Notes under the pieces: model-generated
Seen by the model: only the letters and a program-made list of their open reading frames with translations
Databases searched by the model: none
What the model was told of the DNA's origin: nothing
Source of the DNA: an uncultured bacterium
GTDB lineage: Bacteria; Desulfobacterota_D; UBA1144; Nemesobacterales; UBA2774
Direction of reading: 5' to 3'
NCBI GenBank assembly: GCA_963705505.1
Contig: CAVPJU010000006.1
Span: forward strand, 128,001-192,000
DNA: 64,000 nucleotides
Shown: piece after piece, positions 1-64,000 of the stretch
Position numbering within the stretch: position 1 is the first letter of the stretch
Layout: each line of letters begins with the position of its first letter
Translations under genes and position numbers: made by a program

Positions 1-1806
1 AGAAAGGAGACTGTAAACCGCCGGGTCGTCGAGGGGTATCTTGTTAATGTCGAACTTCGTTTCTTCCCCGTTCCCGTAATTTTCCTTTACGAGCTTAAGC
101 GCCTTATCGATAACCGTCAGGGTCCTGAGACCCAGGAAATCGAACTTTACGAACCCGAGCTCTTCTATCGAGTTCATATCGAACTGGGTCACGACTTCGT
201 TCTTCGAGCCCTTACAGAGAGGTATGTGATCGGCGAGGGGCTCGTTTGCGATAACGATACCGGCCGCATGTGTGGAGGAGTGCCTGACCATGTCTTCCAA
301 AGGCTTGGCAAGCTCTATCATCTCTTTTAGCTGAGGGGAACCCTCGATGAGCTTCTTTAATTCGGATACGCTCTCGATAGCCTTCTCTATGCTGAACACC
401 TTGCCCCTGAAGGACGGGATTAATTTGCTCACCCTATCGACGTCCGCGTAGGGTATGCCCAGGACTCTGCCCACGTCTTTGACGACGGCCTTGGCGGACA
501 TGGTCCCGAACGTCCCTATCTGGGCTACTTTGTCCGCCCCGTATTTTTCTGTTACGTATCTTATGACTTCGTCCCTGCCCTCGGCGCAGAAGTCTATGTC
601 TATGTCGGGCATGCTGACACGCTCGGGGTTTAAAAACCTCTCGAATATGAGGTTATAGGGGATGGGATCTATCTCGGTGATTCCGAGCGCGTACGCGGCC
701 AGGCTCCCGGCAGCGCTGCCCCTCCCCGGACCGACCGGAATACCGTGCGACTTGGCATAGTTGATGAAATCCGAGACGACTAGGAAATAGCCCGAAAAGC
801 CCATTTTCTGAATAATCTCTATCTCGGTCTCGAGCCTTTCCTTATAATGCCCGATCTTTTCGGCGGGAATGGCGTTCTCTTTAAGCCTTTCGTCTAATTT
901 TTCTCTTGCGAGCACGGCAAGGTATTCGTCAAGCGATATGCCCCCTTCGGCCTCGAAAACGGGGAGCTTGTAACCGTTCCTCTCGAACTCGAAATTGCAC
1001 CTCTTCGCAATCTCGGACGTCATTTTAATCGCGTCCTCAAACCCCTCGAGGTCCTTCATCATCTCGCCTTCGGATTTGAGGTAATACTGGTCGCCCTGGA
1101 ACTTGAACCTGTTCTCGTCCTGAAGCGACGACCCCGTCTGTATGCAGAGAAGCGCGTCATGGGGTCTCGAATCCTCGCGCCGCAAGAAATGACAGTCGTT
1201 GGTCGCCACGATGGGTATGCCGAGCTTTTCCCCTATCTCTCTTATCTTTTTGTTGACTCTCTTCTGCTCGGGCAGGCCCGTAGCCTGAACTTCGAGATAG
1301 TACCTGTCGCCGAAAATTTCCCTGTACATCGCGGCTACGTTCAATGCCGCTTTCATGTCCTTGCTGAAGATCGCCTTCGAAAGCTCGCTGTTGAGACAGC
1401 CGCTCAACACGATGAGCCCTTCGTTGTGCTTGTCCAGAAGCCCGTGGTCCACTCTCGGCCGCCTGTAGAACCCGTCGAAGTAAGCCTTCGTCACGAGCCT
1501 CGAAAGGTTCTGATAACCGGTCCAGTTCATAGATAAAACCGTGAGATGATGGGTCTTGCCCTCCGAAGGGTTATCCGGGTTGATTTTGGCCGTAACGTAG
1601 AGCTCGCACCCTATGATGGGCTTAATGCCGGATTCCTTGGCTTTTTTATAAAACTCGTATGCGCCGAAGAGGTTCCCGTGGTCGGTGAGAGCGACAGCCT
1701 CCATGCCGAATTCCTTGGCTAAAGGGAAAAGGTCTTCGAATTTTATCGCGCCGTCAAGCAGTGAATATTGTGAATGGAGGTGAAGATGGACAAAACTGTT
1801 AGACAT
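1..1806 (-). CDS. dnaE: DNA polymerase III alpha subunit, 5' part (runs off the left edge)
   Basis: Absent from the ORF track because it has no stop in the window. Hand translation from ATG 1806 gives MSNSFVHLHLHSQYSLLDGAIK...ALTDHGNLFG (PHP domain), GPGRGSAAGS and RVSMPDIDIDF, and is still in frame at base 1 (PLDDPAVYSLLS). Confidence 0.97.
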   Translation of the reverse strand, partial: MSNSFVHLHLHSQYSLLDGAIKFEDLFPLAKEFGMEAVALTDHGNLFGAYEFYKKAKESGIKPIIGCELYVTAKINPDNPSEGKTHHLTVLSMNWTGYQNLSRLVTKAYFDGFYRRPRVDHGLLDKHNEGLIVLSGCLNSELSKAIFSKDMKAALNVAAMYREIFGDRYYLEVQATGLPEQKRVNKKIREIGEKLGIPIVATNDCHFLRREDSRPHDALLCIQTGSSLQDENRFKFQGDQYYLKSEGEMMKDLEGFEDAIKMTSEIAKRCNFEFERNGYKLPVFEAEGGISLDEYLAVLAREKLDERLKENAIPAEKIGHYKERLETEIEIIQKMGFSGYFLVVSDFINYAKSHGIPVGPGRGSAAGSLAAYALGITEIDPIPYNLIFERFLNPERVSMPDIDIDFCAEGRDEVIRYVTEKYGADKVAQIGTFGTMSAKAVVKDVGRVLGIPYADVDRVSKLIPSFRGKVFSIEKAIESVSELKKLIEGSPQLKEMIELAKPLEDMVRHSSTHAAGIVIANEPLADHIPLCKGSKNEVVTQFDMNSIEELGFVKFDFLGLRTLTVIDKALKLVKENYGNGEETKFDINKIPLDDPAVYSLLS

Positions 1807-1814
1807 CAGTTTTT

Positions 1815-1844
1815 ATTATATCCAAGAAGATTCGGGCACGGCAA
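1815..1844 (-). promoter_or_regulatory. sigma70-like promoter for dnaE (TTGCCG-18-TATAAT)
   Basis: Consensus -10 sits 8 nt before the ATG, with no SD. Confidence 0.5.
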
Positions 1845-1992
1845 GAGCCTTGAAAACATCATTTGTTTCATAGAGGTTAGAGGGGAGAAAATCGAGCATT
1901 CCAGTGCGGAGGAAAGTATACCGAAGCGGCGGTATATTGAAAAGAATTCCCTGAAAAGTATATTAACGTTGAATACAACTACAACAAAAGAG

Positions 1993-2067
1993 AAATTTTT
2001 TTTGATAACTGCATCTTATTCCGCAGAGTGATCGATTATTTTTCTAAGGTGCAGTCAAGGAGGCTTT
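1993..2067 (+). promoter_or_regulatory. 5'UTR hairpin occluding the ftsY Shine-Dalgarno
   Basis: ACTGCATCTTA (2008-2018) pairs with TAAGGTGCAGT (2045-2055). The U8 tract at 1996-2003 pairs with AAGGAGG (2057-2063). Confidence 0.5.
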
Positions 2068-2074
2068 AAATATA

Positions 2075-3448
2075 ATGGAAGAAATTCTTTCCGCTTTTAA
2101 CAGCATACCCGGCCCGTATTCGGACCTGGTAGCGGTAGGCGTGATCTTTTTGATTCTCCTTCTTATTGCACTCATTATTACGTTTCTATTCGAGGAGAAG
2201 CCGAAAAAAGAGGCCGGAAAACCCGAGCCAGAAAAGCCCGCCTATGAAGAGGCGGAGAAAATATTGAAAGCGCCCGATCTGGAGGTGTTTAAGGCACCCT
2301 CCGTAGAGGAAACACCGCCCTCGGTCTTTGAAGCCCCGACTGGAGGCGTAGAAATCCGGCAACCACTAGAGCTTGAAACGGCGGCTGTCGAAACGGAAGA
2401 AATCGAGGCGCCGGAAGCTCGTGAACTAAAGGCGGAGCCTGAACAACCCCCGGCAGAGGCTAAGAAACAAGAGGCTGCAATCGAGACTGCCCCTGTAGAA
2501 GAAATCGAGGAAACGAAAGAAGGGCTATTCGCGAGGCTCCGGAAGGGGTTATCCAAGACACACACGGGGCTTTTCGGCAGGCTCAGCGAAGTGCTGTCAA
2601 AGAGGGAAATAGACGAAGGCGTATGGGACGATTTTGAAGAAACGCTCATAATGGCGGATATAGGGGTCGGCACGACGATGAAGTTGAGGGAGAGGATCGA
2701 GGCCGGGGTCGGGAAGAAATCGCTCAGGGACGGAGACGCGATAACAGAGGCGCTCAAGGAGGAAATCCTGAGGATTCTGAAATCCGCACAGGGGAATCCT
2801 ATAAGCATCACCGCGAAACCGTTCGTGATAATGGTAGCGGGAGTGAACGGGGTCGGGAAAACGACTACGATCGGAAAGCTCGCCAATAAACTTAAAAAAG
2901 AACATATGAGCGTCATGGTTGCTGCGGGGGATACGTTCAGGGCGGCCGCCATGGAGCAGCTCGAAGTCTGGTCCAAAAGAGTGGGATCGGACTTCATCAA
3001 GGGACAGAGCGGCGCAGACCCCTCTTCGGTCGCATTCGACGCTATAAAAGCGGCTTCCGCGCGGGGGACAGACGTGCTGATCATAGACACAGCCGGCAGG
3101 CTCCACACGAAGGAAAACCTTATGGAAGAAATAAAAAAAATGAAAAGGATAATATCGCGCGAGCTGGAGAACGCCCCGCATGAAACACTGCTTGTACTCG
3201 ACGCGACCACGGGCCAGAACGCAGTCCAGCAGGCGAAGATGTTCAACGAAGCCCTCGACGTCACGGGAATCGTGCTTACGAAGCTCGACGGTACCGCGAA
3301 AGGGGGCGTGATCGTCGCGATTGCGGACGAGCTGAATATCCCCGTCAAATATATCGGGATCGGCGAGAGCCTGAGCGACCTCAGGGAATTCAATGCCGAG
3401 GAATTCGTCGAAGCCCTGTTCTATTCGGGGGATGAAATAAAACATTGA
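2075..3448 (+). CDS. ftsY: SRP receptor FtsY with N-terminal TM segment and acidic region
   Basis: GVNGVGKTTTIGKLA, DTFRAAA, DTAGR, TKLDGTAKGG; AAGGAGG upstream. Confidence 0.97.
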   Translation: MEEILSAFNSIPGPYSDLVAVGVIFLILLLIALIITFLFEEKPKKEAGKPEPEKPAYEEAEKILKAPDLEVFKAPSVEETPPSVFEAPTGGVEIRQPLELETAAVETEEIEAPEARELKAEPEQPPAEAKKQEAAIETAPVEEIEETKEGLFARLRKGLSKTHTGLFGRLSEVLSKREIDEGVWDDFEETLIMADIGVGTTMKLRERIEAGVGKKSLRDGDAITEALKEEILRILKSAQGNPISITAKPFVIMVAGVNGVGKTTTIGKLANKLKKEHMSVMVAAGDTFRAAAMEQLEVWSKRVGSDFIKGQSGADPSSVAFDAIKAASARGTDVLIIDTAGRLHTKENLMEEIKKMKRIISRELENAPHETLLVLDATTGQNAVQQAKMFNEALDVTGIVLTKLDGTAKGGVIVAIADELNIPVKYIGIGESLSDLREFNAEEFVEALFYSGDEIKH

Positions 3449-3498
3449 CATACCCCGGGGATTACTAGTAAAAATAATTATTGTTGTCTCCCGTTATT

Positions 3499-4611
3499 AT
3501 GAATAAGGACCCGCACGAAAAATACATGTCTCTCGCCATAAGCCTCGCGAAAAGGGCCGAGGGCATGACGAGCCCCAACCCCCTTGTGGGGGCGGTGCTT
3601 GTGAAGAAGGGGAAGATCATAGGGAAGGGATACCATAAGAAGGCCGGGCTCCCGCACGCGGAGATAGAGGCATTCAACGATGCGGAGAGAAAAAAACACG
3701 GCGTCAGGGGCTCCACTCTTTACGTATCGCTAGAACCCTGCTGTCACACCGAGAAAAAGACCCCGCCCTGCACCGACGCGATAATCGGAAAGGGGATTAA
3801 GGAAGTCATCGTCGGCTCGCTCGACCCCAACCCTAAGGTGAGCGGGAACGGGGTAAAAACACTGAGACATAAGGGCATAGAGGTCAGGACGGGCGTGCTA
3901 GGGGAGAAGGCCCGGGAACTGAACGAGGCGTTCAACAAATACATCGCGACCGGCACGCCGTTTGTAACGCTCAAGCTCGCGGCCACGATGGACGGGAAGA
4001 TCGCGACGCGTACGGGGGACTCGAAGTGGATCGGGAGCGAGGAGCAGAGAAAGATAGCTCATAGACTGAGAAACAGTGCTGACGCGGTCATGGTCGGGAT
4101 AGGTACTCTGCTCAAGGACGACCCCAGCTTGAACGTGAGGCTATATAAGAACACCGGCAGACAGCCTGTGCCGATAGTGCTCGACAGGAGACTGAGGACG
4201 CCGGTTAAATCCAATATATTCTCAGTTCACGAAAAAGTAATAATAATCACCGGCAAATCACACGATCAGGCGAAGAGGAAGAGGCTCGAAAGCAAGGGGG
4301 CAAAGGTCATCGAAGTAAGGCTCGGGAGGGACGGGCTCCTAGACTTGAGGGAACTCGTCTCCGTGCTCGGAAAAAATGAAATCACAAGCGTCCTTATCGA
4401 AGGCGGGAGCAGCACGGCTGCGGAGGCTTTTAAGAGCGGAATAGTGGACAAGGTGGTGTTTTTTTATGCGCCCAGGCTTATAGGAGCCGACGGCTTAAGC
4501 ATGGTGGGGAAGCTCGGCATCTCGGCCATAAAAGACTCTTTACGGATTAGCAGGGTGAAAATAAAGAAAATGGGCGACGAATTCATGATAGAAGGCTATA
4601 TCATTAAATAA
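3499..4611 (+). CDS. ribD: bifunctional riboflavin deaminase/reductase RibD
   Basis: SPNPLVGAV, HAE, LEPCCH, DGKIAT, IEGG. ATG 3499 preferred over TTG 3481. Confidence 0.96.
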   Translation: MNKDPHEKYMSLAISLAKRAEGMTSPNPLVGAVLVKKGKIIGKGYHKKAGLPHAEIEAFNDAERKKHGVRGSTLYVSLEPCCHTEKKTPPCTDAIIGKGIKEVIVGSLDPNPKVSGNGVKTLRHKGIEVRTGVLGEKARELNEAFNKYIATGTPFVTLKLAATMDGKIATRTGDSKWIGSEEQRKIAHRLRNSADAVMVGIGTLLKDDPSLNVRLYKNTGRQPVPIVLDRRLRTPVKSNIFSVHEKVIIITGKSHDQAKRKRLESKGAKVIEVRLGRDGLLDLRELVSVLGKNEITSVLIEGGSSTAAEAFKSGIVDKVVFFYAPRLIGADGLSMVGKLGISAIKDSLRISRVKIKKMGDEFMIEGYIIK

Positions 4612-4645
4612 AAGCGAAAAAGAGATGATATGCTTTCCTTAGACA

Positions 4646-5323
4646 ATGGATAATAACAATAAAGAGAGAGCGGGCTTGTTCGGAGGGACATTTGACCCCG
4701 TACATCTGGGCCACCTGCGGGCGGCGGAGGAAATAAGGGAGGAGCTATCGCTTAACAGGATATTTTTCATTCCGGCGGCTATCCCCCCTCATAAAGACGA
4801 AACTCACATCACCCCTTCTCATCACAGGCTCGAAATGCTTAAGCTCGCCGTGAGAGAAAACCCCCACTTTGAAATATGCGATTATGAATTGAAGAAAAAA
4901 TCCACTTCCTATACCGTGGACACGCTCAGGTATCTGAATACGGCCTATCCTGGTTCCGAATTTTATTTCATCGTAGGCAACGAGCTTTTCTCGGAAATAG
5001 AGACGTGGAAGGAATATAAAGAGCTGTTTAAACTTTCTAATTTCGCCGTGATCACGAGACCGGGTTACACGGACGAATGCAGCACAAAACTCCCGCTTGC
5101 CCTCAAAAACGATTTTAGTTATTATAAAGAAACAGAAAACGTGATACTTTACAAAGATCAAAACTCCAAATTTATTGCTTTTACCAAGATCCGGGGCCTG
5201 GAAATATCCTCTACAGAAATAAGGCGTTACGTAAATTGCGGAAGGTCGGTTAAGTACCTCGTCCCGTCCGCGGTCGAAGAGTACATACTCCAAAATAACA
5301 TATACCCAGAGGAGGAATCCTGA
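4646..5323 (+). CDS. nadD: nicotinate-nucleotide adenylyltransferase
   Basis: GGTFDPVHLGH, SYTVDTL, ISSTEIR. Confidence 0.96.
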   Translation: MDNNNKERAGLFGGTFDPVHLGHLRAAEEIREELSLNRIFFIPAAIPPHKDETHITPSHHRLEMLKLAVRENPHFEICDYELKKKSTSYTVDTLRYLNTAYPGSEFYFIVGNELFSEIETWKEYKELFKLSNFAVITRPGYTDECSTKLPLALKNDFSYYKETENVILYKDQNSKFIAFTKIRGLEISSTEIRRYVNCGRSVKYLVPSAVEEYILQNNIYPEEES

Positions 5324-5721
5324 TAAACTCCAAAAAGAAAGCAATCTCCATAGCTCACGCGGCATGGGACAAAAAAGCGGAAAACCCAGTGCTGCTGGAT
5401 GTCGGATCCACAAGCGATGTGACAGATTATTTTCTGATCTGCAGTGCCAATTCAACAAGAGGCGTAAAGACCATCGTCGATAATATCAAAAAAACGCTCG
5501 AGGAGTCAGGGGAAAAGGTAATCGGCATAGAGGGTTACTCCGAGGGGAACTGGGTTCTTATCGATTCGGCGGACGTAGTCGCCCATGTCTTTTACGAGCC
5601 GTACAGAAAATTCTACGATATAGAGAGCCTGTGGATAGACGCTCCGCGCGTAAAAATATCTTTCGAAAAACAACTCCGGAAAAAATCAGACGAGTACGAG
5701 AAAATGCAGGCGGCTGACTGA
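5320..5721 (+). CDS. rsfS: ribosome silencing factor RsfS (start probably CTG 5320 or ATA 5323)
   Basis: DKKAENPVLLD, TDYFLICSANS, WVLID, RKFYDIESLW. The frame is open 23 codons upstream of the listed GTG. Usual nadD-rsfS order. Confidence 0.93.
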   Translation: MINSKKKAISIAHAAWDKKAENPVLLDVGSTSDVTDYFLICSANSTRGVKTIVDNIKKTLEESGEKVIGIEGYSEGNWVLIDSADVVAHVFYEPYRKFYDIESLWIDAPRVKISFEKQLRKKSDEYEKMQAAD

Positions 5722-5873
5722 AGCTGCCGTTTATGAAGTAAATCCGGTTCAAAAAAAAGAAAAAAACAGTGTCTCGGAATTAAGGCTAAATATTATGTAA
5801 TCTCGGGGGCAATCTTTCCCCTTCTTAAATATCCGGCTGCCGATTCCCTTTCAGCCGTATCAGCCCCTCACCG

Positions 5874-6947
5874 CTATTGGCCTTCTTTGAATCCCCGTCT
5901 TCTGATAAATGCGGGTATTTCGAACTCGTCCTCTCCGATGTCCGTAGGGAGCTTGGTCACTAATTTCTTTATGTTCTGACTCTTTATACTGTGTATGCCG
6001 GTCGCTATTACGGTAAGCTGGACCGATTCCTTGAATTCGGGATTGAATACCAGACCGAATATAAGGTTCACGTCCTCGTGAGCGCGGTCCTTTATGTAGT
6101 TGCAGGCTTCGTTAAGCTCTTCGATTCCGAAGTCAGGAGAGGCGGTTACATTGAGGAGGATACCCGTCGCCCCGTCTATTGATATGTCTTCCAGAAGAGG
6201 ACTCGTTATTGCGGCTTCGGCTGCCTCTATAGCCCTGTTGCTGCCCTCCGCGTACCCGGTGCCCATGAGGGCCTTGCCGCCGTTCTCTCCCATGATGCTC
6301 TTGACGTCGGCAAAATCGACGTTGATATAGCCTGTCCCCGTAATTATGTCCGAAATGCCGCGGACGGCCTGGTGAAGAACCTCGTCCGCTCTCTTAAAAG
6401 CGTCGAGGATCGTGATCTTATGCACTTCGGTCAGACGGTCGTTCGGAATCACGATGAGAGTGTCCACTTCCTTCTCCAGACTTTCAATGCCCTCGAGCGC
6501 CTGCTTGTTTCTCTTGGGCCCTTCAAAACCGAAAGGTCTTGTAACAACGCCGACCGTGAGAGCACCCATGTCCTTGGAAACCTGGGCGATGATAGGCGAA
6601 GCTCCGGTCCCGGTGCCTCCGCCCATTCCCGCGGTGATGAACACCATATCTGCGCCTTCCAGGGCTTCGGCGATCTTTGCCTGATCCTCGATCGCGGCCT
6701 CCCTCCCTAAAGTCGGATTCCCGCCTGAACCGAGACCTTTGGTAGTCCTGCTGCCGATCTGAATTTTTATGGATGCTAATGATTTTCTCAGGTCCTGCGC
6801 ATCGGTGTTAGCCACGACGAAATCGACACCGTGCAGTCCCTTTTCTATCATGGCGTTTATCGCGTTGCCGCCCGCACCGCCGGCCCCGATAACTTTTATT
6901 CTCGCCTTTTGTTCTATACCAGTGTCTTCGAGCTCGAAGTTTGCCAT
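5874..6947 (-). CDS. ftsZ: cell division protein FtsZ
   Basis: GAGGAGGNA, GMGGGTGTG, INVDFADV, C-terminal EIPAFIRR; GGAGG before ATG 6947. Confidence 0.98.
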   Translation of the reverse strand: MANFELEDTGIEQKARIKVIGAGGAGGNAINAMIEKGLHGVDFVVANTDAQDLRKSLASIKIQIGSRTTKGLGSGGNPTLGREAAIEDQAKIAEALEGADMVFITAGMGGGTGTGASPIIAQVSKDMGALTVGVVTRPFGFEGPKRNKQALEGIESLEKEVDTLIVIPNDRLTEVHKITILDAFKRADEVLHQAVRGISDIITGTGYINVDFADVKSIMGENGGKALMGTGYAEGSNRAIEAAEAAITSPLLEDISIDGATGILLNVTASPDFGIEELNEACNYIKDRAHEDVNLIFGLVFNPEFKESVQLTVIATGIHSIKSQNIKKLVTKLPTDIGEDEFEIPAFIRRRGFKEGQ

Positions 6948-6986
6948 ATTTAACACCCTCCTCCAGTAGCTTTAGTTCATTTTAAC

Positions 6987-8219
6987 CTAAAAAAACTCCT
7001 GAAACCAGTTTTTCATACTATCAAAAATTTTTTTAAAAACATTTTCATCCCGGATACGTAATTTTTTATCCCCTTTGTACTCGCAGCCGTAGAGCACAAG
7101 ACCCACTCCTGTCGAATAAACGGGGTTGGCAATAATGTCGGTCAAACCTCCGACATCCGTCGGGACACCCATTCTTACGGGCATTTCCAGAACATTCTCG
7201 GCAAGCTCGACAGTACCGTTCATAATGACGCTCCCCCCGGTTATCACGGCGCCTGCGGGGATGAGGTCTTCAAAACCCGACTTCTTGACCTCCCTTTTCA
7301 CGAGCGCGAATATTTCTTCCATTCGCGGCTCGATGATCATCGCGAGATCCCTTCTCGATATCTTTCTGAAATGTCTCCCGCCTACGCTCGGGACCTCTAT
7401 CGTCTCGTCGGGCGATACCAGGTCGGCAAGCGCGGTGCCGTATTTCTCCTTGATCCTTCTTGCTTCCGCTAGCGGAGTCGATAGTCCGAGGGCTATATCC
7501 CTGTCTATGTTATCTCCGCCGAGGGTAACGTTTTCGGTATATCTGATACTGCCGCCTACGAATATGGCTATATCCGTCGTCCCGCCGCCGCAGTCTATGA
7601 GCACAACGCCTATTTCCTTTTCATCTTCCGTGAGCACCGCCTCGCTCGAAGCGAGCTGCTCGAGTACGATATCGGCGACATCCATGCCGGCCCCGTGAAT
7701 GCATTTAACGAGATTCTGCGCCGCTGTTACCTGGCCCGTGACTATATGCACCTTGGTCTCGAGCTTGATTCCGTAAATACCTACGGGGTCCTTTATCCCG
7801 CTCTGCCCGTCAACCGTATATTCCTGGGGTATGACATGAATGATCTCCCTGTCGGCGGGGATTAACACGGCGTTGGCGGATTCAATCACCCTGTCTATAT
7901 CACGCTTCGCGACTTCGCGTTCCCTGATGGTAATCATTCCGTGTCCGCTTATGCCTTTTATATGACCGCCGGCAATGCCTACGAATACGGTCCTTATTTC
8001 GCATCCCGCCATGTGTTCGGCTTCTTCGACGGCATGCTTAACCGACTGGATAGTATTTTCTATATTTACGACAACACCCCTCTTGAGTCCGTAAGAGGGA
8101 TAAGTGCCAACTCCTATTATTTCGACTTCCCCCGTTTTTGAATTTAACTCGCCCACAATTGCGCATATTTTTGTCGTCCCGATATCGAGCCCTATTATCA
8201 AATCCTGCTCCTTACCCAT
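6987..8219 (-). CDS. ftsA: cell division protein FtsA
   Basis: GLDIGTTKI, DCGGGTTD, C-terminal amphipathic MKNWFQEFF. Confidence 0.98.
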   Translation of the reverse strand: MGKEQDLIIGLDIGTTKICAIVGELNSKTGEVEIIGVGTYPSYGLKRGVVVNIENTIQSVKHAVEEAEHMAGCEIRTVFVGIAGGHIKGISGHGMITIREREVAKRDIDRVIESANAVLIPADREIIHVIPQEYTVDGQSGIKDPVGIYGIKLETKVHIVTGQVTAAQNLVKCIHGAGMDVADIVLEQLASSEAVLTEDEKEIGVVLIDCGGGTTDIAIFVGGSIRYTENVTLGGDNIDRDIALGLSTPLAEARRIKEKYGTALADLVSPDETIEVPSVGGRHFRKISRRDLAMIIEPRMEEIFALVKREVKKSGFEDLIPAGAVITGGSVIMNGTVELAENVLEMPVRMGVPTDVGGLTDIIANPVYSTGVGLVLYGCEYKGDKKLRIRDENVFKKIFDSMKNWFQEFF

Positions 8220-8967
8220 CCTTAGCTCCCGATTTCACAGCCGGCTGCCTGAAATTCACGACTCCCACGCTGTCAGAAGACACGTTGATATAGGACTCCT
8301 CGAGGCCCAGGGAGTCCGAATATTTAATAATCCGTTCCATCTTGTCCCACTTTTCAACTATTTTGTTTTTATCGAATTCAATGCGCAGGTTATTGTTCGT
8401 AAATACGTTGATTCCGTATACCGAATCGATCTGGATCTCTGATATTTCATCCCATTTCAGCAAGGTGCTGTTTTTAGCCAATTCCAAGATTTCGAGGGCC
8501 TCTTCCAAAAGCTCCGGGTCTCTTATACCATCGCCTATCAGAACCGGAAAATCAAGCCCCAGATCAAAATTTCCGGTGCCCAGCATCCTGCCGGTCCTGC
8601 TCATGTACTGAGGTCTTCCGTCATCCGATAGCACGATGCAGTAAACATCCTCTTCCTCCACTTCTATCGTGACCTTTTTAGGGAACTCCTTGCGCACGGA
8701 CACTCTTTTTATCCAGGGATTTTTGAGTATCTCATCCTCAACCTGTTTCTCGAAAAAGAAGATGCTGCTCTGGCCTCCTCTGAGACCGGACCTTTTGAGT
8801 ATTTCCCTGGCCGTGATCCTTTTGTTCCCCTTTATATCGACATCCTCCACCGTGAACATTCCGAGACGAAGCGACAAGTAGGACGATACAGCGATGAGAG
8901 CCAGTATGAAGAGAACCGACAAAAGGATAATCAGTTTCCGGTAGGGGAACCTCGTATTATCTTCCAA
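8212..8967 (-). CDS. ftsQ: cell division protein FtsQ/DivIB
   Basis: Single TM followed by POTRA-like NPWIKRVSVRKEFP; sits directly before ftsA. Confidence 0.88.
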   Translation of the reverse strand: MEDNTRFPYRKLIILLSVLFILALIAVSSYLSLRLGMFTVEDVDIKGNKRITAREILKRSGLRGGQSSIFFFEKQVEDEILKNPWIKRVSVRKEFPKKVTIEVEEEDVYCIVLSDDGRPQYMSRTGRMLGTGNFDLGLDFPVLIGDGIRDPELLEEALEILELAKNSTLLKWDEISEIQIDSVYGINVFTNNNLRIEFDKNKIVEKWDKMERIIKYSDSLGLEESYINVSSDSVGVVNFRQPAVKSGAKDG

Positions 8968-9862
8968 CTTTATCCTTCCCTATTATCCTTACCTCTGTTT
9001 CCAGCTTTATTCCTCTCTTGATCAACGCTTCCCTTTTCGCCTTCTCGATAAGCTCGAGCACATCGCTTGCGCTCGCGGCCCCTGCATTGACGATAAAATT
9101 CGCATGGAGCTCTGAGAACCTGGCGCCCCCGATGCCGAAGCCCTTAAAACCGAGCTCGTCAAGAAGCTTCCCGGCAGGGATTTCGGGGGGGTTTTTAAAT
9201 ATCGAACCCGTGTTCGACATTTTTATGGGCTGAGTCCGGTTCCTCTTCTCCATGTATTCTTTTACGCTGCGCTCGATCTCGCGTCTGTTACCAGGCCTGA
9301 GTCCGAATTTCGCCCTCGTTATTACGCTCCCGGGTGGAAGGTAGCTTTTACGGTATTCGAACCTCAATTGCCTTCTATCAAGCTCGATCTCCTCTCCCCC
9401 GAGCCAGACCCACACTGTTTCGAGCGCGTCTTTTATCTCGCCCCCGTTCGCCCCCGCGTTCATAAATATTCCGCCGCCTACTGTACCCGGAATGCCGGCC
9501 GCAAATTCAAAACCGGTAAGACCGGCTTTAATAGTTTTATTGAGTATCGTGCCCAGTACCGCGCCTGTCTCGGCGTATACCTTGTTGTCTTCCGTGATCT
9601 CGATTTTTTTCAACTTCCCTGTGCAGACGACAACCCCTTCTATCCCGGCATCGTAAACGACCGTGTTCGAGCCCGCTCCGAGCACGACCCACGGCACGTC
9701 GGATACCGAGAGCAAGTCCAGTAATTTCTTGAATTGTTCAAGGTTGTTGGGAGTGACCACCATATCCGCAATACCGCCGACGCGCAGAGACGTGTATTTA
9801 TTCATGGGATACTTTTGTTCGATTTCGCAGCCGATAAGACCGATTTCACGCACTAATTTCAT
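8957..9862 (-). CDS. murB: UDP-N-acetylenolpyruvoylglucosamine reductase
   Basis: GAGSN, GIPGTVGG, MNAGA, GSIFKNP, HANF. Confidence 0.97.
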   Translation of the reverse strand: MKLVREIGLIGCEIEQKYPMNKYTSLRVGGIADMVVTPNNLEQFKKLLDLLSVSDVPWVVLGAGSNTVVYDAGIEGVVVCTGKLKKIEITEDNKVYAETGAVLGTILNKTIKAGLTGFEFAAGIPGTVGGGIFMNAGANGGEIKDALETVWVWLGGEEIELDRRQLRFEYRKSYLPPGSVITRAKFGLRPGNRREIERSVKEYMEKRNRTQPIKMSNTGSIFKNPPEIPAGKLLDELGFKGFGIGGARFSELHANFIVNAGAASASDVLELIEKAKREALIKRGIKLETEVRIIGKDKVGR

Positions 9863-9869
9863 CCCGTTT

Positions 9870-11240
9870 CTACTGCCCTATTTGCTCCGCAATTTTTTCC
9901 CCGACAGCCCATACGTTGCCGGCCCCTAAAGTAATCACCACATCCCCCGGCCTTACAGCGCTCAGGACCGAGGAGACCAGATTATCGCTCCCGTTCGAGT
10001 AAAACACGTTTTTATGGCCGTGCTCTTTCACGGACTGGTATAAGGATTTCGATGAAACGCCCGGAATGGGCTCTTCCCCGGCGGGATATATGTCCATGAG
10101 GAAGAGGACGTCTATATCGAGGAGCACCTTGGCGAAATCGTCAAAGAGAAGCTTCGTCCTCGTATACCGGTGAGGCTGAAAGATCGCCACTATCCTGCCT
10201 AGCCCGGAGTCCCTCACCGCGTTGATCGTAGCCCTTATCTCGTTCGGATGATGGGCGTAGTCGTCCAGGACGAGAACGTCCCTGCCCCTGCCCTTGATTT
10301 GAAGCCTCCTGTCTATGCCCCTGAACTCACCGAGTCCGTCCCTGATATCGCCGAAGCTCATTCCGAGCTCCATGCCGACCGCGACTGCGGCAAGCGCGTT
10401 CTGCGCGTTATGCCTGCCGGGTACATGGAGGCTGATTTTACCGAGCGGGGAGGAATTGAGTACTACTTCGAATTCGGTATTGAACCCCGAAATCCTGACG
10501 TTCTCCGCCCTCAATTCGGCCTGTGTGTCAAAACCGTACGTAACCGATCTTTTTTCAAATTTATCCGCGATCGCCCTGACCCTCGGACAGTCGATGCAAA
10601 AGACCGAAAGCCCGTAAAAGGGGACCTTGTTTGCAAAGCTCGAAAAAGCGCCTTCCAGCTCCCGGAGGCTCTTGTAATGGTCGAGGTGCTCTTCGTCTAT
10701 GTTCGTGAGCACGGAAATGACGGGAGATAGTAGGAGAAAAGAGCCGTCGCTCTCGTCGGCCTCGACAACCATGAAATTACCCTTGCCGAGGCGCGCGTTC
10801 GTTCCGAGCGTTTTGACCTTGCCCCCCACGACTATAGTCGGATCCAAGCCACCGTGGGAGAGAACGGTCGAAACCATCGAAGTAGTCGTCGTCTTGCCGT
10901 GGCTCCCGGCGACTGCAATGCCGTATCTGAGCCTCATAAGCTCAGCCAGCATCTGCGCCCGGGGGATGACGGGGATGTCGAGGCTCCTCGCCTCAATCAC
11001 CTCGGGATTCCTGTCATTCACAGCGGACGATATGACGATCACACCCGAGCCGTGAACATTCTCACCGCTGTGGCCTACGGATATGGAAGCCCCCAGGTCT
11101 CGCAGCCTCTTTACCGTATCCGAGTCTTTGAGATCGGAGCCCGAGACCGCATAGCCCATATTCAGTAAAACCTCGGCGATGCCGCTCATCCCTATTCCGC
11201 CTATGCCTACGAAATGTATCCTTTTAATTTTTCCGTACAC
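9870..11240 (-). CDS. murC: UDP-N-acetylmuramate--L-alanine ligase
   Basis: GIGGIGMSG, GSHGKTTT, EADESD, DDYAHHP, FQPHRYTR. Confidence 0.98.
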   Translation of the reverse strand: MYGKIKRIHFVGIGGIGMSGIAEVLLNMGYAVSGSDLKDSDTVKRLRDLGASISVGHSGENVHGSGVIVISSAVNDRNPEVIEARSLDIPVIPRAQMLAELMRLRYGIAVAGSHGKTTTTSMVSTVLSHGGLDPTIVVGGKVKTLGTNARLGKGNFMVVEADESDGSFLLLSPVISVLTNIDEEHLDHYKSLRELEGAFSSFANKVPFYGLSVFCIDCPRVRAIADKFEKRSVTYGFDTQAELRAENVRISGFNTEFEVVLNSSPLGKISLHVPGRHNAQNALAAVAVGMELGMSFGDIRDGLGEFRGIDRRLQIKGRGRDVLVLDDYAHHPNEIRATINAVRDSGLGRIVAIFQPHRYTRTKLLFDDFAKVLLDIDVLFLMDIYPAGEEPIPGVSSKSLYQSVKEHGHKNVFYSNGSDNLVSSVLSAVRPGDVVITLGAGNVWAVGEKIAEQIGQ

Positions 11241-12310
11241 TAACTCTCTCCGGCAAGTCTTGATATTTCATCTACAATCACACTCGCGGCGTCCGGCCTG
11301 CCGAGTCCGAGGGCATTCGATGCCATCGTATTTAGTTTGTCTTTCTGAAGGAGGTTGGTCAATGCCCCGGATAGATTTTCGGGGCCGGCGTCCCTGTCCT
11401 CCATCACTGCAGCAGCGCCTGCGCGCTCAAGCACCTTCGCGTTCTCAAGCTGATGGTTATTCGCCGCATACGGATACGGTATTAAGAGTGAAGGCTTGCC
11501 GAGCGCGGTAATTTCGGAAACCGTGCCCGCTCCCGATCTGCCGATTATAAAATCGGCCTCGCTGTAGGCGCCCGCCATATCGTCAATGAATCGTAGCACG
11601 CGGGCTCTTATGTGATTCCGCTCATAGGCGTTTTTTACAAGCTCGTAATCCTTTTCTCCGGTCTGGTGAATGACTGAAATATCACTCCTCCCCAGTTTCG
11701 CAAGCGCCTCGGGGACGGACCGGTTGAGCTTATGAGCGCCCTGACTCCCGCCGAATACGAGTATGGTTACCGCACCGGAACCTTCTTTTAAACCCCGGGA
11801 CCGCAGTATATCGCCTCTCACCGGGTTTCCTGTAATTACTATCTTCCGATGAGGGAAGAATTTCAGGCTTTCATCGAACGTGGCAAATACCTTGTTGACG
11901 AATTTACCGAGTATGCGGTTAGTGATGCCGGGGTAGCTATTCTGCTCGCAGATTGCCGTGGGGACCCCTCGCAGAGAGGCGGCCAGCACCATAGGTCCCG
12001 AGACATAACCCCCGACCCCTAAAACGACGTCGGGTCCGAACCTCCTTATTACGGATAACGAATCCATGAGGCCTTTAAAAGCGGAAAAAACCGCAGTTAT
12101 ACTTTTTTTCACGCCGCTCCCTTTGATACCCCGAGCGCTTATGTGTTCGACTCTGTAACCCCTCTTCGAGAGCAATTCGTTTTCCAACCCTTTCTTAGTA
12201 CCCACAAAAAGTATTTCGTTTGCCGGGTCTCTCTTTAAGATTTCTTCCGCAACCGAGATTGCCGGAAATATGTGCCCCCCGGTGCCCCCCCCGGCGATAA
12301 TGACCTTCAT
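11240..12310 (-). CDS. murG: MurG glycosyltransferase
   Basis: GGGTGGH, EQNS, GNPVR, GGSQGA. Confidence 0.98.
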   Translation of the reverse strand: MKVIIAGGGTGGHIFPAISVAEEILKRDPANEILFVGTKKGLENELLSKRGYRVEHISARGIKGSGVKKSITAVFSAFKGLMDSLSVIRRFGPDVVLGVGGYVSGPMVLAASLRGVPTAICEQNSYPGITNRILGKFVNKVFATFDESLKFFPHRKIVITGNPVRGDILRSRGLKEGSGAVTILVFGGSQGAHKLNRSVPEALAKLGRSDISVIHQTGEKDYELVKNAYERNHIRARVLRFIDDMAGAYSEADFIIGRSGAGTVSEITALGKPSLLIPYPYAANNHQLENAKVLERAGAAAVMEDRDAGPENLSGALTNLLQKDKLNTMASNALGLGRPDAASVIVDEISRLAGES

Positions 12311-13422
12311 TTTAATCCTGATTTAGAGACGTTGAGGATTACCCCGACGGCGGATAAGCTGGCTATTAAAGATGTTCCGCCGTAGCTGATAAAGGGAAGG
12401 GTGAGCCCTTTCGTAGGGAATAAGCCTACCGCGACAGCCATGTTGATCCCCGCCTGAAGAGTTATGAGAAGGACACATCCGAATACGAGATAACAGCCGA
12501 AGAGATCAGGAGCCCTGAGCGAGACCTTGAGGCTCCTTACAAGAAGCACGACGAAGCCTATAAGCACGAGCACTATTCCGATAAATCCCAATTCCTCGCC
12601 GATTATGGAAAATATGAAGTCAGTATGCGCCTGGGGCAGGAAGAAGAGCTTCTGGGAACTGTCCCCGAGCCCCGTTCCGGAAACCCCTCCCAACGCGAAC
12701 GCTATGAACGACTGTATAGCCTGATAGCCCGAGCCCAGGGGGTCCTGCCACGGGTCGAGAAACGACATTACACGGTTCATCCTGTAGCCCTTCGTGATGA
12801 CGGCAAGACAAAGGAATATGACGGATACGGCGCCCACGGGCAGCAGGTACTTCATCTTGACTTCCCCTATGAATAACATGCCGAAGAGAGTGACGAGCAT
12901 GATCGTCGCAGTCCCGAAATCAGGCTCTAAAAGCACGAGTATCACATAAACTCCCGCAATCAATATGTGGGAGGCGAACCCGACGACGAAGTTGTCGAGC
13001 TTGTCCCTTTTTTTAGTGAGCGAATGAGCAAGGTAGAGGACGAGAATATACTTAGAGAACTCGGAGGGCTGGAAGCTCAGCAGGCCGAGGTCTATCCACC
13101 TTCTCGCGCCGCCCACCTCTTTCCCGATTCCGGGAACGAGCACGGCCACGAGGAGGGCGAGACCGAGCAGATATGCGGGATAAACGAGCTTTCTCAACAG
13201 CCTGTAATCGACCCTCATGAGGACGATCATGCATACGAGTCCGATCGCGAGGTATATCCCGTGACGGATCAGGAAGTAATTAGCGTTCCCGTACATCTCG
13301 AGCGAATATACGGAGCTCGTGCTGTAAACCATCAGAACACCGACCGCCGTCAGAAAAACAGCGGCGACAATAACGCCTATATCGTAGGCCTTTCCTTTTG
13401 CGGAGCTAAATATTTCTAACAA
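12307..13422 (-). CDS. ftsW: peptidoglycan polymerase FtsW
   Basis: GARRW, FQPSE, EPDFGT, HTDFIFS, LPFISYGG. Likely start is TTG 13422 after AGGAG. Confidence 0.96.
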   Translation of the reverse strand: MLEIFSSAKGKAYDIGVIVAAVFLTAVGVLMVYSTSSVYSLEMYGNANYFLIRHGIYLAIGLVCMIVLMRVDYRLLRKLVYPAYLLGLALLVAVLVPGIGKEVGGARRWIDLGLLSFQPSEFSKYILVLYLAHSLTKKRDKLDNFVVGFASHILIAGVYVILVLLEPDFGTATIMLVTLFGMLFIGEVKMKYLLPVGAVSVIFLCLAVITKGYRMNRVMSFLDPWQDPLGSGYQAIQSFIAFALGGVSGTGLGDSSQKLFFLPQAHTDFIFSIIGEELGFIGIVLVLIGFVVLLVRSLKVSLRAPDLFGCYLVFGCVLLITLQAGINMAVAVGLFPTKGLTLPFISYGGTSLIASLSAVGVILNVSKSGLK

Positions 13423-14734
13423 GTTCTTTGTATCTCCTTCCTCGATCTTCGTAGGACTGAAACATATCAAAACTCGAGCACGCGGGCGAGAAGAGAACCG
13501 TGTCGCCGGGAGCGAGACTCTCAAGCGTCTTTTCCAGAGCTTCCTCGAGGGACCCGGCCAGTGCAGTACCTACCTTTCCGCCTAACTCTTTCTGCATCCT
13601 GAATCTTGACTCGCCTAAAAGCACCATGAACTTAACTTTTTTTTCTATTATCTCCTTGAGAGAAGCGAAGCTCACACCTTTGTCCTTTCCGCCCGCGATG
13701 AGGATTATCGGAGCAGGAAGACTCTCAAGGGCGCGGAGTGTAGCCCCGGGGCTCGTCGACTTGGAATCGTTATAGAACCCGGCGCCCCTTATCTCCCCCA
13801 GGAACTCGTTCCTGTGCGGGAGGGGACTGAATTCGAGCACAGCTTCTTCTATAAGGGCGGGGGCACAGCCGACGGCCCTCGTAGCGGCGATCGCGGCCAT
13901 GATATTCTCGATATTGTGGTAGCCTGCCAGCTTCATCCCCTCAAGCGCGTAAAATTCGTTTCCGTACCTTATCCCGCGCCCGTCATAAGAGAGCCCGTTT
14001 TCGCCGTGACCGGCGCCGAACGGTATCTTCCTCGATCTTATGCCGTGCAAATGTTTTCTTATAATTTCGTCATCGGCCTTATAAATGCAGAGGTCATTTT
14101 CTGTCTGGTTTGAAAAAATCTTCATCTTGGACAGGACGTATTCATCGAAAGTCGAGTGATGATCGAGGTGGTTGGGTGAGATGTTGAGTATAACGGCGAC
14201 GTCCGGACGGAACGATTCTATCCCCTGGAGCTGAAAGCTGCTCAATTCAAGCACGAGGATGTCGTACTTGTCGGAATCATCGGCGATCGTTATAAGCGGC
14301 GTCCCGATATTGGCGCCCAGGAAGACCTTTTTCCCGTTCTTTTCCAGTATGCGCGCTATGAGGGTCGAGGTGGTCGTTTTTCCGTTCGAGCCTGTAACGG
14401 CGATCGAGGGTTTCTTTATGAACCTTGAGGCGAGCTCGACCTCGCTTATCACTTCGATACCGCTCCCCACGGCCTCCCGTACGGGGGGTATGCCGAACGG
14501 AACGCCGGGGCTCAATACTATCGTATCGGCGGAAAGGAACGTCTCCCGCGTATGACCGCCGGATTCCAGCTTCACGCCCCAGGACTCGAGCATCTTTGCC
14601 TGCTCCGCTATCTTCTCAAGCGGGGAGCTGTCGCTTACGGACACGTCCGCCCCTCTCTTCAGCAAGAACTTAACGGTCTCGATACCTGTTTTGCCTACGC
14701 CGACAACGAGCACTTTCCTTCCACCTAACTCCAT
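13406..14734 (-). CDS. murD: MurD ligase
   Basis: VLSPG, TGSNGKTT, ELSSFQL, NDSKST, SPACSSFD. Confidence 0.97.
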   Translation of the reverse strand: MELGGRKVLVVGVGKTGIETVKFLLKRGADVSVSDSSPLEKIAEQAKMLESWGVKLESGGHTRETFLSADTIVLSPGVPFGIPPVREAVGSGIEVISEVELASRFIKKPSIAVTGSNGKTTTSTLIARILEKNGKKVFLGANIGTPLITIADDSDKYDILVLELSSFQLQGIESFRPDVAVILNISPNHLDHHSTFDEYVLSKMKIFSNQTENDLCIYKADDEIIRKHLHGIRSRKIPFGAGHGENGLSYDGRGIRYGNEFYALEGMKLAGYHNIENIMAAIAATRAVGCAPALIEEAVLEFSPLPHRNEFLGEIRGAGFYNDSKSTSPGATLRALESLPAPIILIAGGKDKGVSFASLKEIIEKKVKFMVLLGESRFRMQKELGGKVGTALAGSLEEALEKTLESLAPGDTVLFSPACSSFDMFQSYEDRGRRYKELVRNI

Positions 14735-14789
14735 GAGAATTTTATTTTCACCGCCTTTAACGCACGTCAAAAAAATTTAAACGCCTCAT

Positions 14790-15899
14790 TTATCTCAGCT
14801 TCAGTGTCGAGAGAGCGAACAGAGACAGGACAAGAGATATTATCCAGAATCTTATAACAACTTTGGACTCAGACCAGCCGCAGAGCTCGAAATGATGATG
14901 CAGCGGAGCCATCTTGAAGACCCTTTTTCCGGTGAGCTTAAACGACGCGACCTGTATGATTACCGACATCGCCTCCGCTACGAAAACTCCGCCTACAACT
15001 ATCAGGAGAATCTCCTGCTTGATTATGAGCGCAACCGAGCCGATAGCCGCGCCCAGGGACAGGGAGCCCACATCGCCCATAAAGACCTGGGCGGGATGAG
15101 AGTTGTACCATAGAAAACCGAGGCAGGCCCCGCCCACGGCGGCCAGGTAAACCGCGAGCTCTCCGCTCTCCGGTATGTAGGGTATCTGGAGGTACTTTGA
15201 GAACTCCGCATGGCCCGACAAATAGGCCAGGATGATATACGTCGCGGCAGCCACCGCTATAGAGCCGATCGCGAGCCCGTCAAGCCCGTCCGTGAGATTC
15301 ACGCTGTTTGAAGCGCCCACCACAACGATCAGTGCAAATGGAATATAGAGCCAGCCCAGGTTGATTACGGCTTTTTTGAAAAACGGGAAAACAACCGACG
15401 TAAATGAGTAATCGGCAACCTGGTTTGCGCTGAGGGACATTGTAAAACCGTTGAGATCGCTCGTTATCAGGAGCACGAAAAGCACTCCGAAAAAGATTTG
15501 AAGCATCATCTTCTCTCTCGCCTTCATCCCCTTTTTCCTCGAATATTTCAGCCAGTCGTCGAGAAAGCCTATCAAGGCATAGCTAAAAGTAAAAAGGAGC
15601 ACTGACCACACTATCCCGCTCGTCAGATTAAGCCAGAGAAGGGACGAGAAAAAAATTGCCAGCACCATAAACGCCCCGCCCATGGTCGGCGTCCCGGCTT
15701 TGGACTTGTGGGAGGCAGGACCGTCGTCCCGGATATTCTCCCTGAACTGTTTCCTCGTAAGGAAGTCAATAAAAAATCCGCCGAGAACAATGCTGATCAG
15801 GAACGCGGTGACGCCCGCCCCGAAGGAGCGGAACGTGATGTATCTGAATACATTAAATAGTACGAAGTCGCCCTTCATCAAATAAAGAAGGTGAAACAT
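14790..15899 (-). CDS. mraY: phospho-N-acetylmuramoyl-pentapeptide transferase
   Basis: GTPTMGG, NLTDGLDGL, FMGDVGS, APLHHHFE. Confidence 0.98.
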   Translation of the reverse strand: MFHLLYLMKGDFVLFNVFRYITFRSFGAGVTAFLISIVLGGFFIDFLTRKQFRENIRDDGPASHKSKAGTPTMGGAFMVLAIFFSSLLWLNLTSGIVWSVLLFTFSYALIGFLDDWLKYSRKKGMKAREKMMLQIFFGVLFVLLITSDLNGFTMSLSANQVADYSFTSVVFPFFKKAVINLGWLYIPFALIVVVGASNSVNLTDGLDGLAIGSIAVAAATYIILAYLSGHAEFSKYLQIPYIPESGELAVYLAAVGGACLGFLWYNSHPAQVFMGDVGSLSLGAAIGSVALIIKQEILLIVVGGVFVAEAMSVIIQVASFKLTGKRVFKMAPLHHHFELCGWSESKVVIRFWIISLVLSLFALSTLKLR

Positions 15900-15910
15900 A
15901 TTAATGCTCC

Positions 15911-17275
15911 TTAGACAAGCCTTTTTGTAACCTCTTCCATCCTCATCCCGCGGGAACCCTTTACGAGAACGAGATCGCCGGGCCGCGCAATCTCCATAAT
16001 TGCCTTAGCCGCTTGCTCGTGCGTGTCCGCATAGAAACCTTTCGTTATACTCCCGGCCCCTCTGAGCACGCTCTGCCCGAAATTCCCGAAGGCGATTACA
16101 TAATCGACCCCGGAAGCGGATAAATACTCGCCCAGGCCGAAGTGCTCGCCTTCGCTCTCTTCGCCGAGCTCGAGCATATCCCCGAGGACCGCTATAGCCT
16201 TCCCGTCGGCCTTCAGTCTCATAAGCTCGCCTATCGCGCTCCGCATGGAGTCGGGATTCGCATTGTAGGTATCGTCTATAACCCTGAACCCCGCCCGGCT
16301 TTGCAGCACCTCGAGCCTCATGTGCGGAAGAGTAAGCCTCAGGAGGCCCTCCGTTATCTCATCCTTTTCGCATCCGAACGAAAGCGCGATCCCCGATGCG
16401 CAGAGAGCGTTCATAACGTTATGCATGCCTATCCCGTTTATCCTCACCGGGAATTCCTTCCCCAAGGCTTTCATGCGAAAATTTATTCCCGAGAAGCCGT
16501 CCTGCCCGATGTCCGCTGCAGTCAGATCGGTTCCCCCGGTCTTAATGCCGTATGTGATTTTCCTGCATTTCACATTTTGAGAAATTTTGCAGGTCCGCGG
16601 ATCGTCCGCGTTTACAACAAATACCCTGTCCCCGCTGAACCCTTCTACGAGCTCGCCCTTAGCCTTTGCCACGCCTTCGATCCCGCCGAGTTTTTCGAGA
16701 TGCGCCCTACCTATATTGGTTATCGCACCCGTATCGGGGAGCGCTATCTCCGCGAGCCTTCTGATCTCCCCGAAATCATTCATACCCAGCTCCACAACCG
16801 CCGCCCTGTAGCTGCCGTCCAACCTGAAGAGCGTCAGCGGAAGCCCGATAAGGTTATTAAAATTCCCCGAGTTTTTAAGTGTCCGGTATTTGAGCGAAAT
16901 GATGCTCCAGGCCATCTCCTTTGTTGTGGTTTTGCCGTTCGAGCCCGTTACCGCCGCAAGCTTAAGCTCAGGGAAACTCTTTCTCCATTCGGAAGCGAGG
17001 TCCCCGAGGGCTTTAACAGTGGAGGGGACCTGTATTAATAATTTCCCGTCATTATGCGCATGAGAACTGTCTTCGATAACAGCCCCGCCCGCACCTTTTT
17101 GTAGTGCCTCATCTATGAACTGATGACCGTCGTAGTTATCGCCTTTGAGCGCAAAGAATATTTCTCCCGCGGATATCTTCCGCGAATCGGTGCTGACGCC
17201 CGAGAAATCGTCCAGTTTCCGGCCGGAAATAAGCTTTCCCTTGGTTGAATTGAGAACAAAGTCCAATCCGAGCAT
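15911..17275 (-). CDS. murF: MurF ligase
   Basis: TGSNGKTTTKE, NNLIGLP, DTYNANP, LGDMLELG, KGSRG. Confidence 0.97.
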   Translation of the reverse strand: MLGLDFVLNSTKGKLISGRKLDDFSGVSTDSRKISAGEIFFALKGDNYDGHQFIDEALQKGAGGAVIEDSSHAHNDGKLLIQVPSTVKALGDLASEWRKSFPELKLAAVTGSNGKTTTKEMAWSIISLKYRTLKNSGNFNNLIGLPLTLFRLDGSYRAAVVELGMNDFGEIRRLAEIALPDTGAITNIGRAHLEKLGGIEGVAKAKGELVEGFSGDRVFVVNADDPRTCKISQNVKCRKITYGIKTGGTDLTAADIGQDGFSGINFRMKALGKEFPVRINGIGMHNVMNALCASGIALSFGCEKDEITEGLLRLTLPHMRLEVLQSRAGFRVIDDTYNANPDSMRSAIGELMRLKADGKAIAVLGDMLELGEESEGEHFGLGEYLSASGVDYVIAFGNFGQSVLRGAGSITKGFYADTHEQAAKAIMEIARPGDLVLVKGSRGMRMEEVTKRLV

Positions 17276-17290
17276 TTTCTTATCGAAAAA

Positions 17291-18781
17291 CTAATTAAGC
17301 ATCTCCTTTACAATGCCCCTCGCGACCGTCCTGTCGTCGAAAGGGAACTTCTTGGTACCGATAATCTGATAATCCTCGTGACCCTTGCCGGCTATGAGCA
17401 CCGTATCATTCTCCCCTGCCATGCCGATAGCCTTCTTAATGGCTTCTTTCCTGTCCGATATCCTGAAATAGGGCCTGCCGTCAGAGGAAGACTCGAATAC
17501 GCCGCGCTCGATTTCGTCAATTATTTCTTCGGGAGATTCCGTCCGCGGGTTATCCGATGTAACGATCAGGACATCCGAAAGCTCCCTCCCTATAATGCCC
17601 ATTTTGGGCCGCTTGGTCCTGTCCCTGTCTCCGCCGCACCCGAATACAAGAATTAGATTTCCTTTAGTCAGGGGCCTCACCGCAAGAAGAACATTTCTGA
17701 GGGCATCGGGGGTGTGCGCATAATCCACCAGTATTCGGAAACCCAGGGGATTCTCCACTCTTTCGAGTCTCCCGGGAACGGCTGAGAATGCCGACACCGC
17801 TCTTTCTACGGAACCCGCGGAAGAGCCCAGGGAAAGTGCTGCCGAGACCGCACCGAGTATGTTTGATAAATTATGCTCCCCGAAGAGCTGCGATTCTATT
17901 TCGAGGCTCCCGTACGGAGTATTCACGAGGGCGCTTATACCGTCTTCCGAGACCCTATGGCGCTCGGCAAATACGGAGGCGCTTTTATCTCTTACGGAAT
18001 ATGTGATAACTGTTTCAGGCGCCACTTTGGCAATTTCTCTTCCGTAGGGATCGTCTAAGTTGATTACGGAGAACTTGTTCTTCTTATCGCTCCGCCGAAG
18101 AAGCTCCGTGAAGAGCCTCTTTTTCGCATTAAAGTAATTCTCTATCGTTCCGTGGTAATCGAGGTGATCCTGGGTGAGGTTAGTGAATACAGCCGCGTCG
18201 AAATGGCATTCCAGAACCCTTTTTCTATCTATGGCATGGGAAGACACTTCCATCGCTGCGGAGTCCGCTCCCGAATCCCTCATTTCTCTGAAAATCCTCA
18301 TAAGGTCTAGAGATTCCGGTGTCGTCATAGGGGCTTCGATTTTTTTATCCCCGAACCTGTACTCGATCGTGCCTATGACGCCCGGTCTTTTTTGTTCCGC
18401 CTTCCATATCGATTCGAGGAGATAGGTTATAGTCGTTTTCCCGTTCGTACCGGTAACGCCCGCAAGGCAAAGCTCTTTTGTCGGATGGCCGTAAAAATTG
18501 GCCGAAACCCTGGCAAGCGATTCCCTCGAATCCCCGACCTCGATTACCGAAACACCCGGATATATTTTCTCCGGCTGATCTTCAACCAGGAGAGCTTTAG
18601 CGCCGTTTCGGAACGCTGACTCGATATACCTGTGGCCGTCGGCCTTCTCTCCCTTTAGAGCGACAAAAAGGTATCCCTCTTTAACTTTGTTTGAATCAAT
18701 TGAAACACCTGTGATCTCTAACCCGTCGAATCCATTGAAATTTTGTATATTTATTCCTCTTATTATTTCCCTTAATATCAT
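17291..18781 (-). CDS. murE: MurE ligase (mDAP-type DNPR motif)
   Basis: GTNGKTT, MEVSSH, DYAHTPD, DNPR, AGKGHE. Confidence 0.97.
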   Translation of the reverse strand: MILREIIRGINIQNFNGFDGLEITGVSIDSNKVKEGYLFVALKGEKADGHRYIESAFRNGAKALLVEDQPEKIYPGVSVIEVGDSRESLARVSANFYGHPTKELCLAGVTGTNGKTTITYLLESIWKAEQKRPGVIGTIEYRFGDKKIEAPMTTPESLDLMRIFREMRDSGADSAAMEVSSHAIDRKRVLECHFDAAVFTNLTQDHLDYHGTIENYFNAKKRLFTELLRRSDKKNKFSVINLDDPYGREIAKVAPETVITYSVRDKSASVFAERHRVSEDGISALVNTPYGSLEIESQLFGEHNLSNILGAVSAALSLGSSAGSVERAVSAFSAVPGRLERVENPLGFRILVDYAHTPDALRNVLLAVRPLTKGNLILVFGCGGDRDRTKRPKMGIIGRELSDVLIVTSDNPRTESPEEIIDEIERGVFESSSDGRPYFRISDRKEAIKKAIGMAGENDTVLIAGKGHEDYQIIGTKKFPFDDRTVARGIVKEMLN

Positions 18782-20703
18782 ATATTCTGTTTAAGTTCTA
18801 TAGAACATACCATACCTTCCCTTATCGTATCCCCGGGCGAGGGGCTTTGTCCCGTCACATACCCGCTGCCCTTGACCTCGACCTTGATGCCCTCCTGCTC
18901 CGACCATTTAAGGATATCCCTTACGCTTTTGCCGCTGAGGTCGGGCATTATCTTTGCGCCGACGAGTTCTTTTCCGGGAGAGATACCCATATGGAACAGC
19001 ACCTTCTCCGCAATCTGTTTGAAAATGGGAGCCGACACCGAACCGCCGTGAGTCATTTTCTTTGGGGCTTCGACAACGACGACGAGCGTGATCTTCGGGT
19101 CGTCCGCAGGGGCGAATCCGATGAATGACGCGACGTACCGGTCGGGATAATACCCGCCGCTCACGGGGTCGGGAATCTGCGCGGTCCCCGTTTTTCCGGC
19201 GACTTTATAACCCGGAATAGCCGCTTTTTTCCCTGTCCCCTCTTCCACGACCCGCTCCAGTATATGGGTCATCTCCTGAGACGTATCGTATGATATTACC
19301 CGACTTTCCACCTCAGGTTTGTTCTCTCTTATTACGGTGCCGTCCGGGTTTCTTATCTCCTTGATCAGATGCGGCTTCATCAGATATCCGCCGTTCGCGA
19401 TCGCAGACAATGCGGAGGCGAGCTGAAGCGCAGTGACGGATACCCCCTGACCGAATGAAATCGTGGCGAGCTCTATCTTGCCCCACGATTTCGGGCTGGT
19501 AAGCCTCCCGCTCGATTCGCCGGGAACATCGATCCCGGTCTTGTCGCCGAAGCCGAACTTTTTGAGATAGCTATAGTATTTTTCCTTGCCCAGCAGCTCC
19601 CCTATCTTCGAAGCTCCGATATTGCTCGAAACCCTTATTACATCCGCAAAGCTCAGTGTGCCGTAAGGATGCACGTCCCTTATTATCTTCGCCCCGACCT
19701 GCCTTCTCCCTTTCTCGCAGTAGAACTCGGTATCCGGAGTCGCCACCTTTGCCTGGAGCGCGCTCGAGGCAAGAAATACTTTCATTGTTGATCCCGGTTC
19801 AAATGTGTACCAGACCGGCAGGTTCCTCCTGTATTCGAGCGGGAAGTCGCCGTACTTGTTGGGGTCGAGAAACGGGTAGGACGCCATCGCGAGCACTTCG
19901 CCGGTCTCGGGGTCTAGGAGAATTGCCATTCCGCTTTCGGCGTTCATCGCCTCGATTCCGTCTTTCAATTCCCTTTCCACTATGTGCTGGATCTGTGAGT
20001 CCACGGTCAGGACGATATCGTGACCGGCGGTTTTCTCTTCGTCGAAGTCCGCGACTATGTCGGGATTGCTTATGATTTTTCTTCCGCGTGCGTCCTTTTT
20101 CAGCGTGATTTTTCCGGGCTTGCCTATCAGGAGTCCGTCATAACGGTATTCGATCCCCTCTATACCGGTCGAATCTATATTGGTAAAACCGAGAACCTGT
20201 CCCATCAGATGACCGTTCGGATATACCCGTTTCGGTTCTTCGATGTAGCCCACGCCTCCCAGGTTCAGGCTCTCGAGCTCGGACGTAATATTCGGATCGA
20301 CGAGCCTATCGAGCCATACGAACGAGGATTTGGACGCCAGCTTCTGCTCCACGCTTTTTTCCGGCATGCCGAGCTTTTCCGAGAGGGTCTTGGAAAGCTC
20401 CGAGGGATTCTTGACTGCGTAGGGGTTGGCGAATACAGACTTGATCTCGACATTCACTGCGAGCTCCTTCATATTCCTGTCGAGGATTTTACCCCGGCGG
20501 GGAAGGAGGGTTGAGCTGCCCTCGTGTTGTTTTCTGGCAATCGTGAATGCGCGTTCGCGATCGAGGACCTGGAGGTCAAGCGCTTTAACGCAGACGAGTG
20601 AAAAGAGTAATAGCACAAAGACCCCGACGATTATTACCTTCCATTTGGGCCTGTCGAGGTCCCTTCCCAGGGAAATCCTTTTCGAGCTCTTTTTAGGCTT
20701 CAT
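18778..20703 (-). CDS. ftsI: class B PBP FtsI with C-terminal PASTA-like domain
   Basis: EPGSTMK (SxxK), SSN, KTGT; position in dcw. Confidence 0.95.
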   Translation of the reverse strand: MKPKKSSKRISLGRDLDRPKWKVIIVGVFVLLLFSLVCVKALDLQVLDRERAFTIARKQHEGSSTLLPRRGKILDRNMKELAVNVEIKSVFANPYAVKNPSELSKTLSEKLGMPEKSVEQKLASKSSFVWLDRLVDPNITSELESLNLGGVGYIEEPKRVYPNGHLMGQVLGFTNIDSTGIEGIEYRYDGLLIGKPGKITLKKDARGRKIISNPDIVADFDEEKTAGHDIVLTVDSQIQHIVERELKDGIEAMNAESGMAILLDPETGEVLAMASYPFLDPNKYGDFPLEYRRNLPVWYTFEPGSTMKVFLASSALQAKVATPDTEFYCEKGRRQVGAKIIRDVHPYGTLSFADVIRVSSNIGASKIGELLGKEKYYSYLKKFGFGDKTGIDVPGESSGRLTSPKSWGKIELATISFGQGVSVTALQLASALSAIANGGYLMKPHLIKEIRNPDGTVIRENKPEVESRVISYDTSQEMTHILERVVEEGTGKKAAIPGYKVAGKTGTAQIPDPVSGGYYPDRYVASFIGFAPADDPKITLVVVVEAPKKMTHGGSVSAPIFKQIAEKVLFHMGISPGKELVGAKIMPDLSGKSVRDILKWSEQEGIKVEVKGSGYVTGQSPSPGDTIREGMVCSIELKQNI

Positions 20704-21038
20704 TTTTTGCCGTCTGCGACCGGGTTCTGTTCTACGTATATTATGTCTTCCTGAGTCGGATACTTGAACCCCATCTCGAGGGCGATTTGTTCGAGCCTGT
20801 CGGGTGATTTCGCCTTCATAAACTCGGACTGAAGTATCCGTTTCTCCTTGAGGAGCTCATTCGTATGTTTGTTGTTTCGCGAAATCTCATAGCCCACCCT
20901 TAATTCCTCGACCTTGAACCTGACATAAAAAAGTGCGAGCGCAACGGCGATCAGGACGAGAATCACGAACCCCGTCGATACCGTTGTTTTCTCCGATTTT
21001 TCCTTCTCCCTGGACCCGAGGGCCTTGACGTGCGCCAT
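20700..21038 (-). CDS. ftsL: cell division protein FtsL
   Basis: TM plus coiled coil, SPDRLEQIA-EMG; between rsmH and ftsI. Confidence 0.85.
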   Translation of the reverse strand: MAHVKALGSREKEKSEKTTVSTGFVILVLIAVALALFYVRFKVEELRVGYEISRNNKHTNELLKEKRILQSEFMKAKSPDRLEQIALEMGFKYPTQEDIIYVEQNPVADGKK

Positions 21039-21040
21039 AT

Positions 21041-22000
21041 CTACACCCTCTCCCCAACCCTCATTTTTGCGCTCCGCGCCCTGAGGTTGTTTAATATCTC
21101 TTCATCGCCCGGAATTATCGGGGAGCGGGTGAGGACCTTGAGGACCTGCTTTTTGCCGCAGCCGCATTCGGGCATACCGGGAGGACACACACAGGGCGAC
21201 GACAATTTCCGAAAAATAGTCTTGACCAGCCTGTCTTCGAGCGAGTGAAAAGAGATAACCACGAGCCTCCCGCCGATCCGGAGCCGATAAACGGCTTTCC
21301 CTATGAACTCCCTGATATTCTCAAGCTCGTTATTGACCGCGATCCGGAGCGCCTGAAATGTCTTCGTCGCCGGGTGTATTTTGGCGGGGTGGAATTTTTT
21401 AGGGATCGCAAGGGAAACGACCCTCGCAAGTTCGGCAGATGTCTTGATGGGGCTGTCTTTCCTGGTCTCCACGATTCTTTTCGCAATTCTTCTCGACCAC
21501 TTCTCCTCTCCGTACATCTTTAATACCCTTGATATCTCGTCCATCGTCATTTCATTGACGAGGTCATAGGCCGTAAACCTGAGCCTGGGGTCCATCCTCA
21601 TATCGAGCGGCTCCTCCCTCATGAAGCTGAAACCCCTTTCGCTCGATTCTATCTGGTATGAGGACATTCCCAGGTCTGCGACAATGCCGTCGACTTCCCT
21701 TATATCGAGGCTGTCGAGGACCTTATCGATGTCCGAAAAATTACTATTGCGATAAATAACGTGGCCGTTGTACTTGGACAGAATATCGCGGGATATCGAA
21801 ATCGCCTCTTCATCTACGTCGAGTCCTATAACGAGGGACCTGGAGTTTGTGTATTCGAGTATCGATTTGGTGTGTCCGCCCATTCCCAGAGTGGCGTCCA
21901 CGTATATACCTTCGGGACGCGTGATGAGGTAGCTCATAACCTCTTCAGTCATCACCGACCGATGAATCGGCTTCGATATTTCCATGACTGCGCTTTCCAT
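21041..22000 (-). CDS. rsmH: 16S rRNA m4C1402 methyltransferase
   Basis: DATLGMGGH, DLGMSS, PLDMRM, FHSLEDR. Start codon uncertain. Confidence 0.97.
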   Translation of the reverse strand: MESAVMEISKPIHRSVMTEEVMSYLITRPEGIYVDATLGMGGHTKSILEYTNSRSLVIGLDVDEEAISISRDILSKYNGHVIYRNSNFSDIDKVLDSLDIREVDGIVADLGMSSYQIESSERGFSFMREEPLDMRMDPRLRFTAYDLVNEMTMDEISRVLKMYGEEKWSRRIAKRIVETRKDSPIKTSAELARVVSLAIPKKFHPAKIHPATKTFQALRIAVNNELENIREFIGKAVYRLRIGGRLVVISFHSLEDRLVKTIFRKLSSPCVCPPGMPECGCGKKQVLKVLTRSPIIPGDEEILNNLRARSAKMRVGERV

Positions 22001-22004
22001 TTCC

Positions 22005-22451
22005 TTATAGTCCTTGTCCCGCAAGTATCTCCCTGCTCTTTTTGAATTCTTCGTACGCGCGGCCTTGTTCCTCTTCTTCCCACACTTCTTTAGCCCAGAT
22101 TTCTATCCTGGTGAGCATTCCGATCATGATAAGCTCTTTGTCTATCCTGGCATGGTTCCTTAGGGGCTGGGGAATGAGGACCCTGCCCTGCCCGTCAAGC
22201 GGGCAGTCAACAGCACCGCCCATTAAGTACCTCAGAAAAGAAATGACCTCTTGTTTGAACTGCGGGAGCTCTGAGACCTTTCTTTCTATCTCGTTCCATT
22301 CCCTGAGCGGATACGCAACAAGACATTTATCAAAATTAGTAATGATTAAGGTCTCGTCAGCGTACTTTTCCCTGCACACCTCCCTAAACTTTGCAGGTAT
22401 ACTGACGCGTCCTTTATCCGTCATAGTATGTTCGTATCGTCCTCGAAACAT
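22005..22451 (-). CDS. mraZ: transcriptional regulator MraZ
   Basis: MFRGRYEH, DKGRVSIP, DGQGRVLIP; first gene of dcw. Confidence 0.97.
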   Translation of the reverse strand: MFRGRYEHTMTDKGRVSIPAKFREVCREKYADETLIITNFDKCLVAYPLREWNEIERKVSELPQFKQEVISFLRYLMGGAVDCPLDGQGRVLIPQPLRNHARIDKELIMIGMLTRIEIWAKEVWEEEEQGRAYEEFKKSREILAGQGL

Positions 22452-22457
22452 ATCATA

Positions 22458-22491
22458 CCATCTTATGCCACTTTATGCCACTCAGAACCAC
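22458..22491 (-). promoter_or_regulatory. MraZ operator: GTGG-N6-GTGG-N6-GTGG-N6-ATGG
   Basis: Four boxes at an exact 10-bp period between the promoter and the mraZ ATG. Resembles known MraZ-binding repeats. Confidence 0.8.
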
Positions 22492-22518
22492 TATATAACT
22501 TCGTATTAAGTTTGTCAA
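22490..22518 (-). promoter_or_regulatory. sigma70 promoter of dcw (TTGACA-17-TATAGT)
   Basis: Near-consensus; the -10 overlaps the first GTGG box. Confidence 0.8.
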
Positions 22519-22849
22519 GTAAGTTTGTGTTATTTTTCAATTTTTTAGTTAAATCACCGGTTTGAAGTAAAAACTTTGATAATTAACTTACGTCTTGGCT
22601 CGAAAAGAATGAATTTTTGAACGCCCGGGAACACGTTCACTTTAAGAATGTATCATAACTTATCGATATTCCTATAATTAATATTGACAGGATTCATGCA
22701 TATAAAAATACAATAATGCCACTTTATACCACCGTACAACTAAAGTCATTTTCAACAAAGCTTTAACGATTCAAATTTACTCATATGGAATCGGAAAAAG
22801 GCATAAAGTTGTATATAATCATGTACTTCAAAATACGGTAACCGGATAC

Positions 22850-23077
22850 ATGCCGACTATATTCATAAAGCTCAAAAATAACAGTGAATCCGTGTACTTC
22901 CAATCGATTCTGGGCACTTATTCCCACGTTGCATGGGTAAGAACGGAGGACCCGGCGTCGGGGATAATCAAGGTAATACCGACGGAGGACCTTCTCCAGG
23001 AAACCCGTAACATCCTGGAAAGGTTGAGAAAAGAGATTGAATTCGAGGAGGTCGGCCCGGGCGGGGAAAGATTATAA
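22850..23077 (+). CDS. small hypothetical protein (DUF4911-like)
   Basis: YFQSILGTYSHVAWVRTED pattern, recalled from DUF4911; 21 nt before murJ. Confidence 0.6.
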   Translation: MPTIFIKLKNNSESVYFQSILGTYSHVAWVRTEDPASGIIKVIPTEDLLQETRNILERLRKEIEFEEVGPGGERL

Positions 23078-23098
23078 ACCCCCTCGGCCCTCTCGCAT

Positions 23099-24667
23099 AT
23101 GGGCGAAAGAGAAGAAATTACACGCTCCGTTGGAATGGTCAGTTTTATAACCATTATCAGTCGTATAGCGGGTTATTTAAGAGATATGCAAATGGCTTAT
23201 TTCTTCGGGGCAACGACTTTTACTGACGCGTACTGGATTGCCTACAGAATCCCGAACCTGTTGAGGAGGCTCCTTGCGGAGGGCTCTCTGACGATATCGT
23301 TTATACCCGTTTTCACGGAGACTTTGGAAAAACAGGGTAAAGAGGAAGCGAAGAAGGTATCCGATATCGTATTCACGATTTTATTTATTATACTGATCGC
23401 AGTCACCATACTCGGGATTATATTCTCCCCTTTTATAATAAAGCTCTTTGCGTATGGTTTCGATCAAAAAACCTTCGAGATCGCGGTAAGTCTCAACCGT
23501 GTAATGTTCCCCTACATCTTTTTCGTATCGCTGGCCGCTCTGTGCATGGGGGTCCTGAATTCTCTGAGAATGTTCTTTGCCCCCGCATTTTCCCCGGTGC
23601 TGCTGAATATCGCGATTATCGGAACGGTCTTCACGCTGCATAGTCACTTTAAGCTGCCGATTTATTCAGCCGCCATAGGAGTCATAATCGGAGGAATCCT
23701 CCAGCTCGTCCAGCAGTTTCCTTATTTGTACATAAAAGGCTTCATGTTCAGCTTCAGGAAAAACCTGCGCCATCCCGCCGTCAAGCGTATTGCGCTTCTG
23801 CTGGTGCCCCAGCTCTTCGGGCTGGCCGTTTATAACCTGAATCTCATCGTGAGCTCTCAATACGCCTCGTATATGTCGGCGGGCACCATCTCCTACCTTT
23901 ACTATGCCGAAAGGCTCACTGAATTCCCCCTGGGGATAATTGCGGTCTCCATAGCGACCGTGCTCCTCCCGAGTCTCTCAAGCTATGTAAGCAAAGGGGA
24001 TTATGAACAATTTCACAATACATATACGTTCACACTGAAGCTGATGCTGCTTATACTGATCCCTTCGCTCGCGGGCCTCATTGCCTTAAGGATCCCCATA
24101 TGCAACATCCTCTATCAAAGAGGTGAGTTCACGTACGAATCCACGCTCGCCACCGCTCAGACTCTTTCCGGATACTGTCTGGGACTATGGGCTGTGGGCG
24201 GGCTCCGGGTTACAGCCCCCGCTTTTTACGCCATGCAGGACACGAAAACGCCTGTCGTGGTCGCGTTTTTCTCATTTCTCCTGAACGCCGCTCTCGGATA
24301 CGTGCTCGGATTTACGCTCAAGCTCGAACACACGGGACTTGCCCTCGCAAACTCCACCTCCTCTATATTCAACTTTCTCGCGCTTATTTACCTGCTGGAA
24401 AGAAGGACAGGTGATTTGAAAGCCAGGACCGTCTTCAACTTCTGCCTTAAAATGATCGTAGTTTCCGCAATTATGGCAGCGGCGGCCTGGAAGATCTCGA
24501 TGTACGCGGACTGGACAGGATCCGCCTTTTCTCTTAAAAAGACCATCGTACTGGTCCTGTCTATAGGCGCCGCGGGTTTGATATTTATAATTTGTACGAA
24601 AATTTTCAAAATTGAGGAAGCAGGGTTCCTCGTGAACCTGATCAGAAGAAAAATGCCGGGGGTTTAA
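23099..24667 (+). CDS. murJ: lipid II flippase MurJ
   Basis: SRIAGYLRD, RIPNLLRRLLAEG, ERLTEFPLG, DTKTP. Confidence 0.97.
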   Translation: MGEREEITRSVGMVSFITIISRIAGYLRDMQMAYFFGATTFTDAYWIAYRIPNLLRRLLAEGSLTISFIPVFTETLEKQGKEEAKKVSDIVFTILFIILIAVTILGIIFSPFIIKLFAYGFDQKTFEIAVSLNRVMFPYIFFVSLAALCMGVLNSLRMFFAPAFSPVLLNIAIIGTVFTLHSHFKLPIYSAAIGVIIGGILQLVQQFPYLYIKGFMFSFRKNLRHPAVKRIALLLVPQLFGLAVYNLNLIVSSQYASYMSAGTISYLYYAERLTEFPLGIIAVSIATVLLPSLSSYVSKGDYEQFHNTYTFTLKLMLLILIPSLAGLIALRIPICNILYQRGEFTYESTLATAQTLSGYCLGLWAVGGLRVTAPAFYAMQDTKTPVVVAFFSFLLNAALGYVLGFTLKLEHTGLALANSTSSIFNFLALIYLLERRTGDLKARTVFNFCLKMIVVSAIMAAAAWKISMYADWTGSAFSLKKTIVLVLSIGAAGLIFIICTKIFKIEEAGFLVNLIRRKMPGV

Positions 24668-24817
24668 AGTGAAGCCTGCCCGAACATTCTCTCCCCTTGA
24701 TTTTTCCCCGGCGGGCGTGCCGCGGAATCTCATTATTCCCAACTCGGTCAATGTCTCTTCCTGTAGATGCGGGATTCTTGACTACCAATTTGGTAATAAA
24801 GTAATATCAAAATAACC

Positions 24818-25543
24818 ATGGCCGAAGATAATTACTCGACCGAAGACGAGCTCAGCAATTTCGAGGAAAAGTACGCAAGAATCTTATCTCAGGACCCCTC
24901 ATCGGTCGCCTTCATTTTCCTCGCCCAGGTCCTATACAAGCAGGGGAAAGTCGACAAAGCCATTAATGTATTGATTAACGGATTGAGATATAATAAAAAA
25001 AGCGTCACCGGGAGATTCTTATTAGGAAAAATCTACTACGACAGGTGGATAATAGAGCAGGCGAAGAGGGAATTTCAGACCGTCGTGCAGCTGGCACCCG
25101 ATAATCTCGCGGCCTGCAAAATGCTCGTACAGATATATAAGAGCGAGGACGCATTCGAAAAGGCGCTTGAGATGCTGAGAACAGCTTCCGCGTACCATCC
25201 CCACGACGGGACAATACTTGCGGAGATTAAAGAGATCGAAGACACTCTGTCGAATGTAAAGAAGAAGGAGAAGGAATTTCAGACCGCGAGGGAAAACATA
25301 AGGACGGCCCTCGATTCGAAGAGCATCGAGGAGCTCGAAACGAGCCTCAAGAAATACGATAGGGAGCTATATACAGAAACAGTGGCCGACATCTACTTCG
25401 ATCAGAAGCTATACGACAAATCCTGTGCGGTGCTGGAAGCAATCTTGGAAAACGATCCCGGAAATGATAGAGTCCGGAAGAAGCTCGGGCAGTCGAGGCT
25501 CTTCCTGATAAATAAAGCAGCTGGGTTCATTAAAGGAGAATAA
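24818..25543 (+). CDS. tetratricopeptide repeat protein
   Basis: TPR-like helices, e.g. LGKIYY...APDN and [11 protein letters not shown]. Confidence 0.8.
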
Positions 25544-25551
25544 TCTCAGAT

Positions 25552-25998
25552 ATGAAAATACTTATCATCCACGGACCAAACCTCAACATGCTCGGAAAAC
25601 GCGAGCCCGAAATCTACGGGGCGGGCACGCTGCAGGAAATCAACAGACTGCTCCGGGACGAGGCAAAACAGCTCGGGGTTAAAAACGAAATTTTCCAGTC
25701 CAACTCGGAAGGAGAAATCGTGGGCAGGATACAGGACGCCATGAAAAAGTTCGACGGACTCCTGATCAATCCCGGCGCATATACCCATACGAGCATCGCG
25801 ATCCGTGACGCGATACTTTCAGCCGGACTGCCTGCGGTCGAAGTCCACATTTCCAATATATACAAGAGAGAGGATTTCAGACAAAAATCATTCATTTCAG
25901 GCGTTGCGCTGGGCGTCATATCCGGATTCGGAGCGGACAGCTATATCCTCGGATTGAGAGGACTGGTAAATTACCTAAGCGGCCGGAAACCGGAGTGA
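25552..25998 (+). CDS. aroQ: type II 3-dehydroquinate dehydratase
   Basis: [32 protein letters not shown]. Confidence 0.97.
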
Positions 25999-26038
25999 GC
26001 GCGGACTTATATGATTAATTTAAAAACGAGCTTTGCCT

Positions 26039-26062
26039 GAGCCGCAAACGGCTCTCTGTTTT
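26039..26062 (+). terminator. possible intrinsic terminator after aroQ
   Basis: GAGCCG-caaa-CGGCTC followed by TCTGTTTT. Confidence 0.45.
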
Positions 26063-26102
26063 CTCCGATCGAAATTTTCATGAAAACATTTTTCCCGTTC
26101 AT

Positions 26103-27797
26103 ATGAAGAAGCACTGGACAATAAAAAAAGAGAACCCGAAGCTAAGAGACAAGCTTGCGAAGAACCTTCAGATCTCGCCGATAACCGCTCAAATCCTCAT
26201 AAACAGGGGTATCGGAAACGAAGCCGAAGCCAACCTATATCTCAACAGCACCCTTTTCGACCTCCCTTCGCCGTACCTTATGAAAGGAATGGATAAAGCG
26301 GTGGAAAGGATCAAAAGGGCGATAGTCAATAAGGAAAAAATAGCGATATACGGGGATTACGATGTGGACGGAGTCACGTCCACAGCACTCTTTTATACGT
26401 TCCTTAAATATCTCGGAGCTGATGTAATTTTCTACAACCCCGACAGGATTAAAGAAGGCTACGGTGTGAATATCGAGGCCGTAAGAAAACTGGCGGGGGA
26501 AGGGGTGACCCTCTTTATATCGGGGGACTGCGGCATAACGGCGGTAAGGGAGGTCGAGGAGGCAAAGAGCCTCGGGGCCGATTTTATAGTGACCGACCAC
26601 CACAAACCCCCGGAGGAGCTGCCCGATGCCGTGTCGATATTGAACCCCCAGCTCTCCGACTGTAAATATCCCGGGAAAATGATAACGGGGGTGGGAGTAA
26701 TGTTTAACCTGGCGGTAGCGCTCAGACGCTCGCTCAGGGAAGACGGGTTCTTCGGGAAGCGCGAGCCCAACCTGGCGGACTACCTCGATCTCGTCGCCCT
26801 CGGGACCGTCGCGGACTGCGCCCCGCTGATGGACGTCAACCGAATATTCGTGAAAGAGGGAATAAAGAGGATGGAGAACCCCAGGAGGATCGGAGTTCAG
26901 GCTCTCAAGGAGGCGAGCAGCATCGAAGGGGTCGTCAATTCTTATGATCTCGGGTTCAAACTCGGGCCGAGGATAAACGCATCGGGAAGGCTGGGAAGCG
27001 CCGGGAAAGCGGTCGAGCTCTTCATATCGGAGGACCTCGAAAGCGCGAGGGATATCGCGAAAACACTCAGCAGGGAAAATTCGAACAGACAAAATATAGA
27101 AGGAGAAATTTTTGCAGAAGCAATTACACAGATCGAATCCAACCCCGAGATTTTAGATGCCAACTCGATAGTGCTCGCTTCACCCGATTGGCACCCGGGA
27201 ATAATCGGTATCGTGGCCTCGAGGATCGTCGAGAGATACGATAAACCGGTGATTCTCATCGCGATCGATAAAAACGGCATAGGTAAAGGTTCCGGGCGGA
27301 GTGTAGAGGGAATCAATATATACAGCGCGCTCTCCGAATGCCGGGATCTCTTCTTACAGTTCGGAGGGCACGAGCAGGCGGCGGGTCTATCCATCAGAGA
27401 GGACAGAATAGAAGAGTTCAGGTCGATGTTCGATAAGGCGGTCGCGGATTCGGGTCACGCTTTCGAGCCCAGCCTGAATATAGACTGCGAAGTGGAATTC
27501 GGCCAGCTCACAGATGAGCTAGTTTCCGAATTCGGTCTCCTGGAGCCTTTCGGCATTGGTAACCCGGAGCCCGTTTTACTCGCTCAATCCGTCGAGGTCG
27601 TATCACAGCGCCTCTTCAAGGACAAGCACCTGGGTCTCAGGCTGAAGCAGGGGAATAAATCCCTCGAAGCAATATGGTTTAACGTGAACGACGCCACGCA
27701 GCTGCCCGGTAAAATCGATATCGTATTCACACCGGAATTCAACAAATGGAACGGGAAAAGGGATATAAGGCTCAGGGTACGGGACGGAAGCTGGTAG
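26103..27797 (+). CDS. recJ: ssDNA exonuclease RecJ
   Basis: GDYDVDG, DCG, TDHH, GSGRS, GGH. Confidence 0.97.
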   Translation: MKKHWTIKKENPKLRDKLAKNLQISPITAQILINRGIGNEAEANLYLNSTLFDLPSPYLMKGMDKAVERIKRAIVNKEKIAIYGDYDVDGVTSTALFYTFLKYLGADVIFYNPDRIKEGYGVNIEAVRKLAGEGVTLFISGDCGITAVREVEEAKSLGADFIVTDHHKPPEELPDAVSILNPQLSDCKYPGKMITGVGVMFNLAVALRRSLREDGFFGKREPNLADYLDLVALGTVADCAPLMDVNRIFVKEGIKRMENPRRIGVQALKEASSIEGVVNSYDLGFKLGPRINASGRLGSAGKAVELFISEDLESARDIAKTLSRENSNRQNIEGEIFAEAITQIESNPEILDANSIVLASPDWHPGIIGIVASRIVERYDKPVILIAIDKNGIGKGSGRSVEGINIYSALSECRDLFLQFGGHEQAAGLSIREDRIEEFRSMFDKAVADSGHAFEPSLNIDCEVEFGQLTDELVSEFGLLEPFGIGNPEPVLLAQSVEVVSQRLFKDKHLGLRLKQGNKSLEAIWFNVNDATQLPGKIDIVFTPEFNKWNGKRDIRLRVRDGSW

Positions 27798-27950
27798 CCT
27801 TGCAGCACAAGATGTAACAGAAATGGGACGGCACGCTCCGGAGGTTCACGGGGAGGTGAAACCGTTCCGTTCATAGACATCGAACCGGTAATTAACGATA
27901 AGCAGTGAAGCGGAGTGTTTCCGTACCGCACAATGGTCGAGTGTATGAAC

Positions 27951-30856
<2,906 letters not shown>

Positions 30857-30972
30857 AGGTGTACTGAAATTAACGAGAAATTATATTTAATTATCGGAGG
30901 AGTATTTTTCCGATTGAATAGATAGAGCCGAATATCTAAAAGTGAAGCCCTGAAGGACTCTATCTCTCAATT

Positions 30973-31368
30973 CTATTCTTCCATTTCTTTCTCTACGTAT
31001 TCCGTATAATCTTCGAAGTCCATCAGGTCTTTGAGCTCTCCGGGGTCGTAAGGCCTCACCTTTATCATCCAGCCCTCGCCGTAAGGGTCCCCGTTAATGG
31101 TTTCAGGAGCGTCCAGGAGAACCTCATTCACTTCGACCACATCGCCGCTCACAGGGGCGTAGAGATCGGACACGGCCTTGGTCGATTCCACAGCGCCGAA
31201 GGGGTCCCCTTTCGTGATCTCGTCCCCTTCGCTCGGAAGCTCGATATAGACAATCTCGCCGAGAGCGTCCTGAGCATAATCCGTAATGCCGATCACAAGC
31301 AATTCACCCTCCTCCATTGCCCATTCGTGGTCAGCCGTGTATTTGAGTTCATCCGGAATTTGCACCAT
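30973..31368 (-). CDS. gcvH: glycine cleavage H protein
   Basis: GITDYAQ, VESTKAVSD (lipoyl Lys), DPYGEGW. Confidence 0.98.
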   Translation of the reverse strand: MVQIPDELKYTADHEWAMEEGELLVIGITDYAQDALGEIVYIELPSEGDEITKGDPFGAVESTKAVSDLYAPVSGDVVEVNEVLLDAPETINGDPYGEGWMIKVRPYDPGELKDLMDFEDYTEYVEKEMEE

Positions 31369-31380
31369 AGTCAGATCTCC

Positions 31381-32469
31381 TTAATTAACATCCTTTTTAT
31401 AAAAGGGAATATTCACTACCTGAGCCTCCCTGTATGTATTTCGAATCTCGATTTGTATTCTGTCGCCAATGTTGATTTCACCTGTTAGATAACCCATCCC
31501 TATCGATTTTTCAAGACTAGGAGATAAAGTCCCGCTTGTAACTGTGCCGAGTAAAGCACCGTTTTTAAATACGCCGTACCCCTCTCTAGGGATGCCGCGG
31601 TCGATCATTTCAAACCCGCAAATCCGGTGTTTAATGCCTTCCTCGAGAACTTTTTTTAACGCCTCTTTGCCTATAAAATCCCCGCCGTCCATCTTCACAT
31701 ACCTTCCGAGACCGGCCTCAAAAGGGTTTATATCGTCATTTATCTCGTGCCCGTACAGGGAGTAGCCCATCTCGATCCTGAGCGTGTCGCGCGCCCCGAG
31801 TCCGCAGGGCTTGATCCCGTACTGCTCCCCTGACTCCGTTAGTCCCTCCCAAAGCTCCGGACCCCCTTCCCAGGGTAAAAATATTTCAAACCCGTCTTCC
31901 CCGGTATAGCCTGTCCTCGCTATGAGCAGCTCCACCCCGTTCCACGTCAGCGGAAGAAAGCGAAACCTCTTCAAAGAACTCAGATCGGCCCCCACGCAAC
32001 CGGATAAAATAGCCTCGGACCGGGGACCCTGTAAAGCGATCTGGGAGAATTCGGGACTCCTGTCAGTTATCTCGATATCATAGCCGTCGTTGGCCCTGAG
32101 GACCCAATCATGGTCTTTGGCCGTATTGGAAGCATTAACACAGAATAAAAAATTCTCATCCGAGAGCTTATATAAAATTACGTCGTCCACGACCCCGCCT
32201 TCATGGTTGCAGAAGAGAGTGTATTGAGCCTCATATTCTCTGACTCCGTATACGTCATTGGTCGTTATAAACTGGCAGAACTCGGCCGCCTCTTTTCCCT
32301 TTATTTCTATTTCTCCCATATGGCTCACATCGAAAAGCCCCGCACCCCTTCTGACCGCGAGGTGCTCCTCCCTGACACCTTCGTACTGAACCGGCATCTC
32401 CCATCCGGCAAACTCGACTATTCTCGCTCCCAGCCGTTTATGAATGGGATACATCGCCGTTCTCTTCAT
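31381..32469 (-). CDS. gcvT: glycine cleavage T protein
   Basis: FAGWEMP, FDVSHMG, RTGYTGEDGFE, GARDTLR. Confidence 0.98.
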   Translation of the reverse strand: MKRTAMYPIHKRLGARIVEFAGWEMPVQYEGVREEHLAVRRGAGLFDVSHMGEIEIKGKEAAEFCQFITTNDVYGVREYEAQYTLFCNHEGGVVDDVILYKLSDENFLFCVNASNTAKDHDWVLRANDGYDIEITDRSPEFSQIALQGPRSEAILSGCVGADLSSLKRFRFLPLTWNGVELLIARTGYTGEDGFEIFLPWEGGPELWEGLTESGEQYGIKPCGLGARDTLRIEMGYSLYGHEINDDINPFEAGLGRYVKMDGGDFIGKEALKKVLEEGIKHRICGFEMIDRGIPREGYGVFKNGALLGTVTSGTLSPSLEKSIGMGYLTGEINIGDRIQIEIRNTYREAQVVNIPFYKKDVN

Positions 32470-32684
32470 CGCACACTAATTGTTTAACAACTCATGATAG
32501 GATTGTCAATAACGGGGGAGGTAAATATTTAAGAGGCCGGGCTGCCAGATAAATTAACAGACCGGGATAACAGGTATGGGCAGAGACCGGGTAAATAGAA
32601 TTATTTAGTTTCTGAAAGATTATAAAAATGATTTAGTAGTAGCGAGAAAAAAACGAAGAATTCGGATTTATCACGAAGGAGCAG

Positions 32685-33404
32685 TTATTCGGCACCCAGG
32701 GTCGTGACTATGTCCCTGTACCTGAGCGGCACAAAATCGAGGTCGTTCACATAATTTCGAACGCCGCTTTCGTCGACCCACACGTATATCGTTTGCTCTT
32801 CGGAAGGCGGGGGGGTGGAGTACTCGATAACGGAATCCTCGGCTGGTTCAGTATATGTATGACCTGCATCTGAATTATCCTGACGGTAGTCCGCGGGCGA
32901 TGGTGAATCCTGACCGAACTGATTTACCTCCAGGTTGCTCGGTCTTTCGAGAGTGGTGCCCATTGTAGTCCCGTAACCGAGCGGATAGTCGGGGTCGGCA
33001 TTAGCATAATAATCCGTATAAGGCGCATAACCGCCGTAGTAACCGAAATAGTAGTACGGCGCATAGAGGGGATTAAATTTATGCGGGCCGTCATGGTGAT
33101 GATTGTGACCCTGCCAGTTGTCATGACCGCCGTGCGAATTACCGTTATTATCACAAAAATCATGCCGGTTGTTACGGTTGTTGTTGAAATTGTTATTGAA
33201 CCCCCGGTCCTGACCGGAGTTGCGGTTTTGCCCGTTCTTTCCGGGCATATTATTGGGCCGGGCTTGGTTATTCGTAACCTGTTTTGACTGCCCCATCTTT
33301 TGCCCGAGCTTCGGTTCGGCAGAATACGTCGATAGCGGGAATATTATTAAGACTGATATGATAACTACTAAGCGTGCAAGTCTTATTTTCATTACCCCGT
33401 TCAC
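32685..33404 (-). CDS. exported low-complexity protein, C-terminal DUF4124-like motif
   Basis: Signal-like N-terminus, N/G/H-rich then Y-rich tracts, C-terminal IYVWVDESG..YV. Start may be at the second Met. Confidence 0.65.
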   Translation of the reverse strand: MNGVMKIRLARLVVIISVLIIFPLSTYSAEPKLGQKMGQSKQVTNNQARPNNMPGKNGQNRNSGQDRGFNNNFNNNRNNRHDFCDNNGNSHGGHDNWQGHNHHHDGPHKFNPLYAPYYYFGYYGGYAPYTDYYANADPDYPLGYGTTMGTTLERPSNLEVNQFGQDSPSPADYRQDNSDAGHTYTEPAEDSVIEYSTPPPSEEQTIYVWVDESGVRNYVNDLDFVPLRYRDIVTTLGAE

Positions 33405-33474
33405 ACCCTGATATAGTATACATTAGCGCAGATCACTTTAGATAGTCATTATTTGTTTCTTCACTCGTTTGGCT

Positions 33475-34987
33475 TCATCCCGAAAAACGCTCGTTTTTGA
33501 ACAAATTAGCCACAATTGGCTTCGTAACCTTGCCCATCTGGTTACGGGGAAGCTCTTTGATCACTAAAATCCTCGACGGAACCTTATATGGGGCAAGCCT
33601 CTCCCTGCACCATTCCCTGAGCGATTCCAGACTCACCTCTTTGTCCCCGGTCATGACGAGGGCCGCGCACACCCTCTCTCCCCACTCTTCATCCTCTACG
33701 CCTACGACTGCGCATTCCTCTATGCCCGGGTGCCCCCTCAGGACCTCCTCTATTTCGAGAGCTGAAATTTTATATCCCCCGCTCTTAATAATGTCGACGG
33801 ATTTCCTCCCGAGTATCCTGTAGATCCCGTCCCTGTTGCGCTCGGCGAGGTCGCCGGTCTTAAACCATCCCCCCTCTGTGAAAGCTTCAGCGGTGGAATC
33901 GTGTTTATTCCAGTATTCGAGAAAAACGTTTTTTCCTCTTACAACGATCTCGCCCGTCCCCTCGCCTGCGATTACGCTCCCGCCTTCGTCAATGAGCCTC
34001 ACATCCACTCCCGGCAGGTGTCCGCCCACATGACCGGGCATTCTCTTCACCCCGGAGAGGATTTGAAAGCGCCATGCCGATCTCGGTCATCCCGTACCTT
34101 TCAAGGAGCACATGGCCGCTTATCTCCCTCCATTTCTCTAAAGTGCTGACCGGTAAAGCCGCAGAGCCCGAAACCATCAAGCGCATCTTCCGGCATGCCC
34201 CGCTCATTATCTTCTTTTTCTCATCCGGGGCCTCGTCCCATGAACGGATGAGCCTCGAATATATGGTCGGGACAGCCATAAACAGCGTGTAGTCATTTTC
34301 TATGAACTTTTCCCATACGCCCAAGGCGTCAAAGCCCCGCACTAATTCGCACCGTGCGCCCGACCAGAGAGCGCATAGTAGCGCGTTCAGGATGCCGTGT
34401 AGGTGGTGAAGAGGGAGCACGTTGAGAATGAAATCATTTCGAGACCACTCCCATGCTTTTACGAGCGAGGTGATCTGGGCCTTGATGTTGGCGTGTGTGG
34501 TAACCACACCTTTGGGCCTGCTCGTTGTCCCGCTTGTGTAGATTATCATCGCCCTCCGCTTCTCGCTCACCTGAGGCAGACGCCGATTTTTAGAAGAGAG
34601 GGCCTCTTCCGACCCCATAAACCTCGCCTTCCTGCGACGAGCGAGATTCCTGAGCCTGTCTTCAAACTCAGGCGACGCAATTACGACTTCGGCGCCGCTG
34701 TCATGAAGCACATAGTCGAGCTCGGGGTCGGGATGAGAGACGCACAAAGGTACCGCAATCCCTCCCGCGCGCCACACGCCGAGAATGACCGCAACGTACT
34801 CGAAGCTGGAAGGAATTAAGAATGCGACCCTCTTTTCGTTTAAATCTTTCTCACCGTCGAGAAGGTTAAAGGCGACTGATTCAGAGGATTTTTCCAAATC
34901 GCCATAGGTATAAGACCCCTTATAATCGGTGATCGCAACGTTACCCCTGTACCCGGATACTTTTTTAACCAGCTCTATATGATTCAT
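33475..34987 (-). pseudogene. acyl-CoA synthetase (MatB/ACSF3-like) with one +1 frameshift at about 34045
   Basis: YTSGTTSRPKG and ERYGMTEIGM...SNPL in ORF 33989-34987. WFKTGD, IIKSGGYK and PRNQMGK in ORF 33475-34050. Confidence 0.88.
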
Positions 34988-35094
34988 AAACCGACCTTAT
35001 AAGTCGTCCTCCCTGTATTCTAACCCCGGCTTCATGACTCTAAATTATAATTAGCCCCAAATATTTGGTAAAATTAGTTTATATTCAAGATAAA

Positions 35095-35637
35095 ATGGAC
35101 ACGGTAAATATTTTGGAAATAGCGGAGCTGGGGAATCCCGCGCTCAGGGAGAGGGCATACGAAGTCGAAGACATACATGACCCCGGGGTGCAGAGCTTTA
35201 TAGACGATCTTATCGTAACGGGGCTTAATGCGAACGGCGTCGGTATCGCCGCTCCGCAAGTATCCGTGCCCAAACGCATATTCATAGTTTCTTCCCGCCC
35301 GAATATCCGGTACCCGAACGCGCCCGTAATGGAGCCGACAGCGATAATCAATCCCGAGATAGTTTCATACTCAGAGGAAACCGTAAAGGACTGGGAGGGA
35401 TGTCTCAGCATTCCGGGCATAAGGGGACTAGTCCCGCGCCACAGATCCGTGCGTGTCAAATACCTCTTGAGAGACGGAACAAGGGAGGAGAGAGAGTTCT
35501 CCGACTTTATCGCGCGGATATTTCAGCACGAATACGACCATCTGAACGGGGTCCTTTTCCTCGACCGCCTCGAGTCAAACAAGGATATAATTACGGAAAG
35601 GGAATACATGAAGCTCTTGCACAGAGAATCGGAATAA
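35095..35637 (+). CDS. def: peptide deformylase
   Basis: GVGIAAPQ, EGCLS, QHEYDHL. Confidence 0.96.
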   Translation: MDTVNILEIAELGNPALRERAYEVEDIHDPGVQSFIDDLIVTGLNANGVGIAAPQVSVPKRIFIVSSRPNIRYPNAPVMEPTAIINPEIVSYSEETVKDWEGCLSIPGIRGLVPRHRSVRVKYLLRDGTREEREFSDFIARIFQHEYDHLNGVLFLDRLESNKDIITEREYMKLLHRESE

Positions 35638-35650
35638 ACCGGAGAGAATA

Positions 35651-36436
35651 ATGACCTTCCTGAAATATTCGGCTGTAATAGCAACCGTGCTGTTTTACGC
35701 CGCGCTTTCCATTGCCGGGGATGATAACGATACTATATTCCAGACTTCGACGATCGGCGCGCTCATGGAGGGGGTCTATGACGGGAATTTCACATACGGT
35801 GAATTGAAAAAGCACGGAGACTTCGGTCTCGGAACGCTCAACGACCTCGACGGAGAGATGATAGGTCTCGACGGGGTTTTTTATCAGGTGAGATCGGACG
35901 GGAAAGTGTATGTCGTGCCGGATACGGCCAGGACGCCCTTTGCCGCGGTCACGTTTTTCGAGCCTGACAGGAGCCTCACGCTCGCAAAGCCGCTCGGATG
36001 TAAGGAGCTCGAGAGTTATCTCGAAACCCTTTTACCCTCGAAGAACATATTCTACGCCCTGAAGATAGAAGGGAGCTTCGACTATGTAAAAACCAGAAGC
36101 GTCCCGAGGCAGAAAAAACCGTTCCCGCCCCTTGCCGAAGTCGTCAAGCACGAATCGTTCTTCGAGTTCAACGACATAAAGGGGACTATGGTCGGTTTCT
36201 GGCTCCCCGAATACATGAAGGATATAAACACGACCGGATTCCATCTCCATTTTATTACCGGGGACAAAGGAGCCGGGGGGCACGTGCTTGACTGCACTGT
36301 AAATAACGTGAGGATAGAAATCGACTATACGAGGAAGCTAGATATATCGCTTCCGGAAACGAGTGACTTCTATAACGCGGATTTGACAAAAGCGGGCGGC
36401 AGCGAAGTTAACAAAGTGGAAAACGAAAAAAACTGA
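35651..36436 (+). CDS. budA: alpha-acetolactate decarboxylase with signal-like N-terminus
   Basis: GDFGLGT, LDGE, GFHLHF, GGHV. Confidence 0.93.
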   Translation: MTFLKYSAVIATVLFYAALSIAGDDNDTIFQTSTIGALMEGVYDGNFTYGELKKHGDFGLGTLNDLDGEMIGLDGVFYQVRSDGKVYVVPDTARTPFAAVTFFEPDRSLTLAKPLGCKELESYLETLLPSKNIFYALKIEGSFDYVKTRSVPRQKKPFPPLAEVVKHESFFEFNDIKGTMVGFWLPEYMKDINTTGFHLHFITGDKGAGGHVLDCTVNNVRIEIDYTRKLDISLPETSDFYNADLTKAGGSEVNKVENEKN

Positions 36437-36531
36437 ACGGCTGCAATTTACAATCGAGAAGGCGGGAGCGGAGGACCGCTGCGGATCGTCGCGCTCGTCC
36501 CGGAAACGAATTGAGCGGGTAAAATATAAAC

Positions 36532-36927
36532 ATGAATACCGGAATTCAAACCAGAAAACGGGCGATCGAAGAAGGGAAACAGAGGGACATCACGGAAGCG
36601 GCGAAGGAGGCCGGACTCCTGGTGCCGGTATTTATAACTTCCACTGTTTGGGATAAATGGATTACGCCCGACGAAGATGGCCCGAGGACCGTGGAAGACG
36701 AGAAGATGAGGCTCAGAAGCATACTGGACAAGCTCTTATACTTTATCAGGGTCCACCGCCAGACCAATAGATCCAATCTTATATATTTCCCCGTCCCTTT
36801 TACAAAGGAGGGGAAAGAGGAAAACGTACAGCTTATGTCCCACCTCGGCCCGCTCGAGAGGGCTGACCAGAGACCCTGCATCACCATAATGACCCCGGAG
36901 GAATACGACCTCGAAAAAGGGGTATAA
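36532..36927 (+). CDS. hypothetical protein (DUF6573-like)
   Basis: TR.RAIE.G...D....A.EAG...PV..T..VW and ITIMTPEE motifs, recalled from that family. Confidence 0.55.
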   Translation: MNTGIQTRKRAIEEGKQRDITEAAKEAGLLVPVFITSTVWDKWITPDEDGPRTVEDEKMRLRSILDKLLYFIRVHRQTNRSNLIYFPVPFTKEGKEENVQLMSHLGPLERADQRPCITIMTPEEYDLEKGV

Positions 36928-37068
36928 AGAATAGCGCCTTTACATCCATGATACCGACCGTCCATTTGAGAGAGTGAAAACCGGGAGCCCTCGTTTTCAT
37001 AAGCATGGGACAAGCCGGTCATACAGAAACTCTAAATAATGTATAATATTCCATGACCGGGACTGGTT

Positions 37069-38211
37069 ATGGAATATAGAGAAATTTATCTCGATAACAA
37101 CGCAACTACGAAGCCGCTTCCCGAAGTCAGGGAAGAGGTCTATAAAATACTGGGCGATGAATTCGGGAACCCTTCGAGCGCTCACTCGACCGGCGAAAGG
37201 GCCAGGAGGTATCTGGCCAATGCCCGGAACCAGGTAGCGGAACTCATCGGATCGAGCCCCTCTAAAATCACTTTCACGAGCTCGGGAACAGAGTCAAACA
37301 ATATGGCGTTTTATTCCTGCACAAGGGACAAGGGAAAGAAATGCCGCGTCATCACGAGCACCGTCGAGCACTCATCGATAAGAAAAATGTGCAGCTACCT
37401 TTGCATAAACGGTGTGGAAATAAAGCTGATCCGGGTAGATTCGAAAGGCCTGGTTAACCTCGACGAGCTGAAGAAAACGATAAACGAATACACGACGCTC
37501 GTTTCCATACAGTGGGCTAACAACGAAACAGGGGTCGTACAGCCTGTAACCGAGATCGGCGAAATCTGCCGCGAGAGCGGAGTCCCGTTCCATACGGATG
37601 CGGCTCAGGCCGTAGGGAAAATAGAAATGAGGGTAGAGGACCTCCCGATCGATTTCCTGTCGTTTACCGGGCATAAATTCCACGGACCCCAGGGCGCGGG
37701 AGTCATATACTCGAGAGATAAGTTCATGCTCGCGCCGATAATGTTCGGTGGGTTTCAGGAGGAGGGATTCCGTCCGGGGACCGAGAATCTTCCGGGGATT
37801 GTAGGACTGGGTAAGGCGGCTGAGCTCAGAAAGAAGGACCTCTTAAAGCTCATTTCGTACATGAAGGAATTGAGGGACAGGTTCGAGGCCATGATACTCG
37901 ATTTCATCCCGGGGACCAGGGTAAACGGTGACATAAAGAACAGGATATGCAACACCACTAACATTATGTTCGGAGGAATAGACGGGAGGAAGCTCGTCAG
38001 AGAGCTGGACGAGGTCGGGGTAAGGTGCTCCCAGAGCTCCGCATGTACTAATTTCGAAGTTTCTCCCTCGTACGTGCTATGTTCGATGGGGCTCTCCGAA
38101 AAGGACGCATATTCCAGTATCCGCTTCAGTTTTTCCGTGGAGAACACTTTTGAAGAAGTCGATAGAGCGGTTGACCTGATCAGAAATCTGTGCGACGAGC
38201 TGAGGGCTTGA
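37069..38211 (+). CDS. group I cysteine desulfurase (IscS/NifS family)
   Basis: YLDNNATT, GNPSS, ANNETG, HTDAAQ, GHKFHGP, SSAC. Confidence 0.93.
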   Translation: MEYREIYLDNNATTKPLPEVREEVYKILGDEFGNPSSAHSTGERARRYLANARNQVAELIGSSPSKITFTSSGTESNNMAFYSCTRDKGKKCRVITSTVEHSSIRKMCSYLCINGVEIKLIRVDSKGLVNLDELKKTINEYTTLVSIQWANNETGVVQPVTEIGEICRESGVPFHTDAAQAVGKIEMRVEDLPIDFLSFTGHKFHGPQGAGVIYSRDKFMLAPIMFGGFQEEGFRPGTENLPGIVGLGKAAELRKKDLLKLISYMKELRDRFEAMILDFIPGTRVNGDIKNRICNTTNIMFGGIDGRKLVRELDEVGVRCSQSSACTNFEVSPSYVLCSMGLSEKDAYSSIRFSFSVENTFEEVDRAVDLIRNLCDELRA

Positions 38212-38341
38212 AGATACGACCGCCATTCCTAACCACCCATAAAACATACTGCTGCGACAAATCCCAAACATCGATTTATTACCCGACTGACAACGTGCAA
38301 ATCCCGCCTTCCGGCAAATATCGGGAACCGGAAAATAAACC

Positions 38342-38902
38342 ATGGACAAGGAAAAAAAGAATATCCTTATAACCGGGCTCCCCGGCATAGGGAAAACCAC
38401 CCTTATAAAGCAGCTGCTTTATAAATTAGAGAGATACGATCCGGTAGGGTTTTACACGGAGGAGATACGGCACAAGGAGGAGAGGAAAGGGTTTCAGATC
38501 GTAAGCCTGGACGGGAAGAGGTCGATCCTCGCCCATGTTTTTATCGACAGCCCCTACCAGATCGGCAAGTATAAAGTGGACATCAACGGTTTCGACTCTT
38601 TCCTCGATTCCTTAAACATTCATGAGCATAAAAATAACCCGATAATTATCGACGAGATCGGCAAAATGGAGTGTCTTTCCGTAAAATTCGTGAGGATGAT
38701 ACAGGAAATACTGGACTCAGAAAATATCGTTATAGCGACAATTGCCCATACGGACGGTGGCATCAAGGGGAAAATCAAGGAAAGAGATGACGTACGGCTT
38801 TTTAAAATGAATCTCGAGAACAGGGAAACCATTATAGACGAGATAATAGAGACCCTGAGGAATTTCCCGCAATTAAGTCAATTGGGGGACGATGAGCAGT
38901 GA
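38342..38902 (+). CDS. NTPase (THEP1/NTPase_1 family)
   Basis: ITGLPGIGKTT, GFYTEE, IIDEIGKME. Confidence 0.9.
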   Translation: MDKEKKNILITGLPGIGKTTLIKQLLYKLERYDPVGFYTEEIRHKEERKGFQIVSLDGKRSILAHVFIDSPYQIGKYKVDINGFDSFLDSLNIHEHKNNPIIIDEIGKMECLSVKFVRMIQEILDSENIVIATIAHTDGGIKGKIKERDDVRLFKMNLENRETIIDEIIETLRNFPQLSQLGDDEQ

Positions 38903-38944
38903 TTCCCCTTAGTTGAGAGAAACCGTTTTAACGAACTCATCCCC

Positions 38945-39592
38945 TTACCGCGGGCATGAATCAAGGCAGTTATACTCGGCCTCCTTGCACCCGCCGAGGC
39001 ACTCTCCGCGCTTTCCGCCGCCGGAACCTTCTTCCGAAAACATACCGCAGCTTACTTCGCATTCCTTGCGCTTTTCACCGCAGGGTCCTTCGCATGGGTT
39101 ATTCTCGTAGACCTCCGGATTAAACGTCGGAGCGGCATTAGGGTTCGCACAAAAGTTATTACACTTATCGAGTTCCACACCGCAGTCCTTCAAACAAGCC
39201 AACTTTTTGACGCTGGCTGCGCCGCCGCCTGTATACTTCGTGCATTCCTCGGCGCAGTCCTTGTTCTTATACTCGCAGGCACCCGTGCAGGACTTATCGT
39301 GATAGGCCTCGGGCCTGAGCGTAGGACGCGGGGTCGGGTTTACGCACCCCTTGTTACACTCGATAACTTCATTGCCGCAGGCATTTAGGCACTCCCTCTT
39401 TTTCTCGTTCTCGACTCCTCCGCCCATTATTTGAGAGCAGGAGAGCTCGCAATTCTTCCGGGAATTCTCACAGCTGTCGGGGCATGAAATTTCACCGGAA
39501 TTATCCGGGTCATCCGCGCCCCGGGATGAGTTAATACAGGGAATGAGTGAAAGGAGGGGTATCAAAATCAGCGCCGGCAGGAGTCTATACAT
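38945..39592 (-). CDS. exported Cys-rich repeat protein (3 repeats, 8 Cys each, 65-aa period)
   Basis: GAGGA then ATG 39592; hydrophobic N-terminus; six CX3CX6CX3C units. Confidence 0.8.
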   Translation of the reverse strand: MYRLLPALILIPLLSLIPCINSSRGADDPDNSGEISCPDSCENSRKNCELSCSQIMGGGVENEKKRECLNACGNEVIECNKGCVNPTPRPTLRPEAYHDKSCTGACEYKNKDCAEECTKYTGGGAASVKKLACLKDCGVELDKCNNFCANPNAAPTFNPEVYENNPCEGPCGEKRKECEVSCGMFSEEGSGGGKRGECLGGCKEAEYNCLDSCPR

Positions 39593-39709
39593 GGTATCAT
39601 CCTCAATTAATCTCATTCATGAATCTACCTGTGATTTCAGGGATTATGAAGAGAGAGATATCCGCACGGGGGCAGGCGGAGGGGAATTCGGCGAGGCAGC
39701 CGTAGTTCC

Positions 39710-39738
39710 TTGTTACATAATTACGCGCTCGTTATAAT
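39710..39738 (+). promoter_or_regulatory. sigma70-like promoter TTGTTA-17-TATAAT
   Basis: The -10 ends 8 nt before ATG 39747. Confidence 0.6.
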
Positions 39739-39746
39739 TTGAAGCA

Positions 39747-41075
39747 ATGGATTCGGAACAGTTAAGAAGAGACGCAATTTCAATATTCGAGGCGGGTCTT
39801 AAAGCGGTCGATCCGGTGGACGCCGTAAAAAGACACATGAGGCTCAAGAACGGCATTCTCGCGCTCGACGGCCGGAGATACAACCTCTCGGAATATGAAA
39901 ACGTTTACGTAATCGGAATGGGAAAAGCGGCCGCCTCCATGGCCCGCGCCGTTGAGGAGATATTGGGAGAGAGTCTTACGGCCGGGATAATAAACGTTAA
40001 ATACGGGCATACAGCCGAGCTCAAGAGCGTAAAAATAAATGAAGCGGGCCATCCCGTGCCGGACGCTGCCGGTCTCAGCGGGGCGCGGGAGATCGTCGGG
40101 CTCCTAGGGAAAACGGGAGAAAACGACCTCGTGATCTGCCTCATATCGGGTGGAGGGTCTGCGCTGCTACCGCTGCCGGCAGAAGGCCTTACGCTCGAGG
40201 ACGAGCAGAATCTCACTAAAATATTGCTTGAATGCGGAGCCGCTATACACGAGATGAACGTACTCAGGAAGCACGTCTCTCAGGTCAAAGGAGGACGGCT
40301 CGCGAGGCTCGCTTACCCTTCTGCGGTGATTTCGCTCATACTGTCAGACGTGACGGGGGACGACCTCGACGCGATTGCCTCGGGCCCTACAGTCCCCGAC
40401 AAAAGCACGTTCGGAGACTGCATAAATATCATCGAAAAATATGACCTCGGAGAAAAGCTCCCGCGTCGGGTGCTCAGGTACATAGAAAAGGGCTTGAGCC
40501 GGGAGATCGAAGAGACGCCGAAACCCGGCGACCCGGCTTTTGACCGCACGCAGAATATGGTAATCGCGAGTAACATCATGGCCGCCCTCGCGGCAAAAGA
40601 TAGGGCCTCAGAGCTCGGATACAGGAGCCTCCTCCTCTCCACTTTCATAAGCGGGGAGACGACAGGGGCGGCCAGGATGCACACCGCAATCGCCAGGGAG
40701 ATAATCTCGTCCGGAAACCCCGTGGATAAACCCGCGTGCATCATATCGGGCGGGGAGACGACCGTAACGATAAAAGGCAAAGGGTCCGGCGGCAGGAATC
40801 AGGAATTCGTACTGTCGGCGGCAATCGATATCGAAGGACTTGAAAATGTTCTTGTGCTGAGCGGCGGGACCGACGGGACCGACGGCCCTACCGACGCAGC
40901 GGGGGCGATTGCGGACGGCACAACGATAGGAAGGGCGCGAATATTGGGATTGAACGCATACGAACGCCTCAGCGAAAACGACTCCTACAATTTTTTTAAG
41001 CCGCTCGGCGATCTCCTCTACACGGGACCGACAAATACAAATGTTATGGATTTAAGGGTTATACTGGTGGCATAA
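39747..41075 (+). CDS. glycerate 2-kinase (MOFRL/TtuD family)
   Basis: GKAA, GHPVPD, ISGGGSAL, IASGPT, GGETTV, GRNQE, GTDGTDG, TNVMD. Confidence 0.95.
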   Translation: MDSEQLRRDAISIFEAGLKAVDPVDAVKRHMRLKNGILALDGRRYNLSEYENVYVIGMGKAAASMARAVEEILGESLTAGIINVKYGHTAELKSVKINEAGHPVPDAAGLSGAREIVGLLGKTGENDLVICLISGGGSALLPLPAEGLTLEDEQNLTKILLECGAAIHEMNVLRKHVSQVKGGRLARLAYPSAVISLILSDVTGDDLDAIASGPTVPDKSTFGDCINIIEKYDLGEKLPRRVLRYIEKGLSREIEETPKPGDPAFDRTQNMVIASNIMAALAAKDRASELGYRSLLLSTFISGETTGAARMHTAIAREIISSGNPVDKPACIISGGETTVTIKGKGSGGRNQEFVLSAAIDIEGLENVLVLSGGTDGTDGPTDAAGAIADGTTIGRARILGLNAYERLSENDSYNFFKPLGDLLYTGPTNTNVMDLRVILVA

Positions 41076-41212
41076 AGCCGATGAATTTTAATAAAAGATC
41101 AGAAATATATAATAATATGCAGTATGGGAATGAGACCAGCTCCGACAAAAAACTGTCAGACCGACGACTCTTCTGATATACTTAAAAAACCGAACGTGAA
41201 GGGTTAATATAA

Positions 41213-42415
41213 TTGAATCCCAGCCAATTCATCACCGATATTATAAATGAAATCAGCATACCGGGTCTCTTCGATATCGCTTTCATGTCTCTTCTTATCT
41301 ACTCGGTACTCGTATTATTCAATAAGACAAAAGCGCGGTTCGTGCTCACGGGCGTAATCATAATCAGTATAATCTACCTCCTGGCCCGCCAGTTTAACCT
41401 GGTACTCACGACCTCGGTGCTCCAGACGTTCTTTGCAGTCATATTTATCGCTCTCATAATAATCTTCCAGGAAGAGATAAGGCAGTTCCTGGAGCAAATC
41501 GCGCTCTGGAGCCTGAACCCGCAGCTGGCCCTGGAGAGATCCCGCGGCTCGTCCCGGGAGGAAATAGAAGTTCTTGTAAATACAATTACCGATCTTGCGA
41601 AGGACAAAATCGGAGCCCTCATCGTCCTCCCCGGAAAAACTACTATAGAGAGGTCGGTCGAAGGGGGCAAGAACCTCAACGGAAAATTAAGTGAGCCGCT
41701 GCTTAAGAGCCTCCTCGATCCTCACTCGATAGGGCATGACGGAGCTATAATTATCGATAATGGAAATGTAGTTAAATTTTCCTGCCATCTTCCGCTTTCG
41801 AAAAACTTCGCCATGCTTCTGAACAGAGGCACAAGGCACGCAGCGGCACTGGGTTTATCGGAGTTAAGCGACGCCCTGTGTCTTGTCGTCTCGGAAGAAA
41901 AAGGCACTGTCTCCGTCGCAAGAAACGGTGAGCTGAGGGAGATCGGAAGCGAGCAGCTCAACCTCATCCTGGAAAAATTTTACAGTGAAGTGAACCCGAT
42001 TAAAAAAAGAACGCACTGGTTTACTTTTTTTACAAAAAATTACAGAGAAAAAGCTATTGCCATATTCATGGCGATCGCTCTCTGGTTCGTCTTTGTACAC
42101 GAATCGAAGCTCGTTTACATGACCTACAACGTTCCGGTCAAATATACTACGCTGCCATCGGACCTTAAGGTCGAGGACATAAAACCCGAGACGGTGAAAG
42201 TTACGTTCCTCGGTCCGAGAAGAGCGTTTTACTTCTTTAACGAGAAGGAGGTCGAGCTTTTCCTCAAGATCCCGGAGGCGAGGAAAGGGATAAAGACGGT
42301 AAATATATCGGAATCGAGTCTGAAATTCCCCAAGGATATTTCTCTTGAAAATATAGAGCCCCGGAGGGTCCTCGTAAGAATCGACAATACCAAGAAGAGC
42401 GGCAATAATAAATGA
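41213..42415 (+). CDS. membrane diadenylate cyclase (CdaA-like) fused to TM + YbbR-like domain
   Basis: Three N-terminal TMs, FQEEIR, HDGA, GTRHAAA, VVSEEKG, then a TM and a beta-rich C-terminus. Confidence 0.88.
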   Translation: MNPSQFITDIINEISIPGLFDIAFMSLLIYSVLVLFNKTKARFVLTGVIIISIIYLLARQFNLVLTTSVLQTFFAVIFIALIIIFQEEIRQFLEQIALWSLNPQLALERSRGSSREEIEVLVNTITDLAKDKIGALIVLPGKTTIERSVEGGKNLNGKLSEPLLKSLLDPHSIGHDGAIIIDNGNVVKFSCHLPLSKNFAMLLNRGTRHAAALGLSELSDALCLVVSEEKGTVSVARNGELREIGSEQLNLILEKFYSEVNPIKKRTHWFTFFTKNYREKAIAIFMAIALWFVFVHESKLVYMTYNVPVKYTTLPSDLKVEDIKPETVKVTFLGPRRAFYFFNEKEVELFLKIPEARKGIKTVNISESSLKFPKDISLENIEPRRVLVRIDNTKKSGNNK

Positions 42416-42514
42416 GTGGCGGCTTTTTTAACGGGCCGTCCCGTCCGCAGCATTGGTAATACTGAGCCAAGAGCCGAGACGGTCGGGTAATGTCACCCTA
42501 CTGCCGAGTCTCAC

Positions 42515-42886
42515 TCAAGCCAGGTCTATCGCATGTTTTTTTAAATCCTCGAGCGAAATGACATCGAGCACGGATTCATGGGTCGACGCGAGTATGACGG
42601 GAGGAGCGAACCCGCTATCAAGCGCTTCCTGCCACCTGAGCGCGCAGAGGCACCACCTGTCCCCCGGCTTTAAGCCCGGAAAATCGTACTCCGGATTCGG
42701 AGTGGTAAGATCATTCCCGCGCAATTTCGAAAATTCCAAGAACTCCCTTGTGACCTCGGTGCAGACAACATGCATGCCGAGGTCCTGAGGACCTGTCCTG
42801 CAGCATCCGTCACGGTAGAATCCGGTCATCGGGGATACCGAGCAGCTCTCGAGTTCTTCGCCGAATACGTTCTTTTCTCTCTGCAT
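42515..42886 (-). CDS. DUF2237 family protein
   Basis: NVFG, TGFYRDGCC, GNDL, GLKPGDRWCLC. Confidence 0.9.
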   Translation of the reverse strand: MQREKNVFGEELESCSVSPMTGFYRDGCCRTGPQDLGMHVVCTEVTREFLEFSKLRGNDLTTPNPEYDFPGLKPGDRWCLCALRWQEALDSGFAPPVILASTHESVLDVISLEDLKKHAIDLA

Positions 42887-43256
42887 ATCAGCTTCCGTTG
42901 AACTTGAATTGCCAAACGTGTTTCTTTTCTCAATAGATATAATATATCAAGGTCCGGGGCACGTAGAAATCAGGACGAAAAATTTATTTTGTATATCCTG
43001 TTCACCCGAAGCCGGAATTGACAGACCCGGCGGGGAATATAATTCCGCTAAATGACCCGAAACAGTCCGAACCCTATGCCTGTATTCAGGTACTTGATTG
43101 CGAACTCGTGATAGACTTATAATAATACTCATCCGAATATGGCGATTAATGTCAATAATATATACAGCGGTACTTTCAATGAACATATATCGGATGCCCC
43201 AAACCCCGACGAAATCAGAACGTCTATCGGGACGCGGAACTTAAAACCAGAACTCG

Positions 43257-43817
43257 GTGAGCGGTTTGAATAAATCGCGAGTAGTAGAACGATTCGAAGA
43301 GCAGATGCTGAACCACATGGATTCGGCCTATAATCTTGCGAGGTGGATCACGGGTCACGACCAGGACGCAGAGGACGTAGTGCAGGAGGCTTATATAAGG
43401 GCATTCAGATCGTTCGATAAGTACACGGAGATAAACAGCCTCAGCTGGCTCCTGACAATCGTACGCAACACATCTTATAGCTGGTTAAAGAGCAAGCATG
43501 TACGCAAGCAGCAGGTAGAGTTCGACGAGGCCTTGCATAGTTCGAAACTCGAACCCGGTTATACGGCGGAACGGCACATCGAGACAAGGCAGGAAAAGTT
43601 CTTCAACGCCATGGGTTGCAAAGAGCTGCTCAACAACGCGCTCAAAAACATGCCGCTTATCTTCCGGGAAGTCATTGTGCTGCACGAGATAGAAGGGCTT
43701 TCCTATAAGGAAATCGCCGATATCGTCGGTATACCGATGGGGACGGTCATGTCGAGGTTGTCCCGGGGCAGAAGAAGGTTACAAATGGTTCTTTCAAAAC
43801 GCCTGAAAAGAGGGTAA
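43257..43817 (+). CDS. ECF sigma factor
   Basis: DAEDVVQE, WLLTIVRN, LSYKEIA, GTVMSRLSRGR. Confidence 0.94.
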   Translation: MSGLNKSRVVERFEEQMLNHMDSAYNLARWITGHDQDAEDVVQEAYIRAFRSFDKYTEINSLSWLLTIVRNTSYSWLKSKHVRKQQVEFDEALHSSKLEPGYTAERHIETRQEKFFNAMGCKELLNNALKNMPLIFREVIVLHEIEGLSYKEIADIVGIPMGTVMSRLSRGRRRLQMVLSKRLKRG

Positions 43818-43851
43818 CAGACGGGCGGTTCGGTAGGGATTTTTTATACTG

Positions 43852-44427
43852 TCATCCGAAAGTTACACTCTTAACGGATTCGGTAAGCTCATTAATGTAA
43901 ATATCGGATGTATCTTTCCACTCCTGAGCCAAATAAGGCGTATCAAAAGTTCCCGTAATAAGATTTAAATACGACTCGAGTACCCGAACCATACCGAGTG
44001 AAATCTGCTGGAACGCCTGATTTTTATCATTCCTTGCCCCCGTCCAGCCCCCGTAGAGGTTAATAGCGGTCTGAGCGGATATACGGTTATGATCCACGTG
44101 CAGCAGCTTTAGATGCGAAAAGCTCCCCGAGGCATCATTGAGCGCACCCGTCATAAACCCCTCTTCAAGACCGTCGTTAAGAGATTTCTCTGAAAACTCG
44201 GCTGCCTTGTTCACGGTGTCGGTTAATATTTGAAGAGCCTGAACCGGCTGTTTATCCTTTATTTCCTTTAATTCGTCTACCAGCAGAGCCAGCTCGGAAA
44301 GTAAAAGTAATAGTCCGGTTTCAAGTTCGATCTCGTTCCGAGACCCCCTTTCGGCAGCCGGCCCGCCCGACTTGACGTAGTCCTTATTCTCTCCATCCTG
44401 ATCGACGACGAAAAATTTACGTATCAT
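43852..44427 (-). CDS. hypothetical helical protein
   Basis: 191-aa ORF, co-directional and 54 nt after the receiver-domain gene. Confidence 0.7.
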   Translation of the reverse strand: MIRKFFVVDQDGENKDYVKSGGPAAERGSRNEIELETGLLLLLSELALLVDELKEIKDKQPVQALQILTDTVNKAAEFSEKSLNDGLEEGFMTGALNDASGSFSHLKLLHVDHNRISAQTAINLYGGWTGARNDKNQAFQQISLGMVRVLESYLNLITGTFDTPYLAQEWKDTSDIYINELTESVKSVTFG

Positions 44428-44481
44428 GTTTGCGTGTCCCGATACATCTCCCTATTTATATACCGTATGTCCCGTGTCCCA

Positions 44482-46323
44482 TTACCCGGCATACTTCTCC
44501 ACAGCTTCAACAAGAGAATCGGCCCCGAAAGGTTTGGTTATATAGTCGCTCGCCCCCGACATCTTCACTTTCATCTTATCGAGAACCCCGAGCTTTCCTG
44601 ACAGCATCACCACAGGTATATCCTTTGTCAGCCCATGACTTTTAACAACTTTACAGAGCTGGTAACCGTCCATGTGGGGCAATTTAATGTCAACGAATAT
44701 CAAATCGGGAATCGCTTCATTAATCTTTGCAAGAGCCTGCATCCCGTCGCCTGCCGCAGATACCCTGTACCCGGCCCTTTCAAGTGTTATCCTCATAATT
44801 TTTTGGACCGTGGGACTTACATCCACTATCAGAATCGAGCGCCTGGCATCGTCTCCTTTTGTCTCAGGCTCGACTGACTTAGCGGAATTCATAATCGGAG
44901 CGATTTCGGAAGGTTCCTCTCCCGAAACTGTATGCCCGCCGCCGAGACCCTCTTCAGTCCCGCGGGATTCGGTACTGTTACTCGAATTGTGTTCCCGGGC
45001 GGAGGAGTAATTGACCGCATTCCCTGCATTATCCTCATTATCAGAATTAATTTCCCGGTCTTCAACAAACTCTACTGCAGGAGAGCGGTCATTCTCATCG
45101 GCTTCAGGTTCATGTGAGCCGCCCCCTTGCCCTTCAACACCGTCCTCTTCGGATCCATCGAGTCCATCTTCCGATCCCGCATGAACAGCCTCTTCTGCAG
45201 CGCTCGTTTCCGGGGAAAATTCTTTATGGCTAATTACTCCATTCTCCGGCGGTGGGGTAAAACCGATTCCTCCCCCGCCGTCTGCTCCGGTATCCGATTC
45301 CTCGGTAAAATCAGGACTCTCGGATTCAATATCATTTTTTATTTGAGAAAAAAAGTTCTCAGCCTGTGAAGAACTATTTTCGGCGCGATCATTACCCGAA
45401 TCATCGTCGCGTTTAATTTCTTTTCCTGAAATTCCGCCATTTTCATCCTGTGAATACGACTCCTCGGCGCCAGCCCTCATCCCAAGCACTTCATCATGGG
45501 CTGAGCCTGCCCGAGACCCGTCTCCCGACATAGAGAACCCCGCACCGGAATCCGGAGCCGGGGAGCCGGAACCTCCAGCCGATGCATCCGTAAAATCGAA
45601 AACAAATTTATCATCCGGCTTATTCACACCTTCTCTATTTTCTTTTATGACCTCCGACTTTACAGACTCTACGTTAAAATCAACTGAGCCCGAATCGAGC
45701 CCCGCGTTTAAAAGCTCCTCTTCAGAGCCCGTGAAATTATTCACGGACGACTGATCTCTCTTATACTGATCGATCTCTTTTATAATGTCGTCTATCGGGC
45801 TGCTTTTTCTATCTGAAAATAAGTAAGCCTCATTTGTCCTGTCCGTATTCCCGGACTCACCGGATACTTCGTCATCCGGAAGCGCCCCGGCGGATTCCCT
45901 TTCGCCGTAATATTTGGATAGCTTATTCTTTATCGACCTTTCCGAAGAAACCACGGGTTTAATGTTTTTACCCGTAATAAACCCCAGGTCGTCGAGCAGT
46001 AAAATATTAGAGGGGTCGGACAGGGCAATCGTTAAATCCGTGCCTTCAACCCTGATGGGTACCAAAAATTTTTCAAGCGCAATGTCTTTCGGAATCAGAT
46101 TTACAACGCTTTCCTCTATATCGCAGTCATCTATATCCATGACCGGAACGCCGTACTCATTGCCCAGAAATTCGATTAATTGCGGTTCGGTGATGTATCC
46201 CAGATTAACCAAAGCCTCTCCCAGCTCGTATCCGGAATCCCTCTGGAGCTCCATAGCCTCCCTGATCTGCTCCAGGTTGACTAAAGCTCCCCTAACCAGC
46301 AATTTTGCCAGATGCATTCTCAT
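44482..46323 (-). CDS. PilB/GspE N-terminal (MshEN-like) domain + long acidic linker + PilG-like receiver
   Basis: HLAKLLV..ELGEALVNLGYI and IALSDPSN..DDL at the N-terminus; DLIFVDIKLPHMDGYQLC and DYITKPF at the C-terminus. Start moved to ATG 46323/46317 because of the sigma54 site. Confidence 0.85.
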   Translation of the reverse strand: MRMHLAKLLVRGALVNLEQIREAMELQRDSGYELGEALVNLGYITEPQLIEFLGNEYGVPVMDIDDCDIEESVVNLIPKDIALEKFLVPIRVEGTDLTIALSDPSNILLLDDLGFITGKNIKPVVSSERSIKNKLSKYYGERESAGALPDDEVSGESGNTDRTNEAYLFSDRKSSPIDDIIKEIDQYKRDQSSVNNFTGSEEELLNAGLDSGSVDFNVESVKSEVIKENREGVNKPDDKFVFDFTDASAGGSGSPAPDSGAGFSMSGDGSRAGSAHDEVLGMRAGAEESYSQDENGGISGKEIKRDDDSGNDRAENSSSQAENFFSQIKNDIESESPDFTEESDTGADGGGGIGFTPPPENGVISHKEFSPETSAAEEAVHAGSEDGLDGSEEDGVEGQGGGSHEPEADENDRSPAVEFVEDREINSDNEDNAGNAVNYSSAREHNSSNSTESRGTEEGLGGGHTVSGEEPSEIAPIMNSAKSVEPETKGDDARRSILIVDVSPTVQKIMRITLERAGYRVSAAGDGMQALAKINEAIPDLIFVDIKLPHMDGYQLCKVVKSHGLTKDIPVVMLSGKLGVLDKMKVKMSGASDYITKPFGADSLVEAVEKYAG

Positions 46324-46335
46324 AATATTGAAGAG

Positions 46336-46351
46336 AGCAATTATCATGCCA
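46336..46351 (-). promoter_or_regulatory. sigma54 -24/-12 promoter TGGCATGATAATTGCT
   Basis: Matches TGGCACG-N4-TTGCW with one mismatch and exact spacing. Confidence 0.75.
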
Positions 46352-46801
46352 TATGCAAAAGAATGCATAGCTCCGGTGTAAGTGCCAGAAATTACTTTAT
46401 TAAATACTTCGAAACGACCTGTTATTTTCCTGAAAACTGACAAAAAACGTCAATGACATGAAATCAATGCACAGTAGAGCCGTAAAGTTCATGGCCGGAA
46501 CATAATGAAATAACCGGATGAGGCTATCTAAATTCAAGGCTGGAGAAACGAGAATGAAGGCGTAATCCCTCTCGCACACTTATAAGCCCGGCTTATTGTC
46601 CGATCAAGAGTTAGGTCCGGAATCGTGCCGATGAATAAATTCACGGCTGAGGATGATGAAGACTCATATTGTCCCGACTCGCAGTTGACGTAGGGACGTT
46701 TCCGGAATCAGACCTTATACGGTTTCTTCATCTTTGTTCATGTGCTGAGTAACGATACGGTTTCAAACATACTCGGGGAATGTTTAATTTTTGGAATGCT
46801 T

Positions 46802-46818
46802 TGCTTAAGTTTTAGGCA
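46802..46818. promoter_or_regulatory. NtrC-type enhancer TGCTTAAGTTTTAGGCA
   Basis: TGC-N11-GCA with an AT-rich core, about 60 nt upstream of the glnB sigma54 site. Confidence 0.6.
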
Positions 46819-46878
46819 CTTACACGGGATACTCTATTATAAACCCCTATTATTATTGATTGAAAAGCTTTTCGATAA

Positions 46879-47262
<384 letters not shown>

Positions 47263-47301
47263 TCAAGTGAATTTTAAAACCACAGGAGGAGCAGTACGAA
47301 T

Positions 47302-48768
47302 ATGCCTACAGCAAGAAAGACCAAAAGCAAAGGAGGACCCGAGGAAATGTTTCCCAAAAAGCCCTCGGATGTATTAAAAATAATTAAGGATAACAGCGTA
47401 GAAATGATAGATCTGCGCTTTCTGGACTTTGTGGGAATGTGGCAGCATTTCAGCGTCCCCGCACATGTATTCGAACCCGGGACTTTCGAAGAAGGTCTCG
47501 GATTCGACGGATCGAGCATCAGAGGATGGCAGTCTATCCACGCAAGCGACATGCTCGTTATTCCCGACCCTGAAACAGCCAGAATAGACCCTTTTATGGC
47601 TCACCCGACTATGGCCATTATTTGCGATATCGTAGACCCGATAACCCGCGAGCCTTATTCCCGCGACCCCCGCAACATAGCCAAGAAGGCTGCGGCCTAT
47701 CTGAGGAGCACGGGCATAGGAGATACAGCGTTTTTCGGACCTGAGCTCGAATTCTTTATTTTCGACGACGTGAGGTACGACCAGACTTCGAACTCGGGAT
47801 ATTACTTTGTGGATTCAATCGAGGGAATATGGAATTCGGGAAGGGATGAAAACCCCAACCTGGGTTACAAGCCGAGGCATAAGGAAGGTTATTTCCCCAC
47901 GCCTCCCTCGGACACGTTTCAGGATATGCGTTCCGAAATGGTCAAAGAGCTCGAGAATCTCGGCATCGAGATCGAAGCCCACCATCACGAAGTCGCGACC
48001 GCCGGTCAATGTGAAATCGATATGAGGTTCTCCCCGATCGTACAGATGGGGGATCAGATGATGTGGTATAAATACGTGCTAAGAAACGTCGCTAAAAGAC
48101 ACGGAAAGACCGTTACATTCATGCCAAAGCCCTTGTTCGAGGATAACGGCTCGGGTATGCACGTTCACCAGTCGATATGGAAAAAGGATAAACCGCTTTT
48201 TGCAGGTAACGGCTATGCCGGTATGAGCGACCTTGCCATGAACTATATAGGCGGAATCTTAAAACACGCAAGGGCGATATGCGCATTGACCAACCCTACG
48301 ACCAACTCCTACAGGCGTCTCGTACCGGGTTTTGAAGCCCCGGTGAACCTTGCTTATTCCGCAAGGAACAGGAGCGCGGCAATAAGGATCCCAATGTACT
48401 CCCCTAGCCCCAAGGCTAAAAGGCTCGAGTGCAGATTCCCAGATCCTTCATGCAACGGCTATCTCGCATTCTCCGCAATGCTGATGGCGGGTCTTGACGG
48501 CATCGAGAAGAAGCTTAGCCCTGGCGAACCTCTGGATAAAGATATTTATGCATTGGGTCCCGAGGAATTAGCCGGTATCCCGAATGTTCCGGGATCGCTC
48601 GAGGACGCTCTCAAGGCACTCGAGAACGACCACGAATTCCTAATGAAGGGCGATGTCTTTACCGAAGACGTTATAGAAACCTGGATCGAATACAAGACGG
48701 ATAAGGAAGTAAACCCCGTGAAGCTGAGACCCGTGCCTTACGAGTTCAAGCTTTATTTCGATGTGTAA
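47302..48768 (+). CDS. glnA: glutamine synthetase type I
   Basis: FDGSS, HHEVA, TFMPKP, NGSGMH, NSYRRL, RNRS. Alternative start at 47347. Confidence 0.98.
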
Positions 48769-48799
48769 ATAAGACGCCTGAAGGCGTACCGAAGATTAC

Positions 48800-48838
48800 A
48801 AAAGGCGGCGGCCACGAAAAGGCTGCCGCCTTTTTTTT
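48800..48838 (+). terminator. intrinsic terminator after glnA (possibly bidirectional)
   Basis: AAAAGGCGGCGGCC-acgaaaa-GGCTGCCGCC-T8. Confidence 0.9.
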
Positions 48839-49014
48839 ATCCCTCAACAATAGAACATTCATTAAAAACCGGCTGAGACTGCGGAGTAAAAAAAGTTCGC
48901 TGCGCCGAGGGAGTTTGAATCGAGGCTGGCAGATCGGGCATGTCGGTTTTAAACGAAGAGGCGATAGGAATAAATTGAAACTGCCGAATCGGATGAAGGG
49001 AAACTAAGCCCGTC

Positions 49015-50991
49015 CTAAAAGCTCTGCCACAATATTATGAAAGCCAGTATTGCAAGCGCCCCTATTGCCATTAGCGTGGCGTAGCTGCGCAGCACCCCGC
49101 TCTGTGCGGCCTGAAGTGTCAACGCCATCTCTTTTAAAATATCGGCAACGCCGTTTACTGCTCCGTCAATAAATCTCAAATCGAATTTCGAAGCCTGCTC
49201 CGAAAGGTATTTAAACGGCTGAACAAAGATATAATCGTAGAGCTCATCCACATACCATTTGTTCAGGGACCCCTCATATAAGGGCTCGATATTCTCATTT
49301 GAGGCAATCTTATCGGGAAGAGAAGGTTTTATGTAGTACAAATAGAAGGCGGCAATGATACCCGCGGCGGCGGCAGTGATAGAAAATACGATCAGCGTAG
49401 TATGGCCGAATAGATGATGACCTGCGGAAATTACACTATCCATCGTGATCGAGGAAGAAACGAACTTATCGAACAAATTGGATTCATGGATGCCTACAAG
49501 CTCGCCCATGAATTCTGGGACCCCCATGTACCCCCCTATGACGGAAAGAACCGCGAGAATCATGAGAGGAATCGTCATAGTCCAAGGGGATTCATGTATA
49601 TGATCCCTTATCTTATCCGCAACCCTCGACTTACCCTCGAACGTCAGTAGATAGAGCCTGCCCATATACAGAGCGGTCAATATGACCGTAACGATGCCGA
49701 TCAGCCAATGGATAAAGTACCCGCGCTCATAGACAGCGCCCAGTATCGCATCCTTGCTGAAAAAACCCGAAAAGAACGGTATGCCGGCTATGGCCAGAGT
49801 GCCTATAAAAAACGTTATGGCCGTGGTCGGGATAAATTTTCTGAGCCCGCCCATGTGCCTGATATCCTGCTCGCCTGAAAGTGCGTGTATAACGCTTCCC
49901 GAACCTAAAAACAGGAGCGCTTTAAAGAATGCATGTGTTACGAGGTGGAACAAGCCCGCTGTATATGCCCCTACGCCGATCCCCATGAACATATACCCGA
50001 GCTGGCTTATGGTTGAATAAGCGAGCACCTTTTTTATGTCGTTTTGAGTAATGGCGATCGTGGCGGCCAGGAAGGATGTCAAAGCCGCGACGGTAACCAC
50101 GACCATCTGGGCTGTCGGCGATTGTGAGTATATTACGTTACACCTCGCGATCATATATGCGCCGGCAGTGACCATTGTAGCCGCATGTATGAGCGCGCTC
50201 ACCGGGGTGGGTCCCGCCATTGCGTCCGGGAGCCATACATATAGCGGTATCTGAGCGGATTTGCCGACCGCTCCGACGAAGAGGAGTAATGCAATCACAG
50301 TGATTACGGCCGCGGGGACAGCACTCATGAATGCGGGGTCCGAAGCCTTTCCGAACACCTCCTGATAATTCACGGAGCCGAATACAAAGAATATGAGGAA
50401 GATTCCGAGAATAAAACCGAAATCGCCTATCCTGTTCACGATAAAAGCTTTTCTTCCGGCGTTCGCGTTCTCCGGGTTTTCGTACCAGAAGCCGATAAGG
50501 AGGTATGATGCGAGCCCGACCCCTTCCCAGCCGACAAACATGAGCGGGAAACTGTTCCCGAGAACCAGCGTCAGCATGAAGAAAATAAAGATATTCAAGT
50601 AAGTGAAATACTTCGAATAAGCCTTGTCGTCGTGCATGTATCCGACCGAATACACATGTATCAGGAAGCCGACCCAGGTGACGATGAGCGCCATTACGCA
50701 GGAGAGCGTATCGAAAAGGAGCTCGAAGCTGACCGTAAAGCTGCCGGAAGGAATCCATTCAAAGAGGTTTTGTATTATCTCTCTCCGGGACGGCTCGACG
50801 GATAGAAGCCTGAAGAAGAGCACCGACGAAATGAGCGCGGATATCAACACTACGCCGCAGCCTACAATACTGACCACGGTTTTTTCCGTATGCTCGTCGC
50901 CGCGGAGATACTTCTTCCAGAATCCCGAGGCAAAAAAAAGCCCGTTCACGACCGCACCGATGAGTGGAACCAGAATAATCCAGACTGTCAT
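49015..50991 (-). CDS. nuoL: NADH-quinone oxidoreductase subunit L
   Basis: GWEGVG, NRIGD, GKSAQIPL, WLPDAMAGPTPVSALIHAATMV, HAFFKALLF. Confidence 0.96.
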   Translation of the reverse strand: MTVWIILVPLIGAVVNGLFFASGFWKKYLRGDEHTEKTVVSIVGCGVVLISALISSVLFFRLLSVEPSRREIIQNLFEWIPSGSFTVSFELLFDTLSCVMALIVTWVGFLIHVYSVGYMHDDKAYSKYFTYLNIFIFFMLTLVLGNSFPLMFVGWEGVGLASYLLIGFWYENPENANAGRKAFIVNRIGDFGFILGIFLIFFVFGSVNYQEVFGKASDPAFMSAVPAAVITVIALLLFVGAVGKSAQIPLYVWLPDAMAGPTPVSALIHAATMVTAGAYMIARCNVIYSQSPTAQMVVVTVAALTSFLAATIAITQNDIKKVLAYSTISQLGYMFMGIGVGAYTAGLFHLVTHAFFKALLFLGSGSVIHALSGEQDIRHMGGLRKFIPTTAITFFIGTLAIAGIPFFSGFFSKDAILGAVYERGYFIHWLIGIVTVILTALYMGRLYLLTFEGKSRVADKIRDHIHESPWTMTIPLMILAVLSVIGGYMGVPEFMGELVGIHESNLFDKFVSSSITMDSVISAGHHLFGHTTLIVFSITAAAAGIIAAFYLYYIKPSLPDKIASNENIEPLYEGSLNKWYVDELYDYIFVQPFKYLSEQASKFDLRFIDGAVNGVADILKEMALTLQAAQSGVLRSYATLMAIGALAILAFIILWQSF

Positions 50992-50997
50992 ATTTAT

Positions 50998-51303
50998 CTA
51001 ACCTTTGAGAATTTTTAATATATCTATGTCCAGGGTCTCCCGGTGCGCGTAAACCGCCACGACGAGAGCGAGCCCCACCGCTACTTCGGCTGCGGCGACG
51101 GTGATGGACATAATCATGAAGACCTGACCGGTCATGTCGTTATAGGCCCTCGAGAAAGCGACGAAAGCGAGGTTGGCGGAATTCAGCATCAGCTCGAGAG
51201 ACATCAGAACCACAATCAGGTTCCTCCTGGCGATTACTCCGTAGGCCCCTATTACGAACAATATAGCGCTCAGAACAAAATAATGCCCGATAGAAATACC
51301 CAA
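50998..51303 (-). CDS. nuoK: NADH-quinone oxidoreductase subunit K
   Basis: RRN, ELMLN, AAAEVAVGLA. Confidence 0.96.
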   Translation of the reverse strand: MGISIGHYFVLSAILFVIGAYGVIARRNLIVVLMSLELMLNSANLAFVAFSRAYNDMTGQVFMIMSITVAAAEVAVGLALVVAVYAHRETLDIDILKILKG

Positions 51304-51304
51304 C

Positions 51305-51814
51305 TCAGCTTTCCCTCCTTTTCGCTATTGCGACAACGCCGACTATTGCAGCCACGATCAGAACCGACGTAAGCTCGAAGGGCAGAAGATAATCGCTGAA
51401 AAGCAGTTTCCCGACACCCTCAACCGTACCGAACCCTTCCGTGAGGGAAGGGGAGGTATAACCCTGAGAAAAGGCCTTGTTAAAAGCCACGCTCGCGAAA
51501 TAACCCGTAAACAGCAAAACGACGAGCAAGACGCTCGTTTTAAAAGCCATGTTCCGCGCGTCGAACCTGAGCGCGTCCGGCCTGAGGTTCAGAAACATTA
51601 CCGTAAACAGGAATAAAACCATTATCGCCCCGGCATAAACAAGTATCTGGATGGCCGCAACGAAATGGGCCAGGAGAAGGACAAAAAGTACAGCCGTCGA
51701 GAAGAGGGTCAGAACGAGCGACAGAGCGCTCGAGACAGGATTCCTGTGCGTGATGACGAGCAGCGCGCCTGCGACTGAGAGGGCGGCAAAGAGATAAAAT
51801 ACTACCGTTTCCAA
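51305..51814 (-). CDS. nuoJ: NADH-quinone oxidoreductase subunit J
   Basis: QILVYAGAIMVLFLF, LPFELTS. TTG 51814 follows GGAGG. Confidence 0.95.
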   Translation of the reverse strand: METVVFYLFAALSVAGALLVITHRNPVSSALSLVLTLFSTAVLFVLLLAHFVAAIQILVYAGAIMVLFLFTVMFLNLRPDALRFDARNMAFKTSVLLVVLLFTGYFASVAFNKAFSQGYTSPSLTEGFGTVEGVGKLLFSDYLLPFELTSVLIVAAIVGVVAIAKRRES

Positions 51815-51868
51815 ACCGTACAAACCTCCCGGATTTATGGACAAGTAAGCTGGGTAAGAGGTTAATGA

Positions 51869-51896
51869 ATTATATGTGAGATAGCGGGATAGTCAA
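51869..51896 (-). promoter_or_regulatory. sigma70-like promoter for nuoJKL (TTGACT-16-TATAAT)
   Basis: Near-consensus hexamers in the nth-nuoJ gap. Confidence 0.6.
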
Positions 51897-51935
51897 ACAT
51901 TCGAGTATATAAACAAGGGGACAAATACTTATCCT

Positions 51936-52592
51936 TCAGCGGCTCTTTTGAACGCCCGCCTTATCGCAGTAACTTTCGACGGGACAGAGGGTGCATTTCG
52001 GTGAAACGGGACGGCAAATGTGCTGCCCGAATGCGACGAGCAGGCTGTTGTATTCGATCCAATACCTCTTCGGGAGCTTATTTCGGAGCGCCATTTCGGT
52101 ATCATGCGGGTTTCTGGTTTTAATATATCCCAGTCTGTTCGAGATTCTGTGAACGTGCGTATCGACGCAGATCCCGTGTTTGCCATACCCCAAAGTCAAT
52201 ACGAGGTTCGCGGTCTTTCTGCCCACGCCCTTAAGCTGAAGCAGGTTTTCCAGATCATCCGGCACACGCGAGCCGTATTTGTCTATCAGGTCACGGCAGA
52301 TTCCCCGGATGTTTTTTGCCTTGGTCCTGTAAAACCCCACGGGGTATATCGCCTGAATGATCTCCTCCTCGCCGAGATTAAGCATATCTTCGGGGTTATC
52401 CGCAATGCTGAATAACCTTCCCGATGCCGCAGCGGTGGTTTCGTCTTTTGTCCTGAGACTCAAAACAGTGGAAATGAGCACCCTGAAGGGGTCGTGCGAA
52501 CTCTCCGCCTCAAGCGTAACCGCAGGCACATCCCACCCCGGGGACTCCCTTCTCAAAACACGTATGATTTTACTTATATCATCGGCGTTCAT
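51936..52592 (-). CDS. nth: endonuclease III
   Basis: LKGVGRKTAN, VDTHVHR, CX6CX2CX5C 4Fe-4S motif. Confidence 0.95.
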   Translation of the reverse strand: MNADDISKIIRVLRRESPGWDVPAVTLEAESSHDPFRVLISTVLSLRTKDETTAAASGRLFSIADNPEDMLNLGEEEIIQAIYPVGFYRTKAKNIRGICRDLIDKYGSRVPDDLENLLQLKGVGRKTANLVLTLGYGKHGICVDTHVHRISNRLGYIKTRNPHDTEMALRNKLPKRYWIEYNSLLVAFGQHICRPVSPKCTLCPVESYCDKAGVQKSR

Positions 52593-52759
52593 TTCGAGGA
52601 TTATCAAATCGATAATATACACAATAAGGTAAGAATTCCACGTTTGAAGGGTATAACATAGGGCACAGGCCCATGGAACCCGCCTGCACCAGGATTAATC
52701 GGTGTTTCCTATCGGGATATAAGCAGACTCCTCCGGCGTGAAAAGGAATCTACATGGGA

Positions 52760-53995
52760 TCAGTTATAAACGTCCATTAAACTTCTAAGGACAGGGGCGG
52801 ACTTCGACCTCCTTATACGGTCGAGCGCCTTCTTCTCGATCTGCCTTATCCGCTCTCTCGTCAAACGGAACTTCCTGCCTATCTCGTCCAGTGTATAAGG
52901 GCAGTCGTAACCGATACCGAACCTCATCTTCACGACTTCCCTCTCCCTTATGGAAAGCATCAAAAGGGCGTCGTTTATATTGTCGGGTATGGAGATTTCA
53001 GCTATCACGCTGTCCACTTCGAGAGAGTTCGAATCTTCTATGAAATCCATGTAAGTCGCTTTTTCGCCGCTCCATACGGGTGTGTCGAGCCTCACCACCT
53101 TGTTTATACTGGACTCGAGAATCCTTTTCACGTTCTCGACACTCATCTGCGCTTTTTCCGCAATCTCCTCCGCATACGGCTCCCTCTCATAGTCACTTGT
53201 CAGCAGCCTCCTTACATGCCTGACCTTGCCTGCCTTTTCAAGCAGGTATGCGGGCATCTTTACCGTCCTCGTCTGATTGAATATGCCCCTCGTCATTGCC
53301 TGGTTTATCCACCAGCATGCATAAGTCGAAAACCTGTAACCCTTGGTATGATCAAACCTCTCGACGGCTTTGATCAATCCGAGGTTACCTTCCTGAATCA
53401 AATCGAGAAAGGGAACGCCCCTCCCTACATATCTCTTCGCCATGCTCGCTACGAGCCTCAGGTTGGCTTTAATAAACCTGTTCCTCAATTGAAAACCTTT
53501 CGTAACATACGCCTCATAGAGATTCATCAGCAATGTGAGATCCCTTACGGTCTTCAAATGCCTTATCCCATTTTTAGAAGAGGGTTTCTCGCTGCTTGTC
53601 TCCAGGAAATTCTTAACTTCGGAATGAATCCTATCCACGTCATCCCCTAATCTTTTCCCGAGAATCTTTTCGATCTTTCTCCTTATATCCCTTGCTCTCT
53701 CCTCACAACACTTAATCTTTGCCGCAACATGCGCCTCTTCGTGCGGTGCCAGAAGCGCCTCCGTGCTCACTTCCTTGAAATAGGCGTTAACAAGCCTCAG
53801 ATCCTGACTAATTTCCTGTTCGTCAGCGGATGCCTCCGTTAAATTTTGACCGGAGTCCGCAACCGGCTGTGGTTCTTCATCAAAGTAAACTTCAACTTCT
53901 TCCAATTCATCCTGGTCGAAGCTTTCCACTATCGATTCCGCTTGATTAGCTTCGAAATCACTGAATACGTCAATAAATTCAGGCTTCTTCAACAT
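52760..53995 (-). CDS. RpoD/RpoS-like sigma70 factor
   Basis: ANLRLV, DLIQEGNLGL, GYRFSTYA, TRERIRQIE; AGGAGG before ATG 53995. Confidence 0.93.
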   Translation of the reverse strand: MLKKPEFIDVFSDFEANQAESIVESFDQDELEEVEVYFDEEPQPVADSGQNLTEASADEQEISQDLRLVNAYFKEVSTEALLAPHEEAHVAAKIKCCEERARDIRRKIEKILGKRLGDDVDRIHSEVKNFLETSSEKPSSKNGIRHLKTVRDLTLLMNLYEAYVTKGFQLRNRFIKANLRLVASMAKRYVGRGVPFLDLIQEGNLGLIKAVERFDHTKGYRFSTYACWWINQAMTRGIFNQTRTVKMPAYLLEKAGKVRHVRRLLTSDYEREPYAEEIAEKAQMSVENVKRILESSINKVVRLDTPVWSGEKATYMDFIEDSNSLEVDSVIAEISIPDNINDALLMLSIREREVVKMRFGIGYDCPYTLDEIGRKFRLTRERIRQIEKKALDRIRRSKSAPVLRSLMDVYN

Positions 53996-54359
53996 TACTA
54001 GCCTCCTTCTAATTATGATGTTCCTAATCAGCAGCTGGATGCGTCTGACTGAATTCGATCTTACTTCTATAAACCAGTACGAACGGCATTTGGTTTCAGA
54101 TTCAAAACATGAGCTATAACCGAGACAGATCATTGAAGAAAACGGCGTTTATATGGTCTTATATCGTCGAAAAGCCGGACTTTTTTGAGACTAATGCCCT
54201 CCGCCGCCCATATCTACTGATACGAAAGAGCCGTGAAAACCATTCGGAGAGGAACTAACCCGGGATGATAGGTACTATGTATTGAGTATTGAGAAGACGG
54301 GCTAATTGGAAATAATTGGTTAATTGCGAATGAAAAATCGGCAATCCCAATTTTCAATT

Positions 54360-55121
54360 TCACTGAATCGTGGAGTTGTCCAGGTTTCCCGAGGCAAAAC
54401 TCCTAATATCGTCCCACTTCTGCAAAAAAGCCTTAAGCGATTCGTTGGCTTGACGGAAATTTCCCTTATCTAATAAACCGAGGAACTTCCACGCCTCTTC
54501 CACGGAGCGCTCACGTTCCAGGCTGTAGGGATTGATAACGGAGCAAAGCTCGCCGTAGTTTAGAACGATGAATCCGCTGGGATCGAAACCTGAAAGCCAT
54601 GCTTTAAGATCGGCCAGCCCTTTCGATAAATTGTCCTCGATATAAATATAGGCGGAATTATCCAGGTCTCCGGGGCGTCCTTTTACGACATCAGCAAGTA
54701 TGCCCTCGGCTTCGCTTAATCTGTCGAGGGCCGTGTGTACTCTTGTATCGTAATGAAGGGCGTTAAACCCCCAGTGGGTATAGAGGGTTTGCCTATCTTC
54801 CTCGCTGAAAAGTAAAAACCATTCGACCGGGATGAAATTCTCGCAAAAAAACAAGTTCGCCTTAGACTGGAACGGAGCTACATAGTATTTACCATCTTCA
54901 TCCTTCGTAAAAAAGCAGTGCTCTATCTCTTCCGCAGCGATTCCAAGGTTATTGGACAGGGCGTTTACGAAAGATTCGTATTCATTTCCGAACCAGACAC
55001 CGAACGGAGAGGTCGGACCGCCCCAATATAGTTCATAAAATTGAACATACTCGGACCAGTAATAGCTTTTATCCGTCATACTGTTCAGAGGTTCATACAA
55101 AACCAGAGTACTCTTGGCCAT
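54360..55121 (-). CDS. hypothetical protein
   Basis: 253-aa ORF with globular composition, filling the gap between neighbours. Confidence 0.75.
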   Translation of the reverse strand: MAKSTLVLYEPLNSMTDKSYYWSEYVQFYELYWGGPTSPFGVWFGNEYESFVNALSNNLGIAAEEIEHCFFTKDEDGKYYVAPFQSKANLFFCENFIPVEWFLLFSEEDRQTLYTHWGFNALHYDTRVHTALDRLSEAEGILADVVKGRPGDLDNSAYIYIEDNLSKGLADLKAWLSGFDPSGFIVLNYGELCSVINPYSLERERSVEEAWKFLGLLDKGNFRQANESLKAFLQKWDDIRSFASGNLDNSTIQ

Positions 55122-55326
55122 CAGAAATTAATAAACCAAAACCCATCTAAAATCAACGAAGCATCAAAATATAAAACTATAAGTTAATACGTTATTTGTT
55201 GACGGATTACATAAAAGCTTTTTATCCCCGCATACGATAAGCCCCGGGGAAGGCACTGCGTATATGACCGAAAGTCCATCAAAAAACGGATTGACAAAGG
55301 GTTCATATCCTGCTTAATATGATGGT

Positions 55327-56043
55327 ATGGCAGAAATTTCACTGGAAGAAATGATAAGAGAGGCAAAAAAAAGGAAGATAGACCTCGGAACCGACCCGGA
55401 AAAAACAATTAAAATCTGCTCTAGACTCGGTCTCATACCCAAACCGAAGAGAAAGAAATTTACAGTGGGCGGGGAAACAAAGACACATCTTGTATTTCCC
55501 GATGCGACTCTGGAGAAGCTCGCGCACATTAAGGCTCTGAAATCGGAAGGACTTACACTCGAAGAGATCAGAGACAGTTTTGCGCTCGAATATGTCCAGG
55601 GCGCATTAAAGGACCTGATCAACAACGCCGACGACGAGAAGGTAAAAGAGCTCGCCAATATTATCAGCAGGGAGAAAGAGCTCGAATCGATCGTAGAGGC
55701 ACCGCTCGTCTATCTGATAGAAGGAATGTCCCCGGAAGAAGCTAAAAAACTGCTCACATTATTCTTCGGTGTCGGGTATTATGCCCTCCTCGAAGCCCAG
55801 AAGTCGATCGAGGAGTTCAAGTTCAACGATGCCAGGAAGTCCCTGTTTAAAGCGATCTTCTATAACTCTATCGCCATATTGAGACTCGCGAGGACTACAG
55901 GCGACACAAAGCTCGAAGAAACCGCTTTCGAGCTGTATGAAAAGACCGTGATCGAGCCCATCGGGAGGGCGAGCGAACGAGTCAGGAAAGAATTCATCAA
56001 TTCCTTCGAAAAATATCTAAAAGACAAAGGCTTAACGAACTAG
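55327..56043 (+). CDS. MerR-like HTH protein with helical C-terminus
   Basis: GLIPKP..R, IKALKSEGLTLEEI; TTGACA-18-TAATAT upstream. Confidence 0.7.
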   Translation: MAEISLEEMIREAKKRKIDLGTDPEKTIKICSRLGLIPKPKRKKFTVGGETKTHLVFPDATLEKLAHIKALKSEGLTLEEIRDSFALEYVQGALKDLINNADDEKVKELANIISREKELESIVEAPLVYLIEGMSPEEAKKLLTLFFGVGYYALLEAQKSIEEFKFNDARKSLFKAIFYNSIAILRLARTTGDTKLEETAFELYEKTVIEPIGRASERVRKEFINSFEKYLKDKGLTN

Positions 56044-56075
56044 AAAGTTTTTGTCAGCTTAAAGGCATTATTAAT

Positions 56076-56330
56076 TTATCGGATCCTTTCCGAAATGTAA
56101 TCCGAAATACTCTCAATAGTCTCGAAAAAATCCGGGGTTATCTCGCTTTCGTCGAGCTTCACCCCGAACTCCTCTTCAAGCGCGACCAGAAATTCGAGCC
56201 TGGCAACGGAATCGATACCGACGCCGTACTCGATTAAAGGAAAATCGTCCGCTATCCCGCCGGGGTTCATTTCTTTGAGAACATTCTCGGCAAGGACTCT
56301 CCTTACCCTCTCTCTCGTATCCTCACTCAT
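56076..56330 (-). CDS. acyl carrier protein
   Basis: GIDSV (Ppant Ser), LEEEFGV; acidic, 84 aa. Confidence 0.92.
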   Translation of the reverse strand: MSEDTRERVRRVLAENVLKEMNPGGIADDFPLIEYGVGIDSVARLEFLVALEEEFGVKLDESEITPDFFETIESISDYISERIR

Positions 56331-56351
56331 TGGCCCGTCCCAGATTTGTTA

Positions 56352-57830
56352 TCATTTTAATTGCTCCCTTAGTATTTTACCTGTAGGGCTTCTCGGAAGC
56401 TCATGGCGAAACTCAATAATCTGAGGAATCTTATATTCAGTAATCCTGTCCCTGCAATATTCCAACACCTCCCTTGCCTCGATAGGGCGTCCTGCAACGA
56501 TCACGGCTTTCACGCGCTCATTCCCTGATCTGTCTTTTATGCCCAGCACCGCGGCCTCGGTTATATCCGGATGCTGGGAGAGGAGATTTTCCACCTCAGT
56601 CGGGTCGACCTTAAATCCCCCTACATTGATAAGAAACTTCCTTCGCCCCGTGATGTATATGTACCCCTCTTCGTCTATCCTCCCCAAATCCCCCGTGAAG
56701 TAGTAGCCGTTTCTGAATACCCTCGCTGTTTCTTCCGGGAGTCCGTAATAACCCGTCGTCATGGACGGGCTTCTGACGGCGATCTCGCCAAGCTCCCCGG
56801 CGGCGGCTTCTTTGCCGTCCTCATCAAAAACTTTGACTATGACGTTTTTGACCGGCCTTCCGACAGAATTAAACCGTTCCCCGATTTCATCCTCATCGCA
56901 GAGGTTAATCGATATGACTCCGGTCTCGGTCGAGCCGTAAAGCTGTCTCGGGTAAATGGAGAATTTCTCATGGAACCTGTAAAAGGTGCGCTCCTCCAGA
57001 GGGGCGCCTGCGGAAATAACCAATTTGAGTGACGACAGATCTATCGGTGAGGCCAAGTACGTTTTCGACAGTACGTCGAGCATAACGGGGACCGATGGGA
57101 AGGCTGTTATGGACTCCTTCACGAGGATATCGAGGACCCTGTTCCTGTTAAAATCGCCTGAAACGACCACGGCAGCCCCTGCTTTCACCGCGCTTATAAA
57201 GTTCCCGAAGCCGTAGGTGTGAGAAATGGGAACCGTGAAGAGTACCCTGTCCTTATGTGTCCAGCCCACGGTTTCCGTATGGTTGTCTGCGAGGGCCGAG
57301 AGGTTATAGTGGGTCCTGGCCACCCTTTTAGGTTTTCCGGTCGAGCCTGTTGAATAGAGATATATAGCCTCATCTTCCGGTCTGACATTAGAGTCGAGGG
57401 GCTGCCCGGAGTATTCTCCGGGAAATTTCCAGGAGGCTTTGTCCCCCTTTATCGAGACGGCTTCTATCCCTCTGCCGGATGAGGCTTCCGCAGCCGTGTT
57501 TATCAAATCGTCCCCGGTCACAAGAAGTCTCGCGCCCGAATGCTCCAGATAAAAACCGACCTCGCCGGTCTTAAACGAGCTGTTGATAGGGACGGACACC
57601 GCCCCGGACAACGACACTCCGAAAACCGCCGTCACGAACTCGATAGAGTTGGGAAGGAATATCGCGACCCTGTCACCCTTCACAACTCCGCGGGAGGAAA
57701 GAAGGGACGCGAACGCCCGGGCACTCCGGACAAGGTCTTCATACGTGACGCTTATGCCGTCTTCGATAACGGCAGTGCGGGAGGAGAATTTCTCGGCCGC
57801 AGATAAAAAGAGTCCTGATAGCGTATTCAT
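56352..57830 (-). CDS. ANL-family adenylating enzyme (acyl-CoA/acyl-ACP ligase)
   Basis: YSTGSTGKPK, YGSTE, TGDLG, LPRSPTGK. Confidence 0.92.
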   Translation of the reverse strand: MNTLSGLFLSAAEKFSSRTAVIEDGISVTYEDLVRSARAFASLLSSRGVVKGDRVAIFLPNSIEFVTAVFGVSLSGAVSVPINSSFKTGEVGFYLEHSGARLLVTGDDLINTAAEASSGRGIEAVSIKGDKASWKFPGEYSGQPLDSNVRPEDEAIYLYSTGSTGKPKRVARTHYNLSALADNHTETVGWTHKDRVLFTVPISHTYGFGNFISAVKAGAAVVVSGDFNRNRVLDILVKESITAFPSVPVMLDVLSKTYLASPIDLSSLKLVISAGAPLEERTFYRFHEKFSIYPRQLYGSTETGVISINLCDEDEIGERFNSVGRPVKNVIVKVFDEDGKEAAAGELGEIAVRSPSMTTGYYGLPEETARVFRNGYYFTGDLGRIDEEGYIYITGRRKFLINVGGFKVDPTEVENLLSQHPDITEAAVLGIKDRSGNERVKAVIVAGRPIEAREVLEYCRDRITEYKIPQIIEFRHELPRSPTGKILREQLK

Positions 57831-57846
57831 GCCGGGCAAATTCTCC

Positions 57847-58890
57847 CTATGGATATATTCCCGAACCGCCGAGCGATTCCGTTTCCTCAAAACCGAACAT
57901 TATATTCATATTCTGCACAGCCTGCCCCGACGCCCCTTTGACGAGGTTGTCCAGAGCGACGACCGTAATCAATCTATCCGACAGCAAGGTGAAACCCAGT
58001 CCACAAACATTCGAATACCTTACGTCTTTAATGCCGGGGAATTCATCGGATGCGTATACCCTGACAAAGGGCTCGTTCCCATAATATTTCTTGTAGAGCG
58101 CGGAAATAAACTCAGAAGTACGCATTTCTTTAAGCCGGGAATAAATCGTCGTCAATATGCCACGGTTAACGGAAACCGTGTGGGGCATGAAGCTTATGCC
58201 GACATCCGTCCCGGAAAAAGGTGAAAGCACTTCTTCCATCTCCCGCCCCTGATTATTCGAGGCGTTTAAATTAATCCTCACGTTTTCATTCGATTCGGGA
58301 AAATGGTGCTCGAGGGTCGGAGCGCGTCCGCCTCCTGACTCGCCTCCCTTGGCATCGGCGACAATAGAGCCCGCGTCTATGAGCCTCTCCGATAGAAGCG
58401 GGTACAACCCCAGTATGACCCCTGTCGCATAGCATCCTGGGTTCGCAACCAGTCTTGAATTACTTATATCCCTTCTGAAGATCTCTGGAATGCCATACAC
58501 GGCATCACTAATGTAATTTTTATATCTATGACCGGTATTGAAAAGCTTTTCGTACACATCGGGATTTTTAAACCTGAAATCCGCGCTGAAATCTATGACC
58601 CGGACCCCGGCGTCGAGAAGCCTGGCCGTAAAATGCATCGAAGAGCCGTGAGGAAGGCAGGAAAAGGCCACATCCACCTTACCCAGGTCTTTCAGTCCCG
58701 ATACGCTTCTGCATTCCAGATCCGAAAATCCCCTTAGATGGGGGAAGACTTCGTATATTTTCCTTCCTGAGAACTTCTCAGAAGTAAGCCATTCTATGTT
58801 TACGCCGGGATGGTTGACCAACAGCCTGAGCAGCTCCGCCCCTGTATAACCTGTGGCTCCAAGAATCCCAGCTTTAATCTTTACGCCCAT
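57847..58890 (-). CDS. argC: ArgC-family reductase with divergent substrate-site motifs
   Basis: GATGYTG, ANPGCY, DNLVKGASGQAVQNMN present. SGxSGAG reads GGESGGG and HRHxPE reads NNQGRE. Confidence 0.8.
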   Translation of the reverse strand: MGVKIKAGILGATGYTGAELLRLLVNHPGVNIEWLTSEKFSGRKIYEVFPHLRGFSDLECRSVSGLKDLGKVDVAFSCLPHGSSMHFTARLLDAGVRVIDFSADFRFKNPDVYEKLFNTGHRYKNYISDAVYGIPEIFRRDISNSRLVANPGCYATGVILGLYPLLSERLIDAGSIVADAKGGESGGGRAPTLEHHFPESNENVRINLNASNNQGREMEEVLSPFSGTDVGISFMPHTVSVNRGILTTIYSRLKEMRTSEFISALYKKYYGNEPFVRVYASDEFPGIKDVRYSNVCGLGFTLLSDRLITVVALDNLVKGASGQAVQNMNIMFGFEETESLGGSGIYP

Positions 58891-59084
58891 GAGACCCGCT
58901 TATTTTTTACTCTATATCCGGCAAAGGAATATTGTAATGAAAAAATACACCTCAAAACAGCTATTATTTCGATTCGACAAACAAACTCTATGTAAAAATC
59001 CAATATTCTCAGTTAATATAGGATAAGCTGTATGTTTTTGCGGATGATTTTAACCATAAACCAACTACTATGGAGGATAGGATC

Positions 59085-59955
59085 ATGGTTAAATTACTGA
59101 ATAAAAATCTTTTCCTTTTGATATTGCTTACTTTTGGTTTCTTTCATGTCGTCCAGTATGTGGAGCTGCGGCGGTGGGGGCGGGGGAGGCGGAGACAACA
59201 AAACAAGGATCAACGGTACGGTTCAACAGGTAATCAGCGGGCCGGTTTCGGACATAAAGGTCACTATATTTGAGAACAACAACAAGCGCGCTTCAACCAA
59301 AACAAACCAATTCGGGGAGTTTTCTCTGGGGTTCAAGCCTAATGCCGATACTGTTGAGATCGAGTTCAAGGGCTCCAATTATACCCTCTCGAGGTTTATA
59401 TCCGTCACGCGCGACAGTGATGTCGAATTCGATGTCACGCTGCAAATCGATAGCAGCAATATCATAGTTAACACCTGGACAGTCTCCCAGAACCCCGTAC
59501 ACGTAAACAACGATGAATTAATTTTCAACGACCTCGAAGCCGATTTTAATATCGACGGCAACGGGAACGATTGTATCAGGGCGCAAGGGGACGGCCGGGT
59601 GGAAATCACCGCCATGAGTATATCTCTCAGTGACTGCAAAGAGGGTATAAACGCCGAAAACTCCGCGACTGTAATATTCGAGTCTGATGAAGACATAAGG
59701 ATAAGCGCAAAGAAAAACGGTATCAAATCAAACAACAACGCAGTCGTCAGGATTGCGCAGACCGTTACGCCCATCGATAACAATATCTTTATCGCATCCT
59801 TAAATGAAAACGGCATAAGGGCTGCGGGTTCATCAGAGGTCATAATAGATCCTGAGAACACCTGTACGATCAGCGGGGGGACAAGTAAACCCGCAATAAA
59901 CCAGAGCGGGGCGGCGACAGTCGACCCGGACGGATGTACCCTTAGTAACGGGTGA
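59085..59955 (+). pseudogene. lipoprotein with beta-helix-like C-terminus; +1 frameshift in the signal peptide (probably a sequencing error)
   Basis: GGAGGA then ATG 59085. Removing one T from 59132-59135 gives MVKLLNKNLFLLILLTLVSFMSSSMWS-C-G8. Repeated (N/E)GI-x-A motifs. Confidence 0.7.
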
Positions 59956-60002
59956 AGTATTAATCAAGGGAATCAGTCGGGCGGGGGTAATTTGAATGGT
60001 GA

Positions 60003-62705
60003 TTAGTGTGCTTCCGCCCAGTTCTTGCCGGTTCCTATCTCGACTTTTATAGGAACCCTGAGCTTCCAGGCACCCTCCATTCCGTCCTTCACAATCCGCG
60101 ATATCACTTCCAGCTCGTCCTCGGGAACCTCGAATAGGAGCTCGTCGTGGACTTGCAGTATCATGCGGGTCCTGTAATCGGAGGAGAGCTTTTCCTGTAT
60201 CCTGATCATAGCGATATTTATTATATCCGCCGCGGAGCCCTGAATCGGCGTGTTCATGGCGGTACGCTCCCCGAACCCTTTCCTGTTCCTGTCATCCGAG
60301 TTAAGCTCGGGGATAGGGCGTCTCCGTCCCAGGATCGTCTCCGCATAACCCTTACTCCTGGCATCGTCAATCGATTTCTGGATGTATTCCTTAACCTTGC
60401 TATAGCGTTTGAAGTATTCGTCGATGTAGCTTTTGGCGATGGAAACGGAAGTCCCCAGCTGTTTTGCAAGGCCGAAGGCGCTTATACCGTATATGATCCC
60501 GAAGTTGATATTCTTGGACAATCTCCTCATCTCGGGGGTTACGAGGTCCTCGGTGACCCCGAAAATTTCAGAGGCAGTCCTGTTATGAATGTCGCTCCCC
60601 GTCATGAAAGCCTCGACCAGGCTCTCGTCTTCCGAGAAATGTGCGAGGAGCCTGAGCTCTATCTGAGAGTAATCGGCGGAGAGCATGATGTAGCCTTCCT
60701 CGGGTATGAAGGCTTCCCTGATACGCCTCCCCTGAGCGGTCTTTATCGGTATGTTCTGGAGGTTGGGTTCACTGGAGCTGAGCCTCCCGGTCGATGAGCC
60801 CACCGGATTAAAGGAGGTGTGAAGCCTCCCCGTACGGGGATTTATAAGCTTGGGGAGCGCGTCCACGTACGTCGATTTGAGCTTGGAGAGGGTCCTGTGC
60901 TCGAGCACCTTCTCCGGGACTGAATGGAACTTGCTGAGGTCGGTGAGCACCTCGACGTCCGTGGAAGATTCGCCCGTCTTCGTGAGCTTTTTCTGGGGCA
61001 GGCGCAGCGTCTCGAAAAGGACCTGGCGCAGCTGTATGGGGGAATTCAAATTGAACTCGTACCCTACCTCCTCGTAAATCGTCTTTTCTATTTCCTTGAG
61101 TCCGGTATCGAACTCCTTTGACAATTCCTTAAGCCTCGATGCATCGATTTTCATCCCGTTTATCTCGATGCGGGCAAGAACTTCTATGAACTTGAGCTCG
61201 ATGTCCCTGTAAACCCGGATCAGATTTATCTCTTCCAGCTCCCGGGCGAGTTTCTTTGCAAGGAGCATCGCCACATCCGCATCTTCGCAGGAATATACCT
61301 TCGCTGCCTCGAGCTCGACTTCTTCGAAGTTAATTTTGGATTTCCCCGTGCCCGTCACGTCCCTGTATGAAATCATCCTGTGGCCCAGATAGAGCCTGCA
61401 GAGCTCATCCAGGCTATAGCTTATTCTCGATGAATCGAGCATATGCGCGGCGATGATTGTATCGAACGAAATACCCGTGAGCTTTAGCCCGTACATCTCC
61501 AAGAGAACCAGTTCGTATTTAAGATTCTGGCCTATTTTTCTCAAGCCCTTGTCTTCAATGAGGGGCTTTAATTTCTCGAGCACGAAAGGGAGCGCGAGCT
61601 GTCTTGTCGAAGAGTCGGCAAGCGACCTGTGCGCTACAGGGACGTAATAAGCCTCGTGAGGGGCGGGACAGAGCGCTATGCCCACGATTTCCGCGAGCAT
61701 GGGATCGGTCGAGGTCGTCTCCAGATCTATAGAAACCTCTCCTGTTTCCTTTACCCTTTCGATCGCGCGGTGAAGACCCTCTTCCGTCAGGACGAGCGAA
61801 TAGTTATCGTAGGGAACGATACGATTCTCATCCGCTTTTGCGGCGGCGCTCCCGCCATCGCCCAGCTCGCGCAGAAGGTTCTTGAACTCGAGCTCCTCGA
61901 ATAATGCGCGCAGCTTTCCCTTATCGAACCCTTCATATTTGAATTTCTCGAGACCCATATCCACATCGATATCGGTCTTTATCGTGACGAGCTCTTTACT
62001 GAGGAGCGCGTCGCCCTGCTTTTCCCGGATGAGCTTCCTCTGTCTTTCGGCGACGTCGTCCAGATTCATAAGAAGGTTATCGAGCGAGCCGAACGTTTTT
62101 ATAAGACCTATGGCCGTCTTCTCGCCGATACCCTTAACCCCCGGAATGTTGTCGACCTGGTCTCCCATAAGGGCGAATACATCTATCACCCTTTCGGGCG
62201 GCACGCCGTATTTCTCAATGACATCCGGGACAAACGTTTCCTTATTCTTCATCGTATCGAGGAGTTTCACTTTTTCGGACACGAGCTGGCAAAAGTCCTT
62301 ATCCCCGGTGACGAGAACGACATCCATGCCCCGCTTCTCGTAGTCCCTCGCAATAGTGCCCATGATATCGTCGGCTTCGTATCCCTCCATCATGAACTGC
62401 GGGATGTTAAACGCGTCCACGACCTCGAAAATCTTTGAAAACTGCGGAACCAGGTCGTCCGGCGGCGCCCCTCTGTTAGCCTTGTAAAGCGGGTACATCT
62501 CGTTTCGGAAGGTGTCCCCCTTGGCGTCGAAGACAATCCCCAGGTACGCCGGTTTATAATCCTTCAGGAATTTGAAAAGCATGGAAGCGAACCCGTAAAC
62601 CGCGTTCGTCGGAAACCCTTTCGATGTCGTGAGTCCCCTTATCGCATAATACGCACGAAATATATATGAGCTGCCGTCGATGAGATATAAAACAGGTTTT
62701 TCCAT
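60003..62705 (-). CDS. polA: DNA polymerase I
   Basis: LIDGSS, EADD, DLET, DYSQIELR, NFGIIYG, QVHDEL. Confidence 0.98.
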   Translation of the reverse strand: MEKPVLYLIDGSSYIFRAYYAIRGLTTSKGFPTNAVYGFASMLFKFLKDYKPAYLGIVFDAKGDTFRNEMYPLYKANRGAPPDDLVPQFSKIFEVVDAFNIPQFMMEGYEADDIMGTIARDYEKRGMDVVLVTGDKDFCQLVSEKVKLLDTMKNKETFVPDVIEKYGVPPERVIDVFALMGDQVDNIPGVKGIGEKTAIGLIKTFGSLDNLLMNLDDVAERQRKLIREKQGDALLSKELVTIKTDIDVDMGLEKFKYEGFDKGKLRALFEELEFKNLLRELGDGGSAAAKADENRIVPYDNYSLVLTEEGLHRAIERVKETGEVSIDLETTSTDPMLAEIVGIALCPAPHEAYYVPVAHRSLADSSTRQLALPFVLEKLKPLIEDKGLRKIGQNLKYELVLLEMYGLKLTGISFDTIIAAHMLDSSRISYSLDELCRLYLGHRMISYRDVTGTGKSKINFEEVELEAAKVYSCEDADVAMLLAKKLARELEEINLIRVYRDIELKFIEVLARIEINGMKIDASRLKELSKEFDTGLKEIEKTIYEEVGYEFNLNSPIQLRQVLFETLRLPQKKLTKTGESSTDVEVLTDLSKFHSVPEKVLEHRTLSKLKSTYVDALPKLINPRTGRLHTSFNPVGSSTGRLSSSEPNLQNIPIKTAQGRRIREAFIPEEGYIMLSADYSQIELRLLAHFSEDESLVEAFMTGSDIHNRTASEIFGVTEDLVTPEMRRLSKNINFGIIYGISAFGLAKQLGTSVSIAKSYIDEYFKRYSKVKEYIQKSIDDARSKGYAETILGRRRPIPELNSDDRNRKGFGERTAMNTPIQGSAADIINIAMIRIQEKLSSDYRTRMILQVHDELLFEVPEDELEVISRIVKDGMEGAWKLRVPIKVEIGTGKNWAEAH

Positions 62706-62713
62706 AACCGTAC

Positions 62714-62742
62714 AGTTTAGGTTTTAAAGGGATGTGTGTCAA
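62714..62742 (-). promoter_or_regulatory. sigma70 promoter for polA (TTGACA-17-TAAACT)
   Basis: The -10 ends 8 nt before the ATG, with no SD. Confidence 0.7.
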
Positions 62743-62853
62743 AATGAGAGCGGCCCCATTCGGTCACTTTATATTTAATATAAATCGTGAATAATATCGT
62801 GAGAGTATCGTAATATCGGCCTTCACAAATATTTCGGTAAGGAGGGGGATACA

Positions 62854-63198
62854 ATGAAATACCTTTTGATTCAGTGGATCATAAGCGCGGCAAGCCTTTT
62901 AATCGTGTCGTATATTATTCCGGGCTTCGTAGTGGAAGGGATAGGGACGGCCCTCATAGCGGCCGTAATCATAGGACTGATAAACGCTACGATAGGACTA
63001 TTTCTCAAGATCATTACGCTCCCTCTCTCGATTCTGACGTTCGGGATATTCCTTCTAATCATCAACGCACTTATGCTGATGCTCGCTTCTTCGGTAGCTC
63101 CGGGCTTCCACGTGGCCGGCTTCTGGACTGCGTTCTTCGCAGCCGTGGTGCTGGCAATAGTCAGCATGATCCTTCGTCACCTGCTGGGGGAAAAATAA
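62854..63198 (+). CDS. YvlD / holin superfamily IV-like membrane protein
   Basis: GLINA, TLPLSILTFG...INA; four hydrophobic segments; AGGAGG SD. Confidence 0.88.
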   Translation: MKYLLIQWIISAASLLIVSYIIPGFVVEGIGTALIAAVIIGLINATIGLFLKIITLPLSILTFGIFLLIINALMLMLASSVAPGFHVAGFWTAFFAAVVLAIVSMILRHLLGEK

Positions 63199-63202
63199 TA
63201 GT

Positions 63203-64000
63203 TCAGATACCGGGGCTGATTATAACTTTTATAGAGTCCCGAGCCTCTTCCACCATGCGGAACCCTTTCAGGGTCTCGGACAAGGGAAGCCTATGAGTTA
63301 CCATATCGAGCACGTTAACCCGTTTAGCCCGTATTAGCTCAAGGGCTATGGCGAGATCGGAAGGGGAAGCCGCATACGAGCTCACGGTCTTTATCCCCGA
63401 CCACCAGAAGTCGTTATAGGGGATCGTAATTGTTGCAGCAGGCCCCGAAGGGGCGAAAAATAATATCGTCCCGCCCGGCTCCGCGAGCTTGAGGGCGCCT
63501 TCGATCGCCGGTTGAGCGCCCGTGCATACGATAACCATATCGGCAAGGCGTCCTTCGTTAAGATTCCGCAAATAGGAAGCTATGTCCTCGCCTGCATGCA
63601 CCGTGTGATCAGCGCCGAAATCAGACGCGGCTTTGAGCCTGAAATCGCTTATATCGGTCGCAATGATACGTCCCGCCCCCTGAGCCCTCGCAAGCTGGAT
63701 GTGGAGGAGCCCCGTTATACCGCTCCCCATCACAAGCACGCAGTCGGTGATCTGAAATCCGGCGAGCCGCTGCCCGCGCACGACGCACCCGAGGGGCTCG
63801 ACAAAAGAGGCCTCGTCGTATGAGACCCCGTCAGGGAGCCTGAGCACGCCCCTGTCCACGTTGATGGCGGGTATTCGTATATATTCCGAAAAACCGCCCG
63901 GATCGAAATGGGTCGTCCTCAAGGTCCTGCACGCGGAATGGTTCCCCCTGAGACAGTAAAAACAGGTGTTGCACGGGACGTGGTGAGTGGCAATGATACG
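63203..64000 (-). CDS. Zn-dependent alcohol/polyol dehydrogenase, 3' part (starts beyond the right edge)
   Basis: CNTCFYC..C read from base 64000, EPLGC, GSGITG. Confidence 0.92.
   Translation of the reverse strand, partial: RIIATHHVPCNTCFYCLRGNHSACRTLRTTHFDPGGFSEYIRIPAINVDRGVLRLPDGVSYDEASFVEPLGCVVRGQRLAGFQITDCVLVMGSGITGLLHIQLARAQGAGRIIATDISDFRLKAASDFGADHTVHAGEDIASYLRNLNEGRLADMVIVCTGAQPAIEGALKLAEPGGTILFFAPSGPAATITIPYNDFWWSGIKTVSSYAASPSDLAIALELIRAKRVNVLDMVTHRLPLSETLKGFRMVEEARDSIKVIISPGI

Follow-up and report, generated by a model that had tools for sequence, protein, structure and literature searches.

A candidate split carboxylic acid reductase in Dadabacteria: an ArgC paralogue encoded with an adenylate-forming ligase and a carrier protein

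What does an ArgC-like enzyme do when its gene is packed together with those of an adenylating enzyme and an acyl carrier protein (ACP)? The question is raised by three genes in the window analysed here, a stretch of 64,000 nucleotides from a Dadabacteria-like genome. The sequence comparisons below suggest that the trio is probably an undescribed split reductase that converts an acid to an aldehyde, and not an arginine gene.

Gene content and layout of the locus

57847-58890, minus strand: ArgC paralogue, 347 aa (PF01118 and PF22698; TIGR01850, 368.2 bits)
57831-57846, minus strand: 16-nt spacer from the paralogue stop (TAG, 57847-57849) to the ligase ATG, opening with GGAG
56352-57830, minus strand: ANL (class I adenylate-forming) ligase, 492 aa (PF00501 and PF13193)
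56331-56351, minus strand: 21-nt spacer from the ligase stop (TGA, 56352-56354) to the ACP ATG
56076-56330, minus strand: stand-alone carrier protein (ACP), 84 aa (PF00550)
55327-56043, plus strand: MerR-like HTH gene, 238 aa, convergent with the ACP gene

By the ORF list and the sequence, the ArgC-like, ligase and ACP genes all lie on the minus strand, co-directional and tightly packed, and the gaps of 16 and 21 nt given in the initial annotation are exact. The open frame of the ligase spans 56352-57890 with an ATG at 57830, and the GGAG in the spacer before it is likely its ribosome-binding site. Around the trio lie the convergent MerR-like gene, an unknown 253-aa gene, a sigma-70 gene, a divergent CarboxypepD_reg-like gene and polA. 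The ORFs and the family calls on these neighbours confirmed that the trio has no arg, PKS or NRPS gene beside it and showed no kinase gene within the operon. A search of 55000-60100 for riboswitches or other RNA elements gave no Rfam match at E values up to 1, and promoter and terminator scans gave counts no higher than those in shuffled sequence. The 20 sequencing runs listed for this lineage were DNA runs, with no RNA run among them.

A second copy beside the canonical argC

Every source that names the paralogue calls it ArgC, because the TIGR01850 cut-off lets its clade pass: it scores well above the threshold of 233.6 bits and matches solved ArgC structures down to an E value of 1e-79 (1VKN). 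One reading is that it is ArgC proper, acting on N-acetyl-glutamyl phosphate. We consider this very improbable, since canonical argC occurs in the same genomes, the catalytic His and its HRH motif are missing, the substrate-channel residues are changed, and linkage to the ligase and ACP is strict. In the genome studied here, the canonical copy scores 450 bits on TIGR01850, retains KSGVSGAGR and an intact HRHMPE, and shares 46% identity with the paralogue. The ArgC-like gene of the trio is therefore a second copy and not the housekeeping argC; the possibility raised at the outset that it might be the only argC in the genome did not hold.

Two bypass roles were also considered and rejected. An ArgB bypass is ruled out by the presence of argB elsewhere in the same genome. 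A proline bypass, with the module supplying glutamate semialdehyde in place of ProA, was rejected because proA scores above cut-off in 112 of 120 genomes of the phylum, this one included.

Remodelling of the active site in a His-to-Gln clade

58840-58860, minus strand: NADPH motif GATGYTG of the paralogue
58573-58587, minus strand: Arg106 in SADFR
58426-58443, minus strand: Cys153 in NPGCYA
58324-58350, minus strand: KGGESGGGR, replacing KSGxSGAGR
58249-58257, minus strand: NNQ, replacing HRH
57931-57951, minus strand: DNLVKGA

The initial annotation described an ArgC homologue that keeps the NADPH motif, the catalytic Cys and DNLVKGA, all of which were located in the sequence, and its position for NNQ is exact. 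The altered KGGESGGG motif is likewise present, but the span first assigned to it (58327-58347) omits the Lys codon. A hidden frameshift at NNQ, already dismissed in that annotation, is excluded because both other frames carry stops there (at aa 203 and 207 in one and at aa 200, 205 and 211 in the other; 16 and 19 stops over the whole gene), and Gln occupies the catalytic-His position in 118 of the 120 best homologues of the paralogue as well.

Residue roles were mapped onto the paralogue through alignment to 8AFU/8AFV. In ArgC, the His of HRH activates the Cys (His219 in the Mtb enzyme), and the His and Arg hold the phosphate and the carbonyl (PMC12041015, PMC10170137; both sources are cited throughout from excerpts). 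According to the same excerpts, S178, G182, A183, Y203 and L233 of DaArgC, which correspond to G182, G186, G187, N207 and T238 in the paralogue, form the N-acetylglutamyl (NAG) side-chain channel (PMC12041015, PMC10170137). The earlier statement that the changed residues line the ArgC substrate site agrees with these assignments of phosphate and carbonyl binding, Cys activation and the NAG channel.

In the alignment, Gln replaces the catalytic His in all 124 sequences of the paralogue group (the Q group), whereas His is present in all 142 canonical ones. The frequency of the first His of HRH falls from 1.00 in canonical sequences to 0.54 in the Q group, and the Arg becomes N, D or S. The channel Tyr (0.99 in canonical sequences) is variable, the channel Leu (0.82) is replaced by T, R or N, and the Pro that follows Cys-Tyr is replaced by A or S. 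Judged from these aligned positions, the NAG side-chain pocket is remodelled in the paralogue clade. A FastTree phylogeny placed 50 Q-group sequences and one with His in a single clade, with SH-like support of 100, apart from the canonical ArgCs of the phylum; the His-less homologues form a clade of their own. In two members of the clade, P0050 (HRH) and P0075 (HNH), His still stands where the others have Gln; P0075 may share its contig with a ligase match, so the module may not depend on Gln.

A loss of this kind could also mark decay, with the paralogue a weakened or dead ArgC descendant kept as a binding, scaffold or regulatory partner, for example a sensor of NADPH or acyl-ACP. Every Q-group member has lost the residue responsible for Cys activation in ArgC and LysY (PMC12041015, in excerpt), and the AF2 model of the paralogue gives the loop 186-206 beside the active site a pLDDT below 50. 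Against this, more than 120 sequences, with identities down to 40%, all keep Cys153, the NADPH motif, the GxGR loop and DNLxKGA, as expected of a working active site; conservation of Cys153, Arg106 and the Gly motif is 1.00 in the Q group too. The clade has, moreover, acquired conserved residues of its own (W34, K39, F40, F55, S77, F87 and A190), which point to a changed function and not to decay. We therefore regard a weakened or dead partner protein as quite improbable.

The ligase and the carrier protein

57324-57356, minus strand: ligase P-loop, YSTGSTGKPKR
57210-57230, minus strand: ligase PISHTYG, of acyl-CoA-ligase type
56376-56396, minus strand: ligase C-terminal PRSPTGK with the catalytic Lys
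56205-56225, minus strand: ACP GVGIDSV with Ser41

The P-loop singled out as atypical in the initial annotation is a real, clade-specific feature, found in 46 of 47 ligase orthologues, with the catalytic Lys kept; no functional meaning has come from it so far. The GxGxDS motif of the ACP, with Ser41, is invariant in all 33 orthologues, and a PPTase gene is present. Assigning a substrate by similarity was tried and abandoned: the best solved relatives of the ligase are a mixture of fatty-acyl, feruloyl, oxalyl, malonyl and NRPS enzymes, and the closest families to the ACP are type II PCPs and AmcB/OlsHI-type ACPs, at scores below their cut-offs. ESM Atlas returned generic names only for the ligase and the MerR-like protein.

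Searches for fused versions of the module gave no ligase-ACP or reductase fusion among the matches listed, and the 120 best relatives of the ligase lack a PP-binding domain. A search for longer proteins gave 8 matches, all canonical-type or unrelated. One apparent fusion, P0276, was rejected: it joins part of a benzoate-CoA ligase to a canonical ArgC that is truncated but keeps HRH, and it is probably a chimera.

Linkage and co-occurrence across the phylum

For the linkage count, 47 loci were fetched, 4 of which stop at a contig edge. In all 43 evaluable loci of the phylum, paralogue, ligase and ACP follow one another in that order and in the same direction. The distant genus g26 shows this order too, in 5 of 5 loci, with 40-44% identity and different flanking genes, and linkage of the trio in g26 was also seen by coordinates in 24 genomes. 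The MerR-like gene follows the ACP gene in 43/43 evaluable loci of families f1-f7 and in none of the five g26 loci examined; it may be a regulator or merely a syntenic neighbour. A search of genome contigs with general ArgC motifs yielded one paralogue locus and 79 canonical argC loci from other phyla, which served as controls. An ACP gene was found at none of these 79 and an ANL gene at 2, in both cases 5.6-7 kb away.

The ligase orthologue is present in 84 of 120 genomes of the phylum, together with the paralogue. The 36 genomes that lack it comprise 35 with a single, canonical-level ArgC match and one, G003, in which the paralogue lies at a contig end. Ligase and paralogue are thus present together and lost together, and the HRH-less homologues co-occur with ligase and ACP in every evaluable locus. 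Since the genomes examined all come from one phylum, part of this synteny could be inherited and not selected. No conserved gene for an enzyme that would consume an aldehyde lies next to the operon across the loci compared. The computational checks suggested with the initial annotation (a second argC, a separate clade, linkage) all favoured its reading of a split carboxylic acid reductase, which they support in part.

A proposed split carboxylic acid reductase

We propose that the trio forms one operon for a split carboxylate reductase, in which the ligase would charge the ACP with a non-amino acid and the paralogue would reduce the resulting thioester to an aldehyde; from the sequence features we give this an even chance of being right. 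The ANL ligase would adenylate a carboxylic acid, probably not an alpha-amino acid, and move it to the phosphopantetheine thiol on Ser41 of the dedicated ACP. Cys153 of the paralogue would then take the acyl group from acyl-S-ACP by transthioesterification and not by attack on an acyl phosphate, and reduction of the enzyme thioester with NADPH would release the free aldehyde and holo-ACP.

Because HRH in ArgC binds the phosphate and the carbonyl and activates the Cys, its loss fits a substrate without a phosphate leaving group (PMC12041015, PMC10170137, excerpts), and the altered side-chain channel is consistent with an acyl group that is not N-acetylglutamyl. There is precedent in the ASD family, where an archaeal malonyl-CoA reductase reduces CoA thioesters through its Cys (PMC12041015, in excerpt). 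Since that enzyme keeps its activating His, a thioester substrate alone does not explain the loss of the His (PMC12041015, same excerpt), and a Cys enzyme without it could be slow or inactive.

Linkage and joint loss show that the three proteins are coupled but not which reaction couples them. The paralogue could instead work with the ligase and ACP in other chemistry, reducing an acyl-adenylate or acyl-phosphate that the module itself makes, acting on an ACP-tethered intermediate at a distal group, or oxidizing an aldehyde to acyl-S-ACP. Arg106, which probably binds the phosphate in ArgC, is invariant, and this would be compatible with a phosphorylated substrate as well. However, the paralogue has lost the HRH residues with which ArgC holds phosphate and carbonyl (PMC10170137, PMC12041015, excerpts), the operon holds no kinase gene, and the ATP-using ligase would be superfluous if acyl-ACP were made oxidatively. 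We judge such chemistry rather unlikely.

A fuller form of the reductase proposal, to which we lend slightly less than even confidence, is that the paralogue is an ArgC-derived, His-less Cys acyl-S-ACP reductase, the first GAPDH-superfamily reductase to act on a phosphopantetheinyl carrier. With its ligase and ACP it would make up a split carboxylate reductase that belongs to the primary metabolism of Dadabacteria and is passed on by vertical descent, and the aldehyde would feed a lipid, cofactor or amine pathway.

Implications

ArgC labels on the paralogue clade inflate arginine-pathway calls in Dadabacteria genomes. Known solutions for converting a carboxylate to an aldehyde on a carrier protein are the R domains of CAR and Lys2 and the LuxC/AAR-type enzymes; if the proposal is true, the trio would be a third evolutionary route. 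It would also mean that an enzyme of amino acid biosynthesis was rebuilt by exchanging an acyl-phosphate for an acyl-thioester substrate, and would offer a natural experiment on dispensing with the Cys-His pair of ArgC. For biocatalysis, a small, soluble acid reductase of three proteins could be of interest.

Comparison with known systems

A literature search returned nothing on an ArgC-like enzyme paired with a carrier protein, and the closest systems each share part of the proposed arrangement. Canonical ArgC has the same fold and length, and its NADPH motif, catalytic Cys, SADFR Arg and DNLxKGA are kept in the paralogue. Unlike canonical ArgC, the paralogue is a second copy, never lies beside arg genes and always beside the ligase and ACP in evaluable loci, has Gln for the catalytic His with HRH lost, and is changed at the channel Tyr, Leu, Ala and Ser positions.

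LysY of Thermus (PDB 5EIO), which the paralogue matches at 5e-46, is likewise an ArgC homologue, with a substrate tethered to the small acidic carrier LysW. That tether is an amide at the amino group, however, and the acyl group remains an acyl phosphate (PMC12041015, in excerpt). LysY also keeps its activating His209 and a small residue after the Cys, as excerpted from PMC12041015, whereas in the paralogue the His is replaced by Gln and the Cys is followed by Tyr (Tyr or Phe throughout the clade). Its neighbours are the ligase and a phosphopantetheine-type PF00550 ACP, not LysW, LysX or LysZ.

The archaeal malonyl-CoA/succinyl-CoA reductase (ASD-like; 4DPK/4DPL) is a Cys enzyme of the semialdehyde dehydrogenase fold that converts a pantetheine thioester to a semialdehyde (PMC12041015, in excerpt). 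The paralogue matches 4DPK only weakly (2e-8), over the N-terminal domain. That enzyme uses CoA in place of a carrier protein and has the activating His that the paralogue lacks (PMC12041015, in excerpt).

In its proposed logic, the trio resembles CAR and the fungal alpha-aminoadipate reductase Lys2, which proceed from adenylation through a phosphopantetheine thioester to NADPH-dependent release as an aldehyde (PMC12041015, in excerpt). Adenylation, carrier and reductase functions reside there in a single polypeptide and here in three separate ORFs. The C-terminal R domain of CAR and Lys2 has no catalytic Cys and reduces the thioester directly (PMC12041015, as excerpted), whereas the reductase of the trio belongs to the GAPDH superfamily and is a Cys enzyme of the ArgC type (PF01118/PF22698).

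Gene organization and annotation

The ArgC-like gene lies at the head of a co-directional trio on the minus strand, with an ANL ligase and an acyl carrier protein (ACP) following it.

57847-58890, minus strand: ArgC-like gene, 347 aa (PF01118 and PF22698)
ATG at 57830 to stop TGA at 56352-56354, minus strand: ANL ligase, 492 aa (PF00501 and PF13193)
56076-56330, minus strand: carrier protein (ACP), 84 aa (PF00550)
55327-56043, plus strand: MerR-like gene, 238 aa, downstream of and convergent to the ACP
54360-55121, minus strand: uncharacterized protein gene, 253 aa, without a Pfam or NCBIfam match

The stop codon of the ArgC-like gene (TAG, 57847-57849) is followed by a 16 nt spacer, GGAGAATTTGCCCGGC, and then the ligase ATG at 57830; in an ORF scan the ligase reading frame opens earlier, at a TTG at 57890. 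A spacer of 21 nt separates the ligase from the ACP, whose ATG is at 56330. Upstream of the ArgC-like gene are a divergent CarboxypepD_reg-like gene and then polA. The initial annotation proposed a remodelled ArgC acting with an adenylating enzyme and an ACP, and the motifs it cited are all present, essentially where it placed them. It was also right that no frameshift hides at the NNQ segment, where both alternative frames are closed, and that the neighbors of the trio include no arg, PKS, or NRPS gene. No Rfam elements were found in 55000-60100, and promoter and terminator matches at the locus were no more frequent than in shuffled sequence.

The NCBIfam equivalog model for ArgC, TIGR01850, has a cut-off (233.6 bits) that lets the His-less clade described below pass, the window member scoring 368 bits. 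Every source-named protein among its 120 best homologs (51-93% identity, drawn from 5.8 billion proteins) is called ArgC. In this lineage the His-less clade is systematically misannotated by this label.

A canonical ArgC in the same genome

The genome (2.88 Mb, 10 contigs) encodes one further protein that matches TIGR01850, at 450 bits, on contig 6 (C6:610114-611139), the contig whose positions 128001-192000 make up the window; it is the second canonical argC for which the initial annotation had suggested a search. This copy carries KSGVSGAGR and HRHMPE, adjoins the gene gap and a cysteine desulfurase gene, and is 46% identical to the window protein. Since argB (264 bits) and proA are present as well, the ordinary arginine and proline routes do not need the window gene. 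The asd gene is on contig 1.

Residues and phylogeny of the Gln group

Gln occupies the position of the second His of HRHxPE in 118 of the 120 best homologs, the two with His being the database proteins P0050 and P0075. The Gln group is small: when 1.84 billion cluster representatives were searched with a profile, the best 150 comprised 10 with Gln and 140 with His. FastTree analysis of 126 rows placed 50 Gln rows and P0050 in one clade with SH-like support of 100, while the phylum's canonical ArgCs formed their own clade of 7 rows. Aligned to the ArgC family, as the initial annotation had proposed, the His-less homologs form a clade of their own.

Residues at selected columns in 124 Gln sequences versus 142 His (canonical) sequences, in window protein numbering
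Position 214: Gln group Q 1.00; canonical H 1.00
Position 212: Gln group H 0.54; canonical H 1.00
Position 213: Gln group N/D/S; canonical R 0.80
Position 207: Gln group variable; canonical Y 0.99
Position 238: Gln group T/R/N; canonical L 0.82
Position 155: Gln group A/S; canonical P 0.75

In the same comparison W34, K39, F40, F55, S77, F87, and A190 are conserved at 0.90-1.00 in the Gln group only. Both groups share an invariant Cys153, Arg106 (in SADFR), GxGR loop, and Gly-rich NADPH motif.

According to a 2025 review (PMC12041015), the thioester of M. tuberculosis ArgC is formed by Cys158, activated by His219 (His209 in LysY), and the substrate phosphate is bound by Arg114, His217, and His219. 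The N-acetylglutamyl side-chain channel of DaArgC is described in PMC10170137 as S178, G182, A183, Y203, and L233. Residue-by-residue alignment of the window protein to 8AFU/8AFV puts G182, G186, G187, N207, and T238 at the channel positions and N212-N213-Q214 at the HRH positions. By this mapping, the changed parts are those recognizing the phosphate leaving group and the N-acetylglutamyl side chain. The parts serving hydride transfer and covalent catalysis are retained, and from the conserved SADFR motif we infer that Arg106 is the counterpart of Arg114 in M. tuberculosis.

Linkage of the paralog to the ligase and ACP

A search of 120 genomes of the phylum for the paralog at at least 50% identity found it in about 45, in addition to a canonical copy of about 44-48%. 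We fetched 6 kb on each side of 47 such matches and mapped the window proteins onto them. Four loci (L136, L139, L156, and L160) meet a contig edge directly after the paralog; the remaining 43 all have paralog, ligase, and ACP in this order, co-directional, and then the convergent MerR-like gene, with the ligase of one (L115, genome G076) in two pieces. The outer flanks vary among loci, and include polA with the CarboxypepD_reg-like gene, the 253-aa gene with a sigma gene, trpF-trpB-trpA with a DHH phosphoesterase, a Zn alcohol dehydrogenase, and genes given the candidate names citramalate-synthase-like and aspartate-kinase-like from their first residues alone. The distant genus g26, with mostly closed genomes of 1.5-2.4 Mb, has a second ArgC-like gene, 40-44% identical, whose product keeps the Gln and has a loop that has drifted further (KSSFSTSGR). 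The ligase and ACP follow it in 5/5 examined loci, without the MerR-like gene, and in 24 g26 genomes the coordinates put no more than about 100 bp between the ligase and one ArgC-like match. As a control, 79 canonical argC loci of other phyla had an ANL gene in 2, at 5.6-7 kb, and an ACP match in none. The co-occurrence of His-less homologs with ligase and ACP, raised by the initial annotation as a question, is therefore borne out in 43/43 loci and in g26.

At a threshold of E up to 1e-90, 84 of the 120 genomes have a ligase orthologue. The 36 without one comprise all of family f6 (6), all of family f9 (19, about 1 Mb), and G019, G020, G022, G032, G034, G042, G047, G080, G087, G089, and G003. 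One ArgC-like match, at the canonical level, is found in 35 of them; G003 has the paralog at a contig end. Two or three ArgC-like matches are present in every ligase-positive genome but G010 and G018, each of which has the paralog (L132 and L159) as its sole match. By this pattern of presence and absence, ligase and paralog are gained or lost together. It looks like several separate losses (g3, g4, f4, f6, g25, and f9), given here without a statistic since related genomes are not independent. In G093 (L172, G093:C14:54075-67394) both paralog and ligase contain in-frame stops, which we read as assembly error because the same contig also has polA, the MerR-like gene, and the 253-aa gene in two alignment pieces each. 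Assembly frameshifts are a likelier explanation than decay both for these stops and for the split ligase of G076. Among the 120 best ligase relatives, 33 agree with an ArgC-paralog match in the length of the longest contig, an indirect comparison made by eye. No ligase orthologue at 1e-105 was found in 401 sampled genomes of the Desulfuromusa-MAG phylum, with three candidates scored per genome.

Several neighboring genes were recorded alongside. Across the phylum the MerR-like protein (57-94% identity) is more strongly conserved than the adjoining enzymes; the 253-aa protein is 43-86% identical. In genus g16 (L134:7111-8331 and L137:1219-2418) the paralog is immediately preceded, in the same direction, by a zinc-type alcohol dehydrogenase (PF08240 and PF00107). 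It would suit an aldehyde-to-alcohol step, but its place next to the paralog is conserved only in these two genomes of one genus; its identity to the ADH-like gene at window 63203-64000 is just 29%. The same position is taken in family f2 and genus g26 by a phosphoesterase of the DHH family, about 440 aa long (L131:7229-8554, L144:7038-8363, L161:7077-8411, L164:4575-5891, and L166:7158-8474), which is preceded by genes with the candidate names trpA- and trpB-like, and trpF-like in L131, L144, and L164, from their first residues.

Ligase and carrier protein

The ligase retains the C-terminal catalytic Lys, and its P-loop, which the initial annotation called atypical, proves to be a conserved mark of the clade (STGSTGxPK[R/C] in 46/47 orthologues). 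Its PxSHTYG motif is, we presume, of the acyl/aryl-CoA-ligase type; amino-acid-activating domains carry FDxS instead, so a non-amino acid is favored as substrate. The top NCBIfam model is a long-chain-fatty-acid-CoA-ligase subfamily, under its cut-off, and the solved relatives (FadD13, FadD5, feruloyl-, oxalyl-, and malonyl-CoA synthetases, and one NRPS A domain) are too varied to point to a particular acid. In the ACP, GxGxDS with Ser41 is invariant (33/33 orthologues), and the median net charge among orthologues is -9. Among solved proteins the ACP is closest to type II peptidyl/aminoacyl carrier proteins, and its top NCBIfam models, AmcB and OlsHI ACP, score far under their cut-offs. The genome contains a PPTase-family gene and three PP-binding domains in total.

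One of these three domains belongs to an 876-aa protein (L176:2652-5282; G000:C10:641651-644281) that runs from an AMP-binding through a PP-binding to a PlsC-type acyltransferase domain; it is a possible self-contained lipid acyltransferase that activates its own acid. Locus L174 (G008:C24:10898-24370) encodes a second ligase paralog, 41% identical. A weak ACP-like match lies upstream of it and an ArgC-like gene is absent, so that this looks like another ligase/ACP pair of the same phylum. In the 784-aa database protein P0276, on a 3.7-kb contig, an N-terminal part resembling benzoate-CoA ligase is fused to a canonical ArgC that is truncated at its N-terminus and has an intact HRH; this is probably a chimera or a miscall, unrelated to the module.

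Proposed mechanism

In the proposed mechanism, the ligase would use ATP to convert an acid to acyl-AMP and then to acyl-S-ACP, the acyl group would move from the ACP to Cys153 of the paralog, and NADPH would reduce the enzyme thioester, with aldehyde and holo-ACP leaving. The AF2 model places Cys153 at the N-terminus of helix 153-167, whose dipole could lower the Cys pKa without the His, and Gln214 could form a hydrogen bond with the thioester carbonyl. Reduction of CoA thioesters by an ASD-fold enzyme is described in PMC12041015, but that enzyme retains its His, which is a real weakness of this argument. Further caveats are that Arg106 is invariant and that two members of the clade retain His.

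Comparison with known systems

Literature searches turned up no description of an ArgC-like/ligase/ACP module. By score the paralog falls inside the ArgC fold family, but it lacks the catalytic His and HRH, has altered channel residues, and lies outside an arginine pathway context. It differs from LysY in carrier type, His state, and the residue following the Cys. The module logic of adenylation, thiolation, and reduction would, by analogy, resemble that of CAR and Lys2; with three proteins and a reductase drawn from a different family, however, the module is not a member of that group.
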